Source: Callorhinchus milii
Taxonomy: Eukaryota
NCBI RefSeq assembly: GCF_018977255.1
Contig: NW_024704742.1
Span: 930,001-994,000, forward strand
Direction: 5' to 3'
Length of the DNA stretch: 64,000 nucleotides
A model generated the notes under the pieces. That model was not told the origin of the DNA, made no database searches, and worked only from the letters and a program-made list of their open reading frames with translations. Shown one piece after another: positions 1 through 64,000 of the stretch (its first letter is position 1; each line of letters starts with the position of its first letter). Made by a program: the position numbers and the translations under genes.

Positions 1-3
1 ACA

Positions 4-555
4 CAACAACAACAACAACAACAACAAGATTCCATTTATAGAGCGCCTTTCACGTCAGGAGGACGTCCCAAGGCGCTGCACAGTTGGGTCATGACCGAGC
101 AGGGGGAAATGGTCAGGGTGAGGGAGGGAAGGGAGGGAGAGAGAGGGGGAAATGGTCAGGGTGAGGGAGGAAGGAGGGAGCGAGGAGGAGGAAGAGAGTC
201 GAGAGGGAGCTGAAGGCTCGGTCAAAGAGAAAGGTTTTGAGACCGGCCTTGAAGGAGGAAAGGGAGGAAGCAAGGCGAAGGCACTGGGGATGGAGTTCCA
301 GAGCCTCGGGGCTGAGAGGCTGAAGGCCCGACCACCGATAGTAGGGCGGTTGGGGCGGGGGACGTGGAGCAGACCGGAGCCAGAGGAACGGAGGGTACGG
401 GCAGGTAGGTAGGGGGATAGTAGGTTGGAGAGGTAGGAGGGAGCGAGGCCGTGAATGGCCTTGTAGGTGAGGATGAGGATCTTGAAATCAATCCTCTGGG
501 GGATGGGGAGCCAGTGGAGGCGAGCGAGGGTAGGAGTGATGTGGTCCCGAAGCCT
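4..555 (-). mobile_element. L2-clade LINE 3' end (5'-truncated, young) with (TTG)n tail
   Basis: Reverse complement ends in CAGCGCCTTGGGACGTCCTCCTGACGTGAAAGGCGCTCTATAAATGGAATC(TTG)n, preceded by CT-rich L2 ORF2 C-terminal/3'UTR sequence; internal short duplication at ~102-170. Confidence 0.85.
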
Positions 556-1129
556 AGCAGTGTTTCAAAAAACAGTAGTGGATTGAGTGAACAAATTATT
601 ATTATTATTATTATTATTAAATGTTCACGATAAATCAAATTGTATTATCAGATAAGTCAGGACCCTCCTTTCTAGTTTAAGTTGTATAGAGACATCTGTT
701 TGCCCAATTATTTCTCCCTTTTCATCTTCCCAGCGCCTTGGGAACTTCATCCCGACGTGAAAGACGTTGTACAAATGTGATTTGTTGTTGTTCTGACTAT
801 GCTGACTCTTGGCGGGTTACAGTTGTATGGGTGCAGTGAATTGCAGTGGTTTTGGAAGAGAGCTGCAGAGAGTAGGGCTGTGAGGGCTTAGCTTCATGCA
901 ATAGCAATATTGCTCCACAGAATACACAGTCAATCCACTTTACAATATATCCGGTAAAGCGGTTTGAGAAATCTCAACAATGTGATAAGGCGTTATATCA
1001 AATGCAATTATTATTATTATTACTCGTATTACATCAAATGTAAGGATTATTATTAGGTAAAATATATTGGTCACAGCATAGCGCGAAGGTTCAATTCACA
1101 ACAAATATCACTGCTCCGTAAGGTACGAG

Positions 1130-2140
1130 AACATAGAAAACAGGAACGGGAGGAGACCTTTCAGCTAATTAAGCATGTTTCACCAGGTATTAGAACTTAA
1201 ATCTGACTTGCCAATTTTACCATACCACTTAAAATCTCTACTACTACGCAAGTATCTGGCTGCCTCTCTTTTAAACGTGCTATTGATTCCACTTGTACAA
1301 TGTTCTAGGGTAGAGCATTGCACATCTTCACAACTCTCTGTGTGAAGATCTGTTTCCTGATCTCAGTTCTAACTGTCTTAGTTCAGATTTTTCGGCTTGT
1401 AATGGAAGCCTCTTCCAGAAGGAACCCAATGTTATTCCTTTGATCATTCTAAATACATCAATCAAATCACGTCCTAACCTCACCTGCTCTAAGAATGTAA
1501 CCCTGTTTTTAGCCAACCTCTTATCATAGTTAGCCCCTTCAACCTGTGTATTAATCTAGTGAACCATCACTGGTCACTCTCTGGGTAACATATCCTTCCT
1601 ATGGTTAGATACCCCAAACTGAACACAGTGCTCCAAATGAGATCTGAGCAGACTCTATAGAACTGGTGAAAAACCTCCTTACTTCTATACTCCAGACTTC
1701 TTATAAGAAATGCCAGTATCCCTTTTGCATTATTCACTGCATTTTGCAGCAGTGAACTAGATTTTGATGATCTATGGACTTGACCGCCTAGATCTCTCTG
1801 CTCATCTACCCCTCACATTGATTCCCCATTTAGAACATACACCCTAATGTTATTCTTCATCCCAGTGTACAACCTCACACTTTGCAATGTTAAACTCCAG
1901 CTGCTAGAGTTCTGCCCATTTGCTTGGTCTCGGAATTTTCATCTGTTGGCTTCACAATTTATGACACCTCCTAGCTTAGTATCACTTGCAGTTAGAAATA
2001 GTCCCCTCTACTCCTGTATCCAGGTCATGACGTACAGGTTGAAAAGGTTGGCCCCAGGTCTGGTCCCTTGAGGATATCATTTACCACTGCTCACCAATCA
2101 GAAAACAACACCTCCAGAAACCTGGAGTTATTAATTTCTC
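1130..2140 (-). mobile_element. decayed CR1 (L3) LINE 3' fragment
   Basis: Minus strand gives decayed CR1 ORF2 C-terminal motifs (HLEHCVQF..., FLEQVRLGRDLIDVFRMIKG resembling LE.RRLRGDLIEVFKI.KG) followed by a CR1-type 3'UTR. Confidence 0.8.
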
Positions 2141-2159
2141 CGTTATTCTCCACTTTCAG

Positions 2160-2440
2160 GACATACGTTCATGATGAACAGCGTACTCAATCTGTAATGG
2201 CGGGCACTGATAGAAGAATGCACTGTTTTGGAGCTGATCGATATATCGTTTTAGGACAAACAGCAGGAGATATTTCTTTACACAAAGAGTAATTGATAGC
2301 TGGAATGTTGTGGTTGAGGCCAGTACTGAAATTAAAGAAACAAATTGATGCCGTAATGGAAGACTATTTGGTAGAGAGGGCATTCTGGAAGGCTGAGATC
2401 AACCAGGCTAAAGGGCACTTCTTCATTGTGTGATGTTGAG
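2160..2440 (+). mobile_element. decayed CR1 3' end
   Basis: Resembles the CR1 3' terminus (GTGGTTGAGGCC...TTAAAGAAACAAATTGATG...GGCTAAAGGGCACTTCTT). Confidence 0.5.
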
Positions 2441-3394
2441 ATCTCGTGAAGTGTTTTGCTTTGTCACGGAAACTGGATAACGTGCCATTCAGTGACCTTG
2501 CTTCTGCAACTCATCAAATGCAACATGGAATGAAATGAACCCATTCTGCACTTTACAGCACTCGTTGGGCTCGGTTTTGAATCTCAATTTTCATTAGCCA
2601 GCCTGAAATGCAATGTTTTGATCCTGTTGCCACTCATGCCAGGTTTTACCACAATTCTGCTTTGAACTCGATCCTAAAGTGCTTCCCCTTCCTAAGTTGC
2701 AGTTTGGCGTGCTGAATCGCACTTACACTGGTTGCACGGATTCTTACAAAAGCCCAATTACTTTCAACAATTCGTAAACCATTCAATTTTTGTTTCGACA
2801 TTGGCAGGCTATCCAACCAAAGCAAAATCAACTGAGTCATGCACCCCTGCTCCTGTTAACATGACATGAGGTGTCTGATTGACATGTCACCTAATTCATG
2901 GATTTTCCTGCTCTAACCCATATTTGTGGATTATCTGTCACTTGCGTGACACGGAGTACAAGACCACATAATAGAAAGGATTATCAAAACAAAAATTCTT
3001 TGCTTTATTTTTAGTATCTTTGTGATGGGAATAAAAGCAGCAAATCAGATTCAGCTGGGTGTGTGCTCACAATAATCCACCCTAAACTTTGATAGTTCAT
3101 TTGACTTTGCCTTGTCAAAGCCTTTGTGGTTCCTGTGGATTATTTCTCTGCAACGCTTGGAGAAGCATCAATTAGTCGAAATCAAAACTTTTCCATTGCT
3201 GCATTTAGCAACATGATGCAAGGCACAAATGACATTCAGATGAAAAAAAACTTGTTTTCAAAGTGACTTCAGCCCCAGCAGTAGTTGCAGATGGCCTACA
3301 GTAGTCCTGTCTATGTTTTGATAAGGACATGTGAAAGTTGTATTTGCATTACCAAACTCCCAAAACATATGGCCCTGCGTGAGTTTACGGGAAG

Positions 3395-4319
3395 GAAACA
3401 TAATCACAGAGAAATATTGTACAAAGGGAGAGAATCTATGTATAGCCACCTAAGCACATTAGCACTTAGCATGTTTGCCTACAAATACATAGTCACTACG
3501 CTTCACAGTAAAATCCTGTAAAAAATGTTCGCGATGTTTTGACTATGTGATAAAAAGCAATATCAAATGCATGAATTATTATAACAACAATACTTGCATT
3601 TGATACAGAACCTTATCGAGTAGTTGGGACATTTCAAAACGCTTCACAGAATAAACTGTAAAGCGAATTGACTGTATATTTTGTGGGCGAATCGTATTAT
3701 TACTATTATTATGACTACCAATAACAAAAAGGGATTAAGGGATATGGGGATAAGGCAGGGTTAGGTTATTAGCTGGAGTTAGATTAGAAGATCAGCCATG
3801 ATTGAATGGCGAGGCAGGCTCGAAGGGCCGAATGGCCTACTCCTGCTCCTACATGTTATGTTATGTTATATTATGTTAAAATGCACACCTATTGAGAGAG
3901 AGTATGCAGAATTCCTCATTTGGTGGACTGAGGTTAGTGATCGAATGTTCTGGGTGGAATTTTCATTTGCACTAGTTGTATTCCTATTACAAAAATCAAA
4001 ACAAATGGATAGAGAGAGAAAAAGACATCCAGTATTTCCCCTCCCAAATCCCAAAGCTCTCATAGATCACGTATGATAGAGGATTGTCTTCTGGAAACAT
4101 TGACATTTTCTGCACAGATGGAGGCCATTCAGCCCATGGTGTTGCGTTGGTGGTCAATTGATTTGCTCCATTTGTTTCCATTGAAACTCGTGTCAACTGC
4201 CCTCGGCTGTGAAGTGTAGTGACTATGTATTTATCGGCAAACATGCTTAGTGTTAATGTGCTTCAGTGGTATGCATAGCTCCTCTCCCTTTGTGCAATAT
4301 TTCCCTGTGACTGTGTTTC
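3395..4319. repeat. inverted duplication, arms 3395-3508 and 4207-4319 (~87% identity)
   Basis: Manual alignment of the left arm with the reverse complement of the right arm: about 15 differences in 114 nt. Confidence 0.9.
3728..3875 (+). mobile_element. CR1 3' terminal fragment
   Basis: GATCAGCCATGATTGAATGGCG...GGCTCGAAGGGCCGAATGGCCTACTCCTGCTCCT followed by a (TTATG)n tail, typical of chondrichthyan CR1 3' ends. Confidence 0.75.
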
Positions 4320-5074
4320 TTTTCTCAACTACGGTAGTGAAACTGACCTGTCTGGTGCCAACAAATGGAATGGACTGACCCAAAAGGTCATAGAGACAGA
4401 CTCAAAAGGGAGGATTAAAAAATAGATCTTGAAGGATACAGAGACAAAGCATGGAAATATCATTACAAGATCTGCCACAATGGAGCAACGGGTTTGATGG
4501 TAGGAATGGCCCCTCCGTTCCCATGTTTTTTTTAACAAACCTGCTGCAATGGGGAAGTTAGCACCGGTTGTCATGGTGAGCTGAATAACCTCCTTCTGTG
4601 TTGTAAACTTTCCATGATTCTCCGAGAACAGATGGTTGTCATTTTAGCCAAACAGAAAGAAATCGCTTAACATTGCCTCATATACTCATCCAAACCTCCT
4701 GCAATATAATAACCAAGATAAGACTCCCTCCTATTATTACTCATACCAACCTGGTGACTGCGAGTGTTTCCCAGAATGAGATGATAAATCTTCCTGCAAT
4801 GCACTTGGATCTTGCATGACATCTGTATTGATTCCATACATACATGATACGTGGGCCAAGAAACCAGGATGAGCTCAGCGGGAAGTCCCATGGATTTGCA
4901 GATACACTGAATAGGCTCCCAGTAAAACCAATCCAATGTTGTGTTGATTAACACCTTTGCAACATCTGCTCAGGAATGGATCTGAGCCGAACATGTACAC
5001 GTATTCGTTGAATGTGTGTGGAACATGTTGGTACCTGAGCTGCTCAGAAATATCATCCCTGGGGGGAAGGGGGA

Positions 5075-5495
5075 GCCTCTGAGTCTGAAGATCGTGGGTT
5101 CAAGCCCTACATCGGGACGTAGTATCACATAGTCTAAGTTGACATTCCAATACAGTGCTGGTGGGGGAGGCTGCATTGTCAGAGGTGCTGTTCTTCGATT
5201 TAGACGTTAAACCAAGGTCCCGTCTGCCTGCTCAGTTGGATGTTAAAGATCTAATGGCACTATTCGAAAAAGGGTAGGGAGTTTCCCCCAATGTCCTGGC
5301 CAACAACCACCCCAAATACAATTGGTTACTCACTCCAAGGCTGTTTGTGGGACATTGCTGTGCGCAACTGGTTGCCACGTTTCGCCTGCAAAATACAATC
5401 AATCCAATCAATCCACTTGATACTATATCCTGCGAAGCCCTTTCAGACGTCGCCACGACCTGATAAGCTGCTGTATCAAACTCAGGGAACATTAT
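5075..5495 (+). mobile_element. Deu-domain SINE (AmnSINE1/SacSINE1-like)
   Basis: B-box GGTTCAAGCCC, Deu core (GAGGTGCTGTTCTTCG...GACGTTAAACCAAGGTCCCGTCTGCC...GGCACTATTCGAA...GTCCTGGCCAA...CTGTTTGTGGGACATTGCTGTGCGCAA) and L2-like tail. Confidence 0.8.
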
Positions 5496-6117
5496 TACCC
5501 CAAGAAAGTCAAGAGGTGAAGTTACAAGCAATGTAGGAAGTAAGATTGGACTTCAATCTTCTGGGCAATTGTGAGTAGACAAAAAAAAAGTTGCTGGCTG
5601 GGAGTGGGAAATATGTATACCAGAACTGGCTGTACCAGAGTGAGTAATAGGAAGAACAAATTAGGATAAGGGGCAAGCTTCTCCTGTCATCTGTAGCCAG
5701 AAGCAACTCACTGCCAGCCTTAACTTGATTTTCCACTTGTTGGTAACAGGAAATCTGTGGTTTGACCAGGATTAGGACTTTTCCCAGTGGTTAGGGTGTC
5801 ACCGCCAGAGCATGGGGAAGGCTAGTGGCTAGTGGACAATTCAGTACGTCTGATCTTTCACTCCATTTTGCACTTTACCGTTTACTGCTGCTCCCGCTGG
5901 ACATGATTCTGGTGAGGAGGTGGATTTATCTTGACTGCTAAAAGTGTATGGAAAACACAGCAAAGCCAAACTGGGGAGGGACTGCAGTGGGGGTGGGGGT
6001 GGGGGGGCCTGGGGAGGAGGGCGGCAGAATGCTGTGACGTAAATGCTCCGCATAAGTACAGCGTTTAAAAAAAAAGGAAAGGAAATGTTGCAAACCGGAC
6101 CCATTTTGACAGCAGCT

Positions 6118-6305
6118 GAATAATAATTAATAATAATTAGTAAAGATTAGTAATGACTAACAATAATTGGTAATACTTATTGATAATGATGATTAATGAT
6201 AACACTTAATAACATATTTTTCAATAATTTGCATCAATAATAATTTGTTCACAATAATAATGAATATTATTGACCATATGATTAATTAACAAAAGTAATA
6301 ATAAT
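6118..6305. repeat. AT-rich low-complexity (TAA)n-derived tract
   Basis: Degenerate TAA/AAT repeats. Confidence 0.7.
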
Positions 6306-8404
6306 CCTTGTGGTTAATATAGCACCCTATCCCATCATCGACTAGCAACCGGGTTTCTACTTACTGCTAAGTAATCAGAGGCGTGTGGAGTGAGGAAACT
6401 TGCCTAAGGTTTCTCAAGGTCATTGCATCACAAACTACTAATTCGCAATTCAAAATTCTTGATTCCCCATTCACAATTCCCCATTTAAAATTCCCGATTG
6501 CTGACAAGCTACTAGTCACAAACTACTAATTCAAAATTCTGCAGTGCCTGGTTCCCGAGTCACAGTTCTACAGCTCTTTCAAATACGATTTCTACTGTAA
6601 CTCAAATATGTTCTCTTTGGGTCATATATTCAGGCAATAACAGCTCTTCCACTGAGAATGTCAAAATACTAGCAATTATACTGAAAAAACATCAAAGCCT
6701 TGATGTGCACATGGAGGTGTGTGTTCTATGGATGTGTGTGTAATATGCATTCATGTGTACGCGCACAGTCCCTCATACACACAAACACACTCACCCAGGA
6801 TCTGCATACAGCAGATAGCTATATGTCTCAAAGTGCTTCACAGGATTTCTTTTAGTAAAATGCAATGACTGTCTACTTTATAGGTGATCACGGCAGCCAA
6901 TGTGTGCACAGCCATGGCCCACAAACAAAATAATAATAATAATAATAATCCTTATATTTGATGTAGCGAATTTCACGACAGGAGAAATCTCCTGACTTCA
7001 CAGGACATATTGTAAAAAGTGGAGCAACTGCGTATTTTGTGGGCAGATGAACGTGCATTGAATTCCCAATTTACCTGGATTCTAGGACACTAAAAGCTGA
7101 TTTCTTTTGAGTGAAAGTGGGAGCAAATGTGTTACGCATGAAGTGACTGGGCAGAAAACAATGATGTGACATTGTATTTGAATGTGCTCCGCGACGACGA
7201 GGAACTCTGCACAGTTTAAATGGCTCTGCACTGCAGAACTACAACCAGTAGTTAATTCAGAATCACTCCAAAAGTAACCTTGCCCGAGCCAACAGCACTT
7301 TGGTTACACTATAGCCTCGGAGTCGTGAACTATAAAAGCAAACATGTTTCACTAATGTTCGAGAGGAAAATGCTCCACAGCTTATAGTCATTCCCTCATA
7401 ACAACTTGCAAACTCCCATCCATTCACAGAGGAAGCACAGCCAAACCCCACAGCTGTCAAGCATTTTCAACAGATTCCACAGTGCCTGGATGAGGTTTTC
7501 AAAAATTCCTTTGTCCTTACACATTAGCTAAAAGGAATTACCGAAACATCTGATATTGTGGAAGTGGGAAACTTGCCATCTTGACCTTGCCCAAAGCATT
7601 CCGGAACTGTGGGTCACAGATTTATTGTCTCATGTGTCCTCGAAAGGTCACGGAGGCCTTTTGTAACTTCCCAAATATCCCAAGCAACCGATCTGCTATT
7701 GATTTTTCTACTATGAAGCTTTGTATGGCAGATGGACACATGTTAGTGCAGCTTCGTAGAATCTTTGTCATTGGAAAGGCATGTTCCACTGGAGCGGCTC
7801 CCAGCTGCTAGCGCTGCACTGATCCACCACAACCAATCACCAGACTTCCTATAAATGGGACCATTCTGTTTGGAGATCCTCGTGTTTACATGTAATGTCT
7901 GCACAGCTCAGCAGCTGGGATCGAATGAATAATTAAAATTAATTTCCAGACATTTTTTTTTCCGTCTGTGTCCGTGGGCTCTCGCCAACCGATGTGACTG
8001 CCGAACGGGCAGAGGGTCGAGCATCTTTCCACTTTATGATAATAAAAATAATCCTTACGTTTGATATAGTAATATATACATAATATATATATATAAACCC
8101 ACACAGCATACATTCAATTCACTTTACAGTATATTCTGTGAAGTGCTTTGAGGACGTCTCAACCACTTGGTAAGACGCTATACCAAATGCAAGGATTATC
8201 ATTATTATTATTATAGTGGTAAGATGCAGTGACTGTATTTTGCAGGTGAACATGTCAGCCAATTTGTGCGCAACAATGTGCTGTTCTATCACAATCAGCA
8301 CATTGGTGAAGAAACCAAGATAGATTTTCGTGTGGAGGGGGGAGTTTGATGCAACATGGTTTTCTCTTGCCAAACTGAGGTGACAGAATCATAGCTCACA
8401 TCTG

Positions 8405-9030
8405 GTCCTTGAGCAGCACCCGCTTTCTTCCACCTCTGTCACATTGCCCACCTCCGACCATACCTCACACTCAATGCAGCCGGAACCCTTGTCTACGCTA
8501 TAGTCACCTCCTGCCATGACTATTTCAATGCCCTCTTCTCTGCTCCTCTATCCACAAAATCCACTTAATTCAAAACTGCACCATCCATATACGTACCCGC
8601 TCTAAACTCTGCAACCCCATCGCACCAGTCCTTGCCAGGCTCCACTGGCTCACTATCACAGAATGGATCGACTTCAAGATCCTCTCACTTGTCGAGAATT
8701 TCCTTCACGCCATGGTATCTCCCTACCTTTCCGACCTGCTTACTCCCCACTCCACCACCCGCTGGCTCCACTCTGCTGGCTCTGGCCTCCTGCTTGGCCC
8801 CTTGTCCATTGGTGGCTGTTTGGCCCCTTGCCCATCCAGCCATCACACCCCGAAACTCTGGAACACTCTCCCTCAAACCCGCTGCCTTTCCCCCTCCTTC
8901 TCCATCTTCAGGTCACGCCTGAAGATCTTCCTATCTGACCTACCCCTTCCCCCAGCTCAAAGTCAAGCTCTGTTACTATTAAGCACTCTGAGACGCTATC
9001 TTGCATGACAGAAATGCAAGTTGTTGTTCT
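8405..9030 (+). mobile_element. L2 LINE 3' fragment (decayed)
   Basis: Decayed ORF2 C-terminus (HIAHLRPYLTLNAAGTLVYAIVTS..., LHWL...DFKIL) and L2 tail ...GCAAGTTGTTG. Confidence 0.8.
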
Positions 9031-9669
9031 TGTATATGACAAGTACAAGGTCGTGACAAGATTTTAAAAGCAAAATATTCCGAACTTGTACTAAATAAAG
9101 ACTGAGGTACATTTATTTATTTTTGCAGTGGAGGATACTCCGGTTGTAAAGCTACAGGAGCTTCCCAACACCAGTTCTGTTTTAAGTGCTTGGTGATTCA
9201 CTTTATCTGCTCTCTTGGTATACAAAGGCATCAATGTAATTTACACCAGGCCATTATCTGAAGGTTTGCTCTAAAACACAAATAATTGTATTGACATCTG
9301 ACGCAATCTTTTGGGAAGTTGGAATGGTTGAGTGAGATGGACTAATGGTCTACTACTGTAATTCTATTACTGCAGGGGTCCAAATCACAAGGTTTCTCAC
9401 GGGATTCCCTCAAAAGGAATTCAATGTTGTGTAAATGAAGGCTCCTTCCAGTAACTGGATCTTCAGGAGCTCTGCTTCAATCCAACTTGCTTCCAGAGTG
9501 GGGTTCCCGCAGATTGGTGGGATTTCCAATGGATTACTTATCAAATCTAGTGTTTTAGATCCCTATGTTGTTATCTGTCATTAACAAATACATGGGTGAC
9601 CAAATACTCATTATCTCCCTATTGATAAAATAATAAAAAGTTCAGAGTTTCAGCAATATGAACATGTTG

Positions 9670-9880
9670 TGTTCTGGTGGAAGTTAAAGATCCCATGGTA
9701 CTATTCAAAAAGAGAAGGGAGTTTCTCCCGGTGTTCTGTTCAACATTCCTCCAAGATAAAATTGGTCCATGGCTGTTTGTGGTACATAGAAATCTTGTGT
9801 TGCGTTCACCTGTAACACAGTCACTACAGTTGACAGTGAATCCCATAAAGCGCTTTGGGACTTCTCCTGATGTGAAATTC
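9670..9880 (+). mobile_element. Deu-domain SINE fragment
   Basis: AAAGATCCCATGGTACTATTCAAAAAGAGAAGGGAGTTTCTCCCGGTGTTCTG...AAAGCGCTTTGGGAC. Confidence 0.7.
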
Positions 9881-10671
9881 AGAGCCCATTGTCAGTGGAG
9901 GAGTTGGCTTTGCAGGTCAAGTAACTTGTTAATGCCTTCTTATGTCTTTGGGTAATATAGCAACTTCAGTTTTTTTTCCAGTCACACGCACACCATTGCT
10001 TAACACTTACAATGTTCAGACATTGACTTTACACAGGCCTGATTGTTGTAGTGATGGGAATTGGATGGAGATTGTGGTGTGTCCATCTTTTTCGAGTGAC
10101 CGCAGTTAGCTGCCTTGCTTTAATGTTTCCGGCTCCCCCTCAGATTCACCTTCCTTTTTTTGGTCTGCAGGTCAGGACACACCTCACCTATTTTCACCCG
10201 TAAATTGTCTATTTTTGTCTGTGGAGGATCAGTGCATGCCTCAACCTCTTTAATACGCCTATGGCTATGACGTTGACCTATTTTGGCGCTTGTTCCATTT
10301 TACTTCCACTGCCACTAACTCTCCAGTTTCCATTGGCTCATCTGTACTTTCCGCAGAGTTCTGGCCTGAGCTTGTTGAATTTGTTGCATCTGATGCTCGC
10401 TCCCAGCCAGGACTGCAGGGTCTGCACCGAATCTCAGCTTGGGCTTGTTGTTCTCGCTGTTGAATCGGAGCCTGGCCTGGCCGCACTCGCTGTTGAGTCT
10501 CAGCCTGAGATTTACTATTCTTAGAATTGCTGTTCAGTCTTGACCTAGGCGTGTTGTATATCTGCTGTGTCTGCCACATTTCCTATTGCTGCTACCGGGA
10601 TTTAACCTGTCTGTGCGCATCTTCTCTCTGATTTAGTGTATAAGCAATGGCACCGGCCGCAGTGTACAGGT

Positions 10672-10905
10672 AACAACAACAACAAATTGCATCTGAACAG
10701 TGCCTTTCATGTCAGGAGGACGTCCCAAGGCGCTGAACAATCAAGGATGTGCACCCGAGTTGGGAGTTGGGATCAGGGAGGGTGGGGGTAGGAGCGTAGC
10801 TGAAGGTGCAGTCGAAGAGGAGTGTCTTATGACGGGCCTTGGAGGAGGCAAGGGGATCGGTGGGAGGGGGGGCGAGGCGAAGGGACTGTGGGACGGATTT
10901 CCAGC
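10672..10905 (-). mobile_element. L2 LINE 3' end
   Basis: (CAA)n plus the reverse complement of the L2 tail stem-loop and the AAGACACTCCTCTTCGAC motif. Confidence 0.8.
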
Positions 10906-12782
10906 AGGTCAGTGAAGTCAGAAAGACTGTTAATTTCGGATACCGCCGGTAGGATTTATTCACCCTTTGTGCCCCCAACAGCTGCAGACCTGCTGCCTGA
11001 AATCCTTTCACTGAACAAACATTCACTATCGGTATCCTGCGCCAAGAGTGGCTCATGTCAGACTCCAAAATGGCAATGTTATTTTTGAGGGCAGCGACTT
11101 AGCAACTATGAGAAAGGGGAAGCTTCTGTAAATGCTGCAGTAAGTTTGAGGCAATTTAAACCCGAAGCCCTCTGATCTCTAACCTTCACCTACAAAATAC
11201 ACAGTCATCGCACGTTACAGTATATCTTGTGAAGCGTTTTGAGAAGCCCTTTCAACACGAAAGTTGTGATATAAAATGTAAGGATGATGATGATAATTAT
11301 TATTATTACTTTGCTTTTCTGCAGTCCAGAGTACCTACATTGGACTTAATGTAACAACAATAATAACAATAATAAGCCTTGCATTGATATAGCGCCTTAT
11401 CACGTCTTCAAAAGTCTCGAAACGCCCACAAAATGTAGACTAAGAAGGGAAACTCTCCGACAGTACCATTGTGACATGTAAAAAACTGTGGTGTAGGCAC
11501 TTTCCAGATTTCAGGCACGTATTTAAATATCACAGTATGAATTACACCCTGGAATCCCTTACTTATTTACCTGGACTATCAGAGCTCAAGGCTGCAACTG
11601 GAATTACTGTGGAAATAAGGGAACTTCTTAACTTCTCAACGGAGCAGATGTCAGCATATTTCCTCAACTGCAGTAACACGTAGCTCACGATAACAAGTTA
11701 AAGACGTGATCCGGAGCGCTTTTCAAAGATGAAAATCTTTGCATTTTGATGCAGTGAATATTTTATCTGCATTTCTATCCAGTTATTGATTAGTTTCCTC
11801 TATCTCGGATTAGTGGCTGTTTAGTGTTATCTGGTTTTCCCGAGTTAGAGCATCTGAGCAATCACAATTCACCTGAGTTTAACATGGAGCAATGTGGGAC
11901 CTCTTCACTTTCAGCTGAGGTGGCAATTTAGCTCCATTATCCCCACACATTCATTTATGTGAACTGCCGTGAACATCCAGTTAATCTTTTAATCCGTTTA
12001 ATCGCTGTGCACCTGTTTTGCATTATCTCTGCGAACCTTTTCTCCCTCACTTTGTTTTACTTTCTTTAAATTATACCTGTGCCTCCAGTTTCTTTCGAGA
12101 CCTGCTTCTCCTCTCTTGTTAGGGCCTGAAATTCTATCCAATCCTATCCAGTAAGACCATTTGGGCTTAAAATTAAAGATGGTGCTGAACTGTGGAAAGT
12201 GCTTAAATTCTTGAGCGCTTTGAGACGTCCTTCCAATGTGAAAGGCACAGCACAAACGTACGTTGTACCGTATAGTGTCTTTATTTTGAAATGGGTTCTT
12301 TTCATGAACTTCTGAAAACGAGCTTCCAAATTCAGTCAGAATTTAAGAATTTTGAGCAATTTAAGTTTTGCTCAAAAATTTCAAGTGTCGCCCACAAAAT
12401 ACAAAGTCGGTTCACTTTACAATCTATTCTGTGAAGCACTTTGAGACGCCTCATCGACGTGATAAGGTGCTGTGTCAAATGCAAGGATTATTATTATAAT
12501 TTTAAGTTCAAATGGTCTTGCAAGATGAGACTGAGTGGAACTTGGGGCCCATTTTCTCTTGTTTCACAGCTCGTCTGATGTGCAAGATTATTATAAATGT
12601 GCATTTATTGTTCTTGTCTTGGTGACACACATTTGACTTGCAAATATGATGCAATCAGTTCTAACGAAATAAATGAACCAAGTGGCTATTAAAGATAACG
12701 CTCTGAGACGCTACCCTGGTGAAGGCCGATATATAAATTCAAGTTGTTGATGATGTTAAAAGGGCTGAGCAATGTGATAATA

Positions 12783-13105
12783 GCAATAATAATAATCCTT
12801 GCATTTGATCTAGTGCCTTATGATGTTGTTGAGACGTCTCAAAGCGCTTCACAGAATGTACTGTAAAGTGAATCAACTGTATATTTTGTGGGCGAAACAC
12901 GGCAGCCAATTGCGCACAGTAGAGTCCCACAAACAGTCGCGGACTATTATCCCGGAAAGCGATCCGCCAATCGACTCACAACCAATCTCCTGTTTACTGC
13001 TTGGCAAACAGAGGCGTGTGGAGTAAGGAAACTTGCCTAAGGTTTCGCGCTGTCTGGGAATCATACCCGGGTCCTCTTGCTTACGAGGCGAGCAGCTAGC
13101 CACTA
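12783..13105 (-). mobile_element. tRNA-derived SINE, family A (long subtype)
   Basis: Reverse complement shows tRNA head remnant, CCTTAGGCAAGTTTCCTTACTCCAC, Deu-like 3' block and (TTA)n tail. Confidence 0.85.
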
Positions 13106-14199
13106 AACTAGGGGAGAGAGTTTCCCTTTAACGGGATTTTTAAATTGCACATTACTGATAAAAAGAGAGAATGATGTCTGGAGACTATGGGAAAACTGAG
13201 TCCTGTTTTTTTTTCGTATGCATCGTGAGAGAGGCCCTGCAAGGTAATCCAGACTGCTGCAGGAACCGCTGGCCAGGTGAGGTCTATTCTTACCAGCTGC
13301 AGAGGAAATCAAACCCACTTGACAGCACAGATGTGGAGAAGACAGTAACTGCAGTACAGACTAAAAGGGCAAGCTACAATAAACCCAGTCTGTTCAAAAA
13401 AACTGTACACCTGGATTTTAGTGCTTTTTTTAAAAAAAAGAAAGAGCACCAATTATAACTGCTTTCCATTCCCTTTTATTACCTTGATGTCTCTTGTCTC
13501 TCTTTACCTGGGAAGGTGACCCTGTCTAAACCATGGTTTCTTCCAGAAAGAATACTCGATCGAAACCTGTTGCAACCATAGTGGATCCCACAACCGAGTG
13601 GGTGTGAGCAACAATGGGTTGTGTGGCTCTCACTCAACAGTGTAATAACTTGCAGTCAATAGTTTCTCGAGTGTCGTAACACGTAACTCAACAAAAATCT
13701 GAAGGTTGTGTTTCTATACAAATTGCTTTTGGCCAGGATTAACAACGCCGGCGACAAAAAAAAAATTGCATTTATACAGCGCCCTCATGTTGGGCAGCGA
13801 CCCAGAGGGCTTGACCGTGGCAGAGAATGACTCAAGAGCCGGAGGGGGGGGGTGGGGGGGGGAGGTGACCGTAGGCACGGTCATGGATGATGGATTGATG
13901 ATCACCAATGTTGAGGGCTCTGCCTTCACGTGAAGTGTTTTTCACTGCTCTCCAGAATATCTTTTAAAATATTGTGGTAAGCGGTTAGTAAAAACATCGT
14001 AATTATATGAGCAGGTTGAGGCCTATCCACCAACTCAGTAATTCATCAGGAAACTAGTTTGAACTTCCAACTCCGTGACTTCTGCAGCATTTTAAATACG
14101 ATAAGGAACAAAGTAAACATTATTGGTGCCGAACATCAGTTTATCGTTAACTACTAGTGACTGGGAGACTCTTTCCATTTCAGTTCCTTCCCCAATCGC

Positions 14200-14740
14200 T
14201 GATTTTTAAAAAGACATTTGTATTTCCAGTGCCAAAGTGTCCCCGAGATAGAAATTTAGACTAGGGTTGAGGGACACAATTACGGTATGTGGAAACAGGA
14301 TAAGACTAGATCCAGGAGGAAATTGTTCTTGACAAAAGGACATTGAACAGCTTTGTATTTAGAAAAGCCAGGGAGAAGCTCTGCTGTTTAGCGGAAGAAA
14401 GTATTTTGTGCTAAATCAAGTTAATGCCTTCAGACTGCTTCAGTGGTGGAAAGGGGATGGTATTCTGAAGGCAAAATAGCTTAACAGGGCTTAAATCATT
14501 GGTTACAGTCACTTATATAGAACGTTACAGCACGGGAACAGGACATTCGATCAAACTAATCCATGTCAGTGTTTATAATTCACATAGGCCCCATCCCTCC
14601 TATATCCCTGTATCCTGTTCTCCCTCACATATACATCAAATTACCGCTTAAAAAAGAGCCTCTTAAAGAGGTTGATTCTTGCTGCAAGCACAGCTTCTGC
14701 CAGTGAGTTTCCCATTCTCACCGCCCTCTGTGTAAAGACG
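14200..14740. mobile_element. two decayed CR1 3' fragments in opposite orientation
   Basis: + fragment ~14200-14490 (AGACTAGGGTTGAGGGACACAATTAC...) and - fragment ~14515-14740 (TTACAGCACGGGAACAGGACATTCG...CCCATTCTCACCGCCCTCTGTGTAAAG). Confidence 0.5.
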
Positions 14741-14744
14741 ATTT

Positions 14745-14950
14745 ACGTCCACTTTCACAGGCAGCCGGACCTTGGTTTAGTGTCTTATCTGAAGGACGGC
14801 ATTTCTGATAGCGCAGTACAACCCCCAGCACTGCACTGGACTGGACTGGAACTCCACTAAGACTGTCAAGTTCAAAGACACCACTGTGAGATTTGAACCA
14901 CAACTGGCTGACTAAGAGGTGAGAGTGCGACCAACTGAGGTAGGTTGGTC
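14745..14950 (-). mobile_element. Deu-domain SINE 5' portion
   Basis: Reverse complement contains tRNA-like head and GCCGTCCTTCAGATAAGACACTAAACCAAGGTCC. Confidence 0.7.
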
Positions 14951-15814
14951 ACTTCAGATCATCTGTGCTAGTAACAGTTCTGATAGTGAAGGGAGATTTT
15001 AACCCCTATTAGGGTGTTTTTTTTTCTGGAAGGATGAGATCAAATGGGCCTCTCTTGTGATCTGAAGCCGAGGCCATTATTCCGGGAAGAAAACATTTGT
15101 CAGTTTACCGTCAGCAATTTATTATAGTGAAAGGTTCACGTATGAACGATAAATTGAGAATAAACGTGGCAAAACAGAGGGAAAAGCGTTCATTTTTCAG
15201 CCTGAAAATCCATCTGAATGGAGCGACTCAAATATAACTCAAAACCAAGGTCGCACACTGGTGACATTCTTGCATTCGTGGTATCTCTTGTTACTAAGGC
15301 AACCTTGTCTCACAAACATATGTAAAAAGCTTGTGGCAGTCACTGTCAGTCTATTCTATACACTAACATTTTGACATATTGTTTTAATACAAACACGATA
15401 ATGCGTGGGAGCAGTGTGGTTTGAAGACAAAACCGGTGTTTCACAGGCTTCTATTCAAAAGTGGTAGCAAGACATTCCTGAACCACTTGTAATAGGTGTT
15501 AAAACAGGTGGTGTCATTGTGCGTAAAACCCATGCAAGTCATTTAACTCCCTTTATGGTACGCACGGTGCCTGCCATAAACAGCATTAGCACAAAACAAT
15601 ATCATTGTGTCACTCACACATGTGGTGGTGATAAAACTACTCAAAATCATGTCGGGAAAAGTACAGATCTCTTGTCAGACCGTCTCTGCCTCCATATGAA
15701 CACAGGTAAATGTGGTAGAGTCTCTGGAGCCTGGGCTCATCTGACTCGATCCCAGGAAGAAAGCCAGGCCAGCAAGCTCCCCTACAGCTGTCAACCTGGC
15801 TCGGTTAACTTGCG

Positions 15815-15935
15815 TGTCCCCCTGCCCTCCACCCTCCCCGATCCCGACCCCCAGCTCGGGTCCGTAACTCTGTCTGTCCAGCGCCTTGGGACGTCCCCCT
15901 GACATGAAAGGTGCTAAATTAAATTCAAGGATTAT
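15815..15935 (+). mobile_element. L2 LINE 3' tail
   Basis: CAGCGCCTTGGGACGTCCCCCTGACATGAAAGGTGCT. Confidence 0.75.
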
Positions 15936-16389
15936 AAGTGAGGACAGATTTTAATGCTATTTGAAAGCCAGAGATGCTGCCGAGGTGATCAAACCTTCCG
16001 CTCTCTGAAACACTCTTCCAAAATCTCGTTGCCTTGATTCCTCACGTCACTCTTCAAAACCTTTTACAAACCTATCTTTTCATCAACATCCTTAATGATT
16101 CTTTATTTCTCCACGCTTGGTACTCTCCATCATACCTGTGAAATCCTACACGGTGTCTATCCTACATTCAAGGCGCTACCTACATGCAAGTTGTTATGAA
16201 TTTGACTGGAAAGTTTTCATTTATATATCCAATCAAAAGTCTCATCTTTGTAACGAGTGTCTTGCATTTATAAATAAATAATAATGTTTGCATTTGATAT
16301 AATACCTTATCATGTCGTTGAGACCTTTCAAAGCTCTTCACAGAATATGACATAATGATAATAATCCTTACATTTGGTATATAGTGCCT

Positions 16390-16770
16390 TTAATGTTGGA
16401 GGACCATTCAAAGCGCATCACCAGAAGTCACTGTAAAGTGTCATGACCATATCTGTAGTCAAATGGAACAGCCAGTTTTCTCACAGCAGTTAACCACAAA
16501 CAGCCATGACCAATTACATAGAGAATTGTTGACTTGGACATTGGGAGAAACTCCCTTCTCTTTTTGAATAACCACTATAGGTTCTTTAAGGTCCACCTGA
16601 AAAGCCAAACAAAATGCTGGTTTAACATCTCGTCCAAAGGATGGCATCTCTGACGATGTGGCGCTCCTACAAACACTGTTCTGGAGTGTCAGTCTAAACC
16701 ATGAGCTCCAAGTCCCCAACATGGGGATTGACCCAAAGATGAGCGTGCTACCAACTGAACCAGGCTGAAT
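16390..16770 (-). mobile_element. Deu-domain SINE
   Basis: Near full length, diverged; head AGCCTGGTTCAGTTGGTAGCACGCTC on the minus strand plus Deu core. Confidence 0.75.
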
Positions 16771-17479
16771 CTTAAAGGAATGCCCTCAGCTGCACTGAAT
16801 TGCTCCATGATACACTGTTGATTAGGCACAATACCAGAACATGACTAGTCCCTTAAACCAGGTCTTTGAGTCTACATTTAACACAGGAAATAGCTGGAAT
16901 AAAGGATAGCTGGCCACCCAGTACAGTAGCCAGCAGTTAACAGCCCTTCTGTTAATGGGAACAGTCTTTGAAAGGGAACATTTGCTAGAGCAATGATTCA
17001 TTCCCCATGTTCCATTAATAGAAACAATTGAATAAAAGGAATGTTTTGTCTGCCAACGGGGTTCCCATTTAGAGACTTCTACTCTATATAAAATAATGGT
17101 ATGTTAAAGCACTGACAGATGTGTCCTAATGTAGCGGTCTGGAATGGTATGTGGTGACCACTTAACCTAGTGTTTACCCAAGGAAATGAGAAGCTGTCCT
17201 CTGGCAATCCAACTCTTTATCCAATTCTTTACTATAGCCATATAATTTACTCAGTACCAGAGCTGTGACACAGTACCCTGTGTTGCCTATTATTTGGGTG
17301 ATAGACCAATGTATGATGCTGAATCCTTGATATAATTGATGCGAGCTTTATGTTCTGTGGCCTGTTGTCCGGCTGGGGATGGGTGGGGGCTGGGAGATCA
17401 ATATTGAGCACATGCACTGATTTTTATACTTTACATTCCATCCCAAACCAAAGTTTTTGTTTCCACTGTACAATGTTTA

Positions 17480-17808
17480 GTGACCTCCTAACTCCCTACC
17501 AGCCTGCTCGCTCCCTCCGCTCAGCGGTCTCCGGCCTGCTTCACATCCCCCTTCTTGCCCACCCCACCCTCCAGAACACCATCCCACAGTCTCTCAGCCT
17601 CACCCCCTCCCTTGCCTCCTTCAAGACCTTCCTCTTCAACTGTGCCTCCTACCCCTCCCACACCCTCTCCCCCACACCCCCCACCGGATCTCCACCCCTC
17701 CTGATCCCAACCATCAACTCGGGTGTGGATTCCTGACTGTACAGCACCTTGGGATGTCCTCCTGATGTGAAAGGCGCTACACAAATGTAATTTGTTGTTG
17801 TTGTTGTT
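17480..17808 (+). mobile_element. L2 LINE 3' end
   Basis: CTCGCTCCCTCCGCTC...TTCAAGACCTTCCTCTTC...CAGCACCTTGGGATGTCCTCCTGATGTGAAAGGCGCT...(TTG)n. Confidence 0.85.
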
Positions 17809-18639
17809 TAGGGTATCACCCCCCCACTCCTTCAGCATTTCCACTTCCAGTTTCTGCATTATAAGCATGTGACCTTCACACATACCACAGCAGGGTTACT
17901 CAAAGATTACTGCGAAAAATTGTTTGGAATGATGCTTCAACAGTTCAAGGGCAATGTAAGACATTTTACAGCTGCTTTATTGCTATTCTTCTCCTGCTTA
18001 AACTGTCTTTCATGTCAAAAGTCTTTTCCTGCTCACAAATCACCAGGAACAGTTCTGACGACCATACTGTTCCCCTAAGCTGGTTCCAGGGGTTCCGGCC
18101 TTTGATCACTTGTATCGCTTGCAATTGAGTTAAAAATAGGGAGCTGCTGGGATAAGCCAACTCTCTCTCTTTGTGGCCTGGGCTTCCTCCCTGCGTTTAA
18201 AGCCACTGCAATCTTTTTTTCTTGCTGTAGCTTTGTCGTCTTCCTTTGGCGGCTGAGAATACAAAGCAGGAACCTTGGGTGGGGAAGAATTTGGGAATGC
18301 ATCTCCTTGTAAATTTGGCGCCCAGGCTATGGTGAACGGGATCACTCAGTAAACAAAGTGGATAGTTAATCCTATCAGGAAGTGGTATTTAGTACATGAA
18401 GTTGGTGCACCCACCCACAAACACCAAATGTTTAACTTCTTGTTTTGAAAATATATATGTCTATACTGTGGTGCTTTACTATCGCACACAGTTGATGTAC
18501 TGAGTTATCAGCCTGTCACACAGAGGCCAGACAGATCTCAATCCGCCTTTGGGGTTGGCCATCCATCTTGTCCATAGCTCTCTGGGGAGAGGCTGACAGG
18601 AAACCAGATGCTCTCTGTTGGAGAGGGAGGGTCATTTTA

Positions 18640-18910
18640 TAATAATAATCATAATCCTTGCATTTTGGCACATCGGAGAGGAAGTCTGAAAGCGTTTCAC
18701 AGGTCATATTGTAAAGTGGTGTGACCAAACAATTTTACGGGTGAATGCAGCAGCCAATTTGTGAACCCGATGTCTCACAAGCAGCCATGAAGTGAATGAC
18801 CAGTTTTATTTGGGGGGTTGTTAGCCACGACACTTCCTCTTTTCAAATCACGCTGCGGGGTCTTTAACGTGCATCTGGACGGCAAGACGGGATCTCGATT
18901 AACATCTCAT
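18640..18910 (-). mobile_element. Deu-domain SINE fragment
   Basis: (TAA)n tail plus diverged Deu core on the minus strand. Confidence 0.65.
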
Positions 18911-19307
18911 CCCATATCGTCAGATTGGCTGGGTTGGCCTCCAGTTGGGTGTGTTTTTGTTGTATTGGGTGGGTGCCTCATTTTTAGAATTTTATCATTT
19001 AAACCTGCAAAACATTTCCTCCCCCTCCCTCCCCGAAGACCTTTACTTCTCAGTTTCAAAAGCACTGACCACTCTGCTACCTTATCGGAGGTGACGTGCA
19101 ATATTTTTAGCTTGTATTTGTGGATTTCGGGCTACGAACGTATTTTAATTTCCGACAACACTGATCCTGTCCGAAGGATTCATAGATTCCCTCTAAAAAT
19201 CCAGTGACAGTTTTGAAAGGAGATTATCCTAATCGCTGTTTGGTTAAAATTTATGTGTTGGAACTGAAATTAAAATTCCAGATTTTGTCATCCTAAATTG
19301 ACTAAAT

Positions 19308-19660
19308 TTAGTCCCGTAGCTCAGTCATTGGAGCACTTGCCTCGCAAGCGAGAGGACCCGGGTTTGATTCCCGGGCTGGGCGAAACGTTGGGCAAGTTTT
19401 CTTATAACACACACCTCTGTTTACCAGCAGCAAGTAGGAACCCAGTTGTTAGTCAATTGGTGGATTGCTTTCCGGGGGACAATAATCCATTCAAAACAAA
19501 AAAAATCATAATAATTTTGGTCATTCAATCGAAGACTGTGGGACACTGCTGTGCACAATTGGCTGCCGCGTTTCGCCCACAAAGTACACATGTGAAGCAC
19601 TTTGAGATGTCTCAAAGACGTGCTAAGGCACTATATCAAATGCAAGGATCATTATTATAT
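19308..19660 (+). mobile_element. tRNA-derived SINE, family A (long subtype), full length
   Basis: A-box GTAGCTCAGTCATTGG, B-box GGTTTGATTCCC, TTGGGCAAGTTT...CCTCTGTTTACCAGCAGCAAGTAGG, Deu-like block, tail. Confidence 0.9.
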
Positions 19661-20759
19661 TCACAGAATGAGGCTCTTTGCTCCATTGTGCCTCTGCTGC
19701 TGTAACTCCCCATCGGAGCCTTCACACAAGTACACCTGAAATACATAACTGTAGGATCCTGGGTCAGACAGGGTGTGTAGACTTCACTCCTTTTCCCAGG
19801 TATTGCCCTAGTCGATCTCTCTGCCTTCCTCTGCCCTCACCCCTCACTTCCTCCTCTCTCCCTCAGTTCTCCCCTTGCTCCCCCAATTTCACTGTTGCGT
19901 GCTCAAATTTTCAATGTGTGTAAAAAAAAAGCCAGTTAATTAAATAAATATATATATTTAAACCCATTTAACCCTGTCCACACAGATTTACAGCCTGGGG
20001 GGACTTAGTTAAACTACTCTGCACCAGGCAGCCAAGATGCTGTAATGGATAGAGCTGTTGCCTATGGATCAGGATCTCACTAAGTCTCCTGGTCTCAGCC
20101 TGGGCTACACGGGGAGGTTAAACTGACACCAGCCTTAAGTTATCTCTCTCTGCCAGTCCTCCACAGTCAAGTGGCTTTGCTTATACCAAGGCTTACACGT
20201 GAACAAAGACCACTTGAGTGGGATACGAGAGGGCAACCAGGAAGCTGAGACGAGTGGGGGCAGAGAGACATCCACTAGTGGGGCGAACATTAGAAAAAAA
20301 ATAAAAACTATTCAAAAGCTAACACTGTCTGGGAGATGTCTAAACTCCTCCACACAGGTTAATACAGTTCAGGTGACTTATGTCAACTCCTCTGCACAGG
20401 TTAACACAGTCCAACAGACTTATGTGAAGTCCACAAAGTTCGACTGAGTTTAACGTTGGCCAGTGAACCTTTCACTCTTAAAACATTTGAACCAAAACAG
20501 CGATGATGTAACAGTGCTGGACCCAGACCCTTGTCAGCTGATCAACAAATAGTATCAGTGGAGGCTGTGGACCACTATGGGCCCTCAAGTGTCACCACCA
20601 TTTCCTCCCAGTAACCAGATCTACACAAAAATAAAAAATAAAATAATAATCCTTAATAATGCAATGGGGGTTGGGAGGAGCGGGGTAGAGAGGGTGCCTG
20701 AAAATGTTATAACCGGGCATTGAGTTTTGCAAACATCATTGGGATTCATGGGTTCAAGC

Positions 20760-20905
20760 CTCATGTTGGGATTTGGAACTCAGATGGTCTAAGGTGACAC
20801 TCCAAAGCGGTGTGACAGGTGAGCTGCGGTGTTGGCGGTGGCTTCCTTCAGATGACACTTTAAACCAAGGCTCTGTCTGACTAATCAGGATGTTAAAGGT
20901 CTCAA
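20760..20905 (+). mobile_element. Deu-domain SINE 5' fragment
   Basis: GGGTTCAAGCCTCATGTTGGGATTTG...CCTTCAGATGACACTTTAAACCAAGG matches the other Deu-SINE heads. Confidence 0.6.
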
Positions 20906-23231
20906 CTGATGGCTCGAGGTTGGATACAACTTTTACCTTGCATCTCCAGGCGGTTCCAGAGTGTGGCACGACTCTTTTATACAGCCTAAGCCTCCAGAGA
21001 CTGGTGTAGCACATGGTGTTCACGTTATGTGTAGACATCTTGACATCTTTGCGCGAGAATTGTGATGATGTCAAAGCACAACTGCATGTGGGAACCAGCA
21101 TTGGAAAATTCAGGGGTTATCTCCGCTACTTAAATAACATCAGTAGAGGCCAGGAGATAATCTGAAAACAACTTTGTTCCTGGCTGTTTTCATGATTTCA
21201 GTACAGTTATTGGGCAGTGGAGATCTCAGAGACCCTGTAATGGTCGTTTTATGAAAGGGAAAGTCGCTGTGTCATCACAATATCCACGGGATGACACAGA
21301 CGCAGGCACAAATCATCCCAGGCCCGCTCCCTCTGACTTGACCATTTCAACAACAATAACTTGCATTTATATAGCATCCCTCACGCAGGGTAGTGGCCCA
21401 GAGCACTTTCATTATAAACTTGGATATCCTGCCTGTGGAGGCAATGGGAGCTCTGACTCCCAAGTTGAGACTTGACAGATCCCGGGCTGGGAATGCAGTA
21501 ACTTTGCTGTTCGCACACTCTTTCAACGCACACTCTAGGGTCCCCAAGTCTTGGCTCTTGTCAAAGTGTGCCTAATATTTTCCAGGATGAGGTGAGTGGG
21601 GTACGTCCCTCAGGGGGGAGAGAGAGTGCGCATTCCATTCCAGACAAACAGAAACTTCCATACATAGTTGGAACTCTCAGTCATTTAGTTTGGATAATTA
21701 CTCTTAAGTAAGGTCTCTTGGATGATCAAGAAAAAAACCCACCCCACTTGGGGGGTGCGGGGAGAGAGGGGGTTTGGGGGCGTGGAATTGGGTGGGGGAA
21801 CAATGCTGAATCCAGTCCAACCTGATGTGAACGCTCTCTCCATCGCGAGTAATGGTGGTCAAGGTTATCATAATGACTGTTAATAAATGGAACATCATGA
21901 CTCACAAGTCACATTTATCCTCTTTTACACCGCAGCTCTTTAGTGCAATTAGTCGCAGCAGCGGGCTCACACAGAGAAATAAGAACAATGTTGGAACCTT
22001 CGCTCACAGGAAAATAAAGTATCCGATTCTCTTGTCTGCAGACTTTGGTCGCATTACACGAGGACCCAGTCCAGTCGACTTTAGCTGTTCACTCCTGCTG
22101 AGACTTGGCTATCTCAGCTGATGGCTTGGTGTCTACACTAATCCAACGCAGGCGAGACGTTTGGTTCACTTCTCTGCGGTCTGCAGAGACAGAGGAAATA
22201 AAACATTGCCCAGTGGTCGTAAATGCGGTCGGGCAGATTGAGACCTGAGGGGTACTGCAGTGCTGTTTTTTTGTGAGGTTTATTATAAGGTAAGGAACTT
22301 ATTGGACACCTCCAGCTGCCATTAATCAGACATGGAGCCTGACTGGAGCCAGGGAAGGGGCCTGTGGGTGTATTCAGCTAAGTGCTGGGGAAATGCAACA
22401 AGACAGAGACAAATGCTTTTTAGACTAACAGCGCTATACCATGTATTTCACAGACTAAATGTGCATGTTAAAATTGATTTGATCAATTTACCCCCTCTGT
22501 CTACTCATCTACTTGGTTTGCAGACTGACATTTTTATGTTTTTTATGTGTTATTTAAGACACATCATATCCAAGTAAACAAATTTCCAGCAATGGCTAAT
22601 CATTTTAAATTGTTTCATTTTCACTGTGTGCATGACATTTACGAGCAGAGCAAACACTGTTGTTATTGTAGGACGTTGGCTTACGTACAATAATTAGTTC
22701 GCCATTATTACTTTTAATAATCCCATCTCTGCTCAAAAAGTTGAAGCTTGTGCATAAGACAAAAAGACTCGCAATGTAAGAGAAGCAACGTGTAAAAAAG
22801 GGTTTACAAAGGAGAAATATTAGAAGGTAAAAGAGATAACAGCGTTCGCTATAGGATTAGGACTGTAGTGCCCAGATTCCATTCAAAGCCTTGTAACACT
22901 ACCAGAGTCATTTTGCAACTAGCCCTCAGGACTCTCCTCTCCTGAACAGTCTTGCACCGACATGTTGCCATGTAGCTTCAAGCAATATTTCCTGCGTGCT
23001 TTCAGAAACTACGGATGGCCTGAAAATCGGAAGGAAACATTGCCATTGTGGTGATACTTTGCTAGATATTTGTTCCACATCTCCCCAAACTCCCCCTATC
23101 TTCCCCTGTGCTGCTCCAGACAATCACGTCAACATTGTAAATAGCTTCGAGACGCGATCCTTTGTGAAAGACAGGATATAAGTACTCGTCTGCATTGTTG
23201 AAAAATCCGAATGGCTTATATGGCTGCGGTG

Positions 23232-23440
23232 AAAAGGAAACTGAAAATGCTGCAAATCCACGAGCTCTCGATGAGCATCTCAAAGAGAAACACAGTTTAA
23301 CGTTTCGGGTGTGACACTTTGTCAGAAATGTTTCGTGAGTTTTGGTGAAAGGCTCACACCCAAACTGTTAGCCCGCCTTTGTCTTTGACACTCAGGTCTA
23401 GCTGCTGTGGGTTTCCCACATGTTTTGTTTTGATTTCTCT
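23232..23440. mobile_element. palindromic putative Penelope-like element remnant with two decayed hammerhead motifs
   Basis: Left arm is the reverse complement of the family seen at 33422-33525 (TCTGACAAAGTGTCACACCCGAAACGTTAAAC on minus); right arm is a more decayed + copy (TTGGTGAAAGGCTCACACCCAAACTGTTAGC). Confidence 0.6.
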
Positions 23441-24344
23441 GATGTGTGTTTTTTGTGACCAATGATATCCGCACAGAGCAACTTATACTGCAAACATTAC
23501 CCTCCCCGGAGTGCCATGGTAACCCATTGCTCCTGAGTGGGAGAGCTCACAAGTGCTTGAGTGCAGTTGTTTCTGTAGCAGAGGAGTTTTCCTCTGCACA
23601 TAAGAATTCCTTGCAGTATCCGGTCCTGATCCTAAGTCCCGATAGATAGACAATGCAAATGTGTTTACATCCTTAGTGAAAAATGAGTTAAAAGTGGAAG
23701 TGGTTCCAATTGATGCTGCAGCGGTAAAGGGATGGTAAATTGTGGTGTATATGGGGCACTTCTGTGGTATTTATTGTACAAAGGTTTTGCTGTTTGCAAC
23801 AAAAATGTCTCAGCTGATAGGAGGAAAGTGTTTCCAAATGCTCATCAGGAGACAAGATTCATAGGCCACTGTTTTCCGATACAGATGTTTTCATTAGCAC
23901 ATTTTATGTGGGTCTATTAGGAGCTGTTACATTATGTTTGTTTGAATAATGACCAATCACAGAAGACAACAGTCTCCATAAGGCTTGTTTGAATTACACC
24001 CTTGCCCACCATTAAATAACCAGCAAAGCTGTCTACATATTACTTTTCCCTGTTTGAGGTCAGCATACCCAATTATGGTGCTGTTGTGATCTTAAGTACT
24101 GGCCACTAGACTCATCTAACCTGAGATCATTCCAGCAACTCCATTGGAACAAACTAATCCCTATTCATTGCTCTTTCCCCATATATTTTCATCTCATTCC
24201 TCTTCAAATGTTTATCCAATTCCCTGTCAAATATTATGAAACGATTGTGGGGCACTATATATCAAGCAGAAAGATTTTGAATAAGAAAGAGCTCCGTTTT
24301 TATTGTACCAAAGAAGTGCGGAAATGAATGTTTCCATCAGCACA

Positions 24345-24560
24345 AGATAGTGTTGTGGGCTCTTTAAAGTCTACCTGAACTGATAGGTGGATGCTTGTTT
24401 TAACATCTGATAAAAAAGGACAGCCCTTCAAACAATGCACAGCGACAACTTGCATTTTTTATACTGTTCCTGCAGCACTCTAGCGCAGCGTCAGTCAAGA
24501 CCGTGAGTTCAAAGAAGCCGTTGTGGGGCGTGAACCCAAGATTTCTGACTCAGGCCAGAG
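24345..24560 (-). mobile_element. Deu-domain SINE fragment (old)
   Basis: GTGAACCCAAGATTTCTGACTCAG head remnant and diverged Deu core. Confidence 0.5.
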
Positions 24561-26351
24561 GGCTATCAACTGAGCAGGGCTGGCAAAGCCTACTCTTTCA
24601 TCATGGAAAGGCACACGGCTGCCATCTGCTAAGCTCAAGCAATAAGTACAACTGCTATGTGGAGAGTCCCAATCGTTGTCCGCATCGAGCTTTAATGAAG
24701 GCAACATAGGCACTTCACAGCACTGCGCCTCAGCTGCAGGCAAGCCAAATACTGCACGCAGGGTTTGAACTCTTTGGCAGCTTGACTGGGGTATCTGGCC
24801 AGTCGTGCAAAAAAACATCACTTCCCACACAGCGCACGGGGGGCAGAGTCACCATACACGTCCCATCAGTTTAAGATGGGACACAACACGGGCTCAGCTG
24901 GTCAATTGCAAAAGCATCAGCATCTGTCTTGAGTGCGTGTTGGAGAGAGATCGCTGCAAGTCCCTTCATGGTTGTCGTGGTGTTGCCAGGAAACACAAAG
25001 CGACCCTCCGCAACGATCGTGGCAGGTTTGGCAGATATGTATGGACGCAACACAGGAAAATCCCATTATAAGTGCATAACAACAAGTTCACTTCATTAGT
25101 AAGCAGCGAAGGTGTTAGATCCCAAATGTATAATACTTCATGCTGGCATCCAATCAGTGTAAGGCAAAATATACTCCTGACACCTCCTGGGAGGATGTGA
25201 TGTGCAACCTCTTATAAACAGAGCCAGGTCAGCAAAACCTGGCAAATCTGCCAAAAGTGATTAGACAAACTCTGTGGATGCAATGTTGTTCGAATCTTAA
25301 CTGCAAAGTGTTTTGTGAGGTCTGTTACTACAGTTATTACTGAAGCAATCCTAAAGCTGGAGCACTGTTTCCTGCACCTCTCCCTTAACACCTACTGCAT
25401 AGTTCACAGAAGCATCAAGTTATTGCATGGAGTTATTATTTGTGAAGAGTTCCATATATTACATGTACATGTGTCACATACACACGTGAGCATTTCCCTG
25501 GAAGGCAATGCACTCTCTCCCTTGGAGGGACACACCATATTTACCTCAGATGCAGGTTGGTGAAAGTGAGGCTTATAGCCCTCAGAGAGTGCATTAGGTA
25601 TTGCTGGAGTTTAACCATCTGAAACCACGTAACTTGCCCATTGAAAACACTGTCCCATCGCTTGTCCAACTGGGACCACCCTACCCATTAAGGCATTGAC
25701 TAGCAGGATAAACCTGAGCCGAGTGGGAAGAATCCCTGCCTCCAGCGATCGTCGATAGTGAACTGGAGTATTGCGGATCAACTGGCTCAGGAGCCAGACT
25801 ATCAAGACGGGCACAGAGGATTGCCTGGATTTTGAGTTAACATTGTGGAGGCAGTTCAACCCCAAGGAGATTCCGCTTGTCTATTTCCTCTCAGGAGGAA
25901 AATCACTGTGAAGTTATTGCAAATAAGAATGTGACCTAGTCTGGGAAATAATACCATTGGACCTTACTACTTTCAGTGGTACTCAAAATATGACCTTAGG
26001 GCCGTTTCCGGTCCTTATCCTTCTGACATTTGACCCTCAGTAGCTGTGTGTTTCTTGTATCCCTGTTCTCTGTTCCCAGCCCAGTGGTGTGGAGAGAACG
26101 AGAGAGACAGGGAAAATACCAAAATCGTAGTGAGTCATCTTGCCACGTTTATCTCTGTAGCTGCATATGGATCCATTTTATAACATATGTTCCCTGTTTT
26201 TTTTTGTTGATGATCCTGGATGAATTGAACAACCAGGTTGCGAGGTATAATATCGACCGGTCTGTACAATGCGAGAGGGAAAGGGTTTGGAAGAACCCAT
26301 TAAATGCATTGAACCAGCCACAGCGCCTACCTTTGCATTATTCTTGTGTGT

Positions 26352-26773
26352 CAGCTGGGCTCAGTTGGTAGCACTCTCACCTCGGAGTCACAAAGTTGCC
26401 GGTTCAAGCCCCATGTTGGGATTTGAAACCCTTATAGTCTATGCTGACACTCCAGTGCAGTGCTTGGTGTGTGCTTCACTGTCCAAGATGCTGTCCTTCA
26501 CTGAACCAAGGTCCTGTCTACTTGTTCCGGTGGATTTTAAAGATACTTGAAAAGAGAAGGGCCTGTGTCCCAATGTTTTGGCCATCAGTCTCCCAAATAA
26601 ATTTGATCATTCACTTCATGGCTGTTTTTTGGACAATGCTGTGCACAAATTGGCTGTCCATTTGCTGACGAAATACACAGTCACTATACTTTACAGTACA
26701 TCCTGTGTAGTGCTTTGAGACATCTTGATGACATGATAAGGTGCTATATTAAACGTTAGAATTATTGTTATTG
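26352..26773 (+). mobile_element. Deu-domain SINE, near full length
   Basis: A-box GGCTCAGTTGGTAG, B-box GGTTCAAGCCC, Deu core, L2-like tail. Confidence 0.85.
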
Positions 26774-29259
26774 ATTTGGGGGCACAGTTATGACTGTATG
26801 AATGTAGGTTAACAGAAACTATTCAATATGAGGGAAATCTCAACAGAGGGAATCGGCCGTTAAAGGGTTAATAACCTCCCATAGTTGGGGTCTCTGGATA
26901 ATTATCTGCAGTGGAAGCTCTGGCTGAATGTCCTCTCCCAACAGAGGCTCTCAGGTGAAATAGGTCTCCCAACTGTGGATCCTGCCTACAGAGTGTTCAC
27001 AAAGTCCTGTTATCACCCTCCACCACACCCACTGTTTTTTTTCTTACAATGATTCTTTTATCTTCTGTTGCAGATAAAGCGAGTGTACTAATGTCTGACA
27101 CCGGTAACTTCCCCGTCACTCCATCCAAGTTAAGGAAGATGTCACACCGAACACGTGCCAAGAAAATGATAGCAATCACACACACGGCACACACATACAC
27201 GCACACCACACACTGACCCTCTGGACCTCAACTACAATTAAACACTTGTACTGAATACAATTAAGTCCTTCTAAATACAATTCCCATCATTCATCATTGA
27301 AATGTTGACGGAATCTGCTTTTAGACCACGAACTGTCCCCCCTCCCTAAACAAAAACGCTGCCGCACTTACATGTTACGACAAACAGAACCACTCGTGAC
27401 CTTGAGATGCATCATGGCGGTAGTGGTCTGTGTCCATGTCTTTCAGCTCACCAGAACAGTGCGGTGTGTCTAATCACATCACCTAGCACTGTCAGGTACT
27501 GCTCTGCTTCCACAGACACTAGCTGCCACATAAAAATGTTCTGAAGATTTCAGATAAATCAACCGGGAGTCTTTTTTTTTTGCAAATGTTTAGAGAAGTG
27601 TTCCAAAGTGCTGGCATTTGCCAACATTTTTATGGCATGAGCATGCTGGGTTGTGAACTCATTCACTGAATACCTCTGTGACATTGTCACGATATGCTTT
27701 CGCCCCATGTTTTTTGGTTGCCCTGGACTTTATCTGCAGAACATTAAAAAGCAATTATCTGTTCACCGGTTGTTTTTGAACTGGCTGACGGTACAGTTGA
27801 GCTATATTCTTACGCAGTGGCTGGGATCCAATAAGGTGAGGCGACGATAAGTGGGTCACACCCTTTTCATGCCGCCGTTTTCAGGCAAAAGTAAAAAACG
27901 CCGCCTTCCGGGTTATAAGGGCTTCACTGAACATCACTTCCTACTTTCTGCGCTTGCACAAACTAGGAAAGACAAGTTCAGAAAACTGGTGACCTCGAAG
28001 TCAACCATTTTGGCATTAAACTGGACGGCACAAAGGAAGAGAGAAGGCTAACACCGACCACAAATTTCATTCATATGACTCCTTTCATGTCGGAAGGATG
28101 TCCCAAGCTCAGCAGTGCACGCGTGCATTAAATGGGGTCCACACTCGCTTTATAATCATCAATAGCTGCTGCGGTCCTTTTTGTAATGTCATTTTCCCAC
28201 CAAGCTTGCCGATGTACAACAACAAGATTCAATTTGTATAGCGCCTTTCATGTGGGGAGGACGTCCCAAGGTGCTGTAAAATGTAGAATGCGGCACACCC
28301 CCAACACTAGGGCACTGCCAGGCTCCAGAGCAGTGGGCACCTCCCTTTATGATCAGCCAACAAAGACATTTTTCTTTGTTGAATTTTTCTTCCTTCCTGG
28401 ACATGGGTATTGGGACTCGGTCGCTACTGGAACCTTGGCGTTGACTTGCCTGGACTGGTGCAGGTATTTGCCAGGCCACTTCCTGACGCTCCAAGAGGTC
28501 GATCGTGATCAACAATGCAGAGGATAGCACGAAGGATGAAGCAAGGGCTCTTCAGTCTTGAAAGGAGAAGTCTCAGATATTATACAACAACAATAAGCAA
28601 TGAAGGAGCTGGACTGTCGAGGGTCCACATCCGTGCCTTGACCCGTTCAGCTTTCCCCCCCAGCTCCGCAACTTTACCACCACCACACCCTCCTGGCCCG
28701 CCCCGCCGCGTCAAGGATGCTTATCCATGCTTTCAGACGTGACTACGCTAACTCTCTGCTCACCAAGGACTTGTGGAGGAATGCTCTCAGTGTGCTCCAG
28801 TACTCTTTAGAACAGTGATGGGTTTCCATGTGTTGATGGATCATCGTGCTGACCAATAAAATAAAATTTAATTCATAAACTCGGTCACTGCACTTTACAG
28901 TAAATCCTGCGAAATGCTTTGAGACGTCCTCCGTAAGGCGCTGTATATCAAACACAAAAAACTATTATTATTTATTGTGAATGTGGTGCTTCTAGATGTG
29001 GTGAAAATGACTGGCTAATTGTATAGGAGAGCATGCAAGTTCAACAAGTGTCAAATGCTGCTCCAAAGACCTAAGATAAGTCAGTGCATAAAATATTGAA
29101 GATAAGTAGGTGTATTTTAGCTGTCCTCTGTGTGATCAGGGTCACTGCACTTTACCCAGTGGCTCAGCCCTGCATGTTTCACGTTACTTGAGCTGCTTCT
29201 TGTTAAAGGAAAAACAACAAACTCTGAAAGAGGTGATGGAGAGGACTGATGATTTGTTT

Positions 29260-30477
29260 TCATCCTCACTGCTTTGATAGCTCAACATGTTGTTCGAAAC
29301 TCCATCTAGTCTTAGCCTACGAGGCCGTTTTGCCTTAAAATTTACGATCTCAAATCATCATGGAAAGTTCGTAAACTCGGTCTTAACGTGAAGTCGGTTT
29401 CATGGAAAATATGCTTCCAAATAAGGCCTGAATTTCATAATCCTCCCCTCCCCCCCCAAAAGAAGTGGTCACTCAATCCACGACTGTTTGTGGGACACTA
29501 CTGTGTGCAATTGGCTACCGTGTTTCACCCCAAATGTACACAGTCAATCCACTTTATAATATATTCTGTGAAGCGCTTTGAAACGTCTCAAGAATGTGAT
29601 AAGGCACTATGTCAAGTGCAAGAATTATTATTATTATTATTATTGTTGTTGCCGGCCCGTGCCTGGTTGGATCATTTTGCAATTAGAAATCTTAGAAAGT
29701 TTTTCATTGCTGCTTACACCATTTCAGCTAGAAAAACATAAGGGTTAATCTGCTTCCACAGTAGAATTATTCTCTAGCTCCATTTGAATACAATTTGGAA
29801 TTGGAGATCAAATACTGTAGTTTAAATGATTGTATTTGAAGAGAACATTTTTTTTAAAAAGCTTTCAAACTAAACACTGAAAAACAGCTAATTTTTATAT
29901 CTTGATTATATATATATATATATAAATGTAAATGTACGATTAGGTAAACAACGTGGTTGGTAAACCCTCCTAAAGCTACCAGTATCATCTGCACTATAAT
30001 CACCCCATAATAGGTTAATTCAGGCACTGGTGGTGTTTTATTTGAGCAGTGTTGCATTTGGAGGGAGATATGTTTTAAACCCATTACTCACTTTGCAAGG
30101 TTACAATTTCTACCACAGTGGGGTCAAAAGCCAACCAGAGGAAGTCAGTCAGCATGTAATTATATGCCTTCAATCGGCTTGCATATCATTGTCCAGTGAA
30201 GCATCCTAAAAACGTGCTGTTTAATATCATTTTTTTAAAAAAAAGTCGAAGCACATTGCCTAACCCAATAGCACACACGCAAATCTAGACAGCGTACCTG
30301 TCACCTGCGGGATGCCATGTTGTCCTTCACGCCCGTTGGGTTTGTCAGGACAACATTCCAACATACCAACTTTCCATGATGATTTGCGATCGTAAATTTT
30401 AAGGCAAAACGGCCTCGTAGGCTAAGACTAGATGGAGTTTCGAACAACATGTTGAGCCATCAAAGCAGTGAGGATGA
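29260..30477. repeat. near-perfect inverted duplication, arms 29260-29369 and 30368-30477
   Basis: 110-nt arms with 2 mismatches by manual alignment; ~1-kb spacer. Confidence 0.95.
29460..29650 (+). mobile_element. SINE family A 3' half
   Basis: AATCCACGACTGTTTGTGGGACAC...AATGTGATAAGGCACTATGTCAAGTGCAAGAA(TTA)n. Confidence 0.8.
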
Positions 30478-30674
30478 CTCTTGTTGCAAGGTTGCCCGGA
30501 CTGCCAGCTCTCGCGGTGTTCACCCCAGTGCTTCACGAACACAGTTTTGCCACTGCTATCTCACTCGTGATATTGACATCTAAGTTTGCCACGCAAAGGA
30601 CATGAAGGGAGCACTGTTACATTTTTACGGCCTCCGCAGCATTGTCACTGCAGCATTTATTCACAGAACAAATT

Positions 30675-31053
30675 GTGGAATCCTGTCGCGTATTGGTTAG
30701 AGTGCTCGCCTCGCAAGCGAGACGACCTGAGTTTGATTCCCGGGCAGGGCAAAGCTTTAGGCAAGTTTCTTTGCTCCCACTTGCCTCTGCTTACCTAGTA
30801 GTAAGCAGGAACCTTGCTGTTAGTCGATTGGCGGATCACTTTCCGGGGGCAATAATCAACTTCGAAAAAAAAAATTGGGTCTTTCAATCCATGAATGTTT
30901 GTGGGACACTGCTGTATGCAATTGGCTGCCGGGTTTCCCCCACGAAATACACAGGCAATTCAATCTCGTGTACTCTGTGAAGCGCTTCGAGACATCTCGA
31001 AGATGCGATAAGACGCTATATCAAATGCAAGGATTATTATTATTATTATTATA
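30675..31053 (+). mobile_element. tRNA-derived SINE, family A (long subtype), full length
   Basis: Head, CORE-like block, Deu-like block and (TTA)n tail. Confidence 0.9.
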
Positions 31054-32314
31054 ATAAAGGAATTAAGTGAAGCAAAGAAAAGGAAGTTTAGAACCCCGTC
31101 ATTAAAATTCAGAATTGGTGTTGACTGGTGACGGGTCACGAAGCCCTAAGCTCTAACTTCTTACCTTCTGAAGTTAACAACTGTAATCCTGCTACGTGCC
31201 CAAAGTTTCCACAAATATTCCACCTCTCGCTGGAAGCAGAAAAGGCATTCTTGCTGATAACGTGGCAATTGATAAATAGCTAAATATGACTGTCTGAGGC
31301 ATTCAACATCACTGTCTGATATTTCAGTGCAAACTGCATACCAGAGCTCAGCCGTATTATGCCTGGAGTTCGCAGAATAAACATTTTAGACATACATGGC
31401 ACAAACAGATGTTCTAATTGCATGTCTGAGAACATGATATTTACTGGTTTCACCACAGTGTGACCTTGAGACCCACGTACCTTCCAGTCCCTCCTGGGTC
31501 TATTCCGAGATTTACTGATTCGGGAACAATGAATAATTCAGAGATTGACACATTTTTGACACTAAATACATGTTATGGTTGTGTCTAGCAGGAGAATGAA
31601 GGAGCAGCGCACCCCACTCCGCTCCTTGTTGGCACTTGTGCTGCTTCTGTGGCCTAACGTGTTGCATTTTGCCTCATAGTGTAACGCTTCCACTCGCGCG
31701 CTGAATAAAGCAGACGTACGGTAAGCCCTGTAACCGGAGGACGCTGCTCCTTCCTCTGCAGATTTTAGCGCCGACTTGCTGGTGTATATTGAATGTGAGG
31801 CATCGGATCCTACTAACTGGAAGGATACATCTGACGACCAGCGGCTCACCAGTGACCACTTGACGACGGGGAAGTTGGCCATTTGGTTTTGCTTATTGTT
31901 GGCTCGATGTTGGACCAGGCCAGGCCAGGCCCAGCTACGGCCGTGCCACCTCGAGCTTTCCCTCCACTTCACAAATGTTATTTCTCGTAGATTGCTGCGG
32001 CGCAACTGGCTGGAGTCTGGCACGCAGATTTTTCGCTCGCACCATGATGAAATCAAGATACTGCAGCATTGCTCGTATCTTCATTTCAGTGATCGGCCCC
32101 TCGGCTGCCTCATCACCGAAAGGTATGGTTTCGGTCTTGGGGAACAGGGATTCCATCTGTTCTCAGCAGATCCATCCGGTAATGCCAAACTGGATCGAAA
32201 ATAACCCAGAGCCCAGTGCAGGACCTGAAATTTACAAAGTATAATCGCTCGCCCCGCGGTCACAATAAGATGGCGCTCGATCCCCGAGAGGAACAAACTA
32301 CTCACCTGGTGAGG

Positions 32315-32330
32315 GACGCCATCTGCTGGC
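32315..32330 (-). promoter_or_regulatory. CTCF-like motif
   Basis: GCCAGCAGATGGCGTC on the minus strand fits the CTCF core CCASYAGRKGGCR; YY1-like AAGATGGCG at 32267-32275. Confidence 0.45.
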
Positions 32331-32404
32331 GTTCCTTGAAGCGTTCCTTAAATAAGTTAAGGAATACTTTAAGGAACCCTCCAGAAAAAATTGGTTATTG
32401 ACTT

Positions 32405-32790
32405 AATAATAATAATAATAATCCCTGCTTGATAATAGCACCTTATCACGTTATCTCGAAATACTTAGTAAAGTGAATTGACTGTGTATTTTGGAGGTGA
32501 ATGAGGCAGACAATTTGCACGTAGCAATGTTCCACAAACATCCATGGAGTAAGCGATCAATTCAATTTGGAGATTTGTTAGCAGGACACTGGGAGAACCT
32601 CCCTCTTTTCGAACAGTGCCATGAGATCTTTAACATTCACCAGAACAGGCAGACGGGACCTTGGTTTAAGGTCTCATCTGAAGGACGGCACCTCTGACAA
32701 CGTAACACCCCTCCAGCTCTGCATTGGAGTGTCAGCTTAGCCTTTGTGATTCCAAGTCCCGACATGGGGATTGAGGCGAGACTGTGCTCG
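32405..32790 (-). mobile_element. Deu-domain SINE
   Basis: Reverse complement has GAGGTGCCGTCCTTCAGATGAGACCTTAAACCAAGGTCCCGTCTGCC and the tail. Confidence 0.85.
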
Positions 32791-33421
32791 GTCGACAAAT
32801 TCATTGCTGTTTGTGGGACATTGCTGTGTGCAAATTGGCTGCTCTGTTGGCCTACTCTACTTCATGTGTTTTGAGACTTTATAGGTTCTATAGCAAATCC
32901 AAGGATTATTATTATTATTATTATTGGAGCTGCATATGCATGCTATCGTGACCTTTTAATTATATCCAATGAAATGCATAGATCATTGCCATAAAAGCAA
33001 ACTACATACGAAAATGCATACAATATAAAAATCCCGCACTAGAGATTCTGCATCCAATATATAATAAAATACATATGTATATATCAGGGCTTTCTTACAT
33101 CATGTTGTTAGGAGTCAGGAAATTGAATATTAAAGTGGATTTCTCTGAGGGAGTATCCCCATTCATTATAGCCATTTCTCAGTCCACGACTTCTGGCAAC
33201 AGCGAGGATTCACATTATAAATATCAGTGAATATTTTCTCACCCTCCCACCCACCCCATCGGATCATTACTGTTTGGAACGAGTTGTGAAGGAAACAACC
33301 GGCTCATTTTTTGTCGGGTAGAATGAATGCCTGGAAGTGTCCTCAGTGAAAAATGGAAAATGGGAGGGGGTGGGATTTCATTGTATTCATTGGCAGAATC
33401 AGCCAACTGGCTGCTCCCCCA

Positions 33422-33462
33422 TGAGTTCTGACGAAAGGTCATCGACCTGAAACGTTAACTCA
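33422..33462 (+). ncRNA. minimal type I hammerhead ribozyme motif (Penelope-like element type)
   Basis: Stem I TGAGTT/AACTCA; core CTGACGA; extra A; stem II AGGTC-ATC-GACCT; GAAA; palindromic stem III ACGT; cleavage triplet GUU. Confidence 0.75.
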
Positions 33463-33525
33463 CTTTCCTCTCTCCAGAGATGCGGCCTGTCCTGCTGAGT
33501 GTTCCCAAATGACTTTTGTTTTTCC
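33422..33525 (+). mobile_element. putative Penelope-like element terminal remnant
   Basis: Hammerhead followed by CTCTCTCCAGAGATGCGGCCTGTCCTGCTGAGTGTTCCC...TTTTGTTTTT, homologous to both arms at 23232-23440. Confidence 0.55.
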
Positions 33526-33744
33526 TCCTGCTACGTTCCTTGCTGGAGAGTAGTGTGAAGTGCAATAGAGAGCAGAAGGGATCAACTTTACCACTGATTC
33601 CACATGTCTGTATCTGATTAATTGAAAAATTGGGGTAAAGATTTGCTGTGTTTCTTCTCCTGTTCCTTGTCTTAATTAGCTAAGGAACAGGTTAAAAAAT
33701 TCCACAAATTTTGACGTCAAGGCAAATTTAAGAAATACCGCAAA

Positions 33745-34070
33745 TTCGACATCGATCAAGCAAGACGCCAAGGTTCTGGACTGGCTCAGTGAGGTGGAGT
33801 GTGCATCTTTGGATGGTGATGCTGCCAGTCAACTGATGAGAAGGCGCTGATGGGAGCCAAACAGGAGAGCCTCGGTCTTGTTGACGTTCAGCTGTAGAAA
33901 GTTGGCTCTCATCCAGGACTTAATGTCTGACAGACATTCTGTCAGGACAGCAGTGGGTCCTGGAGTCGAAAGTGGAGGCAGAGAGGTACAGTTGGGTGTC
34001 AACTACATACATGTGGAAGTTGACACCATGTCTGCGGATGATGTCACCAAGAGGGAACATAGATATGTTA
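33745..34070 (-). mobile_element. L2 LINE reverse-transcriptase fragment
   Basis: Minus strand reads PLGDIIRRHGVNFHMYVVDTQLYLS (decayed YADD) and then LQLNVNKTEA. Confidence 0.85.
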
Positions 34071-34179
34071 AAGAAAATAACACAGTGAAGTTTACAGGGA
34101 GCGAAGAGAGAGGAAGAGAAGGAGATAATAATAATGAAAATAAGACTGTACTAAACCTGATTCGAGTAATTCAAAAACT

Positions 34180-34390
34180 GTAAAGTGAATTGACAGCATA
34201 TTTTGTGGACGAAACACGGCAGCCAATAGCGCATAGCAGCGTTCCGCAAACAGTCATAGATTGAGTGACCAAATTGATAGTATTTGGGGGGATAGTATTT
34301 AACAACTGGGTTGATACTTACTGCCGGATAAACAGTGGTGCATGGAGTAAGGAAACTTGCCTAAGCTTTCATCCCAAGTCCTCTCGCTTT
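34180..34390 (-). mobile_element. SINE family A internal fragment
   Basis: GAAACACGGCAGCCAATAGCGCATAGCAGC...TGGAGTAAGGAAACTTGCC. Confidence 0.7.
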
Positions 34391-35999
34391 CAAACCAAGA
34401 AAGTTGTTATGGATCTAAGGATTTGTTTCAATGTTCTAACCCCTGGGAGGTCATTACTCAGTTACTACTGTCATTACTCAAACACTGGTAAGGTTTCCAG
34501 GTGTTTTATATGGTTCCAATGAAATGCCCCCTCACCTGAAGACACTGACACTTGCTATATGTGGTGGTTGTCCTCCACTGCCTTGCCTGAGTGGCCATTC
34601 CTCCATTCGTGAGTCCGGTCTGAACAGTGAGAGCTGGCTGCCTACTCAACCCTCACTCTGTCTCTGTGCTGAGGGAGGGCTGTACGGGTGGAAGGGTGAA
34701 TGAGGTGAGTCTAACTTTCTGCGCCAGCTTCCATGAAAATTCCACTCGGCAGTCTTGCTTCTTGCGGAGCTTTCGACGTGACTGCTGGAAAATGTGAAGT
34801 GACGAACGCAACTGCCAGCTCCCTGTGCTGAGGACGCCACCGGCTGCATCGCGGCGCACTTGCCTACCCCCATTTATAAATCCAGTAACGTGTCTCCCGA
34901 GACCCTTTCCCAGACAACAGTAACCCTTTTTACCAGTGGCAGTAGCCGTGTTAGCAGCTGGTTCCTTAATCCAGTGAGATCTTGTTCAATTCAATAGACT
35001 GGATTGGAGAGAAACTGGCTGCTGAGGGCAGGTGTCTTCAGTCCAGCTGCCCACAAGGATAGGTTTCATTGCCTTTCAATTCACTTCCTATTCCAAGGGT
35101 TAGTTTGAAAATTGATACAATCTAAGTATGTACATACAGATCTTACCCATCTAATGTTAGGTCTTGATTTTAGAGATTATCCCATTTCCTCGAAGGTTTG
35201 CAGTGGCCTCAGTTTTAATCAAGTCAGGCCTGCCTTTGCTGTGACTAACTGATTTGACTTGAACTTTCTTAAACTCTGCCTCTGCAGCATGTTCGTAAAC
35301 TTTGTTTTAAATTTATTCCGCCTTCAATGCACTATTCAATTTCACACTTCTGCAAAGACTGTACCCACAAGCCCTCCCCTCTCTTCTCTCTTCTCTCTCT
35401 CTCTCTGCATGTTGGAGTAGCCTGGAAATCCAGTTGTACAAATATTATTTTCTTTCCCTACAGGTATCAGTAGCACTTTGAGCTTAAAAGATTACATTAC
35501 TAGATATGGCACAATGAGAAAATGACATCTGCTTCACAGGCCCGGTCTAAATTGTCCAATCTATTAGTCCGGTCATAACTGCCAAGACTGATGGAAAGCT
35601 CCTTTAGTTGACTACTTACTAATGTTGTTTCTTTTGGGTTTTGTTTGTACTTTAAAAGCCTCTTACGGAGAGTAACGGGCTGAAACTAAGGGCCATATCC
35701 TCAGGAAGTGTAGCGTTTTAGGAGGCAGGTCCAGAGACGTTGATAAAACACTCACACTGAGTGAATAGCTGACTGAGGGGCATGTCATGGAGAGATGGAT
35801 CAAGTTCCCAAGAGGATGTGAGCGAGTAAGAAGAAAATCATCCTGTGAGTGTCCAACGAACTACAGAGGCACAGCAGAGGTTCCCCTGTCCCTTTTGGCA
35901 AAGGCTTATGGTGCAATCCACATTGTGCAGTGTGAGGTTTATTGTGTATCGGTGCCGAAGCCCTCTAAAGTAAAGGATATATTTGCCACCTCAACTATT

Positions 36000-36500
36000 T
36001 CAATACCCTCCTCGCCGGTCTCCCCAGCTCCACTGCCCACAAGCTACAACTGATTCAGAACTTTGCCGCCTGTATGCTCATGCATATTAAAGTTTATGTC
36101 CCCATCACCAGGCTCCACCGGTCCCTATCACAGAGCAGATGGATTTCAAGATCTCACTTGTCTACAAATCCCTTCCTGCCCTGGCATTTCGCTATTTTTC
36201 TGTACCTCCTCACTCGACTACCCGCTGCCTCTGCTCGGCTGGCTCTGGCTTCCTGCTTGTCCCTCGCCCCCTCCGCTCCAGCATTGGTGGTCGTACTTTC
36301 AGCCACTAAGTGCTGAAGCTCTCCCCCAATCTCTCCACCTTGCTTCCCCTCCTTCCCCTCTTTTAGATCACAATTGAAGACCTTCCTCTTTGACTGTGTA
36401 TCCCCTCACCCCCCCACCCCAGCTCGGAGTCAGGCTCTGCTACTGTTAAGCGCTCCGAGACACCGCCCTCCGTAAAAGGGCACTATAATTGCAAGTTGTA
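36000..36500 (+). mobile_element. L2 LINE 3' fragment
   Basis: AAGCTACAACTGATTCAGAAC...GGATTTCAAGATC...TTAAGCGCTCCGAGAC tail. Confidence 0.75.
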
Positions 36501-36568
36501 TAGTATCTGGTGCTACGTGCACATGGTCTATGCTGCAAGGTGGGTAGCATTTGGGGCATTGTAAACAG

Positions 36569-36880
36569 TGTGGAGTCCTGTAGCTCAGTGGTTAGATCAA
36601 GCGAGAGACTTGGGTTTGAGTCCTGGCAGGGCAAAACCTTGGGCAAGTTTCCTTACTCCACTGATAATACTCGCCTGATAATAATCCCTCAAGAAAAAAA
36701 AATAATAATAAATTGATCACTTCAATCCACGACTGTTTGTGGGACGCTGCTGTGCGCAATTGGCTGCCACGTTTCGCCCACAAATATACAGTCAATTCAC
36801 TTTACAGTCTATTCTGTGAAGCGCTTTGAGACGTCGAGAAGACGTGAAAAGCGCTGTATGAAGTGCAAGGATTATTGTTA
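36569..36880 (+). mobile_element. tRNA-derived SINE, family A (short subtype)
   Basis: GTGGAGTCCTGTAGCTCAGTGGTTAGA head; lacks the CCTCTGTTTACCTAGCAG block; Deu-like block and tail. Confidence 0.9.
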
Positions 36881-37534
36881 TAGTGTGTTGCAGGCTTTGT
36901 GAGGTGCGAAAGATAGGGTGGTCAGTATATAAGGAAGAAGGTGGAAAAAGTAATACATTTTGATTGCAGAACAAATTGCTGACTTCACTCCATGCCCTAA
37001 CCACAACTCTGTGGAAAGCACATTCTAAATGTACGACTGCCATAGCAACTAATCTAAGATTGGAAACCAGGATTAGGAGCGGATGTAAACAAGCACCGAA
37101 GTGTGGGAGCAAAGTTAGTATCATTAGGACCTCAGGAAATGCCAGAACAAGCCGCACAAATAAAAAACCACAGACAGATAGATCATAATCCTGCAAGCTT
37201 CTGCCTCTTTACTTAATGGGGTCTAATTTGTGGATTGTTACAAAACACACGAGCATGGCTAACCGTGTGCTAACACAGACACGCAAAGAAATACCACTGC
37301 CTACTTTTTAACGTAACAACCTATATAAAGAATTCCTGTTGACCCTATCATTCTTTACGTTGATTATTATAAAGTTGCAGGCAGCTGTATGTATTTGCAC
37401 TTGGTTAGCCCAATTCGCTAATTTTACACACGGGTTGTAAACCCAATCCTGCACAGTTGGTCCATATCGACGCCATAGTTGTAAAGTAAGATCACATTTC
37501 TTCTACCAAATAGCCATTGAGTGATTGACCGGCA

Positions 37535-38280
37535 AATGGTTTCTCCTCCCGGCCCTGCCCGGTCACCTGCGAGGTACCCTAGGGTTCCATCCTTGGCCCT
37601 CTTTCTTTCCTTATCTATATGCTCCCTGTGGGTGGTGTCATCCGCAGACACGAGGTAAACTTCTACATGTGTGCGGATGATCTACTTTATCTACTTTGCC
37701 TCTTCCAGGTCCACCGATGGGCCTGGAAACTTCCTGCAGCTGAATATGGACAAGATGGAAGCTATATTCCTTGGCTCCCGTCAACGCCTTCACTCCTGTG
37801 GATCTAAACTCCTCAACCTCCCTAGGCTCACCCTCAGACTCACCGAACCATTGCGCAACCTAGGCATCCGGTTCAATCCCCAACTGTCCTTCCTCCCCCA
37901 CATCTGGTTCCTGAGCAGGACCGCCTTCTTCCACTTCCACCAAATTGCCCACCTCCGACCGTACCTTACCCCAAATGCAGCTGAAACCCTTGTGCATGTG
38001 TTTGTCACCTCCCGCCTGGATTACTCAACGCACTCCTCGACGATCTCCCCAACTCCACCATTCACGAGAATCAGCTCATTCAGAACTCTGCCGCCCGTGT
38101 ACTGATCTGGAACAAACTCCCTACCCACATCTCACCAATTCTGGCCCTGGCTCCACTGGCTCCCCATCACCGAACGGATGGACTTCAAGATCCTCTCACT
38201 CTCATGTTCAAATCCCTCACTCCCTGGTACCTCCCTCCCTCCCCGACCTCCTCACTCCTCAAGCCACCACCCGCCACCTG
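37535..38280 (+). mobile_element. L2 LINE ORF2 (RT) pseudogenic fragment
   Basis: EVP*GSILGPL...IYMLPVGGVIRRHEVNFYMCADD, then LQLNMDK.EAI...RNLG..F.PQLSF.PHI...IAHLRPYLT..AAETLVHVFVTSRLDY; frameshifted. Confidence 0.9.
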
Positions 38281-38284
38281 CTAA

Positions 38285-38480
38285 AGTGACAAGTGAAACT
38301 TGCGTAAAGTGTATTTTAGAGGTGAATGCTAGTCAATGTGTGCACAGCGTTGTTCCCACAAACACCCATGAAGTGAATTATCTATTTCATCTGGGGGCCG
38401 GGATTGTTGGCTAGGACACAGGGAGACACCCGCTCCTCTTTTCAAGTAGTGCTATGCGATCTTTAACGTCCACCGGAACA
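38285..38480 (-). mobile_element. Deu-domain SINE fragment
   Basis: GTTCCCACAAACACCCATGAAGTGAAT...TAGGACAC...AGTAGTGCTATGCGATCTTTAACGTCCACC. Confidence 0.65.
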
Positions 38481-38772
38481 TGTCAGAAATGTGACACATG
38501 ATCTGGTGTATCACATATACGCCCTCTATTAAATGGGAACTGATATTTAAGCAGTACCAGTGTTAGAGACGTTTGGGTCCAAACCTACAGGAGAGAAGTA
38601 CAGTAAAGCCTCATTACAACATTGCTCGGAACCCATAAAATCTAAAGCACAACAGGTGTTGTCACTGTACATGTGCAATGCTGGCTGGTTCCCATGCTCT
38701 ATAAAAAAAGGCCATTCCATGGGTCATTAGGGTCACTAATGATGTCGCATCTTGTGTACTGTGCACGTGCGC

Positions 38773-38850
38773 ACAGCGCCTTGGGACGTCCTCCTGACGT
38801 GAAAGGCGCTTTATAAATGGAATCTTGTTGTTGTTGTTGTTGTTGTTGTT
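38773..38850 (+). mobile_element. young L2 tail-only insertion
   Basis: CAGCGCCTTGGGACGTCCTCCTGACGTGAAAGGCGCTTTATAAATGGAATC followed by a pure (TTG)n tail. Confidence 0.85.
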
Positions 38851-40259
38851 GGAAGACCTGGACATTGGACATTACAGTACAAGATATGGATGGCGTGCAG
38901 GGAAGAACAGACTGGCCTCGGCGTGAGTGGGGTTCACATTTGCATCTGCGCTAAAACTGAATTTGCGCTGTTAAAAAAAAAGACATTATAATTGTACATA
39001 ATAATATTTATTGTTAGCGCCTCATCATCATATCTTCGACATTTCTCAAAGTGCTTTGCGGTATTTTAATGTAAGGCGTAGTGATTGGGTTGTGCATTTA
39101 CCTGTGACCGCAGCAGCCAAGTTACACACAGCAATGCCTCACAAATGGTTGTGGAGCAAACGACCAATTTTATCTGGAAGATCGCTGTCCATTGATTTAA
39201 GTGCTCCCAATGGAGGGATCTACATAAATGCAAGTTGTTGTTGATTCCTACAAATGCACAAAAAAGACCCTTAAGCTTTCCTTCCTGTGACATTGGTCGT
39301 GGTCTCAGCCGTTCAGCAACTGTTAAGTTCCACCCAACATTTGATGACCTCTTTGCATAACTTACCTTCATACCAAATGTTATGCTCTGGGTTAAACAAA
39401 CTGGTTGATCTTGCCTTCACTGCTTCAGCTGTGATTCTGTTTGACAAACTTTTCTGTCATATTTCTTTACACATCATGACTGTTTTCTCTCTGAAGAACG
39501 TACGACCCATAAATAATATTGTTCAAAACTAAGATACCTTGAAGCTGACACAGGTGAGACGGAAAGAAAATACTCTAACCCACATTACTTCTCGGCAGGA
39601 CGAAAAACTGAGGGCACTTTAAGATTCAGTTGAAAAACTATTTTTCACCCTGAAATGTGCTGAAAAATGTCAACAAGGACTTGTTTTGTCTGCAACGAAG
39701 AAAAAAAAAGGACACTGACTTGTTTGGGAACACACACTTGACAATTTCCCCCTTGAGGGAGAGCGCAGCACAAAGAGATTGGGTGTCCAGATCAAGGACA
39801 CACTGGCAATTGTAATTGCATTTTGTAATACATCTCAACAATCAGTTATGGCTGGATTTAAAGAGCCCAGACTGCTCTTTGATTGATTATGAGTGACTAA
39901 TGGTGAAGGTAACAATAAATCTCAACAAGAAAACAAACGGGAGGAGGAATGATTAGTTCACTGAGTGAAACTGTACACAATTTCTCCAGTTTCTTGCCTA
40001 GGAAAATAAGGTCAAGAAGACTGAGCGAGACGTAGTGAAGTGTGTTGTGGTTAAGCTTTGCCCCGCTGCTTGCGCACATTCCGGGACTCGAGATTTCTTA
40101 CGGTTTTAGCCTTAGGACCACTGTCTTGAAATTTAACATTTGTGGAAAATTCTTAAATTCCGTCTGTATCTGAGAAGCTGTTTTTTTTTTTGCGGCTCTT
40201 TGATTGGCTTCCAAATTAAGATTGAATTCAAGAGCTCTTAATTTGACATCTTAAATTTC

Positions 40260-40415
40260 CGCCAATCGATTAACAACCGGGTTCCCGCTTACTGCGAGGT
40301 AAACAGAGACGTGTGGAGTAAGCGAACTTGCCCAATGTTTCTCCCCGACCTGGCAATCGAACCCAGGTCCTCTCGCTTGCGAGGCGAGTGCCCTAACCAC
40401 CAAGCTACAGGACTC
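40260..40415 (-). mobile_element. SINE family A 5' half
   Basis: Reverse complement begins GGAGTCCTGTAGCTTGGTGGTTAGGG...GGTTCGATTGCC. Confidence 0.8.
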
Positions 40416-40757
40416 CGGAAATGGAGCACTCCGAGAATGGCTGAAAGCTCACTTACCGATGGTGGGGAGGATCAGGGGGGAGGACATGAAGCAGGCCAAG
40501 TGGATGCTGCCTATTGAGTGTGCGGGTGAATCAAATGCGAATTAACTGGAATATTTAAGAAACTCTGACCTTCACATAAGTTTGATCATTTGAGCTTGTT
40601 CCTGACTAATTCTATTAATTTCCATTCAGCCAATTCCATTCCAGGTCTGATCAAAGGATCAGGTTTCTTGGCAACCCAAGCATGTAGTATAAGGACTCAG
40701 TTGCCCTTTGATAAAGTTTGCTACATGAGGATATCCTACTACCAGGATATCCTACTA

Positions 40758-41088
40758 GTGGAGTCCTGTGGCTCAGTGGTTAGAGCACTCTCCTCGCAAG
40801 CGAGAGACCTGGGTTTGATTCCCGGCGGGGGGCCAAACCTTGGGTAAGTTTCCTTACTCCACACACCTGATAATAATCCCTCAAGAAAAAAAATAAAATA
40901 AATTGTTCATTTTCAATCCACGGCTGTGTGTGGGGACGCTGCTGTGCGCAAATTGGCTGTCGTGTTTCGCCCACAAATATACAGTCAATTCACTTTACAG
41001 TATGTTCTGTGAAGCGCTTTGAGAGGTCTAGAAGATGTGAAAAGCGTTATATCAAATGCAAGGATTATTATTATTATCATTATTATTA
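40758..41088 (+). mobile_element. tRNA-derived SINE, family A (short subtype), full length
   Basis: A/B boxes, CCTTGGGTAAGTTTCCTTACTCCACAC, Deu-like block, (TTA)n tail. Confidence 0.9.
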
Positions 41089-41687
41089 CCAGCTGATTGA
41101 CTCTCAGTCATTTACCTGAGTAAGACAGGCTATGAAACGATGGTGGTGGAAGGTAGCTTATTCTCGAATCTTGCCAGTGTGGCAGCAAGGTTGGACTGAT
41201 AACGGTGTTGCTAAACACATGGTGATAATCTTTAATATTTAACCCGGGATGAATTATGACTGAGCTGGAAACTGTTTTGCTGAGAAGGGGAAAAACAGGC
41301 CACCTGTATTAAATCACTGAAGCTGAGGCTGGCTGAAGCAATCATTTGCTTAAGATTTATTGCAAAGAGGGATTGAGCAACTGTTGCACTGCACCCTATA
41401 ACCTAGATTACTGAACACCTTTAGGCAATCTAGCACAGTTTACTGACTTCCAGCTATAAACTTTCTCACAGGATATAGCTAGACCAGGTGTCCAAAGCCA
41501 TCTATTAACTTGCCGCAACTCAAAGGGGTTCTTACAAACCTGTTGCACTGCCCCAGCCGGGAGAGAGGAACTTATCGGAGCCTTTCAGGTGTGGTTTAGG
41601 CCTTTCATTCAAGTGGTAAATGCAATAGCACGGGTTGCTTCACCCGTTCCTCGCTTTGAAGTGATGGTCGCTCTGGGCAGCGCAGCC

Positions 41688-41740
41688 CACTCACTCACTC
41701 ACTCACTCACTCGCTCGCTTGCTCGCTCACTCGCTCACTG
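41688..41740. repeat. (CACT)n/(CGCT)n compound microsatellite
   Basis: CACTCACTCACT...CGCTCGCTTGCTCGCTCACTCGCT. Confidence 0.9.
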
Positions 41741-42058
41741 TTATCTGAGCTTCAACTCAAATGACTTTTAAATCCTTTCTTTTCACAGAAGTAGCATTTG
41801 GCACGCTTGGGTGGCTGAAAAATTAATCCCGTCAATCGGGAGACGCTAAAGAAAACTGACTCCCCTCCCACAGAATCATAACGTGCTCTGGGATACGTCT
41901 CAATGATAATCCTGTGGGTAAACAACTGCGGATTTAACCCTTTATTAACTGAACCCTGCAAAGCGATAAGCCGATGATCTCTGCCAATGTTGCTCTGTAA
42001 CTGGCTTCCAGGATGATTCACCTGCTGCTCTGCCTAACTTTGCAAGGCCAAAGCCCTT

Positions 42059-42174
42059 ACCTGACCATTTCCCCCCTGCTCGGGTCATGACCCAACTGTG
42101 CAGCGCCTTGGGACGTCCTCCTGACGTGAAAGGCGCTCTATAAATGGAATCTTGTTGTTGTTGTTGTTGTTGTT
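42059..42174 (+). mobile_element. young L2 3' end, near-identical to the copy at 4-120
   Basis: CTGACCATTTCCCCCCTGCTCGGGTCATGACCCAACTGTGCAGCGCC...(TTG)n; possible short TTACC target duplication. Confidence 0.9.
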
Positions 42175-43239
42175 ACCGGTGGAGTGATTCTACCTGGACA
42201 AGCAGTGGGAAGCTTGTTAGGCAGTACTTTCGATGATGAGGTAAACAGTTTTAGCTGGTTAGACTCCAGCACTACCCCAACGCACACTCTCCAAGGCTCT
42301 TGCTAACCTGTACTTTATTCTCTCCAGAATTCAATAAGCAGTGTACATCCTTCCAGGGAGAGAGTATGCCTTCTATTCCCGATACAGGGGAATTTCCATG
42401 TGTAGGTGGCAATGCATATATGGAACTCTCAGTCTGGTTTGGATACTCATGAGCACATGTCAAACACCCGGCTGACTGAAAAAAAATCCGTCTCTGTCTT
42501 CCTTCTGGGAAACGAGCTTGCTTTTACTTAGTTCTTTCCTTCAGATAACCTAAAAGAAATCGAGACGTGACGAAGGTGGGAATGGAAACCTGGGACCTTC
42601 CTTTCTGTGAAACACCTTGTCGACAATATTGTTACGGAGCGCATACAAATTAAAGGAATACGAACGTATGAGAGTGGGGGATGCACTGCACAATAGATAT
42701 CTGTCATTCAGCATTCACATGAAATGTAAACTGGATGTCAAACTTCCGGGCAATGGACTGCAGCTTATGTCTTGACAAATACGCAGCGCTGATCCCAATT
42801 GTCGAACGTCCTGTGCGAATGTGGTCGGACACCGATGACAGGGAGTTGCAGACAGCTTGTGTCCACAGCGACAGCTGCTCTATTGCAAGAACCAACCCGA
42901 ACGAAGTCAAGCCTCCGCATCAACTGCAGCAGGACTCGCTGTGTATGATGCACCACTGGGTCTGGTGTCACATGCCCAGGAAATCATTTTCGTATTTCGT
43001 GAAGTTGCCACCACACAAAGCTGGAAACAGACGGCAACTGTGAGCAAACAATGGCTCACAGGGTTTCCCGGGCACATTCACCACTCAAACGCGCTGCTCA
43101 TTCTCATGGTTTCAATAATAAAGGTGCCTTTGGCCCTCTTTGACAGGATGTTCAGACCAGGCTCAATTCTTGGAGCAGTCCGTAACATTTTGCCTCGAGA
43201 ACCTTGTTTTGCCGATTGCCTCGTTACCATCAGATGCTG

Positions 43240-43710
43240 TGCGACGTCCCAAGGCACTTGACAGTCGTGGCTCGGCACTGGAGCTGGGGATGGGAACCGA
43301 GGGATGGGGGGGGGTGCAGTGGAGAACAACAATAACAACAACAAAATTACATTTATAGAGCACCTTTCGCGTCGGGAGGACGTCCTAAGGCGCTGGACTG
43401 TCAGGAAAAAAAAGAAAAAAAGAAGGAAAAGATGACCAAAAGTGCGGTCAATGAGGCAGGTCTTAAGACGGTCTTTGAAAGAGGTGAGGGAGGGGGTGAG
43501 TTGGAAGGATTCCGGGATGGAGTTCCAAAGAATTGGAGCAGATAGGCCTGGTGGGCTGAGCACGGTGGGGAACGTGAAGCAGACCGGTGGCTGCTGAGGG
43601 AAGGAAGGTTTGAGGAAATGGTAGAGCAAGGTGAGGAATACTGTGGAGGGATTTGAAGGTGAGGACGAGGATCTTGAACTTGATCTGCGAGGGACGAAGA
43701 GCCAATGGGT
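43240..43710 (-). mobile_element. L2 LINE 3' end(s)
   Basis: Minus strand reads IKFKILVLTFKSLH...LWNSIP...SFKDRLKTCL plus tail; a second partial tail lies at ~43240-43320. Confidence 0.85.
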
Positions 43711-43759
43711 ATATTTCTAGGTTTACGACATAAAGGAGGCTGCAAACACCTTATGGAGC

Positions 43760-44190
43760 AATGAATAGGAGAGCAATGAAGATTATTCTCAGGGTTAGAG
43801 GAATGAGCTGTGAATAATGATTAGATAAGTAAAACTGTCCAGCTTTGTAAAGGGATGCCTTGGCGAGGGGACATTATACTATTTTAAACCACTGATAAAG
43901 TAAACTTAGCACAATTCCTTCAGATACGCCAAGGTAACAAAACAAGAGGGTACAGATTCAGGGTTGCAAAGGGCAATTTCAGGACGGACATCCAAAAAAT
44001 GTCTTCACTTTAACAACAGGTTAAATTGGTTACCAGGAAGGATTGGTTAAGGCCAGAACCAGAACAGTGGACTCATTTAAGAAGCAGCTCGACGCTGTGA
44101 TAGGCGGAGAGCAAGGTGAGTATTCGGGAAGGAACAGATCAAATGGGTCGAAGGCCCGTCCCCATCCAAACCGCTCTTGTGATTTTGTGA
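43760..44190 (+). mobile_element. decayed CR1 3' fragment
   Basis: ACAAGAGGGTACAGATTCAGG...TTTAAGAAGCAGCTCGAC...AATGGGTCGAAGGCC. Confidence 0.7.
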
Positions 44191-46569
44191 TGAGCAGCCA
44201 TCCCGCGCTCGCTATCCCTCAACACGGCAAGCAGCGTTATGTAAAGTGCATAGAACGAGAGCCTCCATTATAAACTGGTAATCTAAAAAAAAATCTGTGT
44301 TTTGAATGGTTGACATTTGATCAATCCTACTCTCAAGACTCAAAAATGAATAACGACAACAACTTGCATTTATACAACGCCCTTCGCGCAGGATCGTGTC
44401 TTGGAGCGCTTGCAAATAACAGCTGCTAAGGGGTGCAGGTCCGAGAGATGGATGAAACTTTCATTAGTTGAAGTCTGGTTTGATCAAGATGTTCAGTGAT
44501 GTGATCGTTATCGTGAGTTTTCACCGCTTCAAGTGAACGATTGCTCGAGAAAGGAGAAATGCAAGGTTGGCAAATCAGGAAAGCCTTAAATTAGTAACTG
44601 TCTGACAATGAATGATTCTACCACTTTTCTTTTGACGCGCAGGCTTACGCTTTTATTTTAGTGGTTCACATGATCTGAAGAGATCCCAGTGTACCTAAAA
44701 GTACACGAAACACGGGCAGCTAAATGATCACATGTATCGGGGCATGATTTATTAGATAATTAATAATAAGCACTGAGTACATTAAAGGTGGCTGGAGCAT
44801 GTCTGTACTGCTCCTTCTTTGAATGTTATACCTCACAGCAAATTGTAAAGTTAAAGTGAGAGGATTAAAGTTACAAATCCCACATAATTCACTTTTAATG
44901 CAGCGGTATTGCTGCTTTCTTCTCCGCTGTGCTCAGATTGTATTTCACGCTTCAAGGACAGAATGCAGGAGGATTGCAGAGACTTGTTTCCTTTCACGAT
45001 AGGAAGACAACGGAGGGAAGGTGCAGACTTGGGGGGGAACGAATGTTCTCCGGGACACAAAGGGTTTGGGGGCTGCTGACACCCGATCTAATCAGAAGGA
45101 ATGGCGAGAGGGTTTAAAGGAGACTGGTCGAGACACCACACTTCTCACGTTCTAAGATTATGCACAGGTTTTTTTTGTGTGATCGCATGATTCTATAATT
45201 CAGCTTTAATTTGGAAACTGTTCGCCCACGGTTCCAAAACCCGGCTTCCGAAGTATTACCTGAAGCTAAGCATTTGCCAAACAAATTCTGGGTGGTGTTG
45301 GAATTTTAAGACAAGAGTCTTAATTTCGCTCACAAAACACAGTCATTCCACTTTACAGTATGTTCTGGGAAGCGCTTTGAGACGTCTCAATGACGTGATA
45401 AGGCGCTACGTCAAATACACGGCTTATTATTATTATTATTATTGTTATTATTATTAACTAAACCCATGAGAAATGTCATTCATCATGTTTGAAGACTGGA
45501 GATGTGAAAATGGATGAATATGCTGCAATTTTTACTTGATTGCCTTTGGGGATAAGGGAATCTCTGTGAAATCTGGGTGTGCTATATTTGGGGGTGGGGG
45601 TTGGGGGCGGGTGGGGGGTTCACAAGGGGATAGGATTTCCATGGAAGGAGCATGACTATATATACTCCGATATACAGTCCTATCCACTTATGTTGACATG
45701 TCAGGGACCATTCGAGTTTCGTCTACATAGACGTTCACAAGTGGACAATATGTATTCTGTGATTAAAATTTGTGTACTGTGTATTTACATGTGTTTTCCT
45801 TCATTTATTTTAAAATAATCACACATTTAATTAAAATTCTTGAACCATTTATATACATGTATTTTCATTAACTTATTTACAGACACTTTGTTTATTTACA
45901 GAAACAGTCACTTAAGTAAAAAAATAGTCATTTAAGAGAACCCTGTCAACATAAGTGGTACTAAATCAATGGCTTTAATGGTGTGCCTTGATGTAAGGCC
46001 TTATCACATCATTGAGACATCTCAAAGTGCTTCACCGAATATACTGCGAATTGACAGTATATTTTGTGGGCGAAACCTTTGCACGTTTTTGGCAATATCA
46101 ATGGGAAGTCGACATATCTGGGCTTGAGATAAGTGGTAGGACTGTTACGTACATGCACAAAAATACCAAATATGCTGCCACTGTAATCAACATACAGGAC
46201 ACCCTACGCCACAGTGGATATTGCAGCAAACCCAAAGTCCCTGTACTAAATTACAACTTCCAGTGTGTACCTGGAATTGAGAAATTCACTCATGAATTTA
46301 CTGGATAAAGAACTAGTTTAGTAACGAAAGAGATGGGATAACCCAAGCTGCCTTACTGAGCAACGGCAAATTATATAACCTATGAACCTCTCCATTTGCC
46401 CCACTCCATCCAACCTCGAGTGGCATCACACAGTCCAAATTGATGAAGCTACTAATTTTGTCCTCGCAAAGTTGCTGAGCAGGAGACATTTGGAAGATTC
46501 CACAGAGGATTCCACAGATCCTAAAATGCTCCTTGTATGTGTATCATGTGTATCCCCTCAAATTCCACT

Positions 46570-46870
46570 TGAACCCCTATCTTCCTTGATAGGTCTCTCT
46601 GCCACTTTTGATCCTGTCGACCACCCTATGCTTCTCCGCCACCTCTCCTCCAGCTCCACGGTTCTGTCTTAACCTGGTTTCACTCTCACCTATGCCAACA
46701 TGTCCACTTAGCCGCTTCTGACAGCTTCTCTTCCAGCCCCTGCACTGTAACATGTTGTATTCCTCGCTCCTCTCTTCTTCACTAATCTATGTGCTCTCAT
46801 TCAGCGATCTCATCCACAGACATGGAATTAATGTGCATGTGTATGTGGATCACACCCAATTCAATCTTCC
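46570..46870 (+). mobile_element. old L2 RT fragment
   Basis: LSATFDPVDHPMLL resembles the RT motif DLSAAFDTVDH.ILL. Confidence 0.7.
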
Positions 46871-47649
46871 CGTTGAAGATACAAAATATATTTTCCAGAG
46901 GGTATGACGTAAGCCTTCAGATGAAGGCATTTCTGTTGACAAACTGAGATAGTACTCCTTTGTGAGTGAAAGTTTTTGGCAAACTCTTTTTCTGTCTTTG
47001 TCGAACTGCAGTGGTGCGTAATAAATTATGCCAATACGCACTGTTGCATTACAAAAATATCAGTAGGTTGCGTGAGTGCGGTGTTCTGATCACTTGTTCT
47101 GCTGCTCCTCGCTCTTCCGACCTGGTGAACAGCCAGTGCCCTCGAAGCACTGGGTAGAATTCCAGTGGGTGCTGTGGACAACCAACATTAATTTGGGTTT
47201 GCTTCAGTTTACCCGGGCAGTTTGTGGTACATCTGTGAAATCGCAGATACATTCACTGAGGCCCATTTGTACCGCAGTGAGAATTATAACACCGAGTGTT
47301 ACTTTGTCCACTCATTACCCCATGTGAATGACTACACTGCCCAGTTTCTATTCTAATACATAGATATCATGGGTAGTTACTGTGCGCAAACAGTTTGCAG
47401 GCTACGATTTGCACTCAATCACTGTTACCTTACACTGAGTGTTCTCTATGTGCATGTTTCTAGCAGGAAACCTTTCGAATTTGTATATGTGACATGCGGT
47501 TATGAGTGTGCAGCTACATATATAGCAGTTCCAGCTTATAGCTACAGGCAAACATTACATGTACTCTCCTTTGAAACCTTTGACGCATCTTGTTCTTTTG
47601 AATAAGCAGCTGGAAGATCACCAGTGTCATACTCTAGGGCCGAGAGTCA

Positions 47650-47950
47650 AGGCTGACACTCCAGGGCATTACTGGGTGGGAGGGGGGCGCGGTGGGGGGT
47701 GGGGGGGGCATGGCAATGTTGGAGGTGCCAGCCTTCAGGTGAGATGTTAAACTTGAAATCCCATCACTATTTGAAAATAACAGGGAGTTTCTGCAACAGT
47801 CCTCCAGATATAACTGGTCATTCACTTCACTGTGCTGTGCGGGATTGTTGTGTTCAAATTGGCTGCTACTTTTGCATACGAAATACACAGTCACCGACAC
47901 TGGTTAGGTGCTCCGAGACGCTACAGACTCTATGTGAAATGCTAGTATTT
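47650..47950 (+). mobile_element. Deu-domain SINE fragment
   Basis: GGCTGACACTCCAG...GGAGGTGCCAGCCTTCAGGTGAGATGTTAAAC...AAATTGGCTGC. Confidence 0.7.
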
Positions 47951-49794
47951 TTATTTTCGGACAAAAGTCATTGCAGGGGGACTTGCACCCCACTGAATAA
48001 TAGTTTGTTACTTCTCTGCAGGCAAATTCTGGGCTTTCAGGAAACAATCTCTTCATGGTATATGACCATGGTTTAAACAGAGAGTTCGGGGGGCTGTTAT
48101 GGGTGGGTGGGGGGAGCGGGGAGGATGGGAAGGGGCATCAACAAGAAACGGGGTTTGTTCCGCTTGTAGATAAGACCTTCAGATCGACTTGTGACTTTAC
48201 TATTTGTGGGTTACAATGTCTTCCACGCTGGCAGGATCAAGTGCATATCCTGCTGTCCTCCATTGTTAGCCCACTATGGACACTGCACGCTGTGAAAGAC
48301 ACTGCACTGAGCTCAGAGGGTTTACAAGGGGAATACTGTGACTCTTTGTACTCGACGCGTCCTCTGTCAAAACACCAAAGCCGCCGTTTCATTTTTTTTT
48401 TTCGGAGCCACAGTCGACGTGTTTCCACCGGTGACCCTAACGTGAAACCGAGGAGGCTTCTCGCCCCCGGCAGGATTGTACCCCGCAGCTCAAGCCAGGC
48501 AGACCTGTATCAGGGCAAACAGTCCTGCTTTACATCACTGCATATTGTGATTCAATTCAAATCAAATTACAACTTTTAATCACCATTAGTTCCACAGCAG
48601 TACTTAAAAGCCATTCTTGCTCAAAAGTTCAGCAGACTGTAGCTAACAAGTTGACATTCAGGCTACATTAGCCACCAATGGCTGGTTGCATAAGCCGCTT
48701 GTTAATGATTTATGAAATGTCTACACAGGCAACCTAGAATCGTCTCGTGCAAACAATTGGTTACTTATTACCAGATGCACTCAATAGCTATGCTACGGGG
48801 CTCTTTAGAAAAAAAGAAAGCCTACATAATCTGGAAGTTGGCACAGCAAGGATCCGTTTCTGGCACTGTATCGTGCGAGTTTGTATCTCGTTATACCTTT
48901 AATGGTTGTCTCAGACACCGGTTGCTATTCCTTGTTGGTTTTTTTTTTGGTGGGTGTGGGGGGGAAAGAGGAAAAAGAAACTGAAAAGAGAAACACTTGA
49001 TCATCCTGTTGCTCAGCTGCATACGAACCATTACGTGCCTAATCTGGACCTTGGAGGACTTTCGTAATTGGCTTGTGCACAATAAGGTCATTGTGCGGTG
49101 CTGATATTCGGAAGTGAACCTCAAGCTTGCATGATAAGTAAACAGAGGGAAGGAACTAATCAATTTAGAGCTTTTACTGAACAACTTCTTATCTTGATCT
49201 TGCTCCAGTATTGCTCCAGTAGTTAAATATTATAAAGTAACGTGTTCCAAAAATGTTTAAAGAGACAGCACTCGTCCACTCCGGCCCCCGGGTTTAAAGA
49301 GGCAGTGTGTCTTTTGTTGCTCTGCTTAGGAAATCTCCCTCAGGGACAAAGCTGTTCTTTTGTTGCGCCACTTAGACGAGTGGATTTTACAGGGAGAGTG
49401 TTGATTTTGTTGCTTTACCCAAGGAAGCAGTCTTAAAGAGACACTGGAGCTAAAAATGTGCCTGAATGGCGTAACCACTGCGCTAAAAAGTGCCCTTGAC
49501 ATGAACTGTGTTGTCTACAGGGAATTCACTGTACACTGTGCAGATTCGAGATCTCATCAGTGCCGAGGTCTTGTGAGTCAAGGGGACATCGCCTGCAATC
49601 CTTCCGGATACTAGACTTTATGTTGTCATTGCCTTTCCGGAGATAACAAAACAGTTATTCTGTTTGAACACTTTCTTAGCCGTAGTATCTGTCCATTTTT
49701 GTCTGATTTACGGAACAGTTGTACAGTGATAACTGACACATTCTATTGCCTAAAGTTCACAAACAATGAACTGCATGTTTTTTCCCCGTATTAT

Positions 49795-50088
49795 AGTAAT
49801 AATAGTCCTTCCATTTGAGATAGCGCCTTATCACATCATTGAGACATCTCAAAGCGTGTCACAGAATATCCTGTAAAGCGAATGAACTGTATATTTTGTG
49901 GATGAAACGCGGAGCCAATTGTGCACAGCAGCGTCCCACAAATAGTCAGGGATTGAGTGAATAATTCATTATTATTAGATTTTTTTTTGAAGTGATTATT
50001 ACGCCCGGAAAAGCGATCTGCCAATCGACTAACAATTAGGTTCCTGCTCACTGCTAGGTAAACAGAGGCTTGTGGAGTAAGGAAACTT
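49795..50088 (-). mobile_element. SINE family A (long subtype), 5'-truncated
   Basis: Tail, Deu-like and CORE-like blocks on the minus strand. Confidence 0.85.
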
Positions 50089-51199
50089 GGACGGTCAATT
50101 ATGGACAGCAATCCGAGATGGTAAACAGCGAGTTAGGAAAAAGATTCACACTGCCTCCAGTTGCCATAATTTACACAGCACTTCAGGAGAGGCTTATATG
50201 AGCTGTTAAATGGAGATTCCTACTTTAAAATTATGCTCACATGACGCAACCTAGAAATTGTCTTTGTGCTGTTATATTTCTGCTCTTTTCCTCTTTTCAC
50301 TGGAAATAAAAGGGCTCTTTATTGCAACTGTGTCCTTGAAAGTCATTTCTTTCCGATTGCTTTGATGGACTTCCAACCAACTGGTGACAAAGTGCAGTTG
50401 AACATTATTAAATAACGTTCCATTTATTGCTGTGCTTGAAGAGGGAATCTCACTATCCATATCTTTGCTTTAAAAAATTGAATGCCGTTCAAAATAAACA
50501 CTTTGAAACGAAAAGTAATTGCGACTAACTGCACTACACTTGTATTTCTTGTTATTTCTGGAGCAGTAGTAATCATTTTCAAGCACTGTCACTGGCCTAA
50601 CCCTAATCATTTTGGTCAGTATTCCTGAATGAGATCGGAATGGGAGCTTTTGAAACTCACAAATGATCTCCGTTCAGCAGGAATTCGTGTATAATTGAGT
50701 CTTAATTAGGAAGCCACATTTCCGCTGTTCTTGNAAAAAAAACTTTAAAATTGAGTAATAATAATGATCCTTACATTTGATATATAGCATCGTTCACACT
50801 GGGAGGGTGTCTCAAAGCCTTTCAGGATTTTACGAGATAAATATCAAAAGTAGAAATGTGTAAGGGTAAGGGGGGAAAGGGCAGTAGAATAGGACCAGAT
50901 GGATAACATAGCTGTTTCAGAGCTACACTACCGGATGCATGCAATTCTCAGTTTGGTTTGCAAAGTCTTAAGCGTGGTGATGGGTGTCCACGTGCGTCAG
51001 ACACCCGGCTGACCCCAAACAATAATTCAGAGAGTTAGCACATGCACATTAGCTAATCGACCTCCATCTGTGCTGTAAATTTCTATGCTTCTTGGGTTCA
51101 ATGTTGCTTTTGTTTCAGAAAAATCCTTCCGTTCCATTGATGGAAACCTGAAATTTTACTTAATCTTGGAATTGCAAAAATTCTTCAATCCTTCAAGTT

Positions 51200-51860
51200 T
51201 GCGTTCGATGTTTGCACCTTTCGAGTTGGAAAGACGTCTGAAGGCACTTTACTGACATGTGTAATAACTGTATGATTTGTAAGCAAACATGGCCACCAAA
51301 CTGCACACACTTGTGGTAGTGTCCCACAAACAGCCATGAAGTGAATGACCAATTTTATCAAGGTGATTGTTGGCCAGGACACTGGAGAAACTACCTCCCC
51401 TTTCTGAATAGTTCCACGTAATCTTTATAATAATAATAATAATCCTTGCATTTGATATAACGCTTTTCACGTCGGGAGGACGTCCCAAAGCGCTTCACAG
51501 AATATACTGTAAAGTGAATTGACTGTATATTTGTGGGCGAACGCGGCAGCCAATTGCGCACAGCAATGTCCCACAGTCATGGATTGAAAATGACCAATTT
51601 ATTATTGTTTTTGGTTTTGGAGGGATTATTATTAGGCTCTGTGTGGAGTAAGGAAACTTGCCCAAGGTTTCGCCCTCTGCCTGGAATTGAACTCAGGTCT
51701 CTCGCTTGCAAAGCGAGTGCTCTAACCACTGAGCTACAGGACTCCACGTCCTTTAACAACCAATTGAACAGGGAGCTCGGATGAATGTCTTGGCCAAAGA
51801 ACGACAACTCTGACATTGCAATATTCTCCCAGCACTGCATTGGCGTGTCAGCCTAGACCA
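51200..51860 (-). mobile_element. Deu-domain SINE interrupted by a family A SINE
   Basis: Deu-SINE sequence at ~51200-51427 resumes at ~51748-51860. Confidence 0.7.
51428..51747 (-). mobile_element. tRNA-derived SINE, family A (short subtype), full length
   Basis: Minus-strand head GTGGAGTCCTGTAGCTCAGTGGTTAGAGCAC...AGTTCAATTCC; very similar to 55150-55471. Confidence 0.9.
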
Positions 51861-52969
51861 CAATATGTATATATATATATATTATTATATTATTTTGTAT
51901 TATTAAACCTATTACTGAATAGTACTTATCACGAATGGCAGGGATTCTTCCCATTCGACGCTACTGTTGACCCTGGAGTTCATACACCAATCTTTCTAAG
52001 GCTTGAAATTTGCAGCCTTGTGATAACGGCACACTTTTAATGAAACGTTGTAAATTTCACCCTCGTATTTCAAGCTTTCCCCTGCCCCTTTAAGCCACGC
52101 GCTGCCGAAAGCTAATTTTGTGAAGAAACTAATATCAATCAGAACGAGCACAGATTGACGCCGTAATCTTCAGACAAATAAACAAAGCCAGAACTTCTGT
52201 TTAGACATGCAAAGTTCACATCAGAACTACATCTTGCAGTATGTGTATCCCGTATCTGATTGGCTGGGCGGGTATTTTTAGAGAATGACTGATTGGGACC
52301 GGCAAGAAATCTCGAAGTTATTTTCCGCCTTGCAAATCTCATTGGCGGTGCATCGCTTTAAACCCAGTTCAGGGTGCTGTTTGGCAATAGCTTACTGCTT
52401 GCAGCTTGCCCCTCCAGCCAGCTGTTTCAGGTGGAACTTCTTTCATACTGCACTGCGGGTAATCATTAAGTGATTCATTTCTGTCTTCCTTCAGGTGAAA
52501 CCTTTTCAAAGAAGCAGGAGCACAGTTCCAAAACACTTCCGCTGAATATCAAAGAATGAGAGAATTTCATCTTTCTTCTGAAAAAAAATTATCTTTATGT
52601 TCTATTTTTAGCCTCAGGTGAACGGTTACTGCTTAAATGCAGTCCTTGTTCAAACAGCAGCTATTCGATGGGTTTTATTTCAGATTTATAATTATTCTTA
52701 TTATCAGTGAACATGTCTTGTTTCCATGGAGTCAGTTTCCCCCGTGCTGTTCTTAAAAAGGACCAGTTTCCAAATTGAGACTGAATTGAAGGATTTTCAT
52801 CAATTCTAACCCTAAGTGGTGAAATTTGTGAGACTCTCAGTCTGATTTGGATACTCTTAAGCACAGTGATGGATTTCTCCGGATGTCATACCCTCGGTCT
52901 GACCAAAATCTCCCCCTACCCCCACCCAAAAAAAACCTTCAAATCAAAGACATGTATTTGGAGGAATTA

Positions 52970-53255
52970 CTGCTTTGTTGGAGACACTGACTATCAGATG
53001 AGATGTTAAACCGAGGTCCTGTCTGCCTGTTTTTTGAATTAAAGATTTCAGGAGGCTGTTCAAAACAAGACAGTGTCTGCACCAACAAATGCTCTTGTCT
53101 AATCAGACATCATTCATCTCCCTCGTTACTGTTTGTAGGATCTCGCTGTACTCTCGCGGCGAGTCTATTTGCTTCCAAAAACAGTCAATGGAGCAATTAC
53201 TACACCAGGACATTGAGACAGTTCAATGTGGTAAGATGCTACAAAAATGGAAGTT
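52970..53255 (+). mobile_element. Deu-domain SINE fragment (old)
   Basis: GATGAGATGTTAAACCGAGGTCCTGTCTGCC. Confidence 0.65.
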
Positions 53256-54034
53256 GTTTCTTTGCTTTCCACATGGTGTCTCCACTCCAATGCAGGTACA
53301 CTGCACTCAAACTCCATACGCTGCACAAGCCCCTGGTTACAGTGCTGCCTAACTCTCGATCTGCTTCAGAAAGTAAAATCCTGCCTCCTAGCCAACATTC
53401 ACAGCAAGCTGTGGAGTTTGGACAGCATGGGCAGAGCACTTCTGGGAAGGCCTACCTTAATAAAGATGAATGTACTTCCCACCTCCTCTTTCCGAACCAG
53501 ATGTTCCTTGTCAGAGTTCCTGGCACAGCAATTCCTCCAGGCGGGCAAAGCACATTACGTATCTCCAAGTGCCTGCAGCTCTTCAAACAGAGGGTTGGAA
53601 TCAGCCTCCTAAATTACAGCTACTATTATTGGGCTGCCCAACTTTGAAGGATTGCTCCCTGCAACGCTGCCTCCACGAGGCAAGGTGTAGAAGCTGAGAC
53701 CTTCCTACAGATGGATCTGGACTCCCAGTCCTTTGAAATGCTCAGAACAAGTGGAAGCCTAATACCAATTGAATTTTTGGGGTGGGTTGTCAGCCAAGTG
53801 TCTGAAACCCATCACTATGCTAAAGAATATCTAACCCATACTGAGAGTTCTATGTGTGCCACCAACATACGGAAATTGCCAGATGTCTGGAATGGAATGT
53901 GCACTTCCTCCCTGAAGGGATACATCCTACTTCCCTAATTCCAGAGAGTATTAGGCGTAAGTTGGTAGGAGCCAAGGCTTGAAGACCACAGAGTGTGCGT
54001 TGAGTATGGCTGGAGTTTAGACCCTGGCATGATT

Positions 54035-54200
54035 AGGCTTAATGTCTCATCTGAAGGACGGCACCTCCAACAATGCAACACTTCCCCCATGCCCCCCAGC
54101 GCTGCAATGGACTGCCATCTGAGACGATGTGTTTCCAAGTCCCGACGTGGAGCTTGAACCCACAGTTTTCTGACTCAGAGGCCAGAGTGAGCCAGGCTGA
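54035..54200 (-). mobile_element. Deu-domain SINE 5' fragment
   Basis: TCTCATCTGAAGGACGGCACCTCC...GCTTGAACCCACAGTTTTCTGACTCAGAG. Confidence 0.75.
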
Positions 54201-55149
54201 CACATGACACTTAAGCGGTAGTGACAGGGTAAACCAGGGGTGAGTTATCAGGAGTTTACTGTAGAAGACAAAAAGGTGTTGAGCTTCTGGCAGGGGTGAC
54301 AGAGAATGCACGCACAAGGAGGGGAGGTCTTATTGTTAAAACGTAAAATTTACTGAAATGCGGATCATCCCACCCCATACCCCCCCCCCCCCACACACAC
54401 AGAGGATATTAATAAATCTCTGAATACGGTGATTTGTAAATATATAAAAACAACACTGTTCGATAGTCGGCACTTCATCTCAAGTGGTATGAATAGAAAT
54501 ATGTAACGTTGAGCCACGCGACATAATACATTTCAACTCATGGTGTTAACCACTTTGTTGAGGAATGATTTGCCTCAGCCCAGCTGTCCATGTTACATCC
54601 TCTATGTATTAGTGGCTAATCTGTTCATACCACTGTTTTTTTTTCAGAGTTTCTTGTCATTCTTTTTGTTGCCGTTCAGTAGTTTCGTTCCAAGAGGTAA
54701 CCTGGTAGAACTCAAGTCCAGTATCGAGTGAGTTTTCTCTGGTTTGGCTTGAGCTGAGCCTTTGAACTCCTTCTACTTCGCTCAGTCTTGATCAACAGCT
54801 AAATTAGAGTTGTGAATACAGTTGTACCTTTTTTTTATTCAAAAAAGGGCCCATTAAAGAATAAAAACGTTTTAAAAATACTTCTTCAAATAGCTCCCTT
54901 CACTTAATAATAATAATAATAATTCTTACATTTGGTATAGCACTTTGCACCTCTCAAAGCTTTTCACAAGATATACTGTAAAGTGGAATGACTGGGTGTT
55001 TTTTGGGTGAACATCCCCTATATGTGTGTCCTTAGTCCTTCCTTTCCCTGCTCTTGTAATATAATTGCAGCAAATTCCAACCAATTGCAGAGGGTTACGT
55101 CATGTTATTGAGCACAGGCTCAGTTATGCAAACAGAATATTTTGTACAG

Positions 55150-55471
55150 ATAATAATAATAATCTTTGCATTTGATATAGCATGTTTTCACATCGTTGAG
55201 ACGATTCAAAGAGCTTCACAGACTATATTGTAAATTGGATTGACTGTGCATTTTGTGGGTGAAACACGGCAGCCAATTGCGCACAGCAGCGTCCCACAAA
55301 CAGTCGTGGATTGAAGTGACCAATTTATTATTGTTTTTGGTTTTGGAGGGATTATCATTAGGCTCTGTGTGGAGTAAGGAAACTTGCCCAAGGTTTCGCC
55401 CTTTGCCTGGAATTGAACCCAGGTCTCTCGCTTGCAAAGCGAGTGCTCCGACCACTGAGCTACAGAACTCC
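55150..55471 (-). mobile_element. tRNA-derived SINE, family A (short subtype), full length
   Basis: Same architecture as 51428-51747. Confidence 0.9.
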
Positions 55472-57919
55472 AGATCAGGAAGGGTGGACCTTTGTGGAGT
55501 ATAATCACTGGCACTAAGCAATTCATATAAGAACAATTTTTCTAATAATGTTTAAAGTACTTTGAGACGTCCTTCCAACAAGAAAGATGCTATATTGTCA
55601 ATTATATTGTAAGAATAACTTGTATTTATCTAGCACTGCTCATATAGAATAACATCTTGGAGTGCTTTACAGTGGTGGGAAGGGATATCAAATGGGGGGG
55701 GGGGGGGGGGGGGAGGTTGGGGGTAGGACGTGACCATAGTTGGGGTTGAAGAGGTGAAAGATGAAAGCTGCAGGTTCAGTATTGACAATGGATTCTATTT
55801 GGTGCCATGTGCAAACCATTTATAAACATATGTGTATTACGTGCCACAAATATGTTTAAATATATGAATAGAGGGAATTAAAAGTGCCCTAAAATGCAAT
55901 GTGTAATTAACAACCCGTTCCTTTTCATTAGTTGTTGATTAAATAATTACAGGAGCAAATGTTTACACGTGGCTTGCACACGGTCATAACACACACACAT
56001 TTTAGACATTGTTTTACTCATGGTATAACCAGACCCCGATGATACACAGGTTAGTTTGCCCTTGTTTGTGACCTTCCATTCCATTGCTGTTTTGCCAGCC
56101 TCTCAAATCGCAGCGCTGCAGCGAGTTGGATTCTTTTGCACTGGAAGAGCCATCGGTGCTTTACATTTGTTTTGCGAAAAAAAAACGTAACTGACTGTTA
56201 TTTGTTACGTACGNAAAAAAATGGAACAGAAAAAATATCGAAGCAGCGTTACATTGACTAATAACAAAGCCTTGCTTGTTCAAAGCCCCATTTCGTAACT
56301 TCGAGTCTTGAAGGTAACATATTACGTGTTTGACTTATGGTGCAAGTCTGAATGTACATTGCCCAACTTCTTGAACAGGAAGCTTTCCTGAAGGATGTAG
56401 CTGCTTATTTGTACAATGATAAAGTTGTGAAACGTCTTGATAAGAACGAACACGAGTTGTGACAGCCAACAGCCCTTTTGGCATTCAAGCTTTGAATGTA
56501 GGAAGTGAACCAGCTGGCAACAGCCTTGAGATAAGAAGTAATCTGGCAGATAGTTATGGAGGAGGAGTTAAAGGACAAACAGCTCCCTTGTAGCGGCTAG
56601 GTCTTAAGCTTAAGTAAAACATTCTCAGGCAGTTTGTTTCTTTAAACTTTCCGTGTGATGTAATGTAGACAGATGGGCAGTGGCATTCCAACAAATAAGT
56701 CATGAACCAGTGAGATTAGTATTTAGTGGGGTTTACAGTTGAATCTTTTTATTTGTAAATCAACTTATAAGTCTTTTTTTTGTCTATTCCAGTTTATTAT
56801 AATAAATAATAATCCTTGCGTTTGATATAGCGCTTTATCACATTGTTGAGGCGTCTCAAAGCGCTTCGCAGAATATACTGTAAAGTGAATTGACTGTGTA
56901 TTTTTGCGGGCGGAATCCTTATTCGCTGTAAGGATGATGAATTGTATTATCAGTCTTAATAGGAGGTGTGTAAGCCATGTGTGACTACAGAACACTTGAG
57001 CTACTACTGAGGTGTTCTTGGGGTTGTCACCTAGATTTCTCAATAATAAATCTTAGCTAAACCTTTATCTGTTGGTGACTACTTGTCACTTGGTTTTCAG
57101 TTCGGGAGTATTATTACCCTGGCTGTGATTTTGATCGTGTGATGTGATTATGCGGTGAAAGACATTTGTCCTTGCTGAAAACCCATCTTCAGCCAAATTG
57201 AATAAAAAACTAACAGTGCCCTTTGCTTGATCACCAATAGCACAATATTTCCTTTGGCTGACTTTGTGATTCTCACTGTTGTTGTGCAGTTTTCCACATT
57301 CGCAAGAGACGCTTTACTAACAAGGCGCTTCACAGAACACACAGTAAGATTGCTGTCCCACAAACAGTCGTAGATGAGCCAATTTATTATGTTCGTGTGA
57401 AGTAAGGAAACTTGCCCAAGGTTTCGCCCTGCCTAACAAGTCCAGAAGCTTGCTGTGTATATGAGCTGTTAAGTTCACGTAATTCTTCAGACCAGACCTA
57501 GAGCTCTTAAGACCAGAGCTATACACATCTGACAGTTGAGAGAAGTCCTGCTCTGAAAATCATTACTGTCATTGCATGTGATGCGATGACTCTCCTGAGG
57601 GATATTTGAACCAGTTATCCGTATTGTCAAAATTAAATGGATATCCTCTTAAGATGATGGTGGGTTCATACACATGTTTGTTCATGTTAGCTCCAATCCC
57701 ATCAAGGCTGCTGTCCACTGTGGTAGTGTGTCCTTCAGAAATAACAGTTTGTTATAAGTGTACAAATAGAGGTGTAATTATTATAATAATAATCCTTACA
57801 TTTGATGTAGAACCTTATCACATTTTGAGACATTTCAAAGTGCTTCACAGGATGTACTGTAAAACGGATTGACTGTGTACTTTGTGGGCAAAAAGTACAC
57901 TGTATATTCCTCTGGCAAC

Positions 57920-58240
57920 TCTTTACGTGTGTAAACTGATCAAAGAGTTTGACAGGGTAAATAGGGTGAAGCTATCTCCATTGGTGGGGAAGTCAGTGAT
58001 TACAGGGCATTGATATTAGATAGTCATAAGAAAAGCGAATGGAGAGGCTAGGAATTTTTTTTCTTAGAGAGTTGTTGGGTAGTGTCAAGTGAGGTGATGG
58101 AGGCAGAGTCCATTGTGGGTTTTAATAGGGAAGTAGACAGGAAGGGATATGGGGAATGGGAGAGGCAGTGGAATTGAATGGACAGCTTGCTCTGATAGTT
58201 TGAAAGGCTTCCCTCTGCCCCGTAAATTTGTATGATTCTA
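57920..58240 (+). mobile_element. decayed CR1 3' fragment
   Basis: TTTGACAGGGTAAATAGGGTGAAGCTATCTCCATTGGTGGGG...GTGATGGAGGCAGAGTCCAT...GAAGGGATATGGGG. Confidence 0.7.
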
Positions 58241-59954
58241 AGAAGAAATCCTGTTTAAATTGCTTTCCATATGAAGGATTCCAGTTTGGAAAAAAATATG
58301 GATATTCACCCAATGGTTAAGATTGGCCATGAACATTGGAGTCTGGAGTCTAAAATACGGTGATTCTGAGTTTTGAGTTCAAAAGTAGATTTTGTCAGAG
58401 AGAACTCCTGTAACCTGGTGTAAAAGTTGTACATTTTGTAGGTAATGTAGGTAGTTCCTTTTAAATAAAGGAATTGTGTGTTAGAAATTCCACACGAATG
58501 GGGCGATATAAATGCAAGTTGTTGTTGTTGTCGTCGTCGAATCCTGCAAAGCTCTTTGAGACATCCTCCCAACGCGAATGGCACTTTATCAGTAGCAAGG
58601 ATTGTTTTTTATTATTCTCCATCCACTCTACCATCCTCTGGGGAAAGAAATACTTCCTGGTGTCTGCCCTTTTGCAAACCTAAACCTGGTCCCTCTTGTT
58701 TTGCTGTATATCTGAATACAAGATCAGCTGCCAACAACAACAACAGCATTAACAACCAGAACTTACATTTAAATAGCGCCCTTCATGTAGGGTAGCCTAC
58801 TGGATCTACCACGCAATTGGACAAACTCGTCTCACCAAAAGTGGCTTTTATCATTTTTAGTACTTTGCTGAAAATAGTCCTCTGCTGCCGTGGCTTTAAT
58901 AATAATAATCTTTGTATTTGATATAGTGCCTTATCGCGACTTTGAGACATCTCAAAGCGCTTCACAGAATATACAAACTCCTCTCTTTGAAGCAGTAAGA
59001 AACTGCTATGACTTTTCACCAGATGGCAAACGTGAACCAAAACGGGGTCTTTATTAGGCTTCAGGTCCTGCTGGTGGCATGGTTTCTGTTTGTGTTATTG
59101 CAGAATGAGTAGTCATTTTCAGAGCTTCTCATGCCATGTCCCATTGACTGGCTGCAGTGAGTATCTCTCCTAAAGTTACAGCTCCATTTTCATGCCATAT
59201 AGTTTAGATGGATGGGTCCCAGCCAGCAACAAAATATCAGAAGCAGTCTATCTGGATTAGTGCCTCCCTATACCCTAGGAATGCATTATGCACCAAGTGA
59301 GTAATCTTGGCAGTAAACACTTCCAGGGCTTCCTTTGGGAGTCTAGGTCTTAACGGTACCAACATTTTGGAAAAAGATCAGGTACTGTGTCTGACCAAAC
59401 ACTTTGTAAGTTTCTCAAAGATCCTATTATGGCCACTTTGAGTTTCAGGCAGCAAAGACACCCAGTATGTTAAAGCGCTAGCCAGTGAGTTAAATCAGTA
59501 AACTGTGGCTCATTGGTTAGCCTGGGAATTTAATACATTCCTTCCTTGTTTTTCGGATGAAAAAACTGTATTTTATCATTCTCAAGAAAACAGAGAGGGA
59601 TCTTCACCTTGCACAGACGCTTATGCTAAATATATCTTTTCTCACATTTTGTGCTGGATTTGACATTATTTTGATCAGAAGCCCAGTCACGTGTTTGTCG
59701 ATTGCTGTTCTGACTTCCAAACACTGCACTATATTTTACGTCTTGTAAGTGTGACAGTAGAGGTGCAACTCACTACATTTTTTTCATTGCAATAACCCAC
59801 GACTGTAAGGAACGCATAGCAATAATGATAAAACATATATGCGGCAATACAAGCAGTCCAAGCCAAAATGTGGCCTCAATTTGCGACCAACAGGAGACAT
59901 CGGGTTGTAACAGCAGATTACTACAGAAAATTATCTTGAAAAGTAAAGGTTGTC

Positions 59955-60620
59955 CAAATCCCCTACCATCCTGCCCGCTCCCTCCCTTACCCGGCCTACC
60001 ATTGGCGGGCGGGCCTTCTGCCTCTCTGTTCCCACTCTCTGGAACTCCATCCCGTAGTCCCTCTGCCGCGAACCCTTCCCTTGCCTCCTTCAAGACCCAT
60101 CTCAAGACCCTCCTCTTCGACCGTGCCTTTGGTCACCCTCCTTCCCCCCTTGTCCTCCACCCTCCCCAAACCTGACTCGCCAGCTTGGGTCCGAAACTCT
60201 GACTGTCCAGTGCCTTGGGACGTCCTCCCGCCGTGAAAGGTGCTCTACATGTGTAATTTTGTTGTTGTTGTTGTTGTTATCACTCCGCTCCTTAAAAGCC
60301 TATTCTCGATTCCTTCAACCTCGTGCACTACTGTCCCATTTCAAGCCACTGCCCTTCCTGGCCAAACCCCTGGAACACGTTGTTGCAAACTGTGCTTTCA
60401 GCCATTACGCCCCGAAGCTGTGGAACTCTCTCCCTCAATTCCTTCGCCTTGCCCCCCCCCCACCCCCTCTCCGTTTTCAGGTCACGCTTGAAGACCTTCC
60501 TCTTTGACCGTGTTTACGGTCACCTTCTCCCTCCCCCTAGCTCGGCATCAGGCTCTGCCACTGTTAAGCGCTTCGAGACACGGTCCGGTGTGAAGGGTGC
60601 TGTATAAATGCAAATTATTT
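59955..60620 (+). mobile_element. two tandem L2 3' ends (~59955-60278 and ~60355-60620)
   Basis: Each has TGGAACTC...AAGACC.TCCTCTT.GACCGTG plus the tail stem-loop. Confidence 0.8.
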
Positions 60621-61094
60621 ATAAGGATTTCTTTCTCAAATTCACATAAATATTCAGGGTATTCTAGCTACTCTTTAGTTAAGTCTACGACACGACACAC
60701 TGCAAGATAATCATAAGCTGCAACTTTCATAGTTACATCATGGGCTCATTATGCAACACAGTCCTATATTATCTTATGTTATATCACAATAGAAGCTATT
60801 CATAAGTGTATTTGAATCCAATAGCTGGATTTATCATTATTTTATGTACTGTTACGAATGTCAGCACTAATTACTACACATTCAGTGTTTCCGAGGCCCT
60901 GCCAAAAGAGGGATTTGCCAAATTGCCCTAAAAGTATAAGCAGGTACAATTTAAGTAGGGTAAAAATTCCATTCAGAGTTCGTGTAGCATCTTTGGTTGT
61001 ACACAGCTGTAATGGAAATCTCACTTGTAGCCAAGAGAGCCAAAACGCTGAAAGCAATCTTTATTGGAGGAGCAGGGCTGTGGAGCAAGCCCTG

Positions 61095-61475
61095 GTCTTG
61101 CTCCTCTTTACCTCTGTGACCTGCTAACTCCACATCAACTTGTCCGCTCCCTCCGCTCAGCAGGCTTGCTCAGCTTGCTCCATGTCCCCAACCTGGCTCG
61201 CCCCACCATCGGCGGGTGGGCCTCCAGACTCTCTGCCCCCACCCTTTGGCACTCCATCCCACACTCCCTTGCTTCCTCCGTGCCTCCTTCAAGACCCATC
61301 TCAAGACCTTTCTCTTCGAAAGTGCCTTCGGTCACCCTCCTAACCCTACCCTCCCCGCCCTCTCCACCTCTCCTGATCCCAGACTCATGCTCGGGTCCAA
61401 ATCACTGACTGCTCAGCGCCTTGGGAGGTCATCCCGACGTGAAGAGCACTATACAAATGCAATTTATTGTCGTTG
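61095..61475 (+). mobile_element. L2 LINE 3' end
   Basis: RSLRS...PTIGGWA...APTLWHSIP...SFKTHLKTFLF and tail CAGCGCCTTGGGAGGTCATCCCGACGTGAAGAGCAC. Confidence 0.85.
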
Positions 61476-62164
61476 ATGTTTACCCATTAATCCGTACATC
61501 CTAAGGCTTGTTTTGCAGTAAGAACTTTGTAATAATGAAAGTCTTGAGATGGACAACATAGTATTGTATAACACAATGTAAGCACAGCTTCCTCTGTGGT
61601 ACTGCTGAGGGCAGGAAGAATAATATCTCCTACAAATCTTATTTGTATTAACTTCTTGAAAAACATCCAACTGGTTCAGTATTTTGTTCAGACTTTTCAT
61701 AGCTCAGCTGGAATTATAGTTGGACAGCACTTTGTTGGGCTATATAACACATGTACTAAAAACTTTTTGGCATAGCCACACTTGGTATGGAACAATCAGG
61801 AGCCATTGTATTGATAGATTCAGAGATTTTATGAGGAAACAGCTACCGTAGTGGATAAAGAGCAATACAGCTGCAGCCAACAAGGTACGGTACTAGCTTT
61901 GGCATCTAAAGTAACTGCAAGCTAGTTTGAAGCCAATCCTAGTTTTGGTTTGACTCTGAGGACCTTTCTGTAAGAAGACTGCCATATCATTATAGAACTG
62001 AAAGCTAAGTACTCCTAGATGGGCAACCTATAGTGATTGGGTTCCTGTTCAATGTGGTCTTCGTTGCTACCAGTCAAATTGAGGATGAAACTGCTCTTCT
62101 TGGTATCGAGAATTGTGAGACAGCATTAAGTCCATAGGATTCTCTGCATAAAATGCATCTTGTA

Positions 62165-62557
62165 GTGGACTCCTATAGCTCAGTAGTTAGAGCGCTTGCC
62201 TTGCATGCCAGAGACCTGGGTTCGATTCCCACCAGAGTCAAAAGTTAGGCAAGTTTCCTTACTCGACACACCTCTGCTTACCTAGCAGTAAGTAGGAACC
62301 TGGTTGTTAGTCGATTGGTGGATCACTTTTCCGGGGGTAATAATTCCTTCAAAGGAAAATAATAATAATAAATTGGTCACTTAGTCCACGACTGTTTGTG
62401 GGACACTGCTGTCCGCAATTGGCTCCCGCGTTTTGCCCACAAAATATACAGTCAGTTTGCTTTGTAGTGTATTGTGCGAAGCACTTTGAGACTTCTTGAA
62501 GATGTGATAAGGTGCTATATCAAATGCAAGGATTAATATTATTATTATTGTTATTAT
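62165..62557 (+). mobile_element. tRNA(Ala-like)-derived SINE, family A (long subtype), full length
   Basis: A-box TAGCTCAGTAG, anticodon-like TTGCAT, B-box GGTTCGATTCC, CORE-like block, Deu-like block, (TTA)n tail. Confidence 0.9.
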
Positions 62558-64000
62558 CTTATATCACCAGTCTATGGGAATTTACATGTGTAGGTTGGAT
62601 GCATGGAATTGAGTGTCACTAAGAAGCATTCATTGGTTCCTTGGGGTAACGAAAATTTCATGTGGAGCCTAAATTGAAACCAAAGCTCTAGGTTCCTCAG
62701 GATCAAATGGCTGTATTTACGCAGGGGATCTGAAAGAGGAAACTGTTAAGAACTTCCAGAACTACTTGTAAACTTTTTATAACCTATTTCTACTGCTTTA
62801 TTAATCCAAGAAGAACATTTTGCTTTGAATAATTTATTATAAAGGGCCTAATAAATATGTACGTATGTCACTAAAAAGAAAATCAATGTTTCAAATATAA
62901 TTTCCACTGGTTAATAGTACACATTTGCAACATATATACTACAGTATTTTGGAAGCTATAGACTAAGACAATATGGTGTACTTTATATAATAATAAATAT
63001 ATTACTTTGCTAATATATATGCTATTCAGAGAATGGATAGTTGCATGGGAGAGGAATTGGGGCGGGGGAGACAGAGGGGAAGAAAGTTACATACAATATA
63101 TTTTAACCAAATAACTTTTTAACTTAAGTACAACACTTTTAAACTAAACTTAAATTGTGAAATAAAGATATGAAAGACATGGAGAATAATGAGCAGTCGC
63201 AGTCTGAGAATAAATTAGAGACTGGATGAAAGAGAGCAGCTTTAGCAGAAGTAATGATTTTGTAAACATTTAGTTTCATGTGTTTTTTTTTTAGAAATAT
63301 ACATCAAAGACACAGTAATACTCTTAGCATCTGACTGGTACTAATACTACAGGTTTAACATTGAGTGATTCCTGAGCCTCATGGTGTATGAGGTGAAAAT
63401 GCTAACACAAATGGCTGGACATACCTAGGGGATAGAATTCTCTCGTCGATGCTCTAAAGTTCAAATCGATTATCATGAAAATATTGTTCCCCAACTTATA
63501 ATATTATACTCCTATCAAATACATTCGGTAGATATTATCTACTAGCTTTACTAACTGTATGCACGGGCAAAAAAAAAGTGGAGGCTTCGCTAACAATGAG
63601 GAACTAATTCCTGCAGCTGATGTGTTCAGTCAATCCTTTCGAGATTCCAGAAAGCCTCTCGAGACTAATCTTAGCATTAGCGCTATCAATATAATGGGAA
63701 AAAGCTGGTTAAGAATCTTTTGCTATTTCCTCTCATCATTTTCCACTTGGCCTTAATCCTTGTGTTCCATATGTTAGTGCTGGGTGGGTGGGTGGGAAGT
63801 GGGGGACGGAGGGGGAGCGCGGAGAGAGGAAGAGTTAAGGTCAACGAGGTCTTCACTTTTTTTTTTGGTGTCAGCGGGTGTCTGACACATGCGGAAACCC
63901 ATCACCGTGCTTGAGACTATCCAAACCAAATTGAAAGTTTCATGCGTCCCACCTACACATGGAAATTGCAGGGATATTTATTGTAATGGAATGCGCAATC

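Follow-up and report, generated by a model that had tools for sequence, protein, structure and literature searches.

The 64,000-nucleotide stretch of Callorhinchus milii DNA analyzed here (the window) carries on its plus strand a short segment that had been read, from the letters alone, as an intact-looking minimal hammerhead ribozyme in a putative Penelope-like remnant, potentially able to cut a host pre-mRNA. The locus raises the question of what this motif is, how it came to lie where it does, and whether it is likely to cleave RNA there. Overall, we conclude with a probability of roughly 0.88 that it is the hammerhead of the pseudo-LTR/ORF (open reading frame) junction of a Penelope-like element (PLE), preserved in a dead solo insertion of ~100 bp. 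The proposal of a minimal type I hammerhead of the PLE kind in a PLE remnant is thus upheld, as the tail classes, inverted partners, and linkage to reverse transcriptase (RT) and GIY-YIG coding sequence described below all agree with it.

The window contains one minimal hammerhead motif

The motif and its parts were read from the sequence as follows.

33422..33462, + strand: minimal type I hammerhead motif, from the sequence reading and as the sole descriptor match in the window
33422-33427 with 33457-33462, + strand: stem I, 6 bp, TGAGTT with AACTCA
33428-33434, + strand: core CTGACGA (CUGACGA)
33435, + strand: unpaired A after A9
33436-33448, + strand: stem II hairpin of 5 bp with a 3-nt loop (AGGTC 33436-33440, loop ATC 33441-33443, GACCT 33444-33448)
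33449-33452, + strand: GAAA
33453-33454 and 33455, + strand: CG and T; the palindromic, loopless stem III, ACGU, is 33452-33455
33456, + strand: T, which is U17 in standard hammerhead numbering; predicted cut after U17

This segmentation coincides to the base with that of the sequence-only reading, and the cleavage position given there, after U33456, agrees with standard numbering, in which the scissile bond follows U17 (33456). A descriptor was assembled from CTGANGA, a stem II of at least 4 bp with 0 to 1 unpaired base, GAAA, a palindromic loopless stem III, U followed by H, and a stem I of at least 4 bp. Run on both strands of the 64-kb window, it matched one site, 33422-33462, and it matched none in 300 dinucleotide-preserving shuffles of the window; the structure-descriptor search that had been suggested with the first reading thus recovered the motif once.

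Rfam holds the hammerhead families Hammerhead_1, Hammerhead_II, Hammerhead_3, HH9, and HH10, whose catalytic core is the same as that of the window motif. The Rfam search, likewise suggested at the outset, yielded no hammerhead at gathering scores anywhere in the window and none at E up to 10 over positions 33000-34000. The miss is probably explained by the closed stem III hairpin that these models expect, and we ascribe this silence to the models and do not count it against the motif.

Features of the motif correspond closely to the PLE minimal hammerheads described by Cervera and de la Pena (2014, PMC4209133). These share with it the type I topology (here, stem II closed by a 3-nt loop and stem I open), the CUGANGA/GAAA core (here CUGACGA, GAAA, C-G, U16.1, and U as H17), a palindromic 15.2-16.2 (C-G) without loop 3 (here ACGU at 33452-33455), and one unpaired base between A9 and 10.1. 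The extra A after A9, to which the sequence-only reading had drawn attention, is therefore a listed hallmark of the class (PMC4209133). Differences were also found: 10.1-11.1 is A-U in the window copy and its subfamily, whereas the article stresses G10.1-C11.1, which a sister subfamily keeps; stem II has 5 bp, compared to 6 to 8 bp in the schistosome and Drosophila variants; and the host is of the cartilaginous-fish type, absent from the article's main text (PMC4209133). A local 9-mer self-duplex is predicted at -5.5 kcal/mol. The outer 2 pairs of stem I (33422-33423 with 33461-33462) are particular to the window copy, as longer family copies carry CCAGTT at the stem I position, which leaves 4 bp.

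The motif belongs to a large repeat family that decays neutrally

The genome searched comprises 991.5 Mb in 1762 contigs. The 35-mer that runs from CUGACGA to the end of stem I has, in the window copy, the commonest sequence of the family. Exact copies of it number 28 in the genome, and matches rise to 1264 once up to 3 mismatches are allowed, compared to 0 for a reversed control pattern. The window copy is accordingly a member of a repeat family of more than 1000 copies, as had been proposed. The generic pattern CTGANGA-N10-24-GAAACGTH gave 5913 genomic matches against 594 for its control pattern, and the genome therefore holds about five thousand minimal-hammerhead-like cores above background. 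These counts supply the genome-wide tally of cores that the sequence-only reading had called for.

The 594 control matches, together with a hand tally in which about 10 of 100 listed generic matches look unrelated to any family, show how a loose motif of this kind could be matched by chance. For the window motif, this explanation has a negligible probability, since the full descriptor found nothing in 300 window shuffles and the motif sits in a family of more than 1000 copies for which the control gave 0.

Conservation of core nucleotides, which had been put forward as a sign of function, was assessed by hand tally in 72 listed copies with one mismatch to the 35-mer. CpG transitions account for 43 of the changes. 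The lethal change of G8 to A was seen in 8 copies and the harmless change of C7 to U in 14, which does not make the former clearly rarer. Preferential conservation of the core after insertion was accordingly rejected, and no selection is visible in the 72 listed copies. Among 39 copies chosen by their 3' part, 1 retained an intact motif under the descriptor. Inserted copies thus decay neutrally, mainly by CpG loss.

The window copy is 90% identical to a long natural copy over unit positions 3-101 (unit 1 being window position 33422), and downstream of the motif it differs from the usual family sequence at about 1 position in 10. Its perfect hammerhead is explained by numbers: with more than 1000 copies, a few per cent should be intact by chance. 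The letter-perfect share, 28 of 1264 or 2.2%, is close to the ~2% expected from ~10% drift over 35 nt, and the perfection of the window copy is therefore one of ascertainment, the copy having been picked for looking intact.

Copies share a preferred 5' boundary and end in two 3' classes

When window positions 33380-33500 were searched against the genome, 2728 first-look candidates yielded 48 scored matches. All 48 begin at 33422-33426, the first bases of stem I, and they end at 33507-33523. From these matches and the family boundaries, the insertion was placed as follows.

about 33424..33523, + strand: solo PLE segment of ~100 bp, consisting of the hammerhead and ~60 nt downstream

Boundaries were determined in two samples of copies. 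The first comprised 68 copies taken in list order and chosen only for the 35-mer at up to 1 mismatch. Their 5' ends fell at unit -2 to +7 in 60 of 68, while the remaining 8 run upstream into a common pyrimidine-rich sequence. At the 3' side, 38 of 68 ended at unit 99-112, 20 (the reference copy counted) at 131-141, and 10 elsewhere, which defines two 3'-end classes ~35 nt apart, 65 to 100 nt downstream of the hammerhead. The window copy, ending at ~33523, belongs to the short, tail-less class. The second sample comprised 39 copies chosen only by the non-hammerhead part, unit 45-141, with a measurable 5' end in 38; of these ends, 21 lay at unit 2-8, another 3 upstream, and 14 within the hammerhead. 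With 14 of 38 copies truncated within the motif, the 5' boundary is a preference and not a fixed limit.

A head-to-head inverted partner within 200 nt upstream was found for 30 of the 68 copies of the first sample, with scattered partner truncation points. At some junctions, such as L003 and L008, the inverted partner meets the forward copy exactly through stem I sequence. The window copy has no inverted partner, and its promoter region is also absent. In the portion of Craig et al. (PMC8557442) drawn on here, PLE insertions are characterized by extensive 5' truncation, by partial tandems, by an inverted and likewise 5'-truncated copy next to the 5' end, by a tail of 30 to 40 bp that may or may not be present, and by a hammerhead in the pseudo-LTR. 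The family displays 5' truncation with inverted, 5'-truncated partners, and its two 3'-end classes correspond to the optional tail. The thousands of mostly solo copies per genome, arranged in families with some opposite-strand pairs, are likewise a feature of the published PLE minimal hammerheads (PMC4209133).

Copies beginning at the predicted cut (unit 36) were considered as a possible in vivo footprint of cleavage, and this candidate was rejected, as no cluster was present in either sample. In the second sample (n = 38), the 5' ends nearest the cut were at unit 38 and 39. Starts of inverted partners are scattered, with one at unit 36, a junction that is ambiguous because stem I is self-complementary.

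Arrangement of copies also bears on the possibility that the unit is a non-LTR retrozyme, that is, a tandem non-autonomous element whose hammerheads cut multimers into circularizing units. Animal retrozymes carry type I hammerheads and are non-autonomous, probably PLE-mobilized, and made from pseudo-LTR sequence, as far as the parts of PMC7229834 and of the preprint by Li, Clavereau, and Pollet (2026) used here describe them; the latter derives retrozymes from PLE pseudo-LTRs and, in the same parts, reports them in its one chondrichthyan genome (10.64898/2026.07.22.740005). Head-to-tail repeats giving circular RNAs are the rule in the retrozymes so described (PMC7229834), whereas in the window's family none of 58 loci had another copy on the same strand within 450 nt to either side. 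The window, too, holds a single copy, without another on the same strand in its 64 kb, and family copies have defined 5' and 3' ends and partners that are inverted, not tandem. A retrozyme is therefore very unlikely, and the solo PLE insertion is the reading that we retain.

Duplicated loci were encountered among the copies. Two exact copies in one fetched region (L065, G000:C4:54252001-54262000, at 3828-3928 and 8503-8603) were considered as the pseudo-LTRs of a single element, and this was rejected: the copies lie 4675 bp apart, and the sequence to either side, in which a partial inverted partner is included, is the same for both, which indicates a recent tandem duplication of a ~4.7-kb segment. 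In another case, 91-nt stretches on a small contig (L146, G000:C33:77243-77333) and a chromosome-scale one (L155, G000:C3:37545340-37545430) are identical, flank included, reflecting either a duplicated region or assembly redundancy.

A decayed relative lies elsewhere in the window

The sequence-only reading had assigned positions 23232-23440 to the same repeat family. Two stretches were recognized there.

23230..23330, - strand: old diverged relative of the unit, 64% identity over 107 nt to the long natural copy
23402..23437, + strand: partial relative, head to head with the minus-strand copy; a weak match, 26/36 identities to unit 71-106

The minus-strand alignment has an E value of 1e-05 against a 501-nt subject, and its hammerhead core is broken (CTGACAA, with G8 changed to A). 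A relative of the same kind is thus present, as had been claimed, although it is distant and decayed and does not belong to the same family in the narrow sense.

The family is linked to Penelope-like coding sequence

A Pfam search of the genome for GIY-YIG gave 2 matches only (PF01541, 35.4 and 33.4 bits), both of them broken PLE copies, and no unit was found in their wider flanks. An RT/endonuclease fragment from that search (P0001) was then used as a protein query, and 30 loci were fetched. The unit lies downstream of the RT/endonuclease sequence and on the same strand at L056/L066, L061, and L050; at L056/L066, it starts ~250 nt after the endonuclease region. An inverted unit lies upstream of the coding sequence at L052 and L056. 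Association with RT and GIY-YIG ORFs, which also marks the published PLE minimal hammerheads (PMC4209133), therefore holds in the sense orientation for the family, and not at the window locus itself. The ORFs linked to the window's family are broken, and the searches turned up no complete and intact autonomous element of the subfamily to which the window copy belongs.

An unrelated PLE family was found on several small unplaced contigs (for example L055, L063, and L064) as tandem arrays with a period of ~3.0 kb and open ORFs of 744 to 825 amino acids; it looks young compared to the window's family. Its 819-aa ORF matches RVT_1 at an E value of 9e-12 and contains LPKIHK and YVDD motifs, with GVY...YIGET visible by eye at a C terminus where Pfam recognized no GIY-YIG. 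Immediately ahead of the start codon, every unit has a minimal hammerhead of its own, and a TATATATAA box lies ~35 nt upstream of the hammerhead. That hammerhead has a 5-pair stem I and a 6-pair stem II, both of unrelated sequence, an unpaired C after A9, G10.1-C11.1, ACGU as in the window, and C17.

These comparisons also address the reading of the unit as the 3' tail of a minus-strand LINE or SINE, with an incidental hammerhead on the plus strand. At first sight, one end of the unit is sharp and the other varies, which on the minus strand resembles 5' truncation, and the window is rich in tRNA-derived repeats. The "variable" end, however, consists of two classes ~35 nt apart and not of a truncation series; the true truncation series is on the plus strand, extending upstream into common sequence and same-strand RT coding; and the unrelated PLE family has the same architecture, in sense, just before its ORF. 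We consider such a tail scarcely credible, and the PLE reading is carried forward.

An ATG at unit 59-61 (window 33480-33482), ~20 nt after the hammerhead, opens a frame in family copies. By eye, this frame stays open for 27 codons to the long-class unit end in typical copies, while that of the window copy closes after 10. By analogy, the ATG would fit an ORF start beside the hammerhead, as in the anole element discussed below.

The stems vary in sequence and keep their pairing

Pairs were counted on 7 gap-free, hand-picked relatives of the window's superfamily. In stem II, 97.1% of cells hold a pair, and in 2 of the 5 pairs both partners vary; among 500 shuffles, 16 attained the covariation score. 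Stem covariation, which the sequence-only reading had named as a check, was thus borne out in the compensated pairs of stem II (n = 7), with support that is modest because the set is small, hand-picked, and related. The same relatives show that, of stem I, the 4 inner pairs alone are common to the family, and the unpaired base after A9 is A in 7 of 7.

Counts at 10.1-11.1 in these relatives were A-U 3, G-C 3, and G.U 1, and a rough hand tally of 100 listed generic matches gave about 40 G-C, about 20 G.U, about 20 A-U, and 1 A.C. Within the superfamily, the commonest genomic variant has G-C at this position and the second has G.U, with A-U in the window's subfamily. Pairing at 10.1-11.1 is therefore kept, and the identity of the pair is not. 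MAFFT left the stems of the two unrelated PLE families out of register, and the families were therefore compared by eye. Sister subfamilies and the unrelated PLE family keep the architecture with different, compensating stems.

The window copy stands alone among other repeats

No coding sequence was recognized near the insertion, and none of the window's 47 longest open frames matched Pfam. A 5-nt repeat (CTGCT) beside the window copy was considered as a target-site duplication and dropped as doubtful, a clean duplication not being definable. Contigs of four sequencing runs cover only the repeated parts of 32500-34500, with 33371-33571 included and the unique flanks uncovered; as the RNA label of these runs is a guess and assembled contigs cannot show RNA ends, this coverage carries no word on expression or cleavage.

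Other repeats were noted in passing. Stretches on either side of the PLE fragment (32461-32855 and 34177-34369) are repeats common to many fetched loci, with very high summed contig depth, and represent other abundant interspersed families. A possible small foldback repeat, an 81-nt stretch at 33635-33715, lies ~110 nt downstream of the fragment; it matches itself inverted at 69% identity, and its Rfam matches, of the hairpin type, are weak and do not reach threshold (E 0.011 to about 4). Six Rfam tRNA matches in the window (32.6 to 43.6 bits) lie at 19317-19374 (+), 40350-40407 (-), 40765-40829 (+), 51677-51739 (-), 55404-55464 (-), and 62169-62239 (+). Most of them cover the model only in part, and their anticodon arms are nearly the same; in appearance they are the heads of SINEs from a tRNA-derived family and not tRNA genes.

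Cleavage at the locus is unlikely

In published tests, cleavage by single minimal hammerheads was not detectable, and dimers had only low activity (PMC4209133); a review, in the part cited here, agrees on none as a single motif and little as a dimer (PMC6765202). The anole hammerhead, according to the sections of PMC11167929 that we use, needed protein and was dispensable for insertion in vitro. For the window copy, an intermolecular helix III would have 4 bp at best. For the 41-mer, the fold of lowest predicted energy (-13.1 kcal/mol) has UGACG of the core paired to CGUUA, which surrounds the cleavage site, compared to a predicted -10.4 kcal/mol for the hammerhead-compatible fold. Cleavage at this locus is unlikely because a dimer is thought to be needed and the copy is solo, without a same-strand partner. 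Given the handicaps named here, namely the missing same-strand partner, the 4-bp helix III, the core-hiding fold, and the non-consensus 10.1-11.1, the window copy is very probably inert at this locus. The suggestion that it is catalytically competent and could cut a host pre-mRNA found nothing in its support, the copy being solo and published single motifs remaining uncut (PMC4209133).

The same evidence weighs on a takeover by the host, in which the window copy would work as a self-cleaving ribozyme, for example in a pre-mRNA, like the proposed amniote intronic hammerheads. Such a takeover would account for a 35-mer that equals the family mode although the rest of the copy differs at about 1 position in 10, and for a stem I two pairs longer than that of the family. 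The share of letter-perfect copies, however, is about what 10% drift predicts, and this copy was picked for looking intact; moreover, it has no dimer partner in the window, a predicted fold that hides the core, A-U instead of G10.1-C11.1, and no recognized coding sequence nearby. We regard host takeover as highly improbable, and the dead PLE insertion remains the preferred reading.

Discussion

We propose that the source element would have been transcribed from a promoter in its pseudo-LTR, and that its RT would start at one of two internal sites, ~105 or ~140 nt downstream of the first base of the hammerhead. Synthesis of cDNA would usually end at or near the base of stem I, and the product would be a short DNA copy with the hammerhead first and a T-rich stretch last. 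Frequent head-to-head joining to a truncated inverted copy would arise because both target strands are cut and extended. The window copy would then be a dead-on-arrival fragment without promoter region, ORF, or partner hammerhead.

This scheme draws on the anole element Poseidon PAc (Anolis carolinensis; Mob DNA 2024, PMC11167929). In the sections of that article cited here, RT starts just downstream of a hammerhead that lies at the start of the ORF, the tail is explained by two adjacent internal RT starts within the first 172 nt of the ORF, and the protein cuts and extends both target strands. PAc and the window's family share a hammerhead at the pseudo-LTR/ORF junction, insertions that end at two nearby sites shortly downstream of it (the tail), and, in keeping with inverted pairs, the ability of both target strands to prime. 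By this analogy, the two 3'-end classes and the head-to-head pairs of the window's family fit PLE tail formation and two-strand priming. The sites were shown biochemically in PAc, whereas here they are deduced from copy boundaries, and the pile-up of 5' ends at the hammerhead base seen here is not described in those sections. As reported there, hammerhead mutants of PAc still inserted in vitro and no RNA-seq reads ended at the cut site, which leaves the role of the ribozyme open in PAc too (PMC11167929). The near-absence of copies that start at the predicted cut argues that hammerhead-cleaved RNA was not the main template in the window's family, in agreement with the anole results in vitro.

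Against the PLE reading stand the A-U at 10.1-11.1 where the published hammerheads have G-C, the broken state of the linked ORFs, and the lack of a clean target-site duplication.

The preferred 5' end may be a transcription start. Penelope transcription has been placed as starting in the pseudo-LTR, in the portion of PMC8557442 cited above. In about 10 of 17 long copies of the window's family, a TTATAA-like box lies 28 to 33 nt upstream of CCAGTTC; it is absent in about 7 of 17. We take CCAGTTC to fit the initiator pattern YYANWYY, and the box and this initiator-like sequence, together with the 5'-end pile-up, are the patterns on which the suggestion of a transcription start is founded. A further step would be to regard the 105- and 140-bp units as complete DNA copies, running from a transcription start at the base of stem I to the first internal RT start, a tentative idea that we hold to be rather unlikely. 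If true, the units would be a genome-wide in vivo footprint of internal initiation, so far seen only in vitro with the anole element; the transcript would begin with the hammerhead, whose stem I could in that position serve snap-back or template-switch joining, which the L003 and L008 junctions fit; and cutting tandem transcripts would not be the role of the hammerhead.

In long copies such as L111, L089, and L029, the 50 nt upstream of the hammerhead contain a pyrimidine tract ending in CAG, like a 3' splice site. In the Penelope element of Drosophila virilis, an intron has been reported whose end coincides with the 5' edge of helix I (PMC4209133).

The class to which the window motif belongs is already known, having been described in 2014, and the motif is of low interest in itself. 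None of the 15 top-ranked papers of a literature search on Penelope elements and hammerheads named Callorhinchus; the supplements of the 2014 article or of the 2026 preprint may already list cartilaginous-fish motifs. For the host genome, the insertion means very little, being one neutral fossil among thousands. For the PLE lineage, the copy boundaries support two adjacent internal RT starts and two-strand priming, independently and in a distant vertebrate lineage, and the preferred 5' end at the hammerhead base offers a possible transcription start that is testable. The family also documents a natural replacement of G-C by G.U and A-U at 10.1-11.1 in a hammerhead lineage that was still amplifying.
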